Assembly: GCA_947474495.1 (NCBI GenBank)
Contig: CANJIM010000003.1
Coordinates: 8,826-72,825 of the forward strand
DNA: 64,000 nt
Reading direction: 5' to 3'
Origin: Rhodospirillaceae bacterium
Lineage (GTDB): Bacteria > Pseudomonadota > Alphaproteobacteria > SMXQ01
In this document: positions 1 through 64,000 of the stretch, one piece after another
How the letters are laid out: each line of letters opens with the position of its first letter
Numbering within the stretch: position 1 is the first letter of the stretch
Made by a program: the position numbers and the translations under genes
The notes under the pieces: generated by a model
Seen by the model: only the letters and a program-made list of their open reading frames with translations
The model's database searches: none
What the model was told of the DNA's origin: nothing

Positions 1-381
1 AGTCTCGCTCGCGGCGTCGCGCGCCGCAAACGTAGGCGGCTGCAACGGCTCGCGGCACAGGGCGCTACCGCTAATGCTGGCTGCCGGCGCGAACATGGCG
101 ACGATCTTGAATTCGCGGTTAAAGTTTTGCGGCGCGAGCGATAGGCGCGTGCCGGATCCGACGCCCGTCTGCAAGCCGGCCACGGTCGCCTTCTGCAAGG
201 CCTCGCGTTCGGCGGCCGGGCTGTTGTCGATGACCACGACACGCATCTCGCGGCCACCGCCGGCATAGTCGAGATCGCCGATTTTATAGAGGAACGTCGG
301 GCCGCCGACAGTGCGCACCGTCAGGCTGTCGCAGCCGGCGAGAACGAGCAGGGCGGCAGCAGTAGCGGCAAGGCGTTTCAT
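1..381 (-). CDS. Putative lipoprotein, truncated by the window edge
   Basis: Not in the ORF track. ATG at 381 overlaps the parE stop (ATGA). Reads MKRLAATAAALLVLAGCDSLTVR..., a basic/hydrophobic signal with an LAGC lipobox; open to position 1. Confidence 0.8.
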   Translation of the reverse strand, partial: MKRLAATAAALLVLAGCDSLTVRTVGGPTFLYKIGDLDYAGGGREMRVVVIDNSPAAEREALQKATVAGLQTGVGSGTRLSLAPQNFNREFKIVAMFAPAASISGSALCREPLQPPTFAARDAASET

Positions 382-2378
382 AGATCGAGTTCCCTTACGC
401 TTGGGGCGTATTCCTGGATAAAGGCAAGGCGCAGTTCGGGCTTGCGGCCCATCAGGCTTTCGACGCGCTCCTCGGTCAAGTCGCGCTCGGATTCGGGAAT
501 GGTGATGCGCAGCAGGATGCGCTTGCTCTGATCCATCGTCGTCTCGCGCAGTTGCATCGGCGGCATTTCGCCGAGACCCTTGAAGCGGCTGATGTCGATC
601 TTGCCGCGACCTTTGAAGGTCGTCTTGAGCAGCTCCTCCTTGTGGGCGTCGTCGCGCGCATAGACCGTCGTGCCGCCTTGCGTGATGCGGTAGAGCGGCG
701 GCTGCGCAAGATAAAGATGGCCGTGATCGATCAGGCCGCGCATCTCGCGATAGAAGAAGGTGATGAGCAAGGAGGCGATATGCGCGCCGTCGACATCGGC
801 GTCCGTCATGATGATGACGCGTTCGTAGCGCAATTTGGAGACGTCGAACCGGCTGCCGACGCCGCAGCCGAGCGCCAGCGCGAGATCGGCGATTTCCTGG
901 TTGCCCTGCAGCTTGTCGGTCGAAGCCGAGGCGACGTTGAGAATCTTGCCGCGCAGCGGCAGGATCGCCTGAGTCTCGCGGTTGCGCGCGGACTTGGCCG
1001 AACCGCCGGCCGAGTCGCCTTCGACGAGGAAAATCTCGGTGCCGTCGGCAGCGTTGCGCGAGCAGTCGGCAAGCTTGCCGGGCAGGCGCAGCCGGCGCGT
1101 CGCCGTCTTGCGGTTGAATTCTTTGGCCTTCTTCTCGCGCAGCCGTTCTTCGGCGCGATCGATGATGGCATTGAGCAGATCGTTCGCCGTCGTCGGATCG
1201 CCCGACAGCCAATGGTCGAAATGGTCCTTGATGGTGCTCTCGACCATCTTGGCGGCCTCGACGCTGGCGAGCTTTTCCTTGGTCTGGCCTTGGAACTGCG
1301 GATTGCGCATGAACAGCGACAGCAGCACGCAGGCGCCGTCCATCACATCGTCCGAGGTGATCTGCGTGGCGCGGCGGTTGCCGGCGAGTTCGCCGTAAGC
1401 TTTGAGCGCGCGGGTCAGGCCGGTGCGCATGCCGGCCTCATGGGTGCCGCCCATCGGGGTTGGCACCGTGTTGCAGTAGGACGAATTGATCCCTTCGCCT
1501 TCGGCGACCCAATTGACGGCCCATTCGATCTTGCCGCCGGTATCGCTGCCCAACGTGACGTTGCCGGTGAACGGCTTGGTGATCAGCGTCTCGCGGCCTT
1601 CGAGATGGCTGGCGAGGAAGTCGGCGAGGCCGCCGGGGAAGTGAATGGTCTCCTCGGTCGGCACATTGTCCTTCGGACTGATCAGCGACGGATCACATTT
1701 CCAGCGAATCTCGACGCCGCGGAACAGATAGGCCTTGGAGCGCGCCATGCGGTAGAGCCGCGCCGGGCTGAAGTCATGCTTGTCGGTGAAGATCTCGGGA
1801 TCGGGATGGAAGGTGATCGACGTGCCGCTCTTTTTCGGCGTGGCGCCAACTTGCTTCAGCGGCCCCTTGGGCACGCCGCGCGAATAGCTCTGCTTGTAGA
1901 GCGTCTTGTCGCGCGTGACTTCGACGTCGAGCCGATCGGACAGCGCGTTGACCACCGAAACGCCGACACCGTGCAGACCGCCCGAGGTCTCATAGACTTT
2001 GTTGGAGAACTTGCCGCCCGAATGCAGCGTGGTGAGGATGACCTCGAGCGCCGACTTGTTCTTGAACTTGGGGTGCGGATCGACCGGGATGCCGCGGCCG
2101 TTGTCGCGCACCGTCACCACATTGTCGGGCCCGAGCTCGAGCTCGATATGGTCGGCGTGGCCGGCGACGGCCTCGTCCATCGAGTTGTCGAGCACTTCGG
2201 CGACCAGGTGGTGCATGGCGGCGGAATCGGTGCCGCCGATATACATGCCGGGGCGGTGGCGCACCGGTTCAAGGCCTTCGAGGACTTCGATGTCCTTGGC
2301 GGAGTAGCTGTTCTTGTCGGCGCTGCTTTTGGCGCCAGGGGCGGATTTCGCGGAAGACTTATTGAACAGATCGGCCAT
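378..2378 (-). CDS. parE: DNA topoisomerase IV subunit B
   Basis: LEGLEPVRHRPGMYIG, SGGLHGVG, VEGDSAGGS, PLRGKILN, MTDADVDG; about 666 aa without the long GyrB insert. Start re-called at MADLF. Confidence 0.93.
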   Translation of the reverse strand: MADLFNKSSAKSAPGAKSSADKNSYSAKDIEVLEGLEPVRHRPGMYIGGTDSAAMHHLVAEVLDNSMDEAVAGHADHIELELGPDNVVTVRDNGRGIPVDPHPKFKNKSALEVILTTLHSGGKFSNKVYETSGGLHGVGVSVVNALSDRLDVEVTRDKTLYKQSYSRGVPKGPLKQVGATPKKSGTSITFHPDPEIFTDKHDFSPARLYRMARSKAYLFRGVEIRWKCDPSLISPKDNVPTEETIHFPGGLADFLASHLEGRETLITKPFTGNVTLGSDTGGKIEWAVNWVAEGEGINSSYCNTVPTPMGGTHEAGMRTGLTRALKAYGELAGNRRATQITSDDVMDGACVLLSLFMRNPQFQGQTKEKLASVEAAKMVESTIKDHFDHWLSGDPTTANDLLNAIIDRAEERLREKKAKEFNRKTATRRLRLPGKLADCSRNAADGTEIFLVEGDSAGGSAKSARNRETQAILPLRGKILNVASASTDKLQGNQEIADLALALGCGVGSRFDVSKLRYERVIIMTDADVDGAHIASLLITFFYREMRGLIDHGHLYLAQPPLYRITQGGTTVYARDDAHKEELLKTTFKGRGKIDISRFKGLGEMPPMQLRETTMDQSKRILLRITIPESERDLTEERVESLMGRKPELRLAFIQEYAPSVRELDL

Positions 2379-2601
2379 GCATACCCACGCTGAAAAACGC
2401 GCCCGGACGGGCCGACGGGGCCCAGGGGCGGGCTTTATATAAAGGCCGCCCCCGCAGCCGCGCAAGCAGGATGCTGTGGTCCTGGGGCCTGATATTCCCA
2501 ACATTTGGTGATTAGCCGTCGCTTTGAGCGTAATCACGGGCATGACAAGCCGTCCGGGCGTCCCATACACTCATGCCATGAACAAGTTGGCCGGGGGGAT
2601 C

Positions 2602-4061
2602 ATGCGGCGATTGATGGCGATCTGGGGCGCGGCGGCCGCGCTGGCGGCGGCGAGTCCGGTTTTGGCGGACGATGGCGTGCAACTCGGCGCGACCTATCGC
2701 GGCATGGTTCAGCTGAAGACTTACGGTTCGCCGCAAGTGCCGTTGCCGCCGGGCGATTGGAAGCTGGTCGCGCTCGGCGATTCCAATAACAACACAAACA
2801 ACATTCGTGTGTTGAAGGGGCACTTCATCCAGACGGCGGGTCGCGACGGCAAGGAGATGCGCGGCCGCGTATCTTTCACCGTGACCACTTCGCCGGTGCG
2901 CGGTGATTGGACGCTGCCGGCTATTTGCAGCCGCACCGATTTCCTTGCCAACTATTCCAAGCCTGCATTGGCGAAAGGCTTTGATTGCGCATGGGTCACG
3001 GCCTATGGGCTCGTGCGTCCGAATAGAGCGACCGACGAACTCAACCAATTTTACGATTATGTCGACCAGAACAAGATCAAGAAGCCTGCAACCGTCGTCG
3101 GTGTCAGTTATTACCTTTCCGACGGCCCGACTTACTTGGCGCTGGACTATGCCTTCAATCCCGATTTGGAGGGTGTGCCGACAGCCGGGACCAGTCTGTG
3201 GCATCCCGATCGCTACAAAGAAGTTCCCAAACGCGTCAGTTATGTCGAAGTCTTGAAAACCTGGGCGCAGGAATGGCGGAGCAACGTCGCGCAGGCCTAC
3301 AAAGGAAAATTGCCGGTGTCGTTCACTGCGCCGGAGATTTTTCTGGCCATGGCCAAGACCGCGCTGCCCGCTAACGGGAAAATCGACAGCGCGTTGGCGC
3401 AGGTGGCCGAACTCGGCAAGATCTATCGCGACGTTCTCCCACTCAATGTTAAGGGGGCTCCGCAGGTACCGTTGCCGCCGGGAGATTGGAAGTTGGTTGT
3501 CCTCGGCGAAGGGCAGAGCGATAAGGAAAAAATTCGCCTCATTCGCGGCTATTTGACCCAGACCAAAGGCGATACGATTGCGGCGCGCGTTTACTTCAAC
3601 GTGCCCGATGGGCAGTCCTCGATCGGTTGGGCGCCGTCCGATAATTGTACGCGTAAGGATCCCATTGCAGATTTTTCGACCAATCGCGGCGGCTCAGGCA
3701 AGCCTTACGATTGCACTGTAATCACGGCTTATCCGATGGCGCGGCCGAAAAACGGAATGCCGCAGCTCATGCAGTTCCATGACTACCTAGATGTTAACGG
3801 CATCAAACGCCCGGTGGCGATGATCACTGTCGGTTACGGCCTGTCGAACGGCAAAAATTCGTGACAGCCGAATATGCCTTCAATCCAGAATTAGAAGGCG
3901 TGCGCGCTGAAACGACTGCCGCCTGGCAGCCGGATCGGTACGCTGACGATTCACGCCGTGGTGCTTACATAGCAAAAATGAAAAGCTGGGCGGAGGCGTG
4001 GCACACCAAAGTCGATGCGGGGTTCAGAGCTAGTTTGCCAAGGACGGCCGCCGTCAACTGA
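2602..4061 (+). pseudogene. Secreted protein with two tandem copies of an unknown domain, split by a frameshift at about 3853-3857 (ORFs 2602..3864 and 3861..4061)
   Basis: Signal peptide MRRLMAIWGAAAALAAASPVLA. PQVPLPPGDWKLV occurs twice. The downstream ORF (EYAFNPELEG...W.PDRY...W) matches the end of repeat 1 (DYAFNPDLEG...WHPDRY...W). Could be a sequencing error rather than a true pseudogene. Confidence 0.7.
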
Positions 4062-4076
4062 CCGCCAAGTTTAATG

Positions 4077-4114
4077 AAAAAGGGCCGCTCCATTGGAGCG
4101 GCCCTTTCCGTTTT
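4077..4114. terminator. Bidirectional intrinsic terminator
   Basis: AAAAAGGGCCGCTC-CATTG-GAGCGGCCCTTT between convergent genes. Confidence 0.85.
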
Positions 4115-4128
4115 AGCGACCGTGATCG

Positions 4129-5010
4129 TTAGCGCGCGACGTAGGTCTCGCGGTAGTAGACGGCATGGCGCGTGCCGATGCAGGCGCCGATGGTCGCCAT
4201 GATGGCGCCGAGCAACAAGGCGGCGAAAGCCCAGAAGGCTCCCATCGCCGTGGCGCGCGCCGTGGCATCGGCGATTTCACGCGCCTTCTGCTCGGCATCG
4301 GCCATCGCCTGCTTGATCTGCGCTTCAGCCTGGTCGATGCGCTGACCGGCTTCCTGCTCGGAAATACCGGCCGACTTGGCGACGAGAGCGTTCAAGCGCT
4401 CGCGCGAGTTCTCCGGCCAGCTGCCATTCACCAGGCGGGAGCGCACCAGGCCGGCGACTTCGTTGGCGACCTGTTCGTTCGAGAGATTGTCGACGTTGGT
4501 GCCGCCGAGGGTGCGGCGAACCGGATCGAGCAACTGCGTCGCATCGAATTGGCTGGCCGCGCCACCCGCTGCCGCGCCGGCCGCCATGGCGGTGCCGCCG
4601 ACAGCGGCGCCGGCGCCGCGCACGGCGACGCTGGCGATGCTCGCCAGGCTGCTGGCGGCGATCGCGGTGCCGAGGAGGAGGGCGAGCGCCCAGACGGTCA
4701 GGCCATGGAGAATACCGTCTTCATTGCTGCTGGTGCCGGAGAGGCGCGCGGCGACATAACCGCCGATACCCATGGCAAGCAACGAAGCGAAAGTCGCCCA
4801 AATGCCGCCGGCGAGGCCCAGCGTGCTGGCGTCGGGCGTGCTGCGTTCCAAAGTGTCGATGGTGGTGGCGCCGACCGCGATGCCGAGGACGGAGAGCAGC
4901 GCGCCGACGGCAATGGCGACGATGGCGCCGGCGATGACGGCGCCCCAAGAGACGCGACGGAGCAGCGCCGGAGCGGCGACATCCGCCGGAGTGGTGACGA
5001 TGGTGGCCAT
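4129..5010 (-). CDS. Conserved hypothetical membrane protein, probably general-stress regulated
   Basis: RRVSWGAVIAG start, three N-terminal TM helices, helical soluble region, C-terminal TM; GGGGA RBS; EcfG-type promoter upstream. Confidence 0.8.
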   Translation of the reverse strand: MATIVTTPADVAAPALLRRVSWGAVIAGAIVAIAVGALLSVLGIAVGATTIDTLERSTPDASTLGLAGGIWATFASLLAMGIGGYVAARLSGTSSNEDGILHGLTVWALALLLGTAIAASSLASIASVAVRGAGAAVGGTAMAAGAAAGGAASQFDATQLLDPVRRTLGGTNVDNLSNEQVANEVAGLVRSRLVNGSWPENSRERLNALVAKSAGISEQEAGQRIDQAEAQIKQAMADAEQKAREIADATARATAMGAFWAFAALLLGAIMATIGACIGTRHAVYYRETYVAR

Positions 5011-5049
5011 GGTTTTATCCCCTTGAGTGAAGCCGAAAATCTCAAGGAC

Positions 5050-5074
5050 AACGCAGGCCTCGGTGATTTGTTCC
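5050..5074 (-). promoter_or_regulatory. Sigma-EcfG (sigma-T/RpoE2) general stress promoter
   Basis: Minus strand GGAAC-N16-CGTT, about 40 nt upstream of the ATG at 5010; exact alphaproteobacterial general stress consensus. Confidence 0.8.
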
Positions 5075-5129
5075 TACTTCGTGCAGATGCTGTGCGAAAT
5101 AGCCGGGAACTCAAAAGCAGTCTGATAAC

Positions 5130-5160
5130 GAAAAAGGGCGGCCCGAAGGCCGCCCTTTTC
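5130..5160 (-). terminator. glnA intrinsic terminator
   Basis: mRNA GAAAAGGGCGGCC-UUCG-GGCCGCCCUUUUUC. Confidence 0.9.
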
Positions 5161-5197
5161 CCACTCACCCCACCAACGAAGGGTTCTACAGGCGGTG

Positions 5198-6607
5198 TTA
5201 GCCGCTGTAGTACATCTGGTACTCGATCGGATGCGGCGTGTGCTCGAAGTTGTAAACGTCTTCCCACTTGAGCTCGATGTAGGCCTTGATCTGCTCTTCG
5301 GTGAAGACATCGCCCTTGGTCAGGAACGCATGGTCCTTCTCGAGGCTCTCGAGCGCCTCGCGGAGCGAGCCGCACACCTGCGGGACGTTCTTGAGTTCCT
5401 CGGGCGGCAGGTCATACAGGTTCTTGTCCATCGGGTCGCCCGGATGGATTTTGTTCTGAATGCCGTCGAGGCCGGCCATCAGCATCGCCGAGAAGGCGAG
5501 GTACGGGTTGGCCAGCGGATCGGGGAAGCGCACTTCGACGCGCTTCGCCTTGGGGCTCGTCGCGAACGGAATGCGGCAAGACGCCGAGCGGTTGCGCGCC
5601 GAGTAGGCGAGCAGCACGGGGGCTTCGAAGCCCGGGATCAGGCGCTTGTAGCTGTTGGTCGTCGGGTTCGTGAAGGCGTTGATGGCCTTCGCGTGCTTGA
5701 TGATGCCGCCGATGTAGTACAGCGCGGTCTCGGAGAGATCGGCATAGCCCGAACCGGCGAACAGCGGCTTGCCGGCCTTCCAGATCGACTGGTGGACGTG
5801 CATGCCCGAACCGTTATCGCCCTTGATCGGCTTCGGCATGAAGGTCGCCGTCTTGCCGTAGCTGTGGGCGACGTTCTTGACCACGTACTTGTAGATCATC
5901 ATGTGGTCGGCGCCGGTGACGAGCGTGTTGAACTTGCAACCCAGTTCGTTCTGCGCGGTGGCGACTTCATGGTGATGCTTTTCGACGTCGAGGCCCATTT
6001 CGAGCATCGTCGAGAGCATCTCGGCGCGGATGTCGCTGTGCGAATCAACCGGCGGGACCGGGAAGTAGCCGCCCTTGACGCCCGGACGGTGGCCCGGATT
6101 GCCTTCGGGAACGGCGCGATTGCTGGCCCACGGGCCTTCCATCGAGTCGACCGAGTAGGACACGTCGTTCATCGAGACGTTGAAGCGCACGTCGTCGAAA
6201 ATGAAGAACTCGGCTTCGGGGCCGACGAACACGGTGTCGCCGATGCCCGAGGACTTCACGTAGGCTTCTGCCTTCTTGGCGATCGAACGCGGATCGCGCG
6301 AGTAGGGCAGGCCGGTCGACGGCTCGAGAATGTCGCAGAAAATAATGAGCGACGGCTGCGCGGCGAACGGATCGATCACGGCGGTGGACAGATCGAGCTT
6401 CAGGGTCATGTCCGACTCCTGAATGCCCTTCCAGCCGGCGATCGACGAGCCGTCGAACATGAAGCCTTCGGCGAGGGTGTCCTCGTCGATGGTTTTCACA
6501 TGCTGGGCAGTGTGGTGCCACTGGCCGCGCGGGTCGGTGAAGCGGAGATCGACATACTTAATGTCGTGCTCCTTGATCATGGCCAAAATGGTTTTTGCGT
6601 CGGACAT
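5198..6607 (-). CDS. glnA: Glutamine synthetase type I
   Basis: [38 protein letters not shown], adenylylation motif [10 protein letters not shown]. Confidence 0.98.
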
Positions 6608-6723
6608 CGTCGATGATCCTGTCGTTGGTGGTTACGGGGTGGTGCTAAGGGTTAACGCGGGGTGGTGAAGCGACGGTCTCGAGCCGCACCGCCGGTCTCG
6701 CGACCGGCAAGCGGCGATTCACA

Positions 6724-7131
<408 letters not shown>

Positions 7132-7136
7132 TTACC

Positions 7137-7154
7137 TAGCACGGCCCATGCCAA
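7137..7154 (-). promoter_or_regulatory. Sigma-54 promoter of glnBA
   Basis: Minus strand TTGGCATGGGCCGTGCTA = GG-N10-GC (-24/-12), about 75 nt upstream of glnB. Confidence 0.8.
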
Positions 7155-7225
7155 ATTCCCTAGGATGGCAAAACCCTAGAAATCGGCGTTAATTCAATAA
7201 GTTGTGGATAACTCATTGGATCAAT

Positions 7226-7286
7226 TGATTAATTTATAGGCTTTATGGCGTCTTTTTGCGCTGCGAGTTTGAATAATTAATAGGCA
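7226..7286. promoter_or_regulatory. Tandem degenerate NtrC-type enhancer sites
   Basis: TGATT-AATTTAT-AGGCT (7226-7242) and TGAAT-AATTAAT-AGGCA (7270-7286), 44 bp apart in an AT-rich tract upstream of the sigma-54 site; IHF-like sequences nearby. Confidence 0.5.
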
Positions 7287-7455
7287 AGCTTGACAGAGGC
7301 CATAAAGGACCATTCCGCGGCTGTGGAAAGAAGGCCCAAAGCCCCTTGGTTCCGCCTCGAGGCTTTCCGAGAGCGCGACGCCCCGTCAGGGATGGCGCAT
7401 GGCGGATCGCTTGACGGGGTGGGGGGAGCCATCTAAACAAGCGCCCTTGCTCTGT

Positions 7456-7533
7456 GGCGGGTGTAGCTCAGTTGGTTAGAGCGCCAGATTGTGGATCTGG
7501 ATGTCGCCGGTTCAATTCCGGTCACTCGCCCCA
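7456..7533 (+). tRNA. tRNA-His(GUG) with encoded G-1 and CCA
   Basis: G-GCGGGTG...CCAGA-TTGTGGA-TCTGG...GTTCAAT...CACTCGC-C-CCA. Confidence 0.97.
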
Positions 7534-7734
7534 TTCCCCTTATTCTGATATGCTATGTTTCAGCGCCTCCTATAACGGGAATGGGTGGCTGCTAATGGTA
7601 TTCTGAACTGTCGCGTTTTTGCGTTCTCCACTAGCCTCTCCATCGCTTGAGGCAAGGGATGGACGTCGTGACGGCCACTTCCGACTTGCCCGATCTTTCG
7701 TCATGCCCCCATCGTTACGCCAAGGAGAAACTGC

Positions 7735-8349
7735 ATGAACCCGCCCGCTTCCAATCTGAAGACCGTGCCCCAGGACGTCGGCAGCGCCGCGCTCGAGGTG
7801 CTGTTGTCGCGCCGCAGCAATGCCAGCCTGTCGCTGCCCGTGCCGTCGCAAGACGAATTGAATGTGATTTTCGACACGGCGATGCGCGCCGCCGACCATG
7901 ACCGCATGCGTCCGTGGAGCTTCCATGTCCTGCGCGGTCCGGCGATCGAAAAGCTGTGGACCCTCTATGAAGCCGCGATGAAGCGCCGCGACCCGAACGT
8001 CGATCCGGCCAAGCTCCAGGGCGGTAAGATCAAGTTGATGAAGGCGCCGATGATCATCGCCGTCGGCTGCAAGATTCAGCCGGGCATGATCATGGAGATC
8101 GAGCAGCTCTTCTCGTCCGCCGCCGGCGCCATGAACATCATGAACGCCATCCATGCGCTCGGCTACGCCGGCAAGTGGGTGACCGGCGAGAACATGTACG
8201 ATCCGGAAGTGAACAAGGCCTTCGGCTACACCGCGCCGGATCGCCTCGTCGGCATCATCTATGTCGGCACCGCGACCGCCGAGGCGCCGGCCATGCCGAC
8301 GCCGAACTACCAGGACTTCGTCAAGGAATGGACCGGCCCCGTCGCCTAA
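7735..8349 (+). CDS. Nitroreductase family protein (YdjA-like)
   Basis: LLSRRS, RAADHDRMRPWSF, ALGYAGKWVTG, GIIYVGT; AGGAG RBS. Confidence 0.88.
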   Translation: MNPPASNLKTVPQDVGSAALEVLLSRRSNASLSLPVPSQDELNVIFDTAMRAADHDRMRPWSFHVLRGPAIEKLWTLYEAAMKRRDPNVDPAKLQGGKIKLMKAPMIIAVGCKIQPGMIMEIEQLFSSAAGAMNIMNAIHALGYAGKWVTGENMYDPEVNKAFGYTAPDRLVGIIYVGTATAEAPAMPTPNYQDFVKEWTGPVA

Positions 8350-8371
8350 GCGATCAGGCCGCGTCGATCCC

Positions 8372-8403
8372 AAAACGGGCAGCTTCGGCTGCCCGTTTTT
8401 TTT
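8372..8403. terminator. Intrinsic terminator, probably bidirectional
   Basis: AAAACGGGCAGC-TTCG-GCTGCCCGTTTTTTTT. Confidence 0.9.
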
Positions 8404-8422
8404 ATGCGCGTTCGAAGCCGCG

Positions 8423-9364
8423 CTAATTCAAGCGCGGCCGCTTGAGATGTTGGGCGCGGTCCGACGAGGGCACGCTGATATCGAGTTCGCGGTCCTTGCG
8501 CTGGACGCGGAACGGCACCTCGACGCCGGCGGGGCCGAGCGCCCAGATGCGGCGGTACATATCGGCCAAGCTGCGCGGCCGGGTGCCGCCGATGCCGAGA
8601 ATGGCATCGCCGACGCGCAGGCCCGATCGCTTGGCCGGGCCATTGTCGCTCATGCCGGCGATCACCAGCCTGTCCTCGGTTTCTGCCGTCCAGATGCCGA
8701 GCCAGGGGCGGGCGGGCCGGTCGACGCGGCCGAGCTTCATCATGTCCGGCAGAATGGCTTTCAGCAGATCTATGGGGATGACGAGGTTGGCGTCGATGGT
8801 GACGCCGCCGTGGGAAAACTGTTGGAAGATCAGAGAGGCAATGCCGACGAGATTGCCGTCGCGACCGATCGCGGCCGCGCCCGTCCACTGCGGATGGGCA
8901 GGCGCCGCGAAAATGGCCTGATCGAGAAGATATTCCCAGTAGCCGGCGAATTCCTGCTTGGCGATCACCCGCGAGATCACGGCCTGTTCGATACCACCGA
9001 AGGCCGCGATCACGAGCGGATCGCCCGGCATCAATTCACTGGATTTGCCGAGCGAGAGCGGCGGCCGGCCGAGCGGCTCAAGGGCTTGAACGAGGCCGAA
9101 GCCGCTTTCCTGATCTTGGCCGACGATATGGGCAGGGATGGCTTTACCGCCGGCATCGATGATCCACACGCTATCGGCTTCGGTCAGCAGGTAGCCGACC
9201 GTCACCACCAAGCCATCGCTGCCGATCACCACGCCGCTGCCGGCCCGCTCGGTGCCGAGGCGCGACGCGCTCGAGGCATCGGCCGGGACCGTGGTGCGTA
9301 GAGCAACGATGGACGGCAGGGTTTGGTCGAGATCAAAGGGCAGGTCAGTGAGACGCGGGGGCAT
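8423..9364 (-). CDS. HtrA/S1C-like trypsin-fold plus PDZ protein with degenerate catalytic residues
   Basis: GSGVVIGSDGLVVT, GNLVGI, RPWLGI, GPAKRSGLRVGDAI (PDZ); AGGAG RBS before the ATG at 9364. Confidence 0.85.
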   Translation of the reverse strand: MPPRLTDLPFDLDQTLPSIVALRTTVPADASSASRLGTERAGSGVVIGSDGLVVTVGYLLTEADSVWIIDAGGKAIPAHIVGQDQESGFGLVQALEPLGRPPLSLGKSSELMPGDPLVIAAFGGIEQAVISRVIAKQEFAGYWEYLLDQAIFAAPAHPQWTGAAAIGRDGNLVGIASLIFQQFSHGGVTIDANLVIPIDLLKAILPDMMKLGRVDRPARPWLGIWTAETEDRLVIAGMSDNGPAKRSGLRVGDAILGIGGTRPRSLADMYRRIWALGPAGVEVPFRVQRKDRELDISVPSSDRAQHLKRPRLN

Positions 9365-9642
9365 GGCGCTTCTCCTGGCGAAATTCTGCCGCAGCCGGCG
9401 CTCACGCGCTAGCCGCAAACGATTCGCAGAAAATAAATCCTCGCGCCGGCGAGTGCTCGGCGGCAGGACTCATGTAGAACCCATTTTGCAGGGTGTAATT
9501 CATAGACTTTGAAATACCTATCGGGCATAAGGCACAGACTTCGCAAATATAGAAATCGTACCAAATCTTTGTTGCATAAAGAGTAGCAATAGAGGCCGCG
9601 AGTTCATCACTTGCGGCTCGCGTTCAGGGCATCGGGGGAACC

Positions 9643-12192
9643 TTGTCCAGCGTGTCTTTGCCGCCAGGCTTACAGCCGCGATCGCCGCAGCGAGGTCCAT
9701 CATCATCGGGCCCGTCTTGGCGTGGCTTGATCGTCAAAATCTCCTTGGTCGCTGCGGTCGTGGTCGCCGCTGTGGTGGCGCAAGTGGGCTACGACCTTTG
9801 GCGCAGCCATGAGCTCCAGATTCGGGACGCCGAACGCAACGCCGCCAATCTGGTGCGTCTGCTCGATGAACAGACGGCGCGGACCTTTCAAGCCGTCGAT
9901 TTGAGCCTGCGTGCGGCGGCGGACGCCATCGCGCGACTGCCGCAAGACACGCCGGACCGCGACCGCGCAGTCTACGATTTGCTCAACAGCTTCATGCCGC
10001 AACTGCCCTTCGTGCGCTCGCTCTTTATCATCGATCGCGACGGGATCATGCGTCATGTCTCCAATTACTTTCCCGCTTCGCCCTTCGACAACACATCACG
10101 CGACTATTACAGAGACCTGAGCGTGGCGGCCCGCGACGGGCTCTATATCGGCAAGCCGGTGCTGAGTCGCATCAATCAGCAATGGTTTATGACTGCCGGG
10201 CTGCGGCTCGACGACGCTTCTGGTGACTTCGCCGGCGTGATCCTCGCGGCCGTCGAGCCGGAATATTTTCAGACATTCTACACATCGCTCGACGTCGGCC
10301 AGGAAGGCCGGCTCGGGCTTTATTTGGCCGACGGCACGTTGTTGATTCGGACCCCGCGCGACGACGCCTTGACCGGCGTATCTTTCGCAGACACGCCATT
10401 GTTCCGTCACGTCGCAGCCGCGCCAACAGGTGTTTTTCACACGGTTGCGACGGGCAGCGATGTGGCGCGCATTTTTGCCTACCGCCGCCTCGAGAAACTG
10501 CCGCTCGTCGTTTGCGTCGCGCTCAGCAAGAGCGAAATGCTGCGCGACTGGCGCGCGAACGTCATCGTCTATGTGCCAGTGATCGCCGCTTTCATCTTTT
10601 TCGTTGCGGTGCTGATGTGGTTCTTGCTGCGCGAATTACGCCAGCGTGAAATTTTGTCGCGGGCCTTGCGCGATAACAGCGACCGCTTGCGGCTTGCGTT
10701 GGAATCGTCGGAAACCGGCACATGGACTTGGGATAAGCAAAGCGACAGCTCGATCGGTGACGAGAATGTGCTGCGCCTCTTCGGCGTCAAAGCCGAAGAC
10801 TACCCCGGCACAGGCGAGGCGTTTTTAAGCTCTTTGCATCCGGAAGACCGCGCTGCCGTGCGTGCCGCCATCGAGCGCTGCATGGCGGAAAATTCCTCTT
10901 ACGACGTGATTTATCGTATCTATCGTGGCGATGGCGCGATCCGCTGGATCCACAGCCGAGGCGAGCCCATCTGCGGCGCGCATGGCGAGCCGACGGGCCT
11001 TATCGGTGTGTGTAACGACATCACCACTTACCGTCGGGCGCAAGAGGCGCTGGTGCAAGCGCAGCGGATGGATATCGTAAGCCGCATGACCGGTGGTATC
11101 GCCCACGATTTCAACAATCTTCTGCAGGTCGTGCTGGGTAACGCCGAAATCTTGATCGACGGCTTGGCGCAAGAGCCGAAGCTGCGGCGTTGGGCGGAGA
11201 TGACAAAGATCGCCGCCGATCGTGGGGCGGAGTTGACGCGCCGTCTGATGGCCTTTGCGCGGCGGCAATTGCTCGAACCTTCCGAGGTGAATGTCAACCG
11301 TCTCATCCTGTCGATGAGCGACACGCTGCGCAACAGTTTGGGCGAAATTCAGCTGACGGTTGATTTCGCCGAGGATCTGTCGCTCGCGCTTGTCGATTCC
11401 ATTCAGCTTGAGAATGCCATCGTCAATCTCGCGCTCAATTCGCGTGACGCGATGCCAGGCGGTGGGCGTCTGATGATCGCGACGTCGAACCGCGAATTAT
11501 CGGCCCAAGATTGCGAAGGCATCGAAGACTTGGCGCCGGGCCGATATGTCACGGTCACAGTCGTCGATAGCGGCATCGGCATGACTCCCGAAGTGCTCAA
11601 GCGATGCTGCGAGCCGTTCTTCACCACCAAAGACGTTGGCGCCGGCAGCGGTCTTGGGTTGTCGATGGTTTATGGTTTTGCCAAGCAGTCGAACGGCCAT
11701 ATGACGATCAGCAGTAAGCCGGGGGGCGGTACGACTGTGATCATGTATCTCCCTTGCGCGGAGGAGCCGGCACAGAGGCGAAGCGAACCGATGCTGCCGG
11801 CTTCAGGCGCTTTGCCTGGCGGGATCGAGACTATTTTGGTCGTCGATGACGATCCTTTGGTGCGTGGCTACGTATGCCAGCAGATTTCCAATTTCGGCTA
11901 CCGCGTGATCGAATGCAGCGACGGCACGGTAGCCTTGATGGCGCTGCGCCGTGGTGAGGCGATTGATCTGCTGTTCAGCGATGTGCTTATGCCGGGGGGG
12001 CTAGATGGCCTGGCCCTCGTGACAGAGGCGCGACGCATTCGGCCTGGCATCAAGGTGCTGCTCACATCGGGCGACGCGCACGGTTCGGCAGGCGACAAGG
12101 GCCGTCTGGGCGGTTATGCCTTGTTGGCCAAGCCCTACCGCAAGGATGAACTGGCGGCCATGCTGCGCAGCGTCATCGACGGCACTGACTAG
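9643..12192 (+). CDS. Hybrid sensor histidine kinase (TM-Cache-TM-PAS-HisKA-HATPase-REC)
   Basis: GGIAHDFNNLL, NLALNSRDAM, DSGIGM, EPFFTTK, GSGLGL; REC motifs VVDDD, SDVLMPG, KPY; TTG start after GGGGGA. Confidence 0.92.
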   Translation: MSSVSLPPGLQPRSPQRGPSSSGPSWRGLIVKISLVAAVVVAAVVAQVGYDLWRSHELQIRDAERNAANLVRLLDEQTARTFQAVDLSLRAAADAIARLPQDTPDRDRAVYDLLNSFMPQLPFVRSLFIIDRDGIMRHVSNYFPASPFDNTSRDYYRDLSVAARDGLYIGKPVLSRINQQWFMTAGLRLDDASGDFAGVILAAVEPEYFQTFYTSLDVGQEGRLGLYLADGTLLIRTPRDDALTGVSFADTPLFRHVAAAPTGVFHTVATGSDVARIFAYRRLEKLPLVVCVALSKSEMLRDWRANVIVYVPVIAAFIFFVAVLMWFLLRELRQREILSRALRDNSDRLRLALESSETGTWTWDKQSDSSIGDENVLRLFGVKAEDYPGTGEAFLSSLHPEDRAAVRAAIERCMAENSSYDVIYRIYRGDGAIRWIHSRGEPICGAHGEPTGLIGVCNDITTYRRAQEALVQAQRMDIVSRMTGGIAHDFNNLLQVVLGNAEILIDGLAQEPKLRRWAEMTKIAADRGAELTRRLMAFARRQLLEPSEVNVNRLILSMSDTLRNSLGEIQLTVDFAEDLSLALVDSIQLENAIVNLALNSRDAMPGGGRLMIATSNRELSAQDCEGIEDLAPGRYVTVTVVDSGIGMTPEVLKRCCEPFFTTKDVGAGSGLGLSMVYGFAKQSNGHMTISSKPGGGTTVIMYLPCAEEPAQRRSEPMLPASGALPGGIETILVVDDDPLVRGYVCQQISNFGYRVIECSDGTVALMALRRGEAIDLLFSDVLMPGGLDGLALVTEARRIRPGIKVLLTSGDAHGSAGDKGRLGGYALLAKPYRKDELAAMLRSVIDGTD

Positions 12193-12300
12193 GGATCGTC
12201 TTTTCAGAGCGATGCACCGGTGACGCCCGCGTTGGGCGTATGCTATATCGGCTATCGGGTCGATCAATCACCAATCAAGAAATGAAGTGAGACAGGGAGC

Positions 12301-13233
12301 ATGACTGAGTATTTTCTGTTGAATTATGCCGACGAACAGGGCATCGCCCGCGCCGGCATCAAGGTTGGCGACATGATCGTCGATATCGAGAAGGGCTTGG
12401 CCGCGATCGGCAAGAGCGCTGTGCTCGGCGGCGGCGATGCCCGTTCGACCATGGCCATTCTTGGTGTGTGGGAGAAGGCGGAGCCGGCGCTCGAAGCGCT
12501 GGCCGCTGCGGTGCCCGCCGCCGCAACCAAGCCGCTGGCCGGCGCCAAGCTGATGGCGCCGCTGCTCTATCCCAGCGGCATCTTCTGCGCTGCGGCCAAT
12601 TTCACCGACCATATGCGCGAAATGTCGGGCCGCGAGCCGCCGGACAAAACCAAGACGCGTCCGTACTTCTTCCCCAAGACCATCGCCCATTCGATCATCG
12701 GTCCGGAAGATCCCATTCGCCTGCCCAAAGTCTCCCAGCAGGTCGATTGGGAAGCCGAAGTCGGCGTCGTCATCGGCAAGCCGGCGCGCAACGTCTCGGA
12801 AGCCGACGCGATGAACTACGTCGCCGGCTACACGATCATGAACGATCTCAGCCTGCGCGACCTCGGCCATCGCACCGACTGGAATTTCCGCGTCGACTGG
12901 TTCCAGCATAAATGCTTCGACGGTTCGGCGCCGCTCGGTCCGTGGATCGCGCCCGCCAAGTCGATCAAGGATCCGTATAAGCTGGCCATGAAGCTGTGGG
13001 TCAACAAAGACCTGATGCAGGATTCTTCGACGAGTTTCATGCATTTCGACATTGCCGAGCAGATATCTTATCTCAGCGAGCGGCTCACTTTGCGGCCGGG
13101 CGACATCATCTCGACGGGCACGCCATCGGGCGTCGGCCGTCCGCGCGGCATCTTCCTGAAGCCGGGTGATGAGGTCACCATCGAGGTCGAGGGCATCGGC
13201 CGCATGCACAACCCCGTGATCCAGGGGGAGTGA
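12301..13233 (+). CDS. Fumarylacetoacetate hydrolase family protein
   Basis: DWEAEVGVVIGK, GYTIMNDLSLRD, PLGPW, GDIISTGTPSGVG. Confidence 0.92.
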   Translation: MTEYFLLNYADEQGIARAGIKVGDMIVDIEKGLAAIGKSAVLGGGDARSTMAILGVWEKAEPALEALAAAVPAAATKPLAGAKLMAPLLYPSGIFCAAANFTDHMREMSGREPPDKTKTRPYFFPKTIAHSIIGPEDPIRLPKVSQQVDWEAEVGVVIGKPARNVSEADAMNYVAGYTIMNDLSLRDLGHRTDWNFRVDWFQHKCFDGSAPLGPWIAPAKSIKDPYKLAMKLWVNKDLMQDSSTSFMHFDIAEQISYLSERLTLRPGDIISTGTPSGVGRPRGIFLKPGDEVTIEVEGIGRMHNPVIQGE

Positions 13234-14219
13234 TGGGCGCACCCATTATCGACATCCACGGGCATATCAACCTCGCCAAGCCCAAAGCGCTCCTCGAATC
13301 GCGCATTCCGCCGAAGCCGCCTAAGGCACCCGTGCCCGGCGCGCCCGGCGGTGGCATGACCGACAAGACGCGAGGCAAGATCCTCGTCGATATCGACGCG
13401 CGTCTGGCCGACATGGCGGGCATGGGTGTCGACATGATGGCGTTGACGCCGTCGCCGCCGCGCGGTTTCTACAAGTTCGACGAAGAGTTGGCCGGCGACC
13501 TTGCCCGTTCGGTCAACGACGAGGTCGCCAAGATCGCGACCGACCATCCCAAGAAGTTCATCGCGTGCGGCAACCTGCCGGTCCAGCATGTCGCCTGGTC
13601 GGTGAAGGAGCTCGAGCGCAGCATGCGCGAACTCGGCCATAAGGGCGTGCGCATCTCGACCAACATCGCCGGACTCGAACTGGGCGATCGGCGCTTCGAC
13701 CCCCTGTGGGCGAAGGCGCAGGAGCTGGGCGCGGTGATCTTCCTGCACCCGCAAGGCTTCACGCATCCCGAGCGCATGCAGGACTACTTCATGACAAACG
13801 TCGTCGCCCAGCCTCTGGAGACGGCGCTGGCCCTGGCGCAGATGATCTTCGGCGGCGTGTTCGAGCGGTACCCGGATTTGAAGCTGTGCGCGGCCCATGG
13901 TGGCGGTTATCTGCCGGCCTATCTCGGTCGCTTCGAGCAGGCCTACCGCGAGCGGGCCGAATGCCGTGTGCATATCAACAAGCCGCCGGAGTATTACGTG
14001 AAGAAGCTCTGGCTCGACACGGTCGTGTTCCGTCCGGACCAAATCGCCTTTCTCGTCAATCTCGTCGGCCATGAGCACGTCGTCATGGGAACCGACAGCC
14101 CTTACGACATGGGCGAGAACCATCCGGTCGAGTTGGTGAAGAGCGTGTCCGGCCTCACCGACGCGCAGAAGGCCGACATCCTCGGCGGCAACTCCATGCG
14201 GATGCTCGGCCTCAATTGA
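13233..14219 (+). CDS. Amidohydrolase-2 family decarboxylase/hydratase (ACMSD-like)
   Basis: IDIHGH, FLHP, AHGGG, GTDSPY; start overlaps the FAH stop (TGATG). Confidence 0.9.
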   Translation: MGAPIIDIHGHINLAKPKALLESRIPPKPPKAPVPGAPGGGMTDKTRGKILVDIDARLADMAGMGVDMMALTPSPPRGFYKFDEELAGDLARSVNDEVAKIATDHPKKFIACGNLPVQHVAWSVKELERSMRELGHKGVRISTNIAGLELGDRRFDPLWAKAQELGAVIFLHPQGFTHPERMQDYFMTNVVAQPLETALALAQMIFGGVFERYPDLKLCAAHGGGYLPAYLGRFEQAYRERAECRVHINKPPEYYVKKLWLDTVVFRPDQIAFLVNLVGHEHVVMGTDSPYDMGENHPVELVKSVSGLTDAQKADILGGNSMRMLGLN

Positions 14220-14234
14220 TCTTGGCGATCTAAA

Positions 14235-14270
14235 GCAAAACCCCCGGTCTTTGCAGACCGGGGGTTTTTT
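14235..14270. terminator. Bidirectional intrinsic terminator
   Basis: AAAACCCCCGGTCT-TTGC-AGACCGGGGGTTTTTT. Confidence 0.9.
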
Positions 14271-14286
14271 ATCGGCATCAGCGGCG

Positions 14287-15345
14287 CTACTTGCGCTCCG
14301 AATTATCCTCGCCGTTGCCCGGCTGGCGATAGCTGTTGACGCGCGTGTAGATGGCGTCCGGCACGTCATAAAGCTTGTTCATCAGCGCCGCGATCTCCGG
14401 ACCAGAGATCGCGTCGATCTCCAGGTTCTGCTTGGCGGCGTCGGCGAGCAGTGCAGGATCCTCCATCGAGGCGTCAAAGGCCTTCTGGAGTGCGGCGGCG
14501 CGGTCGGCCGGCAAGCCGGGCGGGGCCAGGAAAGGGCGGCCCATTTCCTGCGTCGCCAGCATGATCTCCATGGCGATGCGGTCTTCTTCCTTGGTCAGCA
14601 GGTCCATGATCAGCGGAACGTCCGGGAGTTCCTTGTGCTTCTTCAGGCCGAACTGCACGATCATGTTCACCTTCTTGTCGCGGATCCAGTCTTCCTGGGT
14701 CGCTTTCAAGCTGGCATAGCCGAAACCGCACCGCGAATCGACTTCGCCACGTTCCATGGCGATGTCTGTGTCGGTGCCTTGATAACCCGTCACGAGCTTG
14801 AACTTGGTGCCGAGCAAGCTGTTCATCACGCGCGGGAAAACGGCGCTCGATCCGGCGACGCCGCTGCCACCGGCGACGACTTCGCGCTTCTTCGCATCGT
14901 CGACGGTCTTGATGCCGGTGGTGTGCCAGGTCAAGCAGACGCTCGTTTGCTTGGCCATGCTGCCGATCCAAGTGAACGCACGGCCGTCATATTTTGTCCC
15001 TTCCGGCGCGACTTTCGGCTCCAGGCCCATGCGCTCGTGGACACCGCCGAAGGTCAGGCCGTCTTTCGGCGCGACGTTGAAGATATAGTTCGTCGCGATC
15101 AGCGTGCCGGCGCCCGTCATGTTACGCACGACGAAGGTCGGGTTGCCTGGAATATGCTTGCCCATGTGGCGGACGAGCAGGCGGGCGTAGGCGTCGTAGG
15201 CACCGCCGGCGTTGTTGCCGACGATGACGTTGATGCTCTTGCCTTTATAGAAAGTTTCGACGCTTTGCGCGGAAGCGCTTTGGGCGAGGCTTAGGGCGAG
15301 CACGCCTCCAAGCCCGCACGCGAGTGCGGTCATTCGATTGGTCAT
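14287..15345 (-). CDS. Bug/TctC-family tripartite tricarboxylate transporter substrate-binding protein
   Basis: Signal peptide, GGAYDAYAR, VVRNMTGAG, VTGYQG, AMERGEVD, LPDVP, GRPFLAPPG. Confidence 0.9.
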   Translation of the reverse strand: MTNRMTALACGLGGVLALSLAQSASAQSVETFYKGKSINVIVGNNAGGAYDAYARLLVRHMGKHIPGNPTFVVRNMTGAGTLIATNYIFNVAPKDGLTFGGVHERMGLEPKVAPEGTKYDGRAFTWIGSMAKQTSVCLTWHTTGIKTVDDAKKREVVAGGSGVAGSSAVFPRVMNSLLGTKFKLVTGYQGTDTDIAMERGEVDSRCGFGYASLKATQEDWIRDKKVNMIVQFGLKKHKELPDVPLIMDLLTKEEDRIAMEIMLATQEMGRPFLAPPGLPADRAAALQKAFDASMEDPALLADAAKQNLEIDAISGPEIAALMNKLYDVPDAIYTRVNSYRQPGNGEDNSERK

Positions 15346-15735
15346 CTGGTACCCCGTTGTTGCATTTTTTATAGACCCGCCAGGTTTTCCTGGCAGGGCA
15401 GGCACGTCACGTCTGTGGTCACTCTGCCTTGGAACTGTCGAGAGTGTTCAAAAGCCTCCTATTTTGTGATTGTTGCCCGCTTCTTGCGCCGGCTTATCCG
15501 CTAACGTTCGGATGACGCCCCGATGATTGAGCGACGAGTCAATCAAGGCGAACAGACATTTGGTTTTTTGCAAATGATATGTTGTCGGTTCCCTATGCCG
15601 GCGGTGATCCGTTCGGATTGCTGCGCATGTACCGGCGCTATTCTTAGCGAGGGATTGTGCTGGCGCAGGCGAGCGTGCGCCAGAGAAAATCACGCCCGGA
15701 CACGCTGGGATCGCTAACGATTTTGTGAAAACAGC

Positions 15736-17370
15736 CTATTGCCCCTGCGGGCCGACCAGCTTGCAAAGCGCGGCCACAGTGCTGTCGATGTGTTCAGGCG
15801 CGAACACGGCCGCGACGTAGCGATCCGGACGCAGCAGCAGAAGCCGCGTCTGACCCGCCGGAAAAAGCTTAGAGAATCGGCCGGCGCGATCGAGCGCGAC
15901 GGAAAAGCCGTTGGGGATCGGCGCCGGCAATTTGGCATCGGGCGGCAGCAGGGCGACGCGGCGCGCTTCAAGTCGTCGCCACAAGGGATGTTCGGCGGCC
16001 ATCAGGGCAGTGACGGCGTCGCTGCCGTAAGCGAGCAGCGCGAAGCCAGTGCCCGTGATCTCGTCGAGCAGCACTTCCTTGTCGCCACTTCCGGCTGGTG
16101 CTTGCGGATCGACGGCGACGACGCGCGGTTGCGGGAGCATGCGGCCGACGAGGCTGATCTTTGGATCCTCGCCATTCGGCACGAGGAAGCCCGCCTCGAA
16201 GCGCGGCTTTGGCTTGAATTTCATCTGCATGAAATAGTCGCGCACCGCCGGCACGAGATTCGCGAAGCGGATGGCATTGACCAGCAGATTCTCGCGCAGC
16301 CGCGTCGCGGGGTTCATCACCTGGCCCATGCGCACCGCCATCATGATGAGAGACCAGGCATGCGGCCGGCGTTCCTGCGCGTAGCTGTCGAGCAAAGCCG
16401 GCGCGATACGGCCAGCGATCGTGGCGGCGAGCTTCCAGGATAGATTATGTGCGTCGCGGATACCGGAGTTCATGCCTTGGCCGGCGAAGGGCGGCGTCAG
16501 ATGAGCGGCATCGCCAGCGAGAAACACGCGGCCCTCGCGCCAGCGCTCGGCCGTGCGGGCATGGAAGGTGTAGACGATCTGGCGGACGATCTCGGCCTCG
16601 GTGTCGCCGCCATAGAGCTGCAGCATGCCGCGGATCGACTCGGGCTTGAGTGCTTCGGCGTCTGTTTCGTCATCGCGCAGGCGAAATTCCCAACGCCGTG
16701 TGCCGTGTGGGCCCGGCAAGGTGATCGCGGGACGCTCGGCGCTGCAATAGACGTGGGTATGCTGGATCGAATCCTTGCGGTTGACGATGTCGAGTACGAC
16801 CCAGCGTTCTTCGAAGCTGGAGCCGACGAGCGGAATGCCGAGCAGCTTGCGGATCGGCGACGAGCCGCCGTCGCAAGCGGCGAGATAGTCGGCGCGGATT
16901 TCGAGTGCCGTGCCGTCTGGGCCCTCGATCGCGGCGGTGACGCCCGTCTCGTCTTGTGTGAAGCCATTCAGCTTATGGCCGAACATCGTGGTGACGTGGG
17001 GAAAGCGAGCGAGGCCCTGGCGCAACGTCGCTTCGAATAGCGGTTGTTGGAACGGGCAGCGACGCGGATAGCCGTAATCGGCGGCGGTCGGCAGCACGGC
17101 GGCAAAGCGCCGGCCATGCCGGGTGAAGTAGTGATAGCCGTAACCGCCGAGAATAACGTCCTTCGCCACCTCGTCGATCAGGCCGGCCGCCTGCATCGTG
17201 CGCAGCGATTCGTCGTCAATCGAGACGGCGCGCGGCTCCTGCACGGTCGAGGCATGCTGCTCGACCAGGATCGTCTCGACGCCGTAAAGCCCGAGCAAAT
17301 TGGCGAGCGTCAGGCCGGTGGGGCCGGCGCCGATAATCAATACCGGCGCCGTCATCCGTTGAGCGGACAT
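15736..17370 (-). CDS. MhpA-like FAD-dependent aromatic hydroxylase
   Basis: GAGPTG, PRAVSIDDE, CDGGSS, GDAAHLTPPFAGQGMNSGIRDA, C-terminal RPDRYV. Confidence 0.88.
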   Translation of the reverse strand: MSAQRMTAPVLIIGAGPTGLTLANLLGLYGVETILVEQHASTVQEPRAVSIDDESLRTMQAAGLIDEVAKDVILGGYGYHYFTRHGRRFAAVLPTAADYGYPRRCPFQQPLFEATLRQGLARFPHVTTMFGHKLNGFTQDETGVTAAIEGPDGTALEIRADYLAACDGGSSPIRKLLGIPLVGSSFEERWVVLDIVNRKDSIQHTHVYCSAERPAITLPGPHGTRRWEFRLRDDETDAEALKPESIRGMLQLYGGDTEAEIVRQIVYTFHARTAERWREGRVFLAGDAAHLTPPFAGQGMNSGIRDAHNLSWKLAATIAGRIAPALLDSYAQERRPHAWSLIMMAVRMGQVMNPATRLRENLLVNAIRFANLVPAVRDYFMQMKFKPKPRFEAGFLVPNGEDPKISLVGRMLPQPRVVAVDPQAPAGSGDKEVLLDEITGTGFALLAYGSDAVTALMAAEHPLWRRLEARRVALLPPDAKLPAPIPNGFSVALDRAGRFSKLFPAGQTRLLLLRPDRYVAAVFAPEHIDSTVAALCKLVGPQGQ

Positions 17371-17377
17371 GGCAGGC

Positions 17378-18217
17378 TTACTGCTCAATGACCTTATTCT
17401 GCAGGATGCCGATGCTGCTGATCTCGACCTCGACCGTGTCGCCCGACTTCATGAAGAGCTGCGGGGTGCGTTTGACGCCGACGCCGCCCGGCGTGCCGGT
17501 GGAGATGACGTCGCCCGGGTTCAACTGCGTGAAGGTGGTGATGTAGTTGATCAGCACGGGAATCGGGAACAGCATTAGGTCGATGCCGGTCTCCTGCACT
17601 TGCTGGCCGTTGAGGCGCGTCTTCAAGGTGAGCTTGTTGACGTCGGGGATTTCATCCTTCGTCACCATCCAGGGACCGAAGCTGCCGGTCTTCGGATAGT
17701 TCTTTCCCGGTGTCCACTGCATCGTGTGGTACTGCCAGTCGCGCACGCTGCCGTCGTTGTAGCAGCTGTAGCCGGCGATAATGCTGAAGGCGTCTTTTTC
17801 AGCGATGTGACGGCCGGACTTGCCGATGACGATGGCGAGCTCGCCTTCGTAGTCGAACTCGACGGAATTCTTCGGCTTGACCATGACGTCGCCATGCGCG
17901 GTCTGGCTGTCGGGGAAGCGCACGAACAGCGCCGGATTGTCGGTCGGCTTGCGGCCGGTCTCTTCGCGGTGCGCCTTGTAGTTCAGGCCGACGCAGATGA
18001 TCTTGCCCGGGTTGGCGATCAGCGGCAGGAAGGTGACGTCGGCGACCTTCGCGTCGGGCTTCTCCTTGGCGAGATCGGCGGCCTTCGACAAACCATCGGC
18101 TTCTAGGAGTGCGCGTAGGTCGGCGTAGGGTAGGCGCTTGCCAAGATCGACGATGCCGTCGCCGACAACGACGCCGTAGCTGTCCTTATTGTTCAGACGA
18201 TAACTGGCAAGCTTCAT
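17378..18217 (-). CDS. Fumarylacetoacetate hydrolase family protein
   Basis: CVGLNY, DYEGEL, YNDGSVRDWQ, GKN, TGTPGGVG. Confidence 0.92.
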   Translation of the reverse strand: MKLASYRLNNKDSYGVVVGDGIVDLGKRLPYADLRALLEADGLSKAADLAKEKPDAKVADVTFLPLIANPGKIICVGLNYKAHREETGRKPTDNPALFVRFPDSQTAHGDVMVKPKNSVEFDYEGELAIVIGKSGRHIAEKDAFSIIAGYSCYNDGSVRDWQYHTMQWTPGKNYPKTGSFGPWMVTKDEIPDVNKLTLKTRLNGQQVQETGIDLMLFPIPVLINYITTFTQLNPGDVISTGTPGGVGVKRTPQLFMKSGDTVEVEISSIGILQNKVIEQ

Positions 18218-18273
18218 GATGCTGGTCCCCAGATGATTGTGAAGTCGTTAAAAACGGCGAGGCGTGCGGCGCG

Positions 18274-19158
18274 TCAGCTCCGCATCCAGGCCGAGCCCCA
18301 AGAATTGAGCGTGCGCTGCTCGTGCGGCCACTCGCGGGTGTCCGTGTCGTGGTCGATATGCTCGATCTCGGCGGAGAACTCGAAGGCGTTGCCGTCGGGA
18401 TCATTGAGCATGAAGAAGAGATTATTGCCGGGACCGTGACGCCCCGGACCCCAGCCGATCGGCAGATGCAGCGTTGCCAGATGGTCGGCCCAATCCCGGA
18501 TGTCGTTCCACTGCGTGGTCTCGAAGCAGAAGTGGTCCAGCTTGCGCACGCGCGAGCGGAAACAGGCGAAGCTGTGATGCTCGTCGTCGGAGCGGAAGAA
18601 GGCGGCGGTGGTGTCGCCTTCGCCGTCCTTCACGCGGTCGGAGAGGCGAAAGCCGAGCGCCTTGGTGTAGAAGCCGATCATGGCTTCCATGTCTTCCGTC
18701 GTGACGACGACATGCTGCAGGCGGCCGGGAATTTTATCGGCAGTCGGCGCATCTGCAATGCGCGAGCCGATGCCGAAGGCGACGATGTTGCCATTGGGGT
18801 CGGCCACAGCGAAGGCGCCGTCGCCGAGTAGCGGGGTCGGCGCGGACAGGATGGCGATGTTCTGTTGTTCGAGATGGGCGCGCAGCTTATCGAGGCGCGC
18901 GCGGTCGCCGAGCGCATAGGCGGCGTAGCCGAGCCTGCTGGCTTCGCCAGGGCCGACGACAATTCGCCGCTCAGCGCTGGCGAGCAGCTTGTCGCCGCCC
19001 GGAAGATCGCTGACGGCGCCGCCGAGAACCTTGCTGTAATAGTCGAGCAGGATGTCCGGCTGCGGACTGGTGATTTTCACATGGTCGAGGTGGGCGGGCC
19101 ACATGGGCGAACGGCTTGTCATGGCGTCATCTATCATGCTGTGCTCTGGCACAGACAT
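18274..19158 (-). CDS. Two-domain VOC-family extradiol ring-cleavage dioxygenase
   Basis: LQHVV, GFRLSD, EHHS, LDHFCF, WGPGRH, DPDGNAFEF; start codon uncertain. Confidence 0.82.
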   Translation of the reverse strand: MSVPEHSMIDDAMTSRSPMWPAHLDHVKITSPQPDILLDYYSKVLGGAVSDLPGGDKLLASAERRIVVGPGEASRLGYAAYALGDRARLDKLRAHLEQQNIAILSAPTPLLGDGAFAVADPNGNIVAFGIGSRIADAPTADKIPGRLQHVVVTTEDMEAMIGFYTKALGFRLSDRVKDGEGDTTAAFFRSDDEHHSFACFRSRVRKLDHFCFETTQWNDIRDWADHLATLHLPIGWGPGRHGPGNNLFFMLNDPDGNAFEFSAEIEHIDHDTDTREWPHEQRTLNSWGSAWMRS

Positions 19159-19309
19159 AGAAGAAAGCGGGCAGGGCGTCGATACTTATTCGGCGCCGCT
19201 TCGGGCAACAATCCTAGGCCGCTTTTAGTTTTTCGAAACAGGTACTTGCCGGCCCGCGATGGTATAGTTCCGAGGCGGCAAAACCTCCTATGAAAAAAGA
19301 GGAAGAGGC

Positions 19310-19735
19310 ATGGCTGGTGAGGATATGAAAACGCAGGTGCAGGCGCTGCAGAAGTCGCTGGCGCGCGAGCAATGCTATCTCTGCTGGATGCGGCCCAACG
19401 CGGATGCGCCGCCCATGCCGGTTTCGCCAGAAGAGATGCGGCTGGTCCATCACGCCTATCTGGTCGATCTCGAGCGGCGCGGCCTGCTGTTCGGCGCCGG
19501 TCCTTTCGTCGACGAGACCGGTCAGCGCCATGGCGCTGGCTTGCTGATCATTCGCGCCAAGAGCCGGGCGGAGGCGGAAGCGATTGCGTTCGCCGAGCCT
19601 TACACCAAGGCTGGTCAGCGGCTGATGGAGTTGACGCCCTGGCAGCGCAACGAGGGCGTGGTCAACATGAGCCTCCGCTTCGCCGACGGCGCCCTCGAGC
19701 TCGACGGCCGCAGATATAAACTCACACCTGCCTAA
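19310..19735 (+). CDS. YciI family protein
   Basis: HHAYL...GLLFGAGPF...GLLIIRA.S..EA....EPY..AG; strong RBS. Confidence 0.85.
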   Translation: MAGEDMKTQVQALQKSLAREQCYLCWMRPNADAPPMPVSPEEMRLVHHAYLVDLERRGLLFGAGPFVDETGQRHGAGLLIIRAKSRAEAEAIAFAEPYTKAGQRLMELTPWQRNEGVVNMSLRFADGALELDGRRYKLTPA

Positions 19736-20988
19736 TTGAAGCGCGCGGCGGTCAAGCCGCCGATCTCCACCGCTGGGGCGACTCCGCTGACCAGATCGGC
19801 GCAGACGCGGCCCGAGGCGGCGGCGAGCGTCCAGCCAAGCGTGCCATGTCCGGTGTTCAGCGTCAGATTGCGGAACGGGGTCTTGCCGATGATCGGCGCG
19901 CCGTCCGGCGTCAGCGGCCGCAGACCCGTCCAAAACTCGGCGCGATCGAAATCGCCGGCATTGGGGAACAGTTCACGCACGGTGGCGACGATGCCTTCGG
20001 CGCGGCCCGGGGTGAGGGCCGTGTTGTAGCCGGCGAATTCGGCGGTGCCGGCGATGCGCAGGCGCTGGCCGAGACGGCTGTAAACCAGCTTCACGGCGTC
20101 GTCGGTGATGCTGATGCGGGGGGCGCGATGCTCGTTGCCGACCGGCAGGGTGACCGAGTAGCCCTTGGCGGGATAGACCGGAATTTTCATGCCGATCGGC
20201 GCCAGCAGCTTCGTCGAGTGGCTGCCGAGCGCCATGACATAGGCGTTCGCCGTCACCATGCCGCGATTGGTCATCACGCCGGTGATGCGGTCCGACATGG
20301 TCGAGAGGCGGATGATTTCCGTGTCGTAGAGGAAGCGCACGCCCATGCGGGCGCAAACCTCGGCGAGGCGCGCCGTGTAGAGATGCGCGTCGCCGCAGGA
20401 ATCGTCGGGACTGTAGAGGCCGCCAGTGATGCGCGCCTGGTCGCCGTCGAGTGCATCGTCGATGGCGATGCATTCGTCGGTCGTCTTGGGCTCCAGGCGG
20501 CAGCCGAGGGCGCTCAGCCATTCGCCGTCGCGCTTGGCGCGCTCCAGACTTTTCTGGTCGCGGAAGATCTGCAGGATGCCGCCGCGGTTATGATCGAACT
20601 GGATGCCGGTCTCGCCGACGATCTCGGCCATCATGTCGCGCGAGTAGAGCGCGAGGCGGAGGATCTTCTCGGCATTGGCGCGGGTCCGGCCTGGCAGGCA
20701 GTTGCGCAGGAAGCTCATGCCCCAGCGCCACAGGGCGGCCTCCGCCTTGAGCGGATGAAAGACGAGCGGCGCGTTGCTGCGCCCAAGCCACCTGCCGAGC
20801 AGAAATGGCGTATGCGGATTGGCCCAGGGGATCGATTGGCCGGCGGAAAGCTGGCCGCCATTGGCGAAGCTTGTATCGAGGCCGGCGCCGGCCTTGCGCT
20901 CGACGACGGTCACGTCGTGGCCGGCGCGCGCCAGGAAATAAGCGGTGCTGACGCCGAGCAGGCCGCCGCCGAGAATAAGCGTTTTCAA
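19732..20988 (-). CDS. dadA: D-amino acid dehydrogenase
   Basis: GGGLLG, TSFANGGQLS, YPAKGYS, WTGLRP, NTGHGTLGWT; TTG start with AAGGA RBS. Confidence 0.9.
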   Translation of the reverse strand: MKTLILGGGLLGVSTAYFLARAGHDVTVVERKAGAGLDTSFANGGQLSAGQSIPWANPHTPFLLGRWLGRSNAPLVFHPLKAEAALWRWGMSFLRNCLPGRTRANAEKILRLALYSRDMMAEIVGETGIQFDHNRGGILQIFRDQKSLERAKRDGEWLSALGCRLEPKTTDECIAIDDALDGDQARITGGLYSPDDSCGDAHLYTARLAEVCARMGVRFLYDTEIIRLSTMSDRITGVMTNRGMVTANAYVMALGSHSTKLLAPIGMKIPVYPAKGYSVTLPVGNEHRAPRISITDDAVKLVYSRLGQRLRIAGTAEFAGYNTALTPGRAEGIVATVRELFPNAGDFDRAEFWTGLRPLTPDGAPIIGKTPFRNLTLNTGHGTLGWTLAAASGRVCADLVSGVAPAVEIGGLTAARFN

Positions 20989-21155
20989 ACTGTTGGTCCT
21001 TCGTGGCGGGGTCATCTCCGCCGGAGAATTATAGCCCCATGTGGCCCGCCACAAACCGGGAAAAAAAGAAAAGCTCATTTCCCGGCATGACTGGCAGATG
21101 GGACAGGCCCGCAGCGTCTCGCTATCTTGGCGAAAGGTTTCATTCCGAGGATGCG

Positions 21156-22694
21156 ATGACGCACAGGCCAATCCCCCCAAGCCCCCAGATTGGATGCGAG
21201 CTGCTCAGCGTGTCGGAAATGATGCGGGCCGATGGCTTTGCGGTCAGTGCCGGAGTTCCCAGCGCGCAATTGATGGAATCGGCAGGCAAAGCTGTTGCCG
21301 AGGCGGTTCGGGCACGCTGGTCGCGCCGTAAGGTCCTGGTTTTGGCGGGGCCCGGCAACAATGGCGGCGACGGCTTCGTCGCCGCGCGTCACCTTGCTGG
21401 TGACGGCTGGGATGTCCGCGTCGCGTTGCTCGGCGAGCGCGGCAACCTGAAAGGCGACGCGGCACATCACGCCGCGTTGTGGACCGGCGATGTCGTTGCG
21501 TTATCGCCGGACGTCCTGCAGGACGGTGAACTGGTCATCGACGCCTTGTTCGGCGCCGGGCTGAGCCGTCCCTTGAGCGGCGTGGCGGCGGCCGTCGTCG
21601 GCCAATTGTTGGCGCGCCGGTTGCCCTGCCTCGCCATCGATCTGCCGAGCGGCTTAGCGGGCGATACGGGAGCGCCGCTCGGTGAGGCGGTTGTGCGCGC
21701 CGAGGCGACAGTGACGTTCTTTCGTAAGAAGCCGGCGCATCTGTTGTGGCCCGGGCGTGGGTTTTGCGGCGAGGTGATCGTCGCCGATATCGGCATTCCC
21801 GAAACGGCGATAGCCGCGCTGGCACCCCAGGCCTTCGAGAATCTGCCGGCTTTGTGGCGTCCGCAATTTCCCCAACCGGGACCGGCCGATCACAAATATA
21901 CACGCGGCCATCTCGTGGTGGTCGGCGGCGCGGCGATGACCGGGGCGGCACGGCTGACGGCGCGCGCCGGCCAGCGCGCCGGAGCCGGGATGGTGACCGT
22001 GGCCTGTCCGCCCGAGGCGGCGGCGATTTATGCGGCAGATTTATTGTCGGCGGTGGTCGCGCCGGTCGCCGATCTCGCCGCCTTTATAAAATTGATCGAG
22101 ACTCGTCGCGCCGCCGCCGCGGTGGTCGGGCCGGGTAACGGCGTTGGCGAGACGACGCGCGCCCATACGCTGGCCGTGCTCGCCGCCGGCCTGCCCTGTG
22201 TGCTCGACGCCGATGCGCTGAGCACTTTCGCGGTCAGCCGGCCGCAGGGGCCGGGCGAACTGTTCGCGGCGATCGCGACATCGCCCCATCAAACTTTCGG
22301 CGGCGGCTGCGTGCTCACGCCCCATGACGGCGAGTTCACCCGCCTGTTTCACGATATCGATCCGGCGGCCGACAAGCTGACGCGGGCCCGCGCCGCTGCG
22401 CAGGCATCGGGCGGGGTGATTGTGCTGAAGGGCTATGACACGGTGATTGCCGCGCCAGACGGCCGTGCGGCGATCAACGCTAACGCCCCGCCGACGCTTG
22501 CCACGGCGGGAGCAGGCGACGTGTTGGCCGGTTTGGCGGGTGGGCTGCTCGCCCAGAAGATGCCGGCGTTCGAGGCCGCCTGCGCCGCCGTCTGGCTGCA
22601 AGGGGCGGCGGCCAGCGCCTTCGGTCCCGGCCTTATCGCCGATGATCTGCCTGCGGTAATTCCCTTGGTATTACGGGGCTTTCTCGAGAATTAG
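21156..22694 (+). CDS. nnr: Bifunctional NAD(P)H-hydrate epimerase/dehydratase
   Basis: LMESAG, GPGNNGGDG, DALFGAG, HKYTRG, DADAL, LTPHDGEF, LATAGAGDVLAG. Confidence 0.93.
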   Translation: MTHRPIPPSPQIGCELLSVSEMMRADGFAVSAGVPSAQLMESAGKAVAEAVRARWSRRKVLVLAGPGNNGGDGFVAARHLAGDGWDVRVALLGERGNLKGDAAHHAALWTGDVVALSPDVLQDGELVIDALFGAGLSRPLSGVAAAVVGQLLARRLPCLAIDLPSGLAGDTGAPLGEAVVRAEATVTFFRKKPAHLLWPGRGFCGEVIVADIGIPETAIAALAPQAFENLPALWRPQFPQPGPADHKYTRGHLVVVGGAAMTGAARLTARAGQRAGAGMVTVACPPEAAAIYAADLLSAVVAPVADLAAFIKLIETRRAAAAVVGPGNGVGETTRAHTLAVLAAGLPCVLDADALSTFAVSRPQGPGELFAAIATSPHQTFGGGCVLTPHDGEFTRLFHDIDPAADKLTRARAAAQASGGVIVLKGYDTVIAAPDGRAAINANAPPTLATAGAGDVLAGLAGGLLAQKMPAFEAACAAVWLQGAAASAFGPGLIADDLPAVIPLVLRGFLEN

Positions 22695-22716
22695 CCTTAC
22701 GGCCGGCCGGCTTGCC

Positions 22717-22725
22717 TGTGGATAA
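22717..22725. promoter_or_regulatory. DnaA box
   Basis: TGTGGATAA, a 9/9 match to TTATCCACA, in an intergenic region. Confidence 0.55.
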
Positions 22726-22813
22726 AACGGTGCAAACTCTGTAGGTAACATTGGATTTTAACTTAATTTGACGGTAGAAGACGTTGTTATTACGGCCTCT
22801 TTTCTATTCTCCA

Positions 22814-22828
22814 TTAACCCGTCGTTAA
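22814..22828. promoter_or_regulatory. CtrA-binding site
   Basis: Perfect TTAA-CCCGTCG-TTAA about 63 nt upstream of the ATG at 22892. Confidence 0.72.
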
Positions 22829-22891
22829 ACCTTCTCCGTTACCGATGTAGTTCTAGGCAGTTGCCTTGAATCCAGGGGGCATCGTTCGAAG

Positions 22892-23152
22892 ATGTTGGCC
22901 AAACTTTTCAAACGAGACGAACCGGCAATCGAAAAAGGTTGCGTCTATCGGCGTGTGCGCATGGATCGCACGGTCGAGACGGCGAAGGTGATCAGTCTCT
23001 ACAAAGACTCTTTCGGCATCCCGCATGTGCGCTATCAGGTCGTATTCGGCCGCGTCGATGGCGTGCCGCATCACGACGGCCAGCGTATGCTGTCGGTGGA
23101 CGCCTTCATTCAGCAATATGGCGAACGCATCGTTCGGGCCACGACCCACTAA
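22892..23152 (+). CDS. Small hypothetical protein, 86 aa
   Basis: AGGGGG RBS, coding-like codon usage, own terminator; VYRRVRMDRTVETAKVI...GIPHVRY suggests a beta-rich fold. Confidence 0.78.
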   Translation: MLAKLFKRDEPAIEKGCVYRRVRMDRTVETAKVISLYKDSFGIPHVRYQVVFGRVDGVPHHDGQRMLSVDAFIQQYGERIVRATTH

Positions 23153-23175
23153 CAGCGCGTGCCATAAGCCTTTCG

Positions 23176-23211
23176 AAGCCGCCGGCCTGCGCCGCGCGGC
23201 TTTTTCATTTT
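23176..23211 (+). terminator. Intrinsic terminator
   Basis: AAGCCGC...GCGGCTTTTTCATTTT. Confidence 0.65.
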
Positions 23212-23296
23212 CGTTTCCCGTCTAAAAATGCTGTAAAGCCAGCCTGGTTCGCTTTGGGTCGCGCCGTCGGGGGTGCTTCGGTTCGAGTAGGCTGCG

Positions 23297-23653
23297 ATGA
23301 AGTTCAAATGTACTTGCGACGAGGCGCGCGCCGAGCATGTCCGGTCGCGGTTGCTCCGCATGGCTCTGCCGTATTGTTTCTATCTCAAGCTTTTGAACCG
23401 GCCGATCTTCGAATTCGATAGCGAAGACGACATGATGCGCGCGGTGATGGCGACCGATGGCCAGTTGATGATGCTGAGCTCCCATGTGCCGCCCCGCGCC
23501 AAGGAGAAGCTCAGCTTGACGCCCGGCGAGTCTTCACGAATGCCGGAGGACGCGATCGTGCGGCGCAAAGGATCACTGTTCGCCGGGGCGCCGTCCGGCG
23601 CCAGTCTGCGGCCGGCTCATCTGGCCAAGCGGGTGCCGGCCAAACGGGCTTGA
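23297..23653 (+). CDS. Hypothetical protein, 118 aa
   Basis: ATG start and host-like codon usage; fills the gap before tRNA-Leu; no recognised motif. Confidence 0.6.
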   Translation: MKFKCTCDEARAEHVRSRLLRMALPYCFYLKLLNRPIFEFDSEDDMMRAVMATDGQLMMLSSHVPPRAKEKLSLTPGESSRMPEDAIVRRKGSLFAGAPSGASLRPAHLAKRVPAKRA

Positions 23654-23867
23654 GGCTGCCCAGCGCCCATAAAGCTGCCAAGCCCTTGCAAACGTTCCGT
23701 TGCGGCACGATCTATGGCCCGTTGGGCCCCACCGGACGGCGGCTTTCTCCTGTTTCCCAAATACGGCTCGGGTGCTATAGAAACCGCCTTTCGGGTCAAG
23801 GCGATCTCGTGGTTACCCGCGGTTCCCGTCGTCGAGGCGGGGTTCTTGCCGCCGGACGCCGCACGGG

Positions 23868-23951
<84 letters not shown>

Positions 23952-24026
23952 AACGAACGCTAGCAGTCCACTTCAAGCGCGCCGGTTCCGACGCGGGTAA
24001 AAACCAAGAACGACAGGACGATTTCC

Positions 24027-25490
24027 ATGCAGGTTACTGAAACGGCGAGCGAAGGGCTCAAGCGGGAATTTCTCATCCGCATCCCCGCCTCGGACATCGA
24101 GACGAAGCTCAATACCCGCCTCCAGGAAATGAGCACGAAGGTGAAGCAGCCCGGCTTCCGTCCGGGCAAGGTGCCGATGGCCCTGCTGAAGAAGCAGTAC
24201 GGTCCGTCGCTCATGGGCGAAATCCTCGAGCTCGCTGTCAGCGAAGGCACGCGCGACGCGCTCAACGACAAGGGCCTGCGTCCGGCCATGCAGCCGAAGA
24301 TCGAGATCAAGTCGTTCGAAGAGGGCGGCGATCTGGAATATGCCGTTGCCGTCGAGCTGATCCCGGAGATCAAGCCGTTGGCCTTCGGCGACATTAAAGT
24401 CGAGAAGCCGACCGTTGCGATCGACGACAAGGCGATCGACGAAGCCGCGCAGCGTCTCCTGGAAAACAACCGCATCTTCGAGAAGACCGACGATGCCAGC
24501 CGCGCCGCGACGAAGGAAGACCAGTTGCTGGTCGACTTCATCGGCCGCGTCGGCGGCACGGCGTTCGATGGCGGCACCGCCAAGGACTTCGAAGTCGCCA
24601 TGGATTCGGCAGGCTTCATTCCCGGCTTCATTGAGCAGATGCACGGTTCCAAGGCCGGCGACAAGCTGACCGTGAAGGTGAAGTTCCCCGACGAGTACGG
24701 CAATGCCGATCTCGCGGGCAAGGACGCCGAGTTCGAAGTCGACGTGAAGGAAGTGCGCCTGCCCAAGGCCGCGACGCTCGATGACGCCTTCGCCAAGAAG
24801 GTCGGCTTTGAGAGCCTCGCCGAGCTGAAGAAGGGCCTCAAGGAGCGCATGGAGCAGGAGTATGCTCAAGTCACGCGCATGCGCCTGAAGCGCAACCTGC
24901 TCGACAAGCTCGCCGACAAATGCGACTTCGAAATCCCCACCGGCTTGGTCGACAGCGAGTTCGCCGGCATTTGGCAGCAGATGACGGGCCAGGCACCGGA
25001 GCATAACGCCGAGACCTGCGATGATCCGACTCACGATCACAGCCATGCGGGCCACGATCACGCGGGTCATGATCACGGCGATCACGAAGGCCACGACCAT
25101 GGCCCGGCGACCGACGTGCTCAAGGATAAGACGCCGGAAGAGATCGAGAAGCTGAAGGCGGAGTACCGCACCATCGCCGAGCGCCGCGTGAAGCTCGGGC
25201 TGCTGCTGTCGGAGACCGGCCGCAGCAACAAGATCGAAATCTCGAAGGACGACCTGAATCGCGCGCTGCTCAACGAAGCTCGCCGGTTCCCCGGTCAAGA
25301 GCGGATGGTATTCGAGTTCTATCAGAAGAACCCGGACGCCCTCGAGCAGCTCCGCGCCCCTGTCTTCGAGGACAAAGTCATCGACTACATCCTCGAACTG
25401 GCCAAAGTCGAGGAGAAGACGGTGACCGCCGAAGAGTTGATGCGCGACCCGGACGACGAGAAAGACGACGTCGCCGGCGCCAAGAAGTAA
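24027..25490 (+). CDS. tig: Trigger factor
   Basis: PGFRPGKVP, FKBP domain (FDGG, FIPGF), AERRVKLGLLL. Confidence 0.97.
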   Translation: MQVTETASEGLKREFLIRIPASDIETKLNTRLQEMSTKVKQPGFRPGKVPMALLKKQYGPSLMGEILELAVSEGTRDALNDKGLRPAMQPKIEIKSFEEGGDLEYAVAVELIPEIKPLAFGDIKVEKPTVAIDDKAIDEAAQRLLENNRIFEKTDDASRAATKEDQLLVDFIGRVGGTAFDGGTAKDFEVAMDSAGFIPGFIEQMHGSKAGDKLTVKVKFPDEYGNADLAGKDAEFEVDVKEVRLPKAATLDDAFAKKVGFESLAELKKGLKERMEQEYAQVTRMRLKRNLLDKLADKCDFEIPTGLVDSEFAGIWQQMTGQAPEHNAETCDDPTHDHSHAGHDHAGHDHGDHEGHDHGPATDVLKDKTPEEIEKLKAEYRTIAERRVKLGLLLSETGRSNKIEISKDDLNRALLNEARRFPGQERMVFEFYQKNPDALEQLRAPVFEDKVIDYILELAKVEEKTVTAEELMRDPDDEKDDVAGAKK

Positions 25491-25614
25491 GGCCTAACTG
25501 GTTTCTAACGCACCGCGCGGTAACGCCTTAACGGGCGTTTCGCGCGGGGCGCGAACCGGCTACTGTTGTCTCACTGTTTCCGTTTCCCCATTCGTTTGTG
25601 AAGGGCGGCGCCCG

Positions 25615-26253
25615 ATGCGAGATCCGATCGATACCTACATGAACTATCTCGTTCCCATGGTGGTCGAGCAGACCAACCGCGGCGAGCGCTCCTACGACAT
25701 TTACTCGCGCCTTCTCAAAGAGCGCATCATCTTCATGGTCGGCCCGGTCAATGACGCGGTGTCGAGCGTGATCTGCGCCCAGCTGCTGTTCCTCGAAGCC
25801 GAGAATCCGAACAAGGACATCTCGTACTACATCAACTCGCCGGGTGGCGTGGTCACGTCCGGCCTCGCGATCTACGACACGATGCAGTACATCCGCCCCG
25901 ACGTGGCGACGATCTGCATCGGCCAAGCGGCGTCGATGGGCTCGCTGTTGCTCGCAGCTGGCGCCGACGGCAAGCGCTTCGCGCTGCCGAATGCGCGTAT
26001 CATGGTGCATCAGCCCTCGGGCGGCGCGCAGGGCCAAGCGACCGACATCGAAATTCAAGCGCGCGAAATTCTGTCGCTGCGGTCGCGCCTGAATGGCATC
26101 TACGTGAAGCACACCAAGCAGCCTCTCGATGTGATCGAGAAGGCGATGGAGCGCGATAAGTTCATGAATCCGGAAGAGGCGCAGGCTTTCGGCCTCATCG
26201 ACGAAGTGTTCGTGAAGCGTCCGGCGAGCGAAAAAGTCGAGATGACCCGCTAA
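25615..26253 (+). CDS. clpP: ATP-dependent Clp protease proteolytic subunit
   Basis: [29 protein letters not shown]. Confidence 0.98.
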
Positions 26254-26463
26254 GCTGCGGTTTCGCGAAGCAATACCGAGCGGCCGTTTGCGAAACGGCG
26301 AAGGCAACAGAGACGGGCAGGGCCAGATCATGGTTCTGCCCGTCACCGTCTCTGGATCGATCATCGCGGCGTAAGCCACTGAATCAGTGCGGATTTTTCC
26401 AGAGACAGCGAGTTAACTCGATTTTAGGCCGGATCCTGTCACTCTGCGTATGAAGCTCGCCGG

Positions 26464-26491
26464 CTTTATTCGGCGGCATGTCATCCCATAT
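26464..26491 (+). promoter_or_regulatory. Candidate RpoH (sigma-32) promoter of clpX
   Basis: CTTT-N17-CCCATAT resembles the alphaproteobacterial CTTG-N17/18-CCYATAT consensus. Confidence 0.4.
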
Positions 26492-26678
26492 AGAGTGATG
26501 GTTCATGTGTGCGCTTCACGCCGTTGATGACGACAGGGACGCGAAATTCGATGGAGGGTTATCTGCCTATCGCCGCCGTCGGGTCGCCTGACACCATATT
26601 TAGTATTTAGTTGTGCGTAGCGGACCCTGTGTCTAACATGCGTATAGAGGCCAACTCTTTGGCCGAGATGGAGCGACC

Positions 26679-27953
26679 ATGAGCAAGTCCAGCGGCAGCG
26701 GCGAATCGCGTAACACCCTCTACTGTTCTTTCTGCGGGAAGAGCCAGCATGAGGTGCGCAAGCTCATCGCCGGGCCGACCGTGTTCATTTGCGACGAGTG
26801 CGTTGAGCTTTGCATGGACATCATCCGTGAAGAGCACAAAACGACGCTGGTCCGTTCGCAGGATGGCGTGCCGTCCCCGCGCGACATCTGCACCGTGCTC
26901 GACGACTATGTCATCGGTCAGGTGCATGCCAAACGCGTTCTCTCGGTCGCGGTGCACAACCATTACAAGCGTCTCGCCCATGGCCAGAAGGCCAATGACG
27001 TCGAGCTCGCCAAGTCGAACATTCTGCTGATCGGTCCGACCGGCTGCGGCAAGACGCTGCTCGCGCAGACTCTGGCGCGCATCCTCGACGTGCCCTTCAC
27101 GATGGCCGATGCGACGACGCTGACCGAAGCCGGCTACGTCGGCGAGGACGTTGAGAACATCATTCTGAAGCTCCTGCAGTCCGCCGACTACAACGTCGAG
27201 CGCGCGCAGCGCGGCATCGTCTACATCGACGAAGTCGACAAGATCAGCCGCAAGTCCGACAACCCGTCGATCACGCGCGACGTCTCGGGCGAAGGCGTGC
27301 AGCAGGCGCTGCTCAAGATCATGGAAGGCACCGTGGCCTCCGTGCCGCCGCAGGGTGGCCGCAAACATCCGCAGCAGGAATTCCTGCAGGTCGACACGAC
27401 GAACATCCTCTTCATCTGCGGCGGCGCTTTCGCCGGCCTGGAGAAGATCATCTCGGCGCGCGGCCGCGGCACCTCGATCGGCTTCGGCGCTGACGTGCGC
27501 GCCCCGGAAGACCGCCAGACCGGCGAGCTTCTGCGTGAAGTCGAGCCGGAAGATTTGCTGAAGTTCGGCCTGATCCCGGAGTTCGTCGGCCGCCTGCCGG
27601 TGGTCGCGACGCTCGACGATCTCGACGAAGAAGCTTTGGTCGACATTTTGACCGTTCCGAAGAACGCCCTGGTGAAGCAGTACCAGCGTCTCTACGAGAT
27701 GGAGAATGTCCGCCTCGAGTTCTCGGAAGACGCCTTGAAATCGGTCGCCCGCAAGGCGATCCAACGCAAGACCGGCGCACGCGGTCTACGTTCGATCATG
27801 GAGACCATTCTCCTGGAATCGATGTTCGAGCTGCCGGGTTTGGAAGGCGTCGAAGAGATCGTCATCAACAAAGAGGTGGTCGAAGGCCGTGCGAAGCCAC
27901 TCTACATTTACTCGGACCGCCGCGAAGAAACCGGCGCTGGCGCCAGCGCTTAA
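26679..27953 (+). CDS. clpX: Clp protease ATP-binding subunit
   Basis: CSFCGK zinc finger, [17 protein letters not shown] loop. Confidence 0.98.
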
Positions 27954-28190
27954 GGTTACTTCCGGGTTCCCGCGTTACGTGTTCCAGCCGGCTCTCCGGA
28001 GCCGGCTGCGGACGCCGATCATGAAGTTGTCCCCCACTTTTCATATCGGGAACGCCGGCAAGGCCGCGCGACCCTTGAATCCTGCGGGCTTCAACGCCAC
28101 TTTGAATGAAATCCGGGATGTCGGCCTGTGCCATGTTGGGCAGGCCTGCCCCTTTCCCAAGCGCCGCCCTGTCGCGGTGGAAGGAAGAGC

Positions 28191-30596
<2,406 letters not shown>

Positions 30597-30801
30597 GCGG
30601 CGCATCTACGAAACGAGAATGCGGCGGGTTTGCAAGAGCCCGCCGCAATCGTTTAAAAAGATCGAAAAATGGCCAAAATCCTGGGGAAAACTGCGCTTCT
30701 GCGATTGACGCGTCTCGAAACGCCGATCTAGAGTCATCGCCTTCGATCCGACCGGAGCGCGCCGGCTGGATCGTCCAAAAATTCGCAGAGGGGATACTCA
30801 A

Positions 30802-31074
30802 TTGAATAAGAACGATCTCGTGGCAGCGGTTGCGACCGGTACGGGCTTGTCGAAAACCGATGCATCGAAGGCCGTCGACGAAGTGTTCGACCAGATCACC
30901 AAGGCGCTGAAGGGCGGCGACGATGTTCGCCTGGTCGGCTTTGGCACGTTCAACGTGACCAAGCGCGCCGCCAGCCAGGGCCGCAATCCGCGGACCGGCG
31001 AAGCGATCAGTATTCCGGCCTCCAAGCGTCCGAAGTTCACGGCCGGCAAGGGCCTGAAGGACGCCGTGAACTAA
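30802..31074 (+). CDS. hupB: DNA-binding protein HU
   Basis: LVGFGTF, GRNPRTGE, FTAGKGLKDAVN; TTG start; upstream TTGACG-N17-TAGAGT promoter. Confidence 0.96.
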   Translation: MNKNDLVAAVATGTGLSKTDASKAVDEVFDQITKALKGGDDVRLVGFGTFNVTKRAASQGRNPRTGEAISIPASKRPKFTAGKGLKDAVN

Positions 31075-31097
31075 CTTCTTCCCGGTGGGGAACGACT

Positions 31098-31128
31098 AGC
31101 CGGCTTCCCTGCGGAAGCCGGCTTTTTC
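31098..31128 (+). terminator. Intrinsic terminator after hup
   Basis: AGCCGGCTTCC-CTGC-GGAAGCCGGCTTTTT. Confidence 0.88.
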
Positions 31129-31195
31129 GTGCCTGTTGCTTGCGTGTTTTGCGTGCCGCTGCGCAGCGGGCGCGTTATAACCGCACGGGTCCTGG

Positions 31196-31271
31196 GGGCG
31201 GTTAGCTCAGCTGGTAGAGCACCACGTTTACACCGTGGCTGTCGGCGGTTCGAACCCGTCACCGCCTACCA
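31196..31271 (+). tRNA. tRNA-Val(UAC)
   Basis: GGGCGGT...CCACG-TTTACAC-CGTGG...ACCGCCT-A-CCA. Confidence 0.97.
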
Positions 31272-31319
31272 ACCCGACCGAATGCGGCATTAGACCGCGG
31301 GGGCAGAGGGAGACGCGAA

Positions 31320-32057
31320 ATGGCCTATACCAGTTGGCGCGGCGTCGTCGGACTGATCAAGCCGACCATGCGGCCGGGCGGCCTTGAAGAGCTCATCCGC
31401 ATGCTGCCGGATGGCGTTTGTACCTTGCCGTTGTTCCTCGACATCCGGCGCGGCACCCAGGACGAGTTCAAGGAGGTGATGGTCCATTACGAGACGGCCA
31501 TCGCCAAGCTCGCCGAGCAGAAGGTCGATCTCATCCATCCCGAGGGAGCGCCGCCTTTCATGGTGCGCGGCTTCAAAGGCGAGCGAAAGCTGCTCGACAA
31601 GTGGGAGAAACAATACAAGACGCCGCTCTTCACCTCGGGCACCAACCATATCGCCGCCCTCAAGGCACTCGGGATCAAGAAGTTCGTCGGCGCGACTTAC
31701 TTCAGCGGCGACATCAACGAGACCTTTGCCGCCTATTTCCGTGATGCCGGCTTTACCGTGCTCGGCATGGAGGGGATCGACGTGCCGTTCGATCAGGTCG
31801 GCAGCCTGTCGCCTCATGAGGTCTACGTCCATATCAAGAAGGCCTTCCTCAAGCAGCCCAAGGCCGAGGCGATCTATATGCTGGGCACCGGCTGGCGCGT
31901 GCTCGAGATGATCGAGACGCTGGAACAGGATCTCGGCGTGCCGGTGATCCATCCGGTTCCGGCACGTTGCTGGGAAATCCAAGCCCGGTTGCATATTCGC
32001 CAACCGGTGCAGGGCTATGGCGCTTTGATCCGCAATCTGCCGCCGCTGCCCGGCTAA
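31320..32057 (+). CDS. Maleate isomerase/arylmalonate decarboxylase (Asp/Glu racemase) superfamily protein
   Basis: GLIKP, ALKALGIKK, YFRDAGF, IETLEQDLGVPVI, GYGAL; catalytic Cys not evident. Confidence 0.82.
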   Translation: MAYTSWRGVVGLIKPTMRPGGLEELIRMLPDGVCTLPLFLDIRRGTQDEFKEVMVHYETAIAKLAEQKVDLIHPEGAPPFMVRGFKGERKLLDKWEKQYKTPLFTSGTNHIAALKALGIKKFVGATYFSGDINETFAAYFRDAGFTVLGMEGIDVPFDQVGSLSPHEVYVHIKKAFLKQPKAEAIYMLGTGWRVLEMIETLEQDLGVPVIHPVPARCWEIQARLHIRQPVQGYGALIRNLPPLPG

Positions 32058-32273
32058 GGCGGTCTGGCAGGGGCCGATAAGCGATTGGACTCGCGAAAAG
32101 ATTCCTCGCGCAAATCGCTCTTTTCCGGCTGGAAGCTTTCTTGACAGGGCAGGGGGTGTGAAGTAAACCAACGCACCCCACGCCGGGCGGCTTTATGCTA
32201 ATTTATTGAGCCTTCGGCGGGGCCGCCCAAGAACCGCTGAAGCGGGCCTTGCCGGCCTCCGTTTCGGGACCAT

Positions 32274-32350
<77 letters not shown>

Positions 32351-32712
32351 CCCGGTTTTCATGTCATTTCGCGCATCAGACTCCCGATAGTCACGGGTGG
32401 TTCGCAGCGCCTGAGAACGGGTCGCCAATCGACGGCGTCGCGCCGCTGTCGCTCTCGCCGCGCGACATCGCAGCGCGTGCCATGCCCTTTTCACTCTCCA
32501 GATCGTCTTGCCGTTCGGATGGCTCTTTGCTGCACCCGCTCGGTGCAAAAAGAGTCAATCTTCACTTCCCTTTAGGCCTCGCTATTCCTATATTCGGCCC
32601 GCTTGAGAACGCCGGAGCGCCCCCTTGTTCCGGACCTTCGCGTGGCTTACCCAACCGCCCCGCGACGACCTCCCAGGCAACGGTTCGAACATCCCCGACG
32701 CGAAGGCCCGGC

Positions 32713-33078
32713 ATGGAAGCCCTGTTGCGCGAATATCTGCCGATTCTGATATTCCTTGGCCTCGCCATGGCCCTGTCCGCCTTGATGGTCGGTGCGTCCT
32801 ACATCGCTGCTCGCCAGCGTCCCGACAAAGAAAAGATCTCGCCGTACGAATGCGGCTTCGACCCGTTCGACGACGCGCGCGGCAAGTTCGACGTGCGCTT
32901 CTATCTGGTCGCCATCCTGTTCATCATCTTCGATCTCGAAGTGGCCTTCCTGTTTCCCTGGGCGGTGACGCTCGGCGAGATTGGCCTGTTCGGCTTCTGG
33001 TCCATGGTGCTGTTCCTCGGCGTGCTGACCATCGGTTTCATCTACGAGTGGAAGAAGGGGGCGCTGGAGTGGGAGTGA
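32713..33078 (+). CDS. nuoA: NADH-quinone oxidoreductase subunit A
   Basis: [30 protein letters not shown]. Confidence 0.97.
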
Positions 33079-33125
33079 GCGGCGCCTAACGCCGCATCGC
33101 AGTCCATTTTGCCCCGGAGAGTCTC

Positions 33126-33683
33126 ATGAGCCTCACGACCACAACGCCGACCTCGATCCTGACGCCCAGCGTCACCACCACGCCCGACCGTGGCGCGGTG
33201 ATGCGCGCCATGGCCGAAGAGGTGCAGAACAAGGGCTTCGTGCTCGCCAAGATGGACCAGGTGGTCAACTGGGCGCGCACCGGCTCGCTGTGGCCGATGA
33301 CCTTCGGTTTGGCCTGCTGCGCCGTCGAGATGATCCAGGCCGCGACCTCGCGCTACGATCTCGACCGCTTCGGCATGCTGTTCCGCCCGAGCCCGCGCCA
33401 GTCCGATGTCATGATCGTCGCCGGCACCTTGTGCAACAAGATGGCCCCGGCGCTGCGCCGCGTGTACGACCAGATGCCGGAACCGCGTTGGGTCGTGTCG
33501 ATGGGCAGCTGCGCCAACGGCGGCGGCTACTATCACTATTCCTATTCCGTCGTGCGCGGCTGCGACCGCATCGTGCCGGTCGACATCTACGTGCCCGGCT
33601 GCCCGCCCACGGCCGAAGCGCTGCTCTATGGCCTGATGCAACTGCAACGTAAGATTCGCCGCACTGGCACGATTGCCCGTTAA
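33126..33683 (+). CDS. nuoB: NADH-quinone oxidoreductase subunit B
   Basis: [26 protein letters not shown]. Confidence 0.97.
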
Positions 33684-33724
33684 AGGGCGCGCGCTTGTTT
33701 TTCTCCTGCCGAGTTCATCCGCCG

Positions 33725-34360
33725 ATGACTGAAGCCCTTCAGGACCTTGCCGACTACGTCACGACCGCCCTCGGCGGCGTGGTGCTGTCGCATGAGATTC
33801 GCCGCGGCGAATTGACCGTGCTGGTCAAGCGCGACGACCTTCCGCGTGTGCTGACCTTCCTGCGCGACGACAGCAACTGCCAGTTCCGCCAGCTGCTCGA
33901 CGTCTGCGGTGTCGACTACCCGGATCGCGAAGAGCGCTTCGATGTCGTCTATCACCTTTTGTCGTTGCGCCAGAATCAGCGCATCCGCGTCAAGGCGACC
34001 GCTGGCGAGTTGACGCCGGTGCCATCCGCCGTGTCGATCTTCAATTCCGCCGGTTGGTGGGAGCGCGAGGCCTGGGACCTCTACGGCATCTATTTCTCGG
34101 GCCATCCGGATCTCCGCCGCATCCTCACCGACTACGGTTTCGAAGGCCATCCGCTGCGCAAGGACTTCCCGCTGACCGGCTTCGTCGAGCTGCGCTATGA
34201 CGACGAACAAAAACGCGTCGTCTATGAGCCGGTGAAGCTGACGCAAGAATTCCGCAGCTTCGATTTCCTCAGTCCGTGGGAAGGCATGCTGCCCGGCGAC
34301 GAAAAAGCCGACGTGCCGCAGACGCCGAATCTGCCGCCTCCGCCCGTCAAGCCGGCCTAA
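33725..34360 (+). CDS. nuoC: NADH-quinone oxidoreductase subunit C
   Basis: [28 protein letters not shown]. Confidence 0.96.
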
Positions 34361-34371
34361 GAGGACATCCC

Positions 34372-35550
34372 ATGGCCGAACATCAGATCCAGAACTTCAC
34401 TTTGAACTTCGGGCCGCAGCATCCGGCGGCTCACGGCGTGTTGCGCCTCGTCCTCGAGATGGACGGCGAAGTGATCGAGCGCGCCGATCCGCATGTCGGC
34501 CTGCTGCATCGCGGCACCGAGAAGCTCATCGAATATAAGACATACCTGCAGGCGGTGCCGTACTTCGACCGTCTCGACTATGTCGCGCCGATGTCGCAGG
34601 AGCACGCCTTCGCGCTGGCCGTCGAGCGGCTGCTCGGTATCGAGGCGCCGATCCGCGCGCAATATATCCGCGTGCTGTTCGCTGAGATCAGCCGGCTGCT
34701 GAACCATCTGCTGAACATCAACAGTTTCGCCATGGACGTCGGCGCGATGACGCCGATGCTGTGGGGCTTTGAAGAGCGCGAAAAGCTAATGGAGTTTTAT
34801 GAGCGCGCGTCGGGCGCGCGACTCCATGCGGCTTATTTCCGTCCCGGCGGCGTGCATCTCGACCTGCCGGTCGGCCTGATCGACGACATCATGACCTTCG
34901 TGGAGAATTTCCCGAAGCACATGCACGACGTCGACACGCTGCTGACCAACAACCGCATTTTCCGCCAGCGCACCGTCGACATCGGCGTCTGCTCTGCCGA
35001 GGACTGCTACGACTGGGGCTTCACCGGTCCGATGCTGCGCGGCTCGGGCGTCGCCTGGGACCTGCGCAAGTCGCAGCCTTACGACGTCTACGACCGGATG
35101 GACTTCGACATCCCCGTCGGCAAGAACGGCGACTGCTTCGACCGCTATCTGGTCCGCATGGAAGAGATGCGCCAGAGCCTGCGCATCATCCGCCAATGTT
35201 GCGAGCAGATGCCCGAAGGCCCGGTCATGGTTGAGAACAACAAGATCGCGCCGCCCAAGCGCGCCGAGATGAAGCGCTCGATGGAAGCGCTGATCCATCA
35301 CTTCAAGCTCTACACCGAGGGCTATCACGTGCCGGCCGGCGAAATTTACGCCGCCGTCGAAGCGCCCAAGGGCGAGTTCGGCGTCTATGTCGTCTCCGAC
35401 GGCAGCAATAAGCCCTACCGCTGCAAGATTCGCGCGCCGGGCTTCGCCCATCTGCAGGGCCTCGACTTCCTCTCGAAAGGGCACATGCTGGCGGACGTCG
35501 TCGCCATCATCGGCTCTCTCGACATCGTGTTCGGCGAGATCGATCGATGA
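34372..35550 (+). CDS. nuoD: NADH-quinone oxidoreductase subunit D
   Basis: [30 protein letters not shown]. Confidence 0.97.
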
Positions 35551-36170
35551 GCGTATCCAACGAAAACCGTCCCGTCGCGCAAGGCGCGCCGTTCGTCTTC
35601 AACGAGGAGATGAAGGCGAAGGCGGACATGCATATCGCCAAATATCCGGCGGGCCGCCAGCAGAGCGCGGTGATGCCGCTGCTCGACCTAGCGCAACGCC
35701 AGAACGGCGGCTGGCTCAGCAAGGAGGCGCTCGCCCATGTGGCGGACGTGCTCGGCATGCCGGTGATGCGCGTTTATGAAGTCGCCAGCTTCTACACCAT
35801 GTACAACCTCGCGCCGGTCGGCCGTCACTTCGTGCAGGTTTGCACGACGACGCCTTGCTGGCTGCGCGGCTCGGCTGACGTGGTCGCCGCTTGCGAAAAG
35901 CATCTCGGCATCGGTGTCGGCGAGACGACGCCGGACGGCCAGTTCACGCTGCGCGAAGTCGAATGCCTCGGCGCCTGCGTCAATGCGCCGGTGGTGCAGG
36001 TCGCCGACGATTATTACGAAGACGTCGCCGCGACTCATGTGCCCGGCCTGCTCGATGCGCTGAAGCGCGGCGAGACGCCGAAGGCGGGTTCACTGATCGG
36101 CCGCCAGACCTCCGCGCCCGAAGGCGGCGCGCTGACCCTTAAAGACATTCCCGCGAAGCAGGGCGCCTAA
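35547..36170 (+). CDS. nuoE: NADH-quinone oxidoreductase subunit E
   Basis: [23 protein letters not shown]. Confidence 0.96.
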
Positions 36171-36172
36171 TC

Positions 36173-37465
<1,293 letters not shown>

Positions 37466-37474
37466 GGGAGCGTC

Positions 37475-39535
37475 ATGCCCAAAGTCACAGTCGACGGCAC
37501 CGAAGTCGAAATCCAGGCGGGCAGCACCGTGCTGCAGGCCTGCGAGGTCGCCGGCGTCGAAATTCCGCGCTTCTGCTACCATGAGCGCCTGTCCATTGCC
37601 GGCAATTGCCGCATGTGCCTGGTCGAGGTCGAGAAGTCGCCCAAGCCGGTGGCGTCCTGCGCCATGCCGGTCAACGAAGGCATGGTGATCAAGACCGACA
37701 CGCCCATGGTGCATAAGGCGCGCAAGGGCGTGATGGAGATGCTGCTCATCAACCATCCGCTCGATTGCCCAATCTGCGATCAGGGCGGCGAGTGCGATCT
37801 GCAGGACCAGGCGCTCGGCTACGGCTTCGACAAGTCGCGCTACGAAGAGAACAAGCGCGCCGTGAAGGACAAGGACTTCGGTCCACTGATCGAGACGCAC
37901 ATGACGCGCTGTATCCATTGCACGCGCTGTATCCGTTTCAGCACCGAAGTCGCCGGCGTGCCAGACATCGGCGCCATCGGCCGCGGCGAGCATATGGAGA
38001 TCACCACCTATCTCGACGCCGCCGTCGGCTCCGAGATGTCGGGCAACGTCATCGACCTCTGCCCGGTCGGCGCGCTGACCTCGAAGCCCTACGCCTTCGT
38101 CGCGCGCCCGTGGGAATTGAAGAAGACCGAATCGATCGACGTCATGGACGCGGTCGGCAGCAACATCCGCATCGACGCGCGCGGCCCCGAAGTGCTGCGC
38201 GTCCTGCCGCGCCTCAACGAGGACGTGAACGAAGAGTGGATTTCCGACAAGACCCGCTTCGCCTATGACGGCTTGAAGCGCCAGCGTCTCGATCGTCCGT
38301 ATTTGCGCGAGAACGGCAAGCTGCGCGAAGCGAGCTGGGATGAAGTGTTCCTCGCGGTCTCCGCCAAGCTGAAATCGACGGCGGGCGACAAGATCGCCGC
38401 TATCGCCGGCGATCTTGTTGACGCCGAATCGATGTATGCGCTGAAGGAGCTGCTCGGCTCCCTCGGCGCCAAGAGCCTCGATTGCCGCCAGGACGGCGCC
38501 AAGCTCGACGCCACGTCGCGCGCCTCTTACATCTTCAACAGCGGCATCGCCGGCATCGAACAGGCCGACGTCGTGCTGCTGATCGGCAGCAACCCGCGCT
38601 TCGAGGCGCCGATCGTCAACGCTCGCCTGCGCAAGCGCTACCTGATGGGCGGTTTCAAGATCGCGTCCGTCGGTCCGGCGCTCGATCTCAGCTTCCCGGT
38701 CGAAAGCCTCGGCGCCGGTCCGCAGACGCTGGGCGATCTGGCCGCCGGCAAGCATGGCTTCGCCGAAACCCTCAAGGCCGCCAAGAACCCGATGATCATC
38801 GTCGGTCAGGGCGCGCTCGCCCGCGCTGACGGCGCCGCCGTGCTCGCCGCCGCGCGCAAGCTGGCGGACGCTGCTGGCGTCGTGAAGGACGGCTGGAACG
38901 GCTTCAACGTGCTGCACACTGCCGCCGCCCGTGTCGGTGGCCTCGATCTCGGCTTCGTGCCAGGGCAGGGCGGCAAGGATGTCGCCGGCATTCTCGAGGG
39001 CGCGCAGTCGGGCGCCATCGAGGTTGTCTATCTGCTTGGCGCCGACGAGATCGACAACAGCAAGCTCGGCAAGGCCTTCGTCATCTACCAGGGCCACCAC
39101 GGCGATGCCGGCGCGCACCGCGCCGATGTCATCCTGCCGGGCGCGGCCTATACGGAAAAAGACGGCACCTACGTCAACACCGAGGGCCGCGTGCAGCGCG
39201 CTAAGCGCGCGGCGTTCCCGCTTGGCGAGGCGCGGGAGGATTGGAAGATCATCCGCGCGCTCTCCCAGGTGATCGGCAAGACCCTGCCGTTCGACACGAT
39301 CCAGCAGTTGCGCGCCAAGCTCGCCGCCGCTCATCCGACCTTTGCCACGCTTGATGCGCTCGCACCGGCGGCCTGGGGCGCGTTCGGCCAAGAGGGCGCG
39401 ATGGACGGCGCGGCTTTCCGCGCGCCGATCACGAACTTCTACATGACGGATCCGATCTCTCGTTCATCCGTCACGATGGCGAAATGCGCCGAGGTGCAGT
39501 CCTCGCGCGCCAAGGATACCGGCACCCATGGCTGA
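37475..39535 (+). CDS. nuoG: NADH-quinone oxidoreductase subunit G
   Basis: [32 protein letters not shown]. Confidence 0.97.
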
Positions 39536-40550
39536 GCTCTGGACCTCTTACGGTTGGCCGACGCTGCTAATTCTGCTGCAGATCGCCGCCATTCTCGTGC
39601 CGCTGTTGGTGGCGGTCGCTTACCTGACCTATGCCGAGCGCCGGGTCATTGGCGCCATGCAGATCCGCAAGGGCCCCAACGTTGTCGGCCCCTTCGGCTT
39701 GCTGCAGCCCTTCGCCGACGCCGTGAAGCTGATCTTCAAGGAAACCGTGCTGCCCGCCGGCGCCAACAAGGTCGTCTTCATCATGGCGCCGATGTTGACC
39801 TTCACCTTGAGCCTCGTCGCCTGGGCGGTGATCCCGTTCGACGATGGCATGGTGCTCGCCAACATCAATGTCGGCGTGCTGTACCTGTTCGCCATCTCGT
39901 CGCTCGGCGTCTACGGCATCATTATGGCCGGCTGGGCGTCGAACTCGAAATACGCCTTCCTCGGCGCGCTGCGCTCTGCCGCGCAGATGGTATCCTACGA
40001 AGTCTCGATCGGCTTTGTCATGATCACCGTGCTGCTCTGCGTCGGTTCGTTGAACCTGTCGGACGTCGTGCGCGCCCAGCAGCATGGCGTCTGGTTCTCC
40101 CTGCCATTGCTGCCGATGTTTGTCATCTTCTTCATCTCGGCCCTGGCCGAGACCAATCGCTCGCCGTTCGATCTCGTCGAGGCGGAAGCCGAACTGGTCG
40201 CAGGCTACAACGTCGAATATTCGTCGATGGCCTTCGGCCTCTTCATGCTCGGCGAATACGCCAACATGATCCTGATGAGCGGCATCACGACGATCCTGTT
40301 CCTTGGTGGCTGGCTGCCGCCGCTGGACATCGCGCCGTTCAATTGGATTCCGGGGCCGATCTGGTTCGCCCTGAAGATTTCGCTGCTGCTGTTCGTGTTC
40401 CTCTGGGTGCGCGCGACCATGCCGCGCTATCGCTACGACCAGTTGATGCGCCTCGGCTGGAAAGTGTTCCTGCCGTTCTCGCTATTCTGGGTCGTATTGA
40501 CCGCCGGCGTGCTGCTCGCTTTCGGCTGGCTGCCGGGCAAGGGGATCTGA
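39528..40550 (+). CDS. nuoH: NADH-quinone oxidoreductase subunit H
   Basis: [34 protein letters not shown]. Confidence 0.97.
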
Positions 40551-40552
40551 CC

Positions 40553-41041
40553 ATGGCCTTTCTCGATCGTTCCGCCCGCACGCTGTTCCTTTGGGAAATC
40601 GGCGTCGGCCTGGCCAAGACCTTCAGCTACATGTTCAAGCGCAAGGTCACGATCAACTACCCGTATGAAAAGGGCCCGCTCAGCACGCGCTTCCGCGGCG
40701 AGCATGCGCTGCGCCGCTATCCGAACGGCGAAGAGCGCTGCATCGCCTGCAAGCTGTGCGAGGCGATCTGCCCGGCCCAGGCCATCACCATCGAGGCCGA
40801 GCCGCGTGTCGACGGCAGCCGACGCACCACGCGCTACGACATCGATATGACCAAATGCATCTACTGCGGCCTGTGCGAAGAAGCCTGCCCGGTGGACGCC
40901 ATCGTCGAGGGGCCGAATTTCGAGTTCGCCACCGAGACGCGCGAAGAGCTGATGTACAACAAAGACAAATTGCTGGCGAACGGCGAGCGGTGGGAGGCGG
41001 AGATCGCCAACCGCCTGACCGCCGAAGCGCCCTACCGCTGA
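40553..41041 (+). CDS. nuoI: NADH-quinone oxidoreductase subunit I
   Basis: [12 protein letters not shown] and [12 protein letters not shown]; true start MAFLD lies inside the long track ORF. Confidence 0.97.
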
Positions 41042-41146
41042 GACGCGGCCGGGATCCGAAGGGGACGAGCGTGACTATTCATTTCCATTGCGCCGCTGCG
41101 CGTCATTTCCAACGCGCCGCTGCGCGCCGCAGCAAGGGCTGAGCCG

Positions 41147-41761
41147 ATGATCGTTCAGGCGCTCGCCTTCTATCTGTTCGCCGCCGTAGCCATCGCCTCG
41201 GGGGTGATGGTTATCGCCGCGCGCAATCCGGTGCATTCCGTGCTGTTCCTGATCCTCGCCTTCTTCAATGCGGCGGGGCTGTTCGTGCTGATGGGCGCCG
41301 AGTTCATCGCCATGATCCTGGTGATCGTCTATGTCGGCGCCGTCGCCGTGCTGTTCTTGTTCGTCGTCATGATGCTCGACATCAATTTCGTCGAGCTGCG
41401 CCAGGGCTTCCTGCAATATCTGCCGATCGGCGGGCTGATCGGGGTGATCCTGCTGGTCGAACTGCTGTTCGTCTTCGCCAGCTGGGCGGCCTTGCCCACC
41501 GCCGGCACGCTCATCTCGGCCCCCATCCCGGCGGCGGAGGCGGTGAGCAATACCCGCGCTCTCGGCCGGCTGCTCTACACGAACTACGTCTATCTATTCC
41601 AGGCCTCTGGCATGGTCCTGCTGGTGGCCATGATCGGCGCCATCGTGCTCACGCTTCGCACCCGCGAGGGCGTGCGCCGCCAGAGCATCTCCAAGCAGAT
41701 CGGCCGCTCGGTCGAGGACAGCGTCGAGATCAAGAAGGTCGAGACGGGGAAGGGCATCTGA
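41147..41761 (+). CDS. nuoJ: NADH-quinone oxidoreductase subunit J
   Basis: [22 protein letters not shown]. Confidence 0.96.
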
Positions 41762-41762
41762 G

Positions 41763-42071
41763 ATGGTCATCACGCTCGCCCATTATCTTAGCGTCGCCGC
41801 CGTGCTCTTTACGCTCGGCGTCTTCGGCATTTTCCTCAACCGCAAGAACGTCATCATCATCCTGATGTCGGTCGAACTGATGCTGCTCGCCGTCAACATC
41901 AACCTGGTGGCCTTCTCGACCCATCTCGGCGATCTGGTCGGCCAGATCTTCGCGATGTTCGTCCTCACGGTGGCGGCAGCGGAGGCGGCCATCGGCCTCG
42001 CCATCCTCGTCGTCTATTTCCGCAACCGCGGCTCGATCGCGGTTGAGGACATCAACATGATGAAGGGCTAG
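41763..42071 (+). CDS. nuoK: NADH-quinone oxidoreductase subunit K
   Basis: [17 protein letters not shown]. Confidence 0.96.
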
Positions 42072-42080
42072 GGCAGGGCC

Positions 42081-44009
42081 ATGTATTCCGCCGCCATTTT
42101 TCTGCCCCTGGTCGGGGCGATCATCGCCGGTCTGTTCGGCCGCATCATCGGTGACCGCGGGTCGCAAATCGTCACCTGCATCTGCCTGCTGACCTCGGCC
42201 GTTCTGGCCGTGCCGATCTTCTATCAGGTCGCCATCCTCGGCCACGCGCGCGACATTCAGGTGCTGCAGTGGATTTCGTCGGGCGCGCTGGAGGCCTCCT
42301 GGGCGCTGCGCTTCGATTCCTTAAGCGCCGTCATGCTTTGCGTTGTCACTTGGGTTTCGTCGGCGGTGCATGTCTATTCGGTCGGCTATATGTCGCACGA
42401 CAAGTCGATCCCGCGCTTCATGGCCTACCTTTCGCTCTTCACCTTTATGATGCTCATGCTGGTGACGGCGGACAATTTCGTGCAGATGTTCTTCGGCTGG
42501 GAAGGCGTCGGCGTCGCCTCTTACCTGCTGATCGGCTTCTGGTACGAGAAGCCCTCGGCCAACGCGGCAGCGATCAAGGCCTTCGTGGTCAACCGCGTCG
42601 GCGACTTTGGCTTCGCCCTCGGCATCATGGCGACGTTCTTCCTCTACAACAGCGTCAGCTTCGACGCCGTGTTCGAGGCGACGCCGGGCATGACCTCGAC
42701 TTATCTCGACTTCGTCGGCCTGCAAATTCCCGCTCTGACGCTGATCTGCCTGCTGCTCTTCATCGGCGCCATGGGCAAGTCGGCGCAGCTCGGCCTGCAC
42801 ACCTGGCTGCCCGACGCCATGGAAGGCCCGACGCCGGTCTCCGCGCTCATCCATGCCGCCACCATGGTGACGGCCGGCGTCTTCATGGTCTGCCGCCTGT
42901 CGCCGATGTTCGAATTCTCCGAGACGGCACTGACCACAGTGACGATCGTCGGCGCGACAACGGCGATCTTCGCCGCCACCGTCGGCCTGGTGCAGAACGA
43001 CATCAAGCGCGTCATCGCCTATTCGACCTGCTCGCAGCTCGGCTACATGTTCTTCGCCGCCGGCGTGTCGGCCTATCCGGCCGCCATGTTCCACCTGACG
43101 ACGCATGCCTTCTTCAAGGCGCTGCTGTTCTTGGGCGCCGGCTCGGTAATCCACGCCATGTCCAACGAGCAGGACATGCGCAAGATGGGCGGCATCTTCA
43201 AGCTGATCCCCGTCACCTATTTCCTAATGTGGATCGGCTCGCTGGCGCTGGCCGGCATCCCGTTCTTCGCCGGCTACTGGTCGAAGGACATGGTGCTCGA
43301 AGCTGCTTGGGCCTCGGGCAGTTCGTCCGGCCACTACGCCTTCTGGCTCGGCGTCATCGCCGCCCTGCTGACAGCCTTCTATTCCTGGCGTCTGCTGCTG
43401 ATGACGTTCCACGGCAAGCCGCGCGCCGATCATCATGTCATGAGTCATGTGCATGAGAGTCCTTACTCCATGCTGATTCCGATGATGGCGCTGGCCGTCG
43501 GCGCGATCTTCGCCGGTTGGGGGCTCTACGAGCACTTCGTCGGCGAGGGCATGGAAGCATTCTGGGGCAAGGCGATCTTCATCGCTGAAAACCATCATGC
43601 CCTGCATGACGCGCACCATGTGCCGCTATGGGTCAAGCTGGCGCCGCTCGTCGTCGCCATCCTCGGCATCGCGGCGGCCTACTGGGCCTATCTCATCCGA
43701 CCGGGCATCCCGGCCGCGATGGCGCGCGAGATGCGCGGTCTCTACCTGTTCCTGTTGAACAAGTGGTACTTCGACGAGCTGTACGATTTCCTCTTCGTCC
43801 GCCCGGCCAAGCGCTTTGGCGCGTTCCTGTGGAAACAGGGCGACGGCACGGTGATCGACGGCTTCGGCCCCAACGGCATCGCCGCCGGCACGGTTATTCT
43901 GGCGCGTCGCGCCAGCCGCCTGCAGACCGGCTATGTCTACCATTATGCCTTTGCCATGCTGATCGGCGTCGCCGCCTTCGTCAGCTGGTACCTCTTCGCG
44001 CGCGGGTAA
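42081..44009 (+). CDS. nuoL: NADH-quinone oxidoreductase subunit L
   Basis: [27 protein letters not shown]. Confidence 0.97.
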
Positions 44010-44019
44010 GAAGAACGTC

Positions 44020-45534
<1,515 letters not shown>

Positions 45535-45551
45535 GTGAGGGGCAAGCCGGC

Positions 45552-47003
45552 ATGACCAGCTTCCAGTTCAGCCAATTTCTTCCAGCATTGCCGGAAGCTT
45601 TCCTCGCCGTCGCGGCGATGATCGTGCTCATGTTCGGCGTGTTCAAGGGCGACAGCCACAGCCGCGCCGCCGGCTGGCTCGCCGTCTTCGCGCTGGCCAT
45701 CACAGCGGCCCTGGTGCTCGGCTCGCCGGTCAAGACGACGACGGTCGCGCTCAACGGGCTCTTCGTGCTCGACAGCTTCGCGCGCTTCGCCAAGGTCCTC
45801 GTCATCCTCGGCTCGGCATTAGCGTTGATCATCTCGCTCGGTTACCTCGAGCGCGAGAAGTTCGCGCGGCCGGAATATTCCGTGCTGTTCCTGCTCGCCA
45901 CGCTCGGCATGTTGATGATGCTGTCGGCCAACGACCTTATCTCGCTCTATGTCGGCCTCGAGCTGCAGAGCCTGGCGCTCTATGTGACGGCCGCCATTCG
46001 CCGCGATTCGCTGCGGGCGACGGAAGCCGGCCTTAAGTATTTCATCCTCGGCGCGCTGTCGTCCGGCATGCTGCTTTACGGCGCCTCGATGATCTACGGC
46101 TTCGCCGGCACCACCAGCTTCGTCGGCTTGGCCAAGGCTTTTGCCAGCGGCGAGGCCTCGATCGGCGTCATCATCGGACTGGCCTTCGTCGTCGCCGGCT
46201 TGGCGTTCAAGATTTCCGCCGTGCCGTTCCACATGTGGACGCCGGACGTCTATGAAGGCGCGCCGACCTCGGTCACCGCCTTCTTCGCGACCGCGCCCAA
46301 GGTCGCCGCCATGGGGCTGCTGGTCCGCGTGCTCATGGGGCCGTTCGCCGAACTGGCCGGCCAGTGGCAGCAGATCGTTGTTTTCCTCTCGGTCGCTTCC
46401 ATGCTGCTCGGCGCCTTCGCGGCCATCAACCAGACCAACATCAAGCGCCTGATGGCCTACAGCTCGATCGGCCATGTCGGCTACATGCTGGTCGGTCTGG
46501 CCTCGGCCAACGAGTCGGGCATCCGCGGCGTCGCCGTCTATCTGGCGATCTATCTGCTCGCCAATATCGGCACCTTCGCCGTCATTCTCTGCATGCGCGT
46601 GCGCGGCACGATGGTCGAGAACATCTCGGACCTGCGCGGGCTGTCCAAGACCAGCCCGATGCTGGCCTTGGCGCTCGGCATCTTCATGTTCTCTATGGCA
46701 GGCATTCCGCCGCTCGCCGGCTTCTTCGCCAAGCTTTACGTGTTCATGGCCGCCATCGAGGCGAAGCTCTACATTCTGGCCGTCATCGGCGTTCTCTCCA
46801 GCGTGGTGTCGGCCTTCTACTACCTGCGCATCGTCAAGTTGATGTATTTCGACGAGGCGGCCGATCCGTTCGACAAGGCGATCGGTGGCGAGATGCGCTG
46901 GGTGCTCGCCGGCACCAGCGCCTTCACGCTGCTGTTTTTCGTCTGGCCGGCGCCGCTGGTGACGGGCGCGAGCTGGGCCGCCAAGGCCCTGTTCCCGGGA
47001 TAA
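45552..47003 (+). CDS. nuoN: NADH-quinone oxidoreductase subunit N
   Basis: [29 protein letters not shown]. Confidence 0.97.
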
Positions 47004-47004
47004 C

Positions 47005-47790
47005 GTGACCGGCTCCCCGGCGCTCGATCCGTTCTATCGGCTCGTTCGCCTCGACGAGACCGCCAGCACGAACGACGACGCGCGTCGCTTGGCCGGCGAG
47101 GGGGCGACGGAAGGCACGCTCGTCTGGGCCGACCGCCAGACCGCCGGGCGCGGTCGCCGTGGTCGCCGCTGGGAAAGTCCTGCCGGTAATCTCTATATGT
47201 CAGTGCTGTTGCGTCCTGAGGGGCCGCTGGCGCGGGCCGGCCAAGTCGGCTTCCTCGCCGCCTTGGCGATTGCCGAGACCCTCGCATCTCTGTTGCCCAA
47301 TCGCCGTGTCGCCTGCAAATGGCCGAACGATGTGCTGATCGCCGATGAAACTGGAGGGTACCGCAAGGTCGCGGGGCTATTGCTCGAAAGCGAAGCGCGG
47401 GCTGATGGCACAGCCGAGTGGCTCGTCGTCGGCCTCGGAGTCAATGTGGCGAGCCATCCCGAGGGTGTCGAGTTCCCGGCGACCTCGCTGACGGCTGAAG
47501 ACACTTCTGCTGACGTGGCGGAGGTGTTGAGCGGCGTCACGGCGCACTTCTGCGCTTGGTATCGCCGCTGGCAGGCCGAGGGCTTCGCCCCGGTGCGTCA
47601 GGCCTGGCTGGCGCGCGCCGCCGGCGTTGGCGGCCCGGTGCGCGTGCGCTTCGAGACCCATACGGAAGAAGGCGTTTTCGCCGGACTTGACGGCGAGGGG
47701 GCTCTGCTTCTCCATAAGCCCGGCGCGGCGGCGCCTCTGCGCGTCACCGCCGGAGACCTGTTCTTTCCCGCCGTGACGGAGAAAGCCTGA
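47005..47790 (+). CDS. birA: Biotin--[acetyl-CoA carboxylase] ligase
   Basis: STND, QTAGRGRRGRRW, KWPND, KVAGLL; no HTH domain. Confidence 0.94.
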   Translation: MTGSPALDPFYRLVRLDETASTNDDARRLAGEGATEGTLVWADRQTAGRGRRGRRWESPAGNLYMSVLLRPEGPLARAGQVGFLAALAIAETLASLLPNRRVACKWPNDVLIADETGGYRKVAGLLLESEARADGTAEWLVVGLGVNVASHPEGVEFPATSLTAEDTSADVAEVLSGVTAHFCAWYRRWQAEGFAPVRQAWLARAAGVGGPVRVRFETHTEEGVFAGLDGEGALLLHKPGAAAPLRVTAGDLFFPAVTEKA

Positions 47791-47792
47791 TC

Positions 47793-48566
47793 ATGTTGCT
47801 CACTATCGACTGCGGCAACACCAACACCGTCTTCGCCGTCTATGACGGCGACGTGCCACGCGGCGAATGGCGCATCGCCAGCGATGCCCGCCGCACGGCG
47901 GACGAATATGCCGTCTGGCTCGTGCAACTCATGAGCATGCAGGACCTGCGCCGCGAATATATCGACAGCGCGGTCATCGCCACCGTGGTTCCCGGCGCGC
48001 TGTTCGCATTGAAAACGCTGTGCCGACGTTTCTTCGAAGCCGACCCTCTCGTAATCGGCGAGCCCAACGTGAAACTCGGCATCAAGGTTCTGCTCGACAA
48101 CCCGCAGGAGGTCGGCGCCGACCGCTTGGTCAATGCGGTTGCCGCACACGCGCGCTATCCTGGCGATCTGATTCTGATCGATTTCGGAACCGCGACAACC
48201 TTCGACGTGGTCAACGCCAAGGGCGATTACGTCGGCGGTGCCATCGCGCCCGGCATCAATTTGTCGATCGAGGCGCTGCACATGGCAGCGGCACAATTGC
48301 CGCGCATCGGAGTCAAGCGTCCGGACAAGGTGATCGGTAAATCGACGGTGCCGGCCATGCAGTCCGGTGTCTATTGGGGCTATGTCGGCCTCATTGAAGG
48401 GCTGGTGTCGCGCATGACGGCCGAGATCGGCGCGAAGCCCACGGTCATTGCCACCGGCGGCCTCGCGCCGTTGTTCATGGACGCCACGCCTATTATCAAT
48501 CACCTCGACGCCGATCTGACCGTGCGCGGTTTGGTCGCCATTTGGCGAAAGAACAAACCGAAATGA
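47793..48566 (+). CDS. coaX: Type III pantothenate kinase
   Basis: IDCGNT, GADR, DFGTATT, ATGG. Confidence 0.94.
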   Translation: MLLTIDCGNTNTVFAVYDGDVPRGEWRIASDARRTADEYAVWLVQLMSMQDLRREYIDSAVIATVVPGALFALKTLCRRFFEADPLVIGEPNVKLGIKVLLDNPQEVGADRLVNAVAAHARYPGDLILIDFGTATTFDVVNAKGDYVGGAIAPGINLSIEALHMAAAQLPRIGVKRPDKVIGKSTVPAMQSGVYWGYVGLIEGLVSRMTAEIGAKPTVIATGGLAPLFMDATPIINHLDADLTVRGLVAIWRKNKPK

Positions 48567-50293
48567 AGTCCGTCAGCGTACCCGCGTCCGGAACTCCCGC
48601 TGATATTTTGCGTCAGCGCGAGGAGATCGCCGCCGTTCTGGCGGCGGCCAAGGATGGCCTCGTCTACCTGCCGCTCGGCGGCGCCGGTGAGATCGGCATG
48701 AACATGTATCTCTACGGCTGCAACGGCAAATGGCTGATGATCGAATGCGGCATCGGCTTCGCCGACGAGAGCCTGCCGGGCCTCGACATCATCATGCCCA
48801 ATCCAGCCTTCATCGCCGACAATGCGAAGGACCTCATCGCCATCGTTCTAACGCATGCCCATGAGGACCATCTGGGTTCGGTGGCGCATCTGTGGCGCAA
48901 GTTTCGCAAGCCGATCTATGCCACGCCCTTCGCCGCCGGCCTGCTGCGCGAGAAGCTCGGCGAGGCGGGCCTGCGCGACGAGGCGGAAGTTACCGAAGTT
49001 GCGACCGGCGACCGCATCAAGCTCGGCCCGTTCGATGTCGAGTTCGTCGCGGTTACCCATTCGATTCCCGAGCCGCAGGCGCTCGCCATCCGCACGCCGC
49101 ATGGCACGATCCTGCACACCGGCGACTGGAAGATCGATCCGCAGCCGCTGCTCGGTGACGTGACCGCGCAGGACCGCCTGCAGGCCATCGGCGACGAGGG
49201 CGTCGACCTGCTGGTCTGCGATTCGACCAATGTCATGGTGCCGGGTGTCGCCGGCTCGGAAGCCGACGTGCGCGACAAGCTGGTCGAGGTGATCGGCCGC
49301 TACAAGCACCGCGTCGCCGTCGCCTGTTTCGCCTCCAACGTGGCGCGCGTCGAATCCCTGGCCAAGGCGGCGCTCGCCAACGGCCGCCGTGCGGCGTTGA
49401 TCGGCCGTTCGCTGTGGCGTATGACCGAAGTCGCCTACAACTGCGGTTATCTGCGCGACCTGCCGCCGTTCCTTACCGAGCATGACGTCGGCTATTTGCC
49501 GCGCAACGAAGTGCTGCTGATCTGCACCGGCAGCCAGGGCGAGCAGGGCGCGGCGATGACGCGCATCGCCGCCAACGAGCATCCGCATATCGTGCTCGAT
49601 ACCGGCGACGTGGTGCTGTTCTCCTCTCGCAAGATTCCCGGCAACGAGAAGCCGATCTACAAGACGCACAACCAGCTCGCCAAACGCGGCGTCGAGATCG
49701 TCACGGACCGCGACGAGTTCATCCATGTCTCGGGCCATCCGGCGCGCGATGAATTGAAGAAGATGTACGGCTGGATCCGTCCCAAGCTCGCCGTGCCGAT
49801 GCATGGCGAGATGCGCCATCTGATCGAGCATGTCGCCTTCGCCGGCCTCATGGGCGTGCCCAATGCCAAGCTGGTGACCGATGGCCAAGCCCTGCGCGTC
49901 GCGCCGGGCCCGGCGGAGATCATCGGCGGCGTGCCCTTCGGGCGCCTCGGCCTCGATGGCAAGCGCTTGATCGGCGTCGATGATCGTATTCTGTCGGCGC
50001 GTAAGCGCATGAATTTCAACGGCGCGGCGCTGGTCACCGTGGTGATCGACGGCAAGGGCCGCCTGAAGGCCGATCCGCAGATCACCGTACAAGGCTTGTC
50101 GGAGGATCCGCTCGACGAGACGGCGCGCCGCGCCATGATCGCCGGGGTCGAAGTCGCCATCGAGAAGCTATCGAAGAGCGACCGCGACGACGACGAGATG
50201 GTGGAGGAGGCGGTGCGCCTCGCCGTGCTGCGTGGCCTGCGGGCCGAGCATGGCAAGCGGCCGCTCACCCAAGTGCACGTTGTTCGCGTTTAA
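48563..50293 (+). CDS. rnj: Ribonuclease J
   Basis: PLGGAGEIGMN, THAHEDH, HSIPE, HTGDWK, HVSGH; start uncertain. Confidence 0.93.
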   Translation: MKSVSVPASGTPADILRQREEIAAVLAAAKDGLVYLPLGGAGEIGMNMYLYGCNGKWLMIECGIGFADESLPGLDIIMPNPAFIADNAKDLIAIVLTHAHEDHLGSVAHLWRKFRKPIYATPFAAGLLREKLGEAGLRDEAEVTEVATGDRIKLGPFDVEFVAVTHSIPEPQALAIRTPHGTILHTGDWKIDPQPLLGDVTAQDRLQAIGDEGVDLLVCDSTNVMVPGVAGSEADVRDKLVEVIGRYKHRVAVACFASNVARVESLAKAALANGRRAALIGRSLWRMTEVAYNCGYLRDLPPFLTEHDVGYLPRNEVLLICTGSQGEQGAAMTRIAANEHPHIVLDTGDVVLFSSRKIPGNEKPIYKTHNQLAKRGVEIVTDRDEFIHVSGHPARDELKKMYGWIRPKLAVPMHGEMRHLIEHVAFAGLMGVPNAKLVTDGQALRVAPGPAEIIGGVPFGRLGLDGKRLIGVDDRILSARKRMNFNGAALVTVVIDGKGRLKADPQITVQGLSEDPLDETARRAMIAGVEVAIEKLSKSDRDDDEMVEEAVRLAVLRGLRAEHGKRPLTQVHVVRV

Positions 50294-50317
50294 GCCGAAC
50301 GCGAGGAGGAGACTGCG

Positions 50318-50554
50318 ATGAGTTGGTACACCGGCGTCATGGTCTATGTCATCGTCTGGTGGCTGGTGTTTTTCACCGCCTTGCCGTTCGGCGCCCGCCC
50401 GCCCGAACAGGCCGAGCCCGGCCATGATGTCGGCGCACCGGAAAAGCCTCGCCTCTGGATGAAGGCCTTGATCTCCAGCTTGATCGCCGGCGTGCTTTTC
50501 GCCGTCATCTATTACGTTATCGACGCGGATTTGATCTCCTTCCGGAGTATGTAG
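50318..50554 (+). CDS. DUF1467-like small membrane protein
   Basis: YVIVWWLVFFTALPFG...GAP, two TM helices; usual position between rnj and proS. Confidence 0.82.
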   Translation: MSWYTGVMVYVIVWWLVFFTALPFGARPPEQAEPGHDVGAPEKPRLWMKALISSLIAGVLFAVIYYVIDADLISFRSM

Positions 50555-50557
50555 GCC

Positions 50558-51136
50558 ATGAGCGGCTATTGCGCCTACGCGCCGGGCGATCCCGTTCACG
50601 CCTCTTATCATGCCACCGAGTACGGCTTTCCGCAGCGCGACGACAAGGTGCTGTTTGAGCGGCTGATCCTCGAGATCAACCAGGCGGGCCTGTCATGGGG
50701 CACGATCCTCAAGAAGCGCGAGGGCTTCTTCAAAGCCTATCGCGGCTTCGATCCCGCCGTCGTCGCCAAGTTCAAGGACAAGGACGTGGCGCGCCTGCTG
50801 GCTGACGCCGGCATTATCCGCAATCGCTTGAAGGTCGCGGCGGCCATCGAGAACGCCAAGCGCGTTCTGGCGCTCCGGAAAAGCCACGGCAGCTTCGCTG
50901 ACTGGATCGACGCGCATCATCCGCTGGAGAAAGCGGAGTGGGTGAAGCTGTTCAAGAAGACCTTCGTCTTCACCGGCGGCGAGATCACCGGCGAATTCCT
51001 CATGAGCCTCGGCTATTTGCCGAACGCCCATGCGCCCGATTGCCCGGTCCATAAGAAGCTCGTGAAGCTGTCGCCGCCGTGGCTCAAGGCCGCGAAAGCG
51101 GTCGAGCGCAAAATCACCGCGCGCGCAAAAAAATAA
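50558..51136 (+). CDS. tag: DNA-3-methyladenine glycosylase I
   Basis: YHATEYG, LFERLILEINQAGLSW, GIIRNRLK, HAPDC. Confidence 0.92.
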   Translation: MSGYCAYAPGDPVHASYHATEYGFPQRDDKVLFERLILEINQAGLSWGTILKKREGFFKAYRGFDPAVVAKFKDKDVARLLADAGIIRNRLKVAAAIENAKRVLALRKSHGSFADWIDAHHPLEKAEWVKLFKKTFVFTGGEITGEFLMSLGYLPNAHAPDCPVHKKLVKLSPPWLKAAKAVERKITARAKK

Positions 51137-51161
51137 ATCCCGCCGGCCGTCGGCGGGATTT
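51136..51161 (+). terminator. Probable terminator hairpin
   Basis: AAATCCCGCCG-GCCGT-CGGCGGGATTT right after the tag stop. Confidence 0.6.
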
Positions 51162-51413
51162 GGGCAGGTTGTCCCTGATGATGGGGTGCCTCGCCACGGG
51201 ATCATATCGCTGCGCGCGATCGCGGGTCGGGCTGCGGCGGCTGCGCGAGAACCCGCGCCGTCACTTTGTTTTTTGCCAGTCTAACGGGCCCGTCCGGCCG
51301 GGCAATGGCACCTTCGGCATAGCACACCTGCATAGGATTTTTGCCCTACGGCTTTGCTGGTGTAGCAGCCGCTTCTTGTCCGAATTTTAACCTTTCTAAG
51401 GTAAATCCGGCAG

Positions 51414-51896
51414 ATGGCTCGCTTCAAACGCTCACAGCCCCGGCTTCTGCCCTCGGTCTGCCTTTTGGCGGCTCTGGGCACGCTTTGGAGTGCCCTGGAA
51501 GCCATTCCCGGGGTCGCCCAGACATCCAGTTCGGGTCAAAACACAGTCGTTCTTAAGCGGTCAGACTGCACCCGCCTGACCGCCCATGTGCCGTCGGCGG
51601 ACGCCACTTACAAGCCGGGGGTGGATGTCCACGGGCGCGCCGTCGCCCCGGCCGACCTAGCCGGCACGCCGCAGATCGTCATGCCGGAAGACATTACGAT
51701 CAATATCACCGTGGAACTGCAGCAGCGCTTCGGCATCCCGGTTACTTCGAACCTTTACAAGCCAGAAGCCAGCATCGGCAGCGTCGTTGTGAAGCCCGAC
51801 GGCAGCGCGACCTTCAACGGCCAGCCGCTGACCAACCAGGAACAGAGCGCGCTGGCCTATCTCTGCCAGCGCCAGGGCCCCTTGGGGCCACGTTAA
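51414..51896 (+). CDS. Hypothetical exported protein
   Basis: Signal-like N-terminus; DCTRL.AHVPSADATYKPGVDVHGRAVAPADL and a C-terminal Cys. Confidence 0.72.
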   Translation: MARFKRSQPRLLPSVCLLAALGTLWSALEAIPGVAQTSSSGQNTVVLKRSDCTRLTAHVPSADATYKPGVDVHGRAVAPADLAGTPQIVMPEDITINITVELQQRFGIPVTSNLYKPEASIGSVVVKPDGSATFNGQPLTNQEQSALAYLCQRQGPLGPR

Positions 51897-52015
51897 GCGC
51901 AGCTCTCGGCCGGTCGTCCGGCGCAGCCTCGCGCATTGCGCCAACCCCTTGCATTGCCTAAAGTCTCGCCCGCGCGCCGTCCGGCGCGCTTTTGTCAGTT
52001 TTGACCGGGATTGCG

Positions 52016-53326
52016 ATGCGTCTCTCGACCTACTTCCTGCCGACCCTCAAGGAAAACCCGACCGAGGCGCAGATCGTCTCGCACCGCCTGATGCTGCGCG
52101 CCGGCATGATTCGCCAGAGCGCCGCCGGCATTTATTCCTGGCTGCCGATGGGCCTCAAGGTGCTGCGCAATGTCGAGCAGATCGTGCGCGAGGAGCAGGA
52201 CCGCGCTGGGGCGCAGGAACTGCTGATGGCGACCTTGCAGCCGGCCGAGCTGTGGCGCGAGTCGGGCCGTTTCGACGCCTACGGCAAGGAGATGCTGCGC
52301 ATCACCGACCGTCACGACCGCGAGATGCTCTATGGCCCGACCAACGAGGAGATGATCACCGACATCTTCCGCAACCTGGTCAAGAGCTACAAGGATCTGC
52401 CCAAGCAGCTCTATCAGATCCAGTGGAAATTCCGCGACGAGGTCCGACCGCGCTTCGGCGTCATGCGCGGCCGCGAGTTCCTGATGAAGGACAATTACTC
52501 CTTTCACGCCGACTTCGAGGACGCGAAGAAGGTCTACGACACGATGTATGCGACCTACTTGCGCACCTTCGCACGCATGGGCCTTCGCGCCATTCCGGTC
52601 GCCGCCGACCCCGGCGCCATCGGCGGCAACCTGAGCCATGAATTCCAGGTTCTCGCCGAGACCGGCGAGAGCGAGATCTATTACGACGCCAAGTTCGACG
52701 AGCTGTCGGCGAACGGGCAGCAGCCTGATCCGGTCGCGCTGCGCGAGCTCTATGCCGCGGCGGACGAGAAGCATGACGCGGCCAATTGCCCGGTGCCCGC
52801 CGACCGCCTGAAGTCGGCGCGCGGCATCGAGGTCGGCCACATCTTTTATCTCGGCAAGAAATATTCCGAGGCGCTGAACGCCGTGGTCGCCGGTCCGAAC
52901 GGCGAGCAGATCACCGTCGAGATGGGCTGTTACGGCATCGGCGTGTCGCGCCTGGTCGGCGCGATCATCGAAGCGAGCCATGACGACAACGGCATCATCT
53001 GGCCCGAGCCGGTGGCGCCCTTTCACGTCGGCCTGGTCAATTTACGGGTCGGCGACGCCGCCTGCGACAAAGCGTGCGACGACCTCTACGCCAAGCTACA
53101 GACCGCCGGCGTCGAGCCGCTCTATGACGACCGCGACGAGCGTGCCGGCGCCAAGTTCGCCCGCATGGATTTGATCGGCCTGCCCTGGCAGCTGCTGATC
53201 GGCCCGCGCGGCCTGGAGAAAGGCCTGGCGGAAGTGAAGAACCGCAAGACCGGCGAGCGCGTCGAAATTTCGATCGAGGCGGCGTTCGACAAGATCGTCT
53301 CCTCCTACCAGGCGCGGCACCGCTGA
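52016..53326 (+). CDS. proS: Proline--tRNA ligase (short alphaproteobacterial type)
   Basis: [42 protein letters not shown]. Confidence 0.97.
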
Positions 53327-54570
53327 TGTTCAATCCCTTCGAACGCATGGTGGCGATGCGCTACCTGCGGGCGCGCCGCCGCGAGGGGTTCATCTCGGTG
53401 ATCGCCGGCTTCTCGCTGCTCGGCATCGGCCTCGGCGTCGCCACGCTCATCATTGTCATGTCGGTGATGAACGGCTTTCGCCAGGAACTGCTCGGCCGCA
53501 TTCTCGGCGTCGGCGGCCATGTGAACGTCTATGGTGCGGGTGCGCCGCTGCAGCGCTTCGACGACATGGCCGAACGCATCCGCAAATTGACCGGTGTCGT
53601 CAGCGTCATTCCCGTGGTCGACGGCCAGGTGATGGCGACCGCCAACAGCCAGGCCTCCGGCGCCGTGGTGCGGGGCGTGCGCGAAGAAGATATCCGCAGC
53701 CGCGCCGTCATCGCCAACAATATCAAAATGGGTTCGCTCGATGCCTTCGTGGGCGACGACGCCATCCTGATCGGCGTGCGGATGGCGCAGCGCATGGGCC
53801 TGGTGGTCGGCGACAGCCTGACGCTGATCTCGCCCAAGGGGAATGTGACGGCCTTCGGCACGGTGCCGCGCCTGCGCGCCTACAAGATTGTCGGCGTCTT
53901 CGAAGTTGGCATGTTCGAGTACGATAACAGCTTCATCTATATGCCGATGGAAGCGGCGCAGACCTTCTTTCAGCTGACCGAGGCGGTCAGCATGTTGGAA
54001 GTGACGCTGACCGACCCCTACCTTGTGCGCAGCCTGCGGCCGCAAATCCTGCAGGTCGTCGGCCAGTCAGGCCGGCTGCTCGATTGGCAGCAGCTCAATT
54101 CCAGCTTCTTCACGGCGATCCAGGTCGAGCGCAACGTCATGTTCCTGATCCTGACGCTGATCATCCTCGTGGCGGCCTTCAATGTCATCAGCGGCATGAT
54201 CATGCTGGTGAAGGACAAGGGGCAGGACATCGCCATCCTGCGCACCATGGGCGCGACGCGCGGCATGATCATGCGCATCTTCTTTCTGTCGGGCGCCTCG
54301 GTCGGCGTCGTCGGCACGATCTTCGGTTTTATTCTCGGTCTCGCCTTCTGCCGCAACATCGAGAGCATCCGCCAGGGGATTCAATATCTGACCGGCACCG
54401 ATCTCTTCTCGGCGGAAATCTACTTCCTGTCGCAACTGCCCGCCGTGGTCGATCCGAATGAGGTGGCGACCGTCGTCATCATGTCGCTGACTCTGTCGAT
54501 TCTGGCGACGATCTATCCGTCCTGGCGCGCCGCGCGTCTCGATCCGGTCGAGGCGCTGCGTTATGAGTGA
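53326..54570 (+). CDS. lolE: Lipoprotein-releasing ABC transporter permease (LolC/E)
   Basis: [30 protein letters not shown]. Confidence 0.93.
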
Positions 54571-55249
54571 CGTGAAGCCCGCCCTTCATCTGAATCGTCT
54601 CATTCGCACCTACGAGCAGGGTGCGGTGAAGTTGCACATCCTGCGCGAAGCCGACCTGGCGATTGCACCTGGCGAGGTCGTGGCCCTGATCGGCCCGAGC
54701 GGCGCCGGCAAGTCGACGCTGCTGCATATCGCCGGCCTGCTCGAAAAGCCCGATGGCGGCGACGTCGAACTGAACGGCGTGGCCTGCAGCGGCCTCAACG
54801 ATTCCGAGCGCACGGCGCTGCGCCGGGAGCATCTCGGCTTCGTTTATCAGTCGCATCATCTGCTGCCGGAATTCTCGGCGCGCGAGAACGTCATGCTGCC
54901 GCAGATGATCGCCGGCATCGCCAAGAGCAAGGCGAGCAAACATGCCGGCGACTTGCTCGACATGGTGGGATTGGGGCCGCGCGCCGATCATCGTCCGGCG
55001 GAAATGTCGGGCGGCGAGCAGCAGCGCGTCGCCATCGCCCGCGCCCTCGCCAACGGGCCGCGCGTGCTGCTGGCCGACGAGCCGACCGGCAATTTGGACG
55101 TCAACACCTCGGAAAACGTCTTCGCCACGCTGATGAAGGTGTTGCGCGAGACGGGCAGGGCGGCGCTGATCGCCACCCATAATCCGGAGCTGGCCAAGCG
55201 CATGGACCGCATCGTCACGCTGCGCGACGGTCAAATCGTTCCGGCATAA
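54563..55249 (+). CDS. lolD: Lipoprotein-releasing ABC transporter ATPase
   Basis: [26 protein letters not shown]. Confidence 0.93.
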
Positions 55250-55350
55250 CCGTCGGGTTTGCACAATAGGGGTGGATAACCCCGGATTCCCTCACCAGAC
55301 ATATTGCGATTTAGTTGCGGGCCGGGGCCGTCCCGTGGAATCCTGCGCCT

Positions 55351-58300
55351 ATGCCGTCTTATGCCGATTTCGTTCATCTGCGCGTCCACACCGCCTATTC
55401 CCTGTTGGAAGGCGCGCTGAAGAACTACAAGCTCGCCGAGCTTTGCAAAAAATATGCGATGCCGGCGGTGGCGATGACCGACAGCCGCAACCTGTTCGGC
55501 GCCTATGAATTTTCCATGGCGATTGCCGATGTCGGTGTGCAGCCGATCATCGGCTGCGAACTGGCGATCAAGCGCGACGACGGCCAAGCCCCCGGCGCAG
55601 CGGCGCCTGTCGGGCGCACGCCCGATCCCGACAAGATGGTCGTGCTGGCGCAAACCCAAGCGGGCTATGCCAATCTCGTGAAGCTGCTCAGCCGCGCCTA
55701 TCTCGACGGCGTGCCGGGCGAAGCAGCGCAAGTGAGCCTCGCCGAATTGGCCGCGATGTCCGACGGCCTGATCGCCCTGGTCGGCGCGCCGGACAGCCCG
55801 GTCGGCCGCTTGTTGCTGACCGGCCAGGAAGATGCCGCGCGGGCACGGCTCGATCTTTTGCAAAAGGCCTTCGGCGATCGGCTCTATATAGAGCTGCAGC
55901 GCCACAACATGGACGACGAGCTACGGCTCGAGGCGAAGATCCTCGATCTCGCCTATGCGCGGAACATTCCGCTGGTCGCCACCAACAACGTGTTTTTCTC
56001 CGACGAGGGCATGTACGAGGCGCATGATGCGCTGCTCGCGATCGCCGACGGCGCGCAGGTGGTCGAGATTAACCGCCGCCGCCTGACGCCCGACCATCGC
56101 TTCAAATCGCCGGCGGAAATGCGGGCCTTATTCGCTGATCTGCCGGAAGCGCTCGATAACACCCTGGTCATCGCTCAGCGCTGCGCCTTCATGGCGACCA
56201 ACCAGAAGCCGGTGCTGCCCGCCTTCCCATCGAGCGGCGGCCGCACCGAAGCGGAAGAATTGCACACCCAGGCCGCCCAAGGTTTGGAAGAGCGGCTCGC
56301 GGTGCATCTCTTCACGTCCGAGATGGACGAAGCGGCGCGCGAATTGGCGGCGCGGCCCTATCGCGAGCGTCTGGCCTTCGAGCTCAACGTTATCGAGACG
56401 ATGGGCTTTCCCGGCTACTTCCTGATCGTCTCCGACTTCATCAAATGGGCGAAGCAGCACGATATTCCGGTCGGCCCCGGTCGCGGTTCGGGCGCCGGCT
56501 CGGTGGTCGCCTGGGCGTTGACGATCACCGATCTGAATCCGCTGCAGTTCAATCTGCTGTTCGAGCGTTTCTTGAACCCCGAACGCATCAGCATGCCGGA
56601 CTTTGATATCGACTTCTGCCAGGACCGCCGCGACGAAGTGATTCGCTACGTCCAGGAGAAGTACGGCCGCGACCGCGTGGCGCAGATCATCACCTTCGGT
56701 AAGCTGCAGGCGCGCGCCGTGCTGCGCGATGTCGGCCGCGTGCTCGGCCTGCCGTACGGTCAGGTCGACCGCATCTGCAAGCTGGTGCCGAACAATCCGG
56801 CCAAGCCGGTCACCTTGACGCAAGCGATCGACGGCGAGCCGGCGTTGCAGCAGATGCGCGACGAAGACCCGACGGTCGCCAAGCTGATCGCCATGGCAAT
56901 CAAGCTCGAAGGGCTTTACCGCCATGCTTCGACCCATGCCGCCGGCGTGGTGATCGGTAATAAGCCGCTCGACGAGATCGTGCCGCTCTATCGCGATCCG
57001 CGTTCGGATATTCCGGCGACGCAGTTCTCGATGAAGTATGTCGAGCAGGCGAGCCTGGTGAAGTTCGACTTCCTCGGCCTGAAGACGCTGACCGTGCTGC
57101 AAAAGGCCGTCGAGTTGATCAGGGCGCGCGGCGATCAGATCGATCTGGCGACGCTGCCGCTCGATGACAAAAAGACTTTCGACATGCTGGCCAAGGCCGA
57201 TGTCACCGGCGTGTTCCAGCTGGAAAGCTCCGGCATGCGCGACGTGTTGCGCAAGCTGAAGCCCGATAGGTTCGAGGACATCATCGCTATCGTGGCGCTC
57301 TATCGTCCCGGTCCGATGGACAACATCCCGAAATACATCGCCTGCAAGCACGGCCGCGAGCAACCGGATTACCTCTATCCGTCGCTCGAAGGCATTTTGA
57401 AAGAGACCTTCGGCGTCATCATCTACCAGGAGCAGGTGATGCAGATCGCACAGGAGCTGTCGGGCTATTCGCTCGGCGGCGCCGATCTGCTACGCCGGGC
57501 CATGGGTAAGAAAGACGCGGGGATCATGGCGCAGCAGCGCCAGGAGTTCACCAAGGGCGCGGTGGCGCGCGGCGTTGCCGAAAAGCAGGCCGGCCAGATC
57601 TACGATCAGGTCGATAAGTTCGCCGGTTACGGTTTCAACAAATCGCACGCGGCAGCCTATGCGCTGGTGTCCTACCAGACGGCCTATCTCAAAGCGAACT
57701 ATCCGGTCGAATTCCTTGCCGCGTCGATGACGCTCGATCTCGGCAACACCGACAAGCTCAACACCTTCCGCCAGGAGTTGAGCCGGATCGGCGTGAAGCT
57801 GCTGCCGCCCGACATCAACAAGTCTTTCCCGGTGTTCGCTGTGGAAGAACAGGCGGACGGCAGCAAGGCGATCCGCTACGCGCTCGGCGCGGTGCGCAAC
57901 GTCGGCTTGGCAGCGATGGAATCGGTGGTGCGCGAGCGCGCGGCGAACGGGCCGTTCAAGGATCTGTTCGACTTCGCCGGCCGTTGCGATCCGAAAGCCG
58001 TGAACAAGCGCCTGCTCGAAAGCCTGTCGGCCGCCGGTGCCTTCGACTCGCTGCACAAGAACCGCGCCCAGTCCCACGCCGGCGTCGAGGCGATGGTTGC
58101 CCACGCGCAGGCCTCGGCCAACGAGCGCACCAGCGCGCAGGTCAGCCTGTTCGGTGGCGACCCGACCTTGGCCCCGACCGCGAAAGCGCTGCCGCAAATC
58201 ACCGATTGGCCGGCGATGGAGCGCCTTCGCTATGAGTTCGACGCCATCGGCTTCTATCTCTCGGCCCATCCGCTCGACGCCTATGCCAAGAGCCTGCAGC

Positions 58301-58839
58301 GCCTCAAGGTCATCAGCTCGGCGGCGATCGCCACGCAGTTGATCGGCACCGAGCAGGCCCGGGTGAAGCTCGCCGGCACCGTGGTCAGCAAGAAGGAGCG
58401 CACCTCGGCGCGCGGCAACCGCTTCGCCTTCGTCCAGCTGTCCGATGCCAGCGGCATGTACGAGATCACGCTGTTCTCGGAAGTGCTGGCGGCGGCGCGC
58501 GACCTGCTGGAGACCGGCAAGGCGGTCATGGTCACGGCCGACGCCAAGCGGGACGGCGAGGGGGTCCGCCTGCTCGGCAATCGCATCCAGCTGCTTGAGG
58601 AAGTGGCGGCCAGCGCCGCCCCGACCCTGCGGGTCCATCTCATCGAGGAGACGGCCCTGGCGGGGGTTAAGACGGTGATCGCCGGCATTCCCAAGGGCCG
58701 CGGCTCGATCAGCCTGGTGCTGGATTTGGGGCCCGATCATGAAGCGGAACTGCAGATTCCGGGCGGTTTTGCCATTACCCCGGCCTCGACCGGCATGTTG
58801 ATGACCCTGCCGGGCGTCGCGAACGTCCAGGAAATCTAG
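55351..58839 (+). CDS. dnaE: DNA polymerase III alpha subunit
   Basis: HLRVHTAYSLL, GPGRGSGAGS, MPDFDIDF, KFDFLGL, YGFNKSH. Confidence 0.98.
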   Translation: MPSYADFVHLRVHTAYSLLEGALKNYKLAELCKKYAMPAVAMTDSRNLFGAYEFSMAIADVGVQPIIGCELAIKRDDGQAPGAAAPVGRTPDPDKMVVLAQTQAGYANLVKLLSRAYLDGVPGEAAQVSLAELAAMSDGLIALVGAPDSPVGRLLLTGQEDAARARLDLLQKAFGDRLYIELQRHNMDDELRLEAKILDLAYARNIPLVATNNVFFSDEGMYEAHDALLAIADGAQVVEINRRRLTPDHRFKSPAEMRALFADLPEALDNTLVIAQRCAFMATNQKPVLPAFPSSGGRTEAEELHTQAAQGLEERLAVHLFTSEMDEAARELAARPYRERLAFELNVIETMGFPGYFLIVSDFIKWAKQHDIPVGPGRGSGAGSVVAWALTITDLNPLQFNLLFERFLNPERISMPDFDIDFCQDRRDEVIRYVQEKYGRDRVAQIITFGKLQARAVLRDVGRVLGLPYGQVDRICKLVPNNPAKPVTLTQAIDGEPALQQMRDEDPTVAKLIAMAIKLEGLYRHASTHAAGVVIGNKPLDEIVPLYRDPRSDIPATQFSMKYVEQASLVKFDFLGLKTLTVLQKAVELIRARGDQIDLATLPLDDKKTFDMLAKADVTGVFQLESSGMRDVLRKLKPDRFEDIIAIVALYRPGPMDNIPKYIACKHGREQPDYLYPSLEGILKETFGVIIYQEQVMQIAQELSGYSLGGADLLRRAMGKKDAGIMAQQRQEFTKGAVARGVAEKQAGQIYDQVDKFAGYGFNKSHAAAYALVSYQTAYLKANYPVEFLAASMTLDLGNTDKLNTFRQELSRIGVKLLPPDINKSFPVFAVEEQADGSKAIRYALGAVRNVGLAAMESVVRERAANGPFKDLFDFAGRCDPKAVNKRLLESLSAAGAFDSLHKNRAQSHAGVEAMVAHAQASANERTSAQVSLFGGDPTLAPTAKALPQITDWPAMERLRYEFDAIGFYLSAHPLDAYAKSLQRLKVISSAAIATQLIGTEQARVKLAGTVVSKKERTSARGNRFAFVQLSDASGMYEITLFSEVLAAARDLLETGKAVMVTADAKRDGEGVRLLGNRIQLLEEVAASAAPTLRVHLIEETALAGVKTVIAGIPKGRGSISLVLDLGPDHEAELQIPGGFAITPASTGMLMTLPGVANVQEI

Positions 58840-58944
58840 GGATTTAGCTGGCCGGGCCGAGCAGAAATGCCCGCAAGCCCGCGGAATTCAAGGGTTTGAC
58901 CCTTGCAAAATGGGCCTTGAGCGGCTATTTAACCGCCACTTTCA

Positions 58945-59043
58945 ATCCCACACGCGGGCTCGAGGACTGACGGGGAGACATCCCTCAGCCCTTTCCGGTG
59001 TCCAGATATCTGGGCATTTCCCGCGGCGGCATAACCGGAGAAC
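58945..59043 (+). ncRNA. rpsB 5' leader (S2 autoregulatory element, t44-like)
   Basis: Structured leader starting CCCACACGCGG with internal hairpins, between a TTGCAA/TATTTA promoter and rpsB; boundaries approximate. Confidence 0.55.
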
Positions 59044-59049
59044 ATGATC

Positions 59050-59925
59050 ATGGCGATCCCGACTTTCACGATGCGCCAGCTCCTTGAAGCTGGCGTCCAC
59101 TTCGGCCACCGTACCGGCCGTTGGAACCCGAAGATGGCTCCGTACATCTTCGGCGAACGCAATGGCGTTCACGTTATCGATCTTCAGCAGACCGTGCCGG
59201 CGCTCTATCGCGCCCTCCAGGTCGTGCGCGACGTGACCTCGAAGGGCGGCCGCGTGCTGTTCGTCGGCACCAAGCGTCAGGCCTCCGAGAAGGTCAAGGA
59301 AGCCGCCGCTCGTTGCGGCCAGTATTACGTCAACCACCGCTGGCTCGGCGGCATGATGACCAACTGGAAGACCATCTCGGTCTCGATTAAGCGCCTCAAG
59401 GAGCTCGAGGAGATGTTCTCCACCGAGCAGAGCAACCGCACTAAGAAGGAGCTGCTGACCTTGACGCGCGAGCGCGACAAGCTCGAGCGCGCCATGGGCG
59501 GCATCAAGGACATGGGCGGCCTGCCCGACGTCCTGTTCATCATCGACACCAACCGCGAGAAGATCGCCGTCGAGGAAGCCAACAAGCTCGGCATCCCGGT
59601 GATCGCCATTCTCGACAGCAACTCCGACCCGGCCGGCATCACCTATCCGGTCCCGGGCAACGACGACGCGATCCGCGCCATCGAGACCTATTGCACCTTG
59701 GTCTCGGACGCCGTGCTCGACGGCATCCAGCAGGAAATGATCGCCTCCGGCGTCGACATCGGCGCGGCCGAGCAGGCTCCGGTGGAAGCCCTGGAGGCCG
59801 CTCCGGCGGCCGAAGCGGCGGCTCCCGAGGCGGCCAAGCCGGCCCGTGGTGCCAAGAAGGCCCCGGTGGTCGAGCGCAAGAAGTCGCGCGCCGTGAAGGG
59901 CGAAGCAGAAGAAACCGTCGCCTAA
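59050..59925 (+). CDS. rpsB: 30S ribosomal protein S2
   Basis: [30 protein letters not shown]. Confidence 0.98.
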
Positions 59926-59973
59926 TAGCGATATCAATATGTTACGATCTGACTTTTAAGTTCGAGGTTAAAG

Positions 59974-60897
59974 ATGGCGGAAATTACCGCAGCGCTCGTG
60001 AAGGAACTTCGCGAGAAGACCGGCGCAGGCATGATGGACTGCAAGAAGGCGCTCAACGCCACCAGCGGCGAGCTTGAGCCCGCCGTCGACTGGCTGCGCA
60101 AGCAGGGTCTCGCGGCGGCCTCCAAGAAGGCCGGCCGCGTGGCCGCCGAAGGCCTGGTCGGCGTGTTGACCACCGGCAAGGACGGCGTGCTCATCGAGGT
60201 CAACTCCGAGACCGACTTCGTCGCCCGCAACGAGACCTTCCAGGACTTCGTGCTCAAGGCCGCCGACGTCGCCCTCAAGGCGAACGGCGATATCGAGGCG
60301 GTCAAAACGGCGGCTTATCCCGGCGGCAAGACCGTCGGCGACAAGCTTACCGAGCTGGTCGGCTCGATCGGCGAGAACATGCAGCTGCGCCGCGCGGTGA
60401 AGCTGTCGGTCGGCCAGGGCGCCGTCGTCAGCTACGTCCATTCGGCCGTGGCGCCGAACCTCGGCAAGATCGGCGTGCTGATCGCCCTCGAGTCGACGGC
60501 CGACGCCGACAAGCTGGCGCCGCTCGGCAAGCAGATCGCCATGCATGTGGCGGCGACCAATCCGCAGTCCCTCTCGATCGAGAGCCTGGACAAGGCGGCG
60601 GTCGAGCGCGAGCGCAACGTGCTGGCCGAACAGGCGCGCGCGTCGGGCAAGCCCGAAGAGATTATCAACAAGATGCTCGAAGGCCGTCTGCGCAAGTTCT
60701 ACGAGGAAGTCGTGCTGCTCGAGCAGGTCTACATCATCGACGGCGAGTCGAAGGTGTCCAAGGTCATCGCCGAGGCCGCCAAGACGGTCGGTGCGCCGGT
60801 CAAGCTCGTCGGCTTTAAGCGCTTCGCTCTCGGTGAGGGCATCGAGAAGGCACAAACCGACTTCGCCGCCGAAGTGGCGGCGACCGTCGGCCACTAA
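59974..60897 (+). CDS. tsf: Elongation factor Ts
   Basis: [26 protein letters not shown]. Confidence 0.98.
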
Positions 60898-61024
60898 CGC
60901 TTCCAACGGCCCGGTTTCAAAGACCGGGCCGTTCGCTATACGCGTCTTGATTAGGCCGCAGTCTCGGGCGATCTTCGGCGCGCAAATACAAAGACCAGCC
61001 CCAGAGATTAACTAGGGACCTGAC

Positions 61025-61750
61025 ATGGCCGCCACCGCTTCCCGCTACCGCCGCGTTCTCTTGAAGCTGTCTGGCGAAGCGTTGATGGGCGATGGCGAGT
61101 TCGGCCTCGACCACGGCACGGTCAAGCGCCTCGCCGAAGAGATCAAGGCGGTTCATGCCGACGGCACGCAGGTCTGCCTCGTGGTCGGCGGCGGCAACAT
61201 CTTCCGCGGTATCATGGGCGTCACCGCGGGGCTCGAGCGGGCCAGCTCGGACTACATGGGAATGCTTGCCACGGTCATCAATTCGCTGGCCCTGCAAAGC
61301 ACCCTGGAAGCCATGGCTGTGCCGACGCGCGTCTGCTCGGCCATCCCGATGCAGACCGTCTGCGAGCCCTATATCCGTCGCCGCGCCATCCGCCACATGG
61401 AGAAGGGCCGTGTCGTGATCTGCGCCGCCGGCACCGGCAACCCGTTCTTCACCACCGACACCGCCGCCGCGCTGCGCGCCGCCGAAATGGGCTGCGACGC
61501 CCTGCTCAAGGGCACCCAGGTGGACGGCGTCTATTCCGCCGATCCGCACAAGGTCGCGGATGCGACGCGTTACGAGACGTTGAGTTACATGGAGGTTTTG
61601 TCCAAAGACCTTAAGGTCATGGACGCCGCCGCCATTTCATTGGCCCGCGAAAACAGAATTCCGATTTTGGTCTTTTCCCTTCATAATCCGGGGTCTTTGG
61701 CCGATGTTGTGTCCCACCGCGGCAAATTCACCATCATTAGCGAGACCTGA
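61025..61750 (+). CDS. pyrH: UMP kinase
   Basis: [27 protein letters not shown]. Confidence 0.98.
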
Positions 61751-61753
61751 AAC

Positions 61754-62311
61754 ATGGCCGACCCCGATATCAGCGACATCCAGCGGCGCATGGACGGCGC
61801 CCTGACGGCGCTCAAGACCGAATTCACCGGCCTGCGGACCGGCCGCGCCTCGGTCAGCCTGCTCGACCGCGTCATGGTCGATGCCTACGGCTCGATGATG
61901 CCGATCGCCCAGGTCGGCACCGTCAACGTGCCCGAGCCGCGCATGATCACCGTCAATGTGTGGGACAAGGGCCTCGTCATCGGCGTGCAGAAGGCGATCC
62001 GCGAAGCCGGCCTCGGCCTTAACCCGGCGGCCGACGGCCAGCTGGTGCGCGTGCCGATTCCTGAGTTGAGCCAAGAGCGCCGCACCGAGCTGGTGAAGAT
62101 CGCGCACAAATATACCGAAGGGGCCCGAGTCTCCGTGCGCAACGTGCGCCGTGACGGCATGGATCTGCTGAAGAAGATGGAAAAGGACGGCAAGCTGTCG
62201 CAAGACGAGCAGCGGACCTGGGCCGATAAGATTCAGGCTATGACCGACTCGCATATCGGCGAGATCGACAAGGCTCTGACGGCCAAAGAAAAAGAAATTA
62301 TGCAGATCTGA
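61754..62311 (+). CDS. frr: Ribosome recycling factor
   Basis: LRTGRAS, RNVRRD, KEKEIM. Confidence 0.98.
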
Positions 62312-62315
62312 GTCG

Positions 62316-63050
62316 ATGGCCAGCTTGCCCCGTCAGCCGGCGGCGGCGACTCCGCCGACCCATATCGCCATCATCATGGACGGCAACGGCCGCTGGGCGA
62401 ACGCGCGCGGCTTGCCGCGCATCGCCGGCCATCGCCAAGGCGCCGAATCGGTGCGCCGCGCGGTCGAGGGCTGCATCGAACTCGGCGTCTCCTATCTGAC
62501 GCTGTTCGGCTTCTCGTCGGAGAACTGGAAGCGTCCGGCGGAAGAAGTCACCGACCTGATGGGCTTGCTCAAGCGCTATCTGCAAAGCGAGATCGCCGAA
62601 CTGTACAAGAACGGCGTGCGTCTGCGCGTGATCGGCGAGCGTGGCCGTCTCGCGCCCGATTTGGTCTCGCTGATCGAAAACGCCGAGCGCATGACGGAGA
62701 ACAATACGAAGCTGCATCTGACGCTGGCGCTGAATTACGGCAGCCGCATGGAGATCGCCACCGCCGCGCGCAACCTGGCCGCCGCTGTTCAGGCCGGCTT
62801 GGTGCGCATTGAAGCGATCGACGAGCGGCTGTTCGCGGGTTTTCTTGGCACCTCTGACGTGCCCGATCCGGATTTGGTGCTGCGCACGAGCGGCGAGCAG
62901 CGCTTGAGCAACTTCCTGTTGTGGCAATCGGCTTATGCCGAACTGCTGTTCTTGGATGTGCTGTGGCCCGACTTCAACAAATCGCACCTGGAAGACGCCA
63001 TTCATGAATTTAATCGTCGCGAAAGACGATACGGCGCCTCCAGCGGATAG
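62316..63050 (+). CDS. uppS: Undecaprenyl diphosphate synthase
   Basis: IIMDGNGRWA, FSSENWKRP, RTSGEQRLSNFLLWQ. Confidence 0.97.
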   Translation: MASLPRQPAAATPPTHIAIIMDGNGRWANARGLPRIAGHRQGAESVRRAVEGCIELGVSYLTLFGFSSENWKRPAEEVTDLMGLLKRYLQSEIAELYKNGVRLRVIGERGRLAPDLVSLIENAERMTENNTKLHLTLALNYGSRMEIATAARNLAAAVQAGLVRIEAIDERLFAGFLGTSDVPDPDLVLRTSGEQRLSNFLLWQSAYAELLFLDVLWPDFNKSHLEDAIHEFNRRERRYGASSG

Positions 63051-63051
63051 C

Positions 63052-63873
63052 ATGGACATTGGCGCGTTACGGGTGAGGGCGATATCCGCTCTGGTATTGG
63101 CGGTTCCGGCCTTGGCGGCGGTCTATGTCGGTGCGCCGGTCTTCGATCTGCTGCTCGGCGTCGTCGTTTTGCTGATGGCCTTCGAATGGGATCGGTTGTG
63201 TGCCGGCCCGCGCAACCTGTCTTCTCGTGCCAACGATCCGGCGACCTGGGCGCTCGTCCTGGCGATTTTCGCCATTGTCTTGGCGGCCGTGCTGCAGGCC
63301 CGCGGGTTGGCGCTGTCGCTGACCCTGGCAGGTTTTGCCGCCGTTTTCCTGATCGCCCGCGGCATCGAGCGGCGCGCGCCTCTGTTGCAGGCTCTGGGTG
63401 CGCTTTACATTGGCGTCCCTTATGTCGCCTTGGTATGGCTGCGCGCCGATCCGGCCAATGGCCTCGTCACCTTGTTCTGGCTGCTCGGCATCGTCTGGGC
63501 GACCGATACTGGCGCGCTGTTCGCCGGGCGTAGCATCGGCGGCCCCAAGCTGGCCCCCGTCATCAGTCCCAATAAAACCTGGGCCGGCCTGGCCGGTGGC
63601 ATGTTGGCCGCCGCTGTCGTCGGCATCGGCTTTGCGCTCTGGCTCGGCAGCCCGGTCGGTCTGGCGGCGCTGATCAGCGCCGGTCTCGCCGTCGTCGCGC
63701 AAGCGGGCGACCTGGCCGAGTCGCTGGTGAAGCGCCATTTCGGCGTGAAGGATTCCGGTACGATCATTCCCGGCCATGGCGGCATTTTCGACCGCGTCGA
63801 CGGCCTGCTGGCGGTGGCGCCCGTCTGGGCGCTGGTCGTTCTTGTCAGCGCCGGCTGGGAGCTGTGGCCATGA
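63052..63873 (+). CDS. cdsA: Phosphatidate cytidylyltransferase
   Basis: WATDTGA, ISPNKTWAG, GDLAES..KR, KDSG..IPGHGG..DRVD. Confidence 0.96.
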   Translation: MDIGALRVRAISALVLAVPALAAVYVGAPVFDLLLGVVVLLMAFEWDRLCAGPRNLSSRANDPATWALVLAIFAIVLAAVLQARGLALSLTLAGFAAVFLIARGIERRAPLLQALGALYIGVPYVALVWLRADPANGLVTLFWLLGIVWATDTGALFAGRSIGGPKLAPVISPNKTWAGLAGGMLAAAVVGIGFALWLGSPVGLAALISAGLAVVAQAGDLAESLVKRHFGVKDSGTIIPGHGGIFDRVDGLLAVAPVWALVVLVSAGWELWP

Positions 63874-64000
63874 GCGTCGCCGCCCGCAAGCCGACGATGC
63901 GGACGCGCCGGGACGGCGTGGGACCGCGCTCGATTACCATTCTTGGATCGACCGGCTCGATCGGCTGCAACACGCTCGATCTCGTCGCGCGCAACATGGA
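63870..64000 (+). CDS. dxr: 1-deoxy-D-xylulose 5-phosphate reductoisomerase, 5' fragment
   Basis: Not in the ORF track. ATG overlaps the cdsA stop; translates to ...ITILGSTGSIGCNTLD. Confidence 0.93.
   Translation, partial: MSVAARKPTMRTRRDGVGPRSITILGSTGSIGCNTLDLVARNM

Follow-up and report, generated by a model that had tools for sequence, protein, structure and literature searches.

A constrained block in the glnA 3′UTR of two alphaproteobacterial genera: might glutamine synthetase mRNA limit its own translation by its 3′ end?

Introduction

Nitrogen assimilation begins with glutamine synthetase (GS), which is among the most heavily regulated bacterial enzymes and has known layers of control at transcription, adenylylation and feedback inhibition. 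In Enterobacteriaceae, the glnA 3′UTR gives rise to the sRNA GlnZ, which in the accessible portion of its description represses sucA and glnP in trans and not glnA (PMC9731577). Autoregulation by RNA from a 3′UTR is known from Vibrio cholerae, in which the 3′UTR-derived sRNAs OppZ and CarZ limit their own operons and for which release by RNase E and binding to Hfq have been shown (PMC7398697, available in part). In Staphylococcus aureus, a UCCCC anti-Shine-Dalgarno motif of the icaR mRNA covers the ribosome binding site (RBS) and gives an RNase III substrate, while pairing in cis between the 5′UTR and 3′UTR of the hbs mRNA of Bacillus subtilis protects the message (both from the accessible part of PMC7821165). 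Caulobacter glnA appears, in the part of the source that is available, only among the genes lowered by RusT overexpression (PMC11005374), and our survey of the literature, supplements excluded, found no report of an alphaproteobacterial glnA 3′UTR RNA.

In this study, we followed up a candidate 3′UTR-derived feedback RNA in the glnBA operon of an uncultured freshwater alphaproteobacterium (127 contigs, 63.5% GC, seen mainly in lake-water runs). Coordinates refer to the window, i.e., the whole stretch of 64,000 nt of DNA that was analysed. The features, in the order of transcription, are:

7138..7153, minus strand: sigma-54-type promoter motif TGGCAT-N5-GTGCT, 76 nt 5′ of glnB
6724..7062, minus strand: glnB, encoding PII, 112 aa (NCBIfam NF008111, 1.6e-53)
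6683..6715, minus strand: hairpin directly 3′ of glnB, from folding, with a GCCGC...GCGGC clamp and without a U-tract
6662..6682, minus strand: leader block 1 (UCGAGACCGUCGCUUCACCA...), nearly invariant in 6/6 genus genomes
6658..6667, minus strand: CACCACCCCG copy 1, far distal site, which varies in genomes G004, G003 and G001
6635..6644, minus strand: CACCACCCCG copy 2, distal site (-37..-28), which varies in G002, G004 and G001
6622..6631, minus strand: proximal target CCACCAACGA, at -24..-15 from the AUG, followed by one C and then AGGA (6620-6617)
6617..6620, minus strand: glnA Shine-Dalgarno (SD) AGGA, 9 nt from the AUG, read from the sequence
5198..6607, minus strand: glnA, encoding type I glutamine synthetase, 469 aa (TIGR00653, 1.7e-203)
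5160..5179, minus strand: conserved G/U-rich 3′UTR block UCGUUGGUGGGGUGAGUGGG, about 20 nt, candidate seed directly 5′ of the terminator
5131..5159, minus strand: intrinsic terminator, from folding, consisting of an A-tract, a GGGCGGCC-UUCG-GGCCGCCC stem-loop and U5

The arrangement resembles OppZ and CarZ in that a candidate seed lies next to the operon's own terminator and is complementary, here in silico, to the translation initiation region (TIR) of a gene in the same transcript, with post-transcriptional negative feedback as the expected outcome. It differs in that there is no sequence relation, that it occurs in two uncultured alphaproteobacterial genera, and that the target sits just upstream of the SD of the 3′UTR-bearing gene, downstream of the co-transcribed glnB. 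As in icaR and hbs, a short 3′UTR motif is predicted to pair with the RBS region or 5′UTR of the same mRNA and, as with icaR, the motif is confined to a lineage and close relatives lack it. However, the icaR motif covers the RBS, whereas the block described here is G-rich, itself SD-like, and would pair beside the SD; the predicted duplex ends 1 nt 5′ of AGGA and excludes it, and masking of the kind seen in icaR is putative here. The hbs pairing differs in its outcome, protecting rather than repressing. The likeness to GlnZ is one of position, since both modules lie in the 3′UTR of glnA, a gene induced by nitrogen limitation, and end at an intrinsic terminator. The GlnZ seed UUGCCGUGGAAA, as given in the accessible part of PMC9731577, is absent from the 73-nt 3′UTR here, and the gene order is glnALG there versus glnBA here. 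Judged by this comparison, the block is not homologous to GlnZ, and the two are analogues rather than homologues.

Results

The glnBA Operon

The glnB-glnA spacer is 116 nt long with the hairpin at its 5′ start, and the strong terminator (5159-5131, minus strand) begins 38 nt after the glnA stop. Beyond it, on the same strand, lies a 293-aa gene without a family match, and a tRNA gene (7457-7530, plus strand; Rfam RF00005, 69.6 bits) stands opposite, 5′ of the glnB promoter region. A consensus scan of 4800-7500 found no sigma-70-like site. The motif at 7138..7153, which we take by eye to be sigma-54-type (-24/-12), recurs as TGGCAC-N5-GTGCT 5′ of glnB in G013 of the sister genus g9 (L072, minus strand, ~2210-2195), which fits control by nitrogen limitation. 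In the spacer hairpin, all five GCCGC/GCGGC clamp pairs are identical in 8/8 sequences of the source genus (g1), and almost every species has an interior of its own sequence and length. Lying between glnB and glnA, the hairpin may serve in processing, stability or attenuation. The glnA start codon is spanned by a perfect inverted repeat, CAUCG-A-CGAUG (6605-6615, minus strand), which is invariant in the genus; G013 is without it and reads GCGAACGAUG. The genome also has genes for Hfq (110 bits) and RNase E (rne).

Complementarity of the 3′UTR to the glnA Leader

The mRNA stretch UCGUUGGUGG of the block (5179..5170, minus strand) is the exact reverse complement of CCACCAACGA in the glnA leader (6631..6622). 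The original prediction was right about this 10-mer, its coordinates and a target ending 1 nt before the SD, though the letters that it assigned to the plus strand are mRNA-sense. It had added two copies of CACCACCCCG as further sites for the same seed; one lies at 6658-6667 as it had it, and the other at 6635-6644, not 6637-6646. Copy 2 can pair with GGGGUG(A)GUG of the block. Since both copies vary in about half of the genus genomes, with copy 1 lost in G004, the idea of one seed with three target sites is weak and finds no support. Its placing of a seed next to the terminator agrees with our analysis, in which a seed-like, single-stranded block adjoins an intrinsic terminator in the glnA 3′UTR, and the GlnZ precedent that it drew on is established in enterobacteria (PMC9731577, as far as the available text goes).

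The block (5160-5179) occurs once in the source genome; GUUGGUGG is a stretch of it and CCACCAAC a stretch of the glnA leader. The 3′UTR folds at -39.1 kcal/mol (z -4.7), with the block predicted to be partly paired locally in the full fold, and the terminator, though strong by folding, was missed by the consensus scan. An upstream 3′UTR hairpin that would mask the block was considered and rejected, as its stability does not exceed that of shuffles in 7/7 sequences (z -1.4 to +1.1). The leader 3′ of the spacer hairpin has few G residues, and folding predicts it to lack structure (-9 kcal/mol, z 0.19).

The usual 30S footprint takes in a 10-bp helix that ends 1 nt from the SD, which makes occlusion seem more likely than protection. 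The pairing could instead be protective or activating, with a 5′-3′ duplex that shields the leader from RNase or makes a glnA/glnB processing site and so stabilises the glnA mRNA. This would suit a target that abuts the SD without covering it and a spacer that carries a conserved hairpin and a conserved leader block just upstream, and hbs-type protection by 5′/3′-UTR pairing is established (PMC7821165, accessible part). Given where the helix ends, we nevertheless regard a protective role as very improbable.

Chance and Energy Tests

Exact complements of at least 10 nt between the 38-nt pre-terminator 3′UTR and the 136 nt of spacer plus start were obtained in 25/2000 and 19/2000 dinucleotide shuffles; mononucleotide shuffles gave them in 19/3000 and 18/3000, and shuffling only the 20-nt block against the two conserved leader parts in 29/20000. 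The block/leader match is also the only complement of at least 8 nt to the 61-nt leader within the whole 2011-nt glnBA mRNA. On the genome scale, own-3′/own-5′ complements of at least 10 nt occur in 21 of the 2340 crude gene models of the source genome (0.9%), a rate of about one chance own-end case per two 64-kb windows. The 10-nt match is more than chance locally and not so at the scale of a scan, and alone it is weak evidence.

Energy-based comparisons did not discriminate. With RNAduplex on the whole spacer, 1177/2000 and 850/2000 shuffles were as good as the native sequence. When seed duplexes were ranked over the 4915 candidate TIRs of a crude GC3-based gene finder (2430 genes in the source genome), the glnA TIR came 122nd, and 31% of composition-matched shuffled seeds (n=300) gave an equal or better cofold gain on the leader. 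Because these tests single out nothing, a G-rich block would be expected to bind a C/A-rich leader in many arrangements; what sets the pairing apart is its long contiguous helix alone.

Conservation Within the Genus

The comparison within g1 used eight sequences, namely six GTDB species genomes and two metagenome contigs, the latter being the only further loci that a metagenome scan gave with the SD and start region as anchor. All eight keep UUGGUGGGG(G)UGAGUGGG-AAAA-terminator in the glnA 3′UTR, and in the same genomes both flanks of the block are scrambled by substitutions and indels; four-fold sites of glnA differ by 8-20% within the genus. The leader core CCA(C/U)CAAC, in CCA(C/U)CAACGACAGGAUCAUCGACGAUG, is likewise kept in 8/8, and in each sequence the block matches the target in silico over 7-10 nt, or 10 nt with a G.U pair. 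A C-to-U change in three leaders leads only to a G.U pair. At the UCG end of the seed, changes in G004 (UCU) and G002 (UGG) break two to three terminal pairs with the target unchanged; in these two genomes the block also has one more G and the leader has ACCCACCACCAAC, by which ~4 more pairs become possible across a bulged A. Compensatory changes occur in the terminator stem (G004, G001), and a clean compensatory block/leader pair was found in none of the eight sequences. The pattern within the genus is compatible with selection on the pairing, short of demonstrating it. A search with a degenerate block pattern gave, among the matches listed, mostly unrelated sequences and a block behind a glnA match only in L156 and L200, whose 3′UTRs read like those of G005 and G002 and therefore add no new relatives.

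Sister Genus and the Rest of the Order

We searched all 31 genomes of the family, which at the same time make up the whole order, with a covariance model of block plus terminator (R1). Scores above 45 bits occurred only directly behind glnA, in 6/6 g1 genomes (82-88 bits) and 2/2 genomes of the sister genus g9 (G013, 50 bits; G020, 47 bits), and the next-best scores, 39.5 and 38.5 bits, fell at unrelated terminators. The second-best match in the source genome itself (G000:C6:25912-25958, minus strand, 38.5 bits) consists of UUCGUCGGUGAGACGGAAACGGGC plus a terminator behind a lysine-rich ORF, and its likeness to the model lies mostly in the terminator. These searches indicate that in two sister genera the block is a 3′UTR element under constraint and specific to glnA.

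GlnA identity in g9 is 83-87%, and the g9 block behind glnA (G013, G020) reads UUUGGGGGGAGUGAGUGAG. In G020, an insertion of ~100 nt with an inverted repeat separates the glnA stop from the block, which still adjoins the terminator. Positions ~255-350 of L059 (G020:C234) are MITE-like. The glnA of G013 (L072, G013:C2) carries a 1-nt insertion near codon 155 relative to the source gene, and the resulting frameshift is either an assembly error or the mark of a pseudogene. For G020, the 5′ end of glnBA was not found, the match obtained being glnK-amtB.

The G013 leader reads ...CACUACUCACUCGAAGCGAACCACCCAACCCUAUAGGAAC...AUG. Its ACUCACUC (-44..-37), which aligns by eye with CACCACCCC of g1, is complementary over 8 nt to GAGUGAGU of its own block, and the stretch homologous to CACCACCCCG copy 2 reads CACUACUCACUC, an 8-nt match to the g9 block. 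Relative to g1, an extra A in the g9 block faces an extra U in the leader, and at the proximal site (CCACCCAA vs UUGGGGGG) the U that pairs with A has become G, giving a mismatch. The 8-mer alone is weak, as it was reached by 214/3000 and 182/3000 shuffles. With the g9 leader, the g9 blocks share a match of 8 nt (-21 to -22 kcal/mol), and with g1 leaders one of 4 nt (-14 to -17); g1 blocks reach 6-10 nt on g1 leaders and 6 nt on the g9 leader. Block-leader specificity is reciprocal, each genus's block fitting its own leader best, in what is a single evolutionary contrast between g1 and g9 with one g9 leader (G013) and not a set of independent replicates. Cognate duplexes beat 23, 23, 22, 19 and 21 of 23 glnA leaders from other genera. 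The conservation proposed as a check in the original prediction holds to the extent that the block is constrained (8/8 in g1, 2/2 in g9) and that complementarity is kept in both genera though both partners differ; the covariation in the strict sense, a clean compensatory pair, did not appear.

Outside these genera, 25 alphaproteobacterial glnA loci showed no 3′UTR-leader pairing (cognate mean 5.84 nt vs non-cognate 5.83), which makes the arrangement a lineage-specific feature. Non-cognate controls from other genera reached at least 10 nt in 3/600 and 8 nt in 43/600. In another family, the 3′UTR of L015 (G033) has CGCUCCUC at position 27-34, complementary to GAGGAGCG at the glnA SD (leader -25); this is a single 8-nt anti-SD match, of a length common in the non-cognate controls (43/600). 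A separate, unrelated and highly conserved element, ...AAGUUGCUACUUCGAUGAGUGAGUGAGAAAAGGGGGCUUCGGCCCCCUUUU, was seen in Balneola, Gracilimonas and Balneolaceae (L094, L117, L132, L151, L160, L195, L196, L203), and it resembles a 3′UTR or the 3′ terminus of a conserved RNA.

The absence of complementarity from the 25 loci, together with the 21/2340 gene models that reach 10 nt and four-fold sites that differ by only 8-20% within the genus, gives some room to a reading in which the pairing has no function, the 10-mer belonging to the chance own-end complements (~1%) and close kinship alone keeping the block. Kinship alone fits poorly with flanks that are scrambled in the same genomes, with compensatory changes in the terminator stem, and with a block that persists in a second genus (83-87% GlnA identity) beside a 100-nt insertion, and we consider absence of function quite unlikely.

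RNA Contigs and Other Targets

Among contigs assembled from four lake metatranscriptomes, one X17 contig runs across glnB, spacer and glnA, and one contig each of X15 and X16 (two studies) ends at 5170; as the RNA data are assembled contigs only, they cannot show RNA ends, and position 5170 does not fix one. The contigs gave no cover below 5143 or above 7086. An Rfam scan of 4000-8500 with E up to 10 brought no family except tRNA to its gathering score, and weak matches to CsrC, SorX and STnc320 on 5130-5187, all below threshold, were rejected as terminator look-alikes.

Exact complements of at least 9 nt to the block number 215 genome-wide, mostly inside genes. With the crude gene finder in this one genome, seven top-ranked or motif-bearing TIR candidates were inspected; none belonged to the nitrogen regulon and one proved to be a false start. 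The candidates set aside as forming no regulon include a saccharopine-dehydrogenase-like protein, LemA, a BMFP-family protein, FabI, a Rieske protein and an ABC ATPase whose "TIR" lay inside the coding region. The glnK and amtB leaders gave no match to the block and ranked 1015th or lower. C/A-rich glnA leaders with CACCACCC-like motifs occur in distant families without the block (L009, L010), and the glnK-amtB spacer of G020 (L074, G020:C129, 1407-1465) has a G-poor, C/A-rich leader before amtB, CGCCACCACGAUCCACACCGCAUCC; nitrogen genes of this order seem often to have leaders of this sort.

These observations bear on the possibility that the block is a 3′UTR element with another job, such as a sRNA seed for other mRNAs, a protein-binding site or a 3′-end stability determinant, and that composition accounts for its fit to the leader. 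The block is clearly under constraint, the energy tests do not single out glnA, and a G/U-rich block would meet a leader poor in G and rich in C/A, as is typical of highly expressed genes, and of a kind also found before glnA in block-less families (L009, L010) and before amtB in G020. The known glnA 3′UTR sRNA, GlnZ, acts on sucA and glnP and not on glnA in the accessible text (PMC9731577). A compositional fit is harder to reconcile with block-only shuffles that reach 10 nt in just 29/20000 and with the match that each genus keeps to its own leader, and a role in trans elsewhere with the seven TIR candidates, which yielded no convincing alternative target, and with the low rank of glnK and amtB (1015th or lower). 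On balance we find another job for the block somewhat unlikely.

Discussion

The reading that we tentatively prefer, while holding it to be somewhat less likely than not, is that the conserved block base-pairs, next to the SD, with the leader of its own mRNA and lowers GS translation, in trans or in cis. It draws on direct results, i.e., the complementarity, the constraint on the block, its restriction to glnA 3′UTRs in the two genera, and the hfq and rne genes in the genome. The glnA 3′UTR would constitute a regulatory RNA module, in which a G/U-rich and largely unpaired block of ~20 nt, placed directly 5′ of the terminator, would form a two-part helix with the glnA leader, itself G-poor and predicted to be unstructured. 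The 5′ half of the block would engage the site abutting the SD (-24..-15) and the 3′ half a C-rich site ~10 nt further upstream. From this geometry we infer that pairing in cells would hinder binding of the 30S subunit, so that the damping of GS synthesis would scale with the level of its mRNA, a negative feedback on glnA that would leave glnB untouched. Pairing could occur in trans via a terminator-protected 3′ fragment, putatively a processed one like the ~65-nt RNA of the original prediction and comparable to OppZ and CarZ, or in cis within one mRNA, comparable to icaR. More tentative still is the full picture, in which the GS mRNA limits its own translation by its 3′ end, the block clamping the leader at two SD-side sites, GS being uncoupled from PII, and block and leader having co-evolved in two genera.

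If the complementarity were a chance match, it would retain value as a calibration, with ~1% of the genes in a genome of 63.5% GC carrying an own-end complement of at least 10 nt. If the regulation is real, it would plausibly be a further case of an already known kind, a self-limiting switch. It would be a rare autoregulatory 3′UTR outside Vibrio and the first post-transcriptional autoregulation described for glnA, with an origin independent of the enterobacterial GlnZ. The 3′UTRs of glnA would then have been recruited independently in alpha- and gammaproteobacteria, acting on glnA itself in the former and on sucA and glnP in the latter. For the organisms that carry the block, it would add a layer of feedback at the level of the mRNA to the control of GS.
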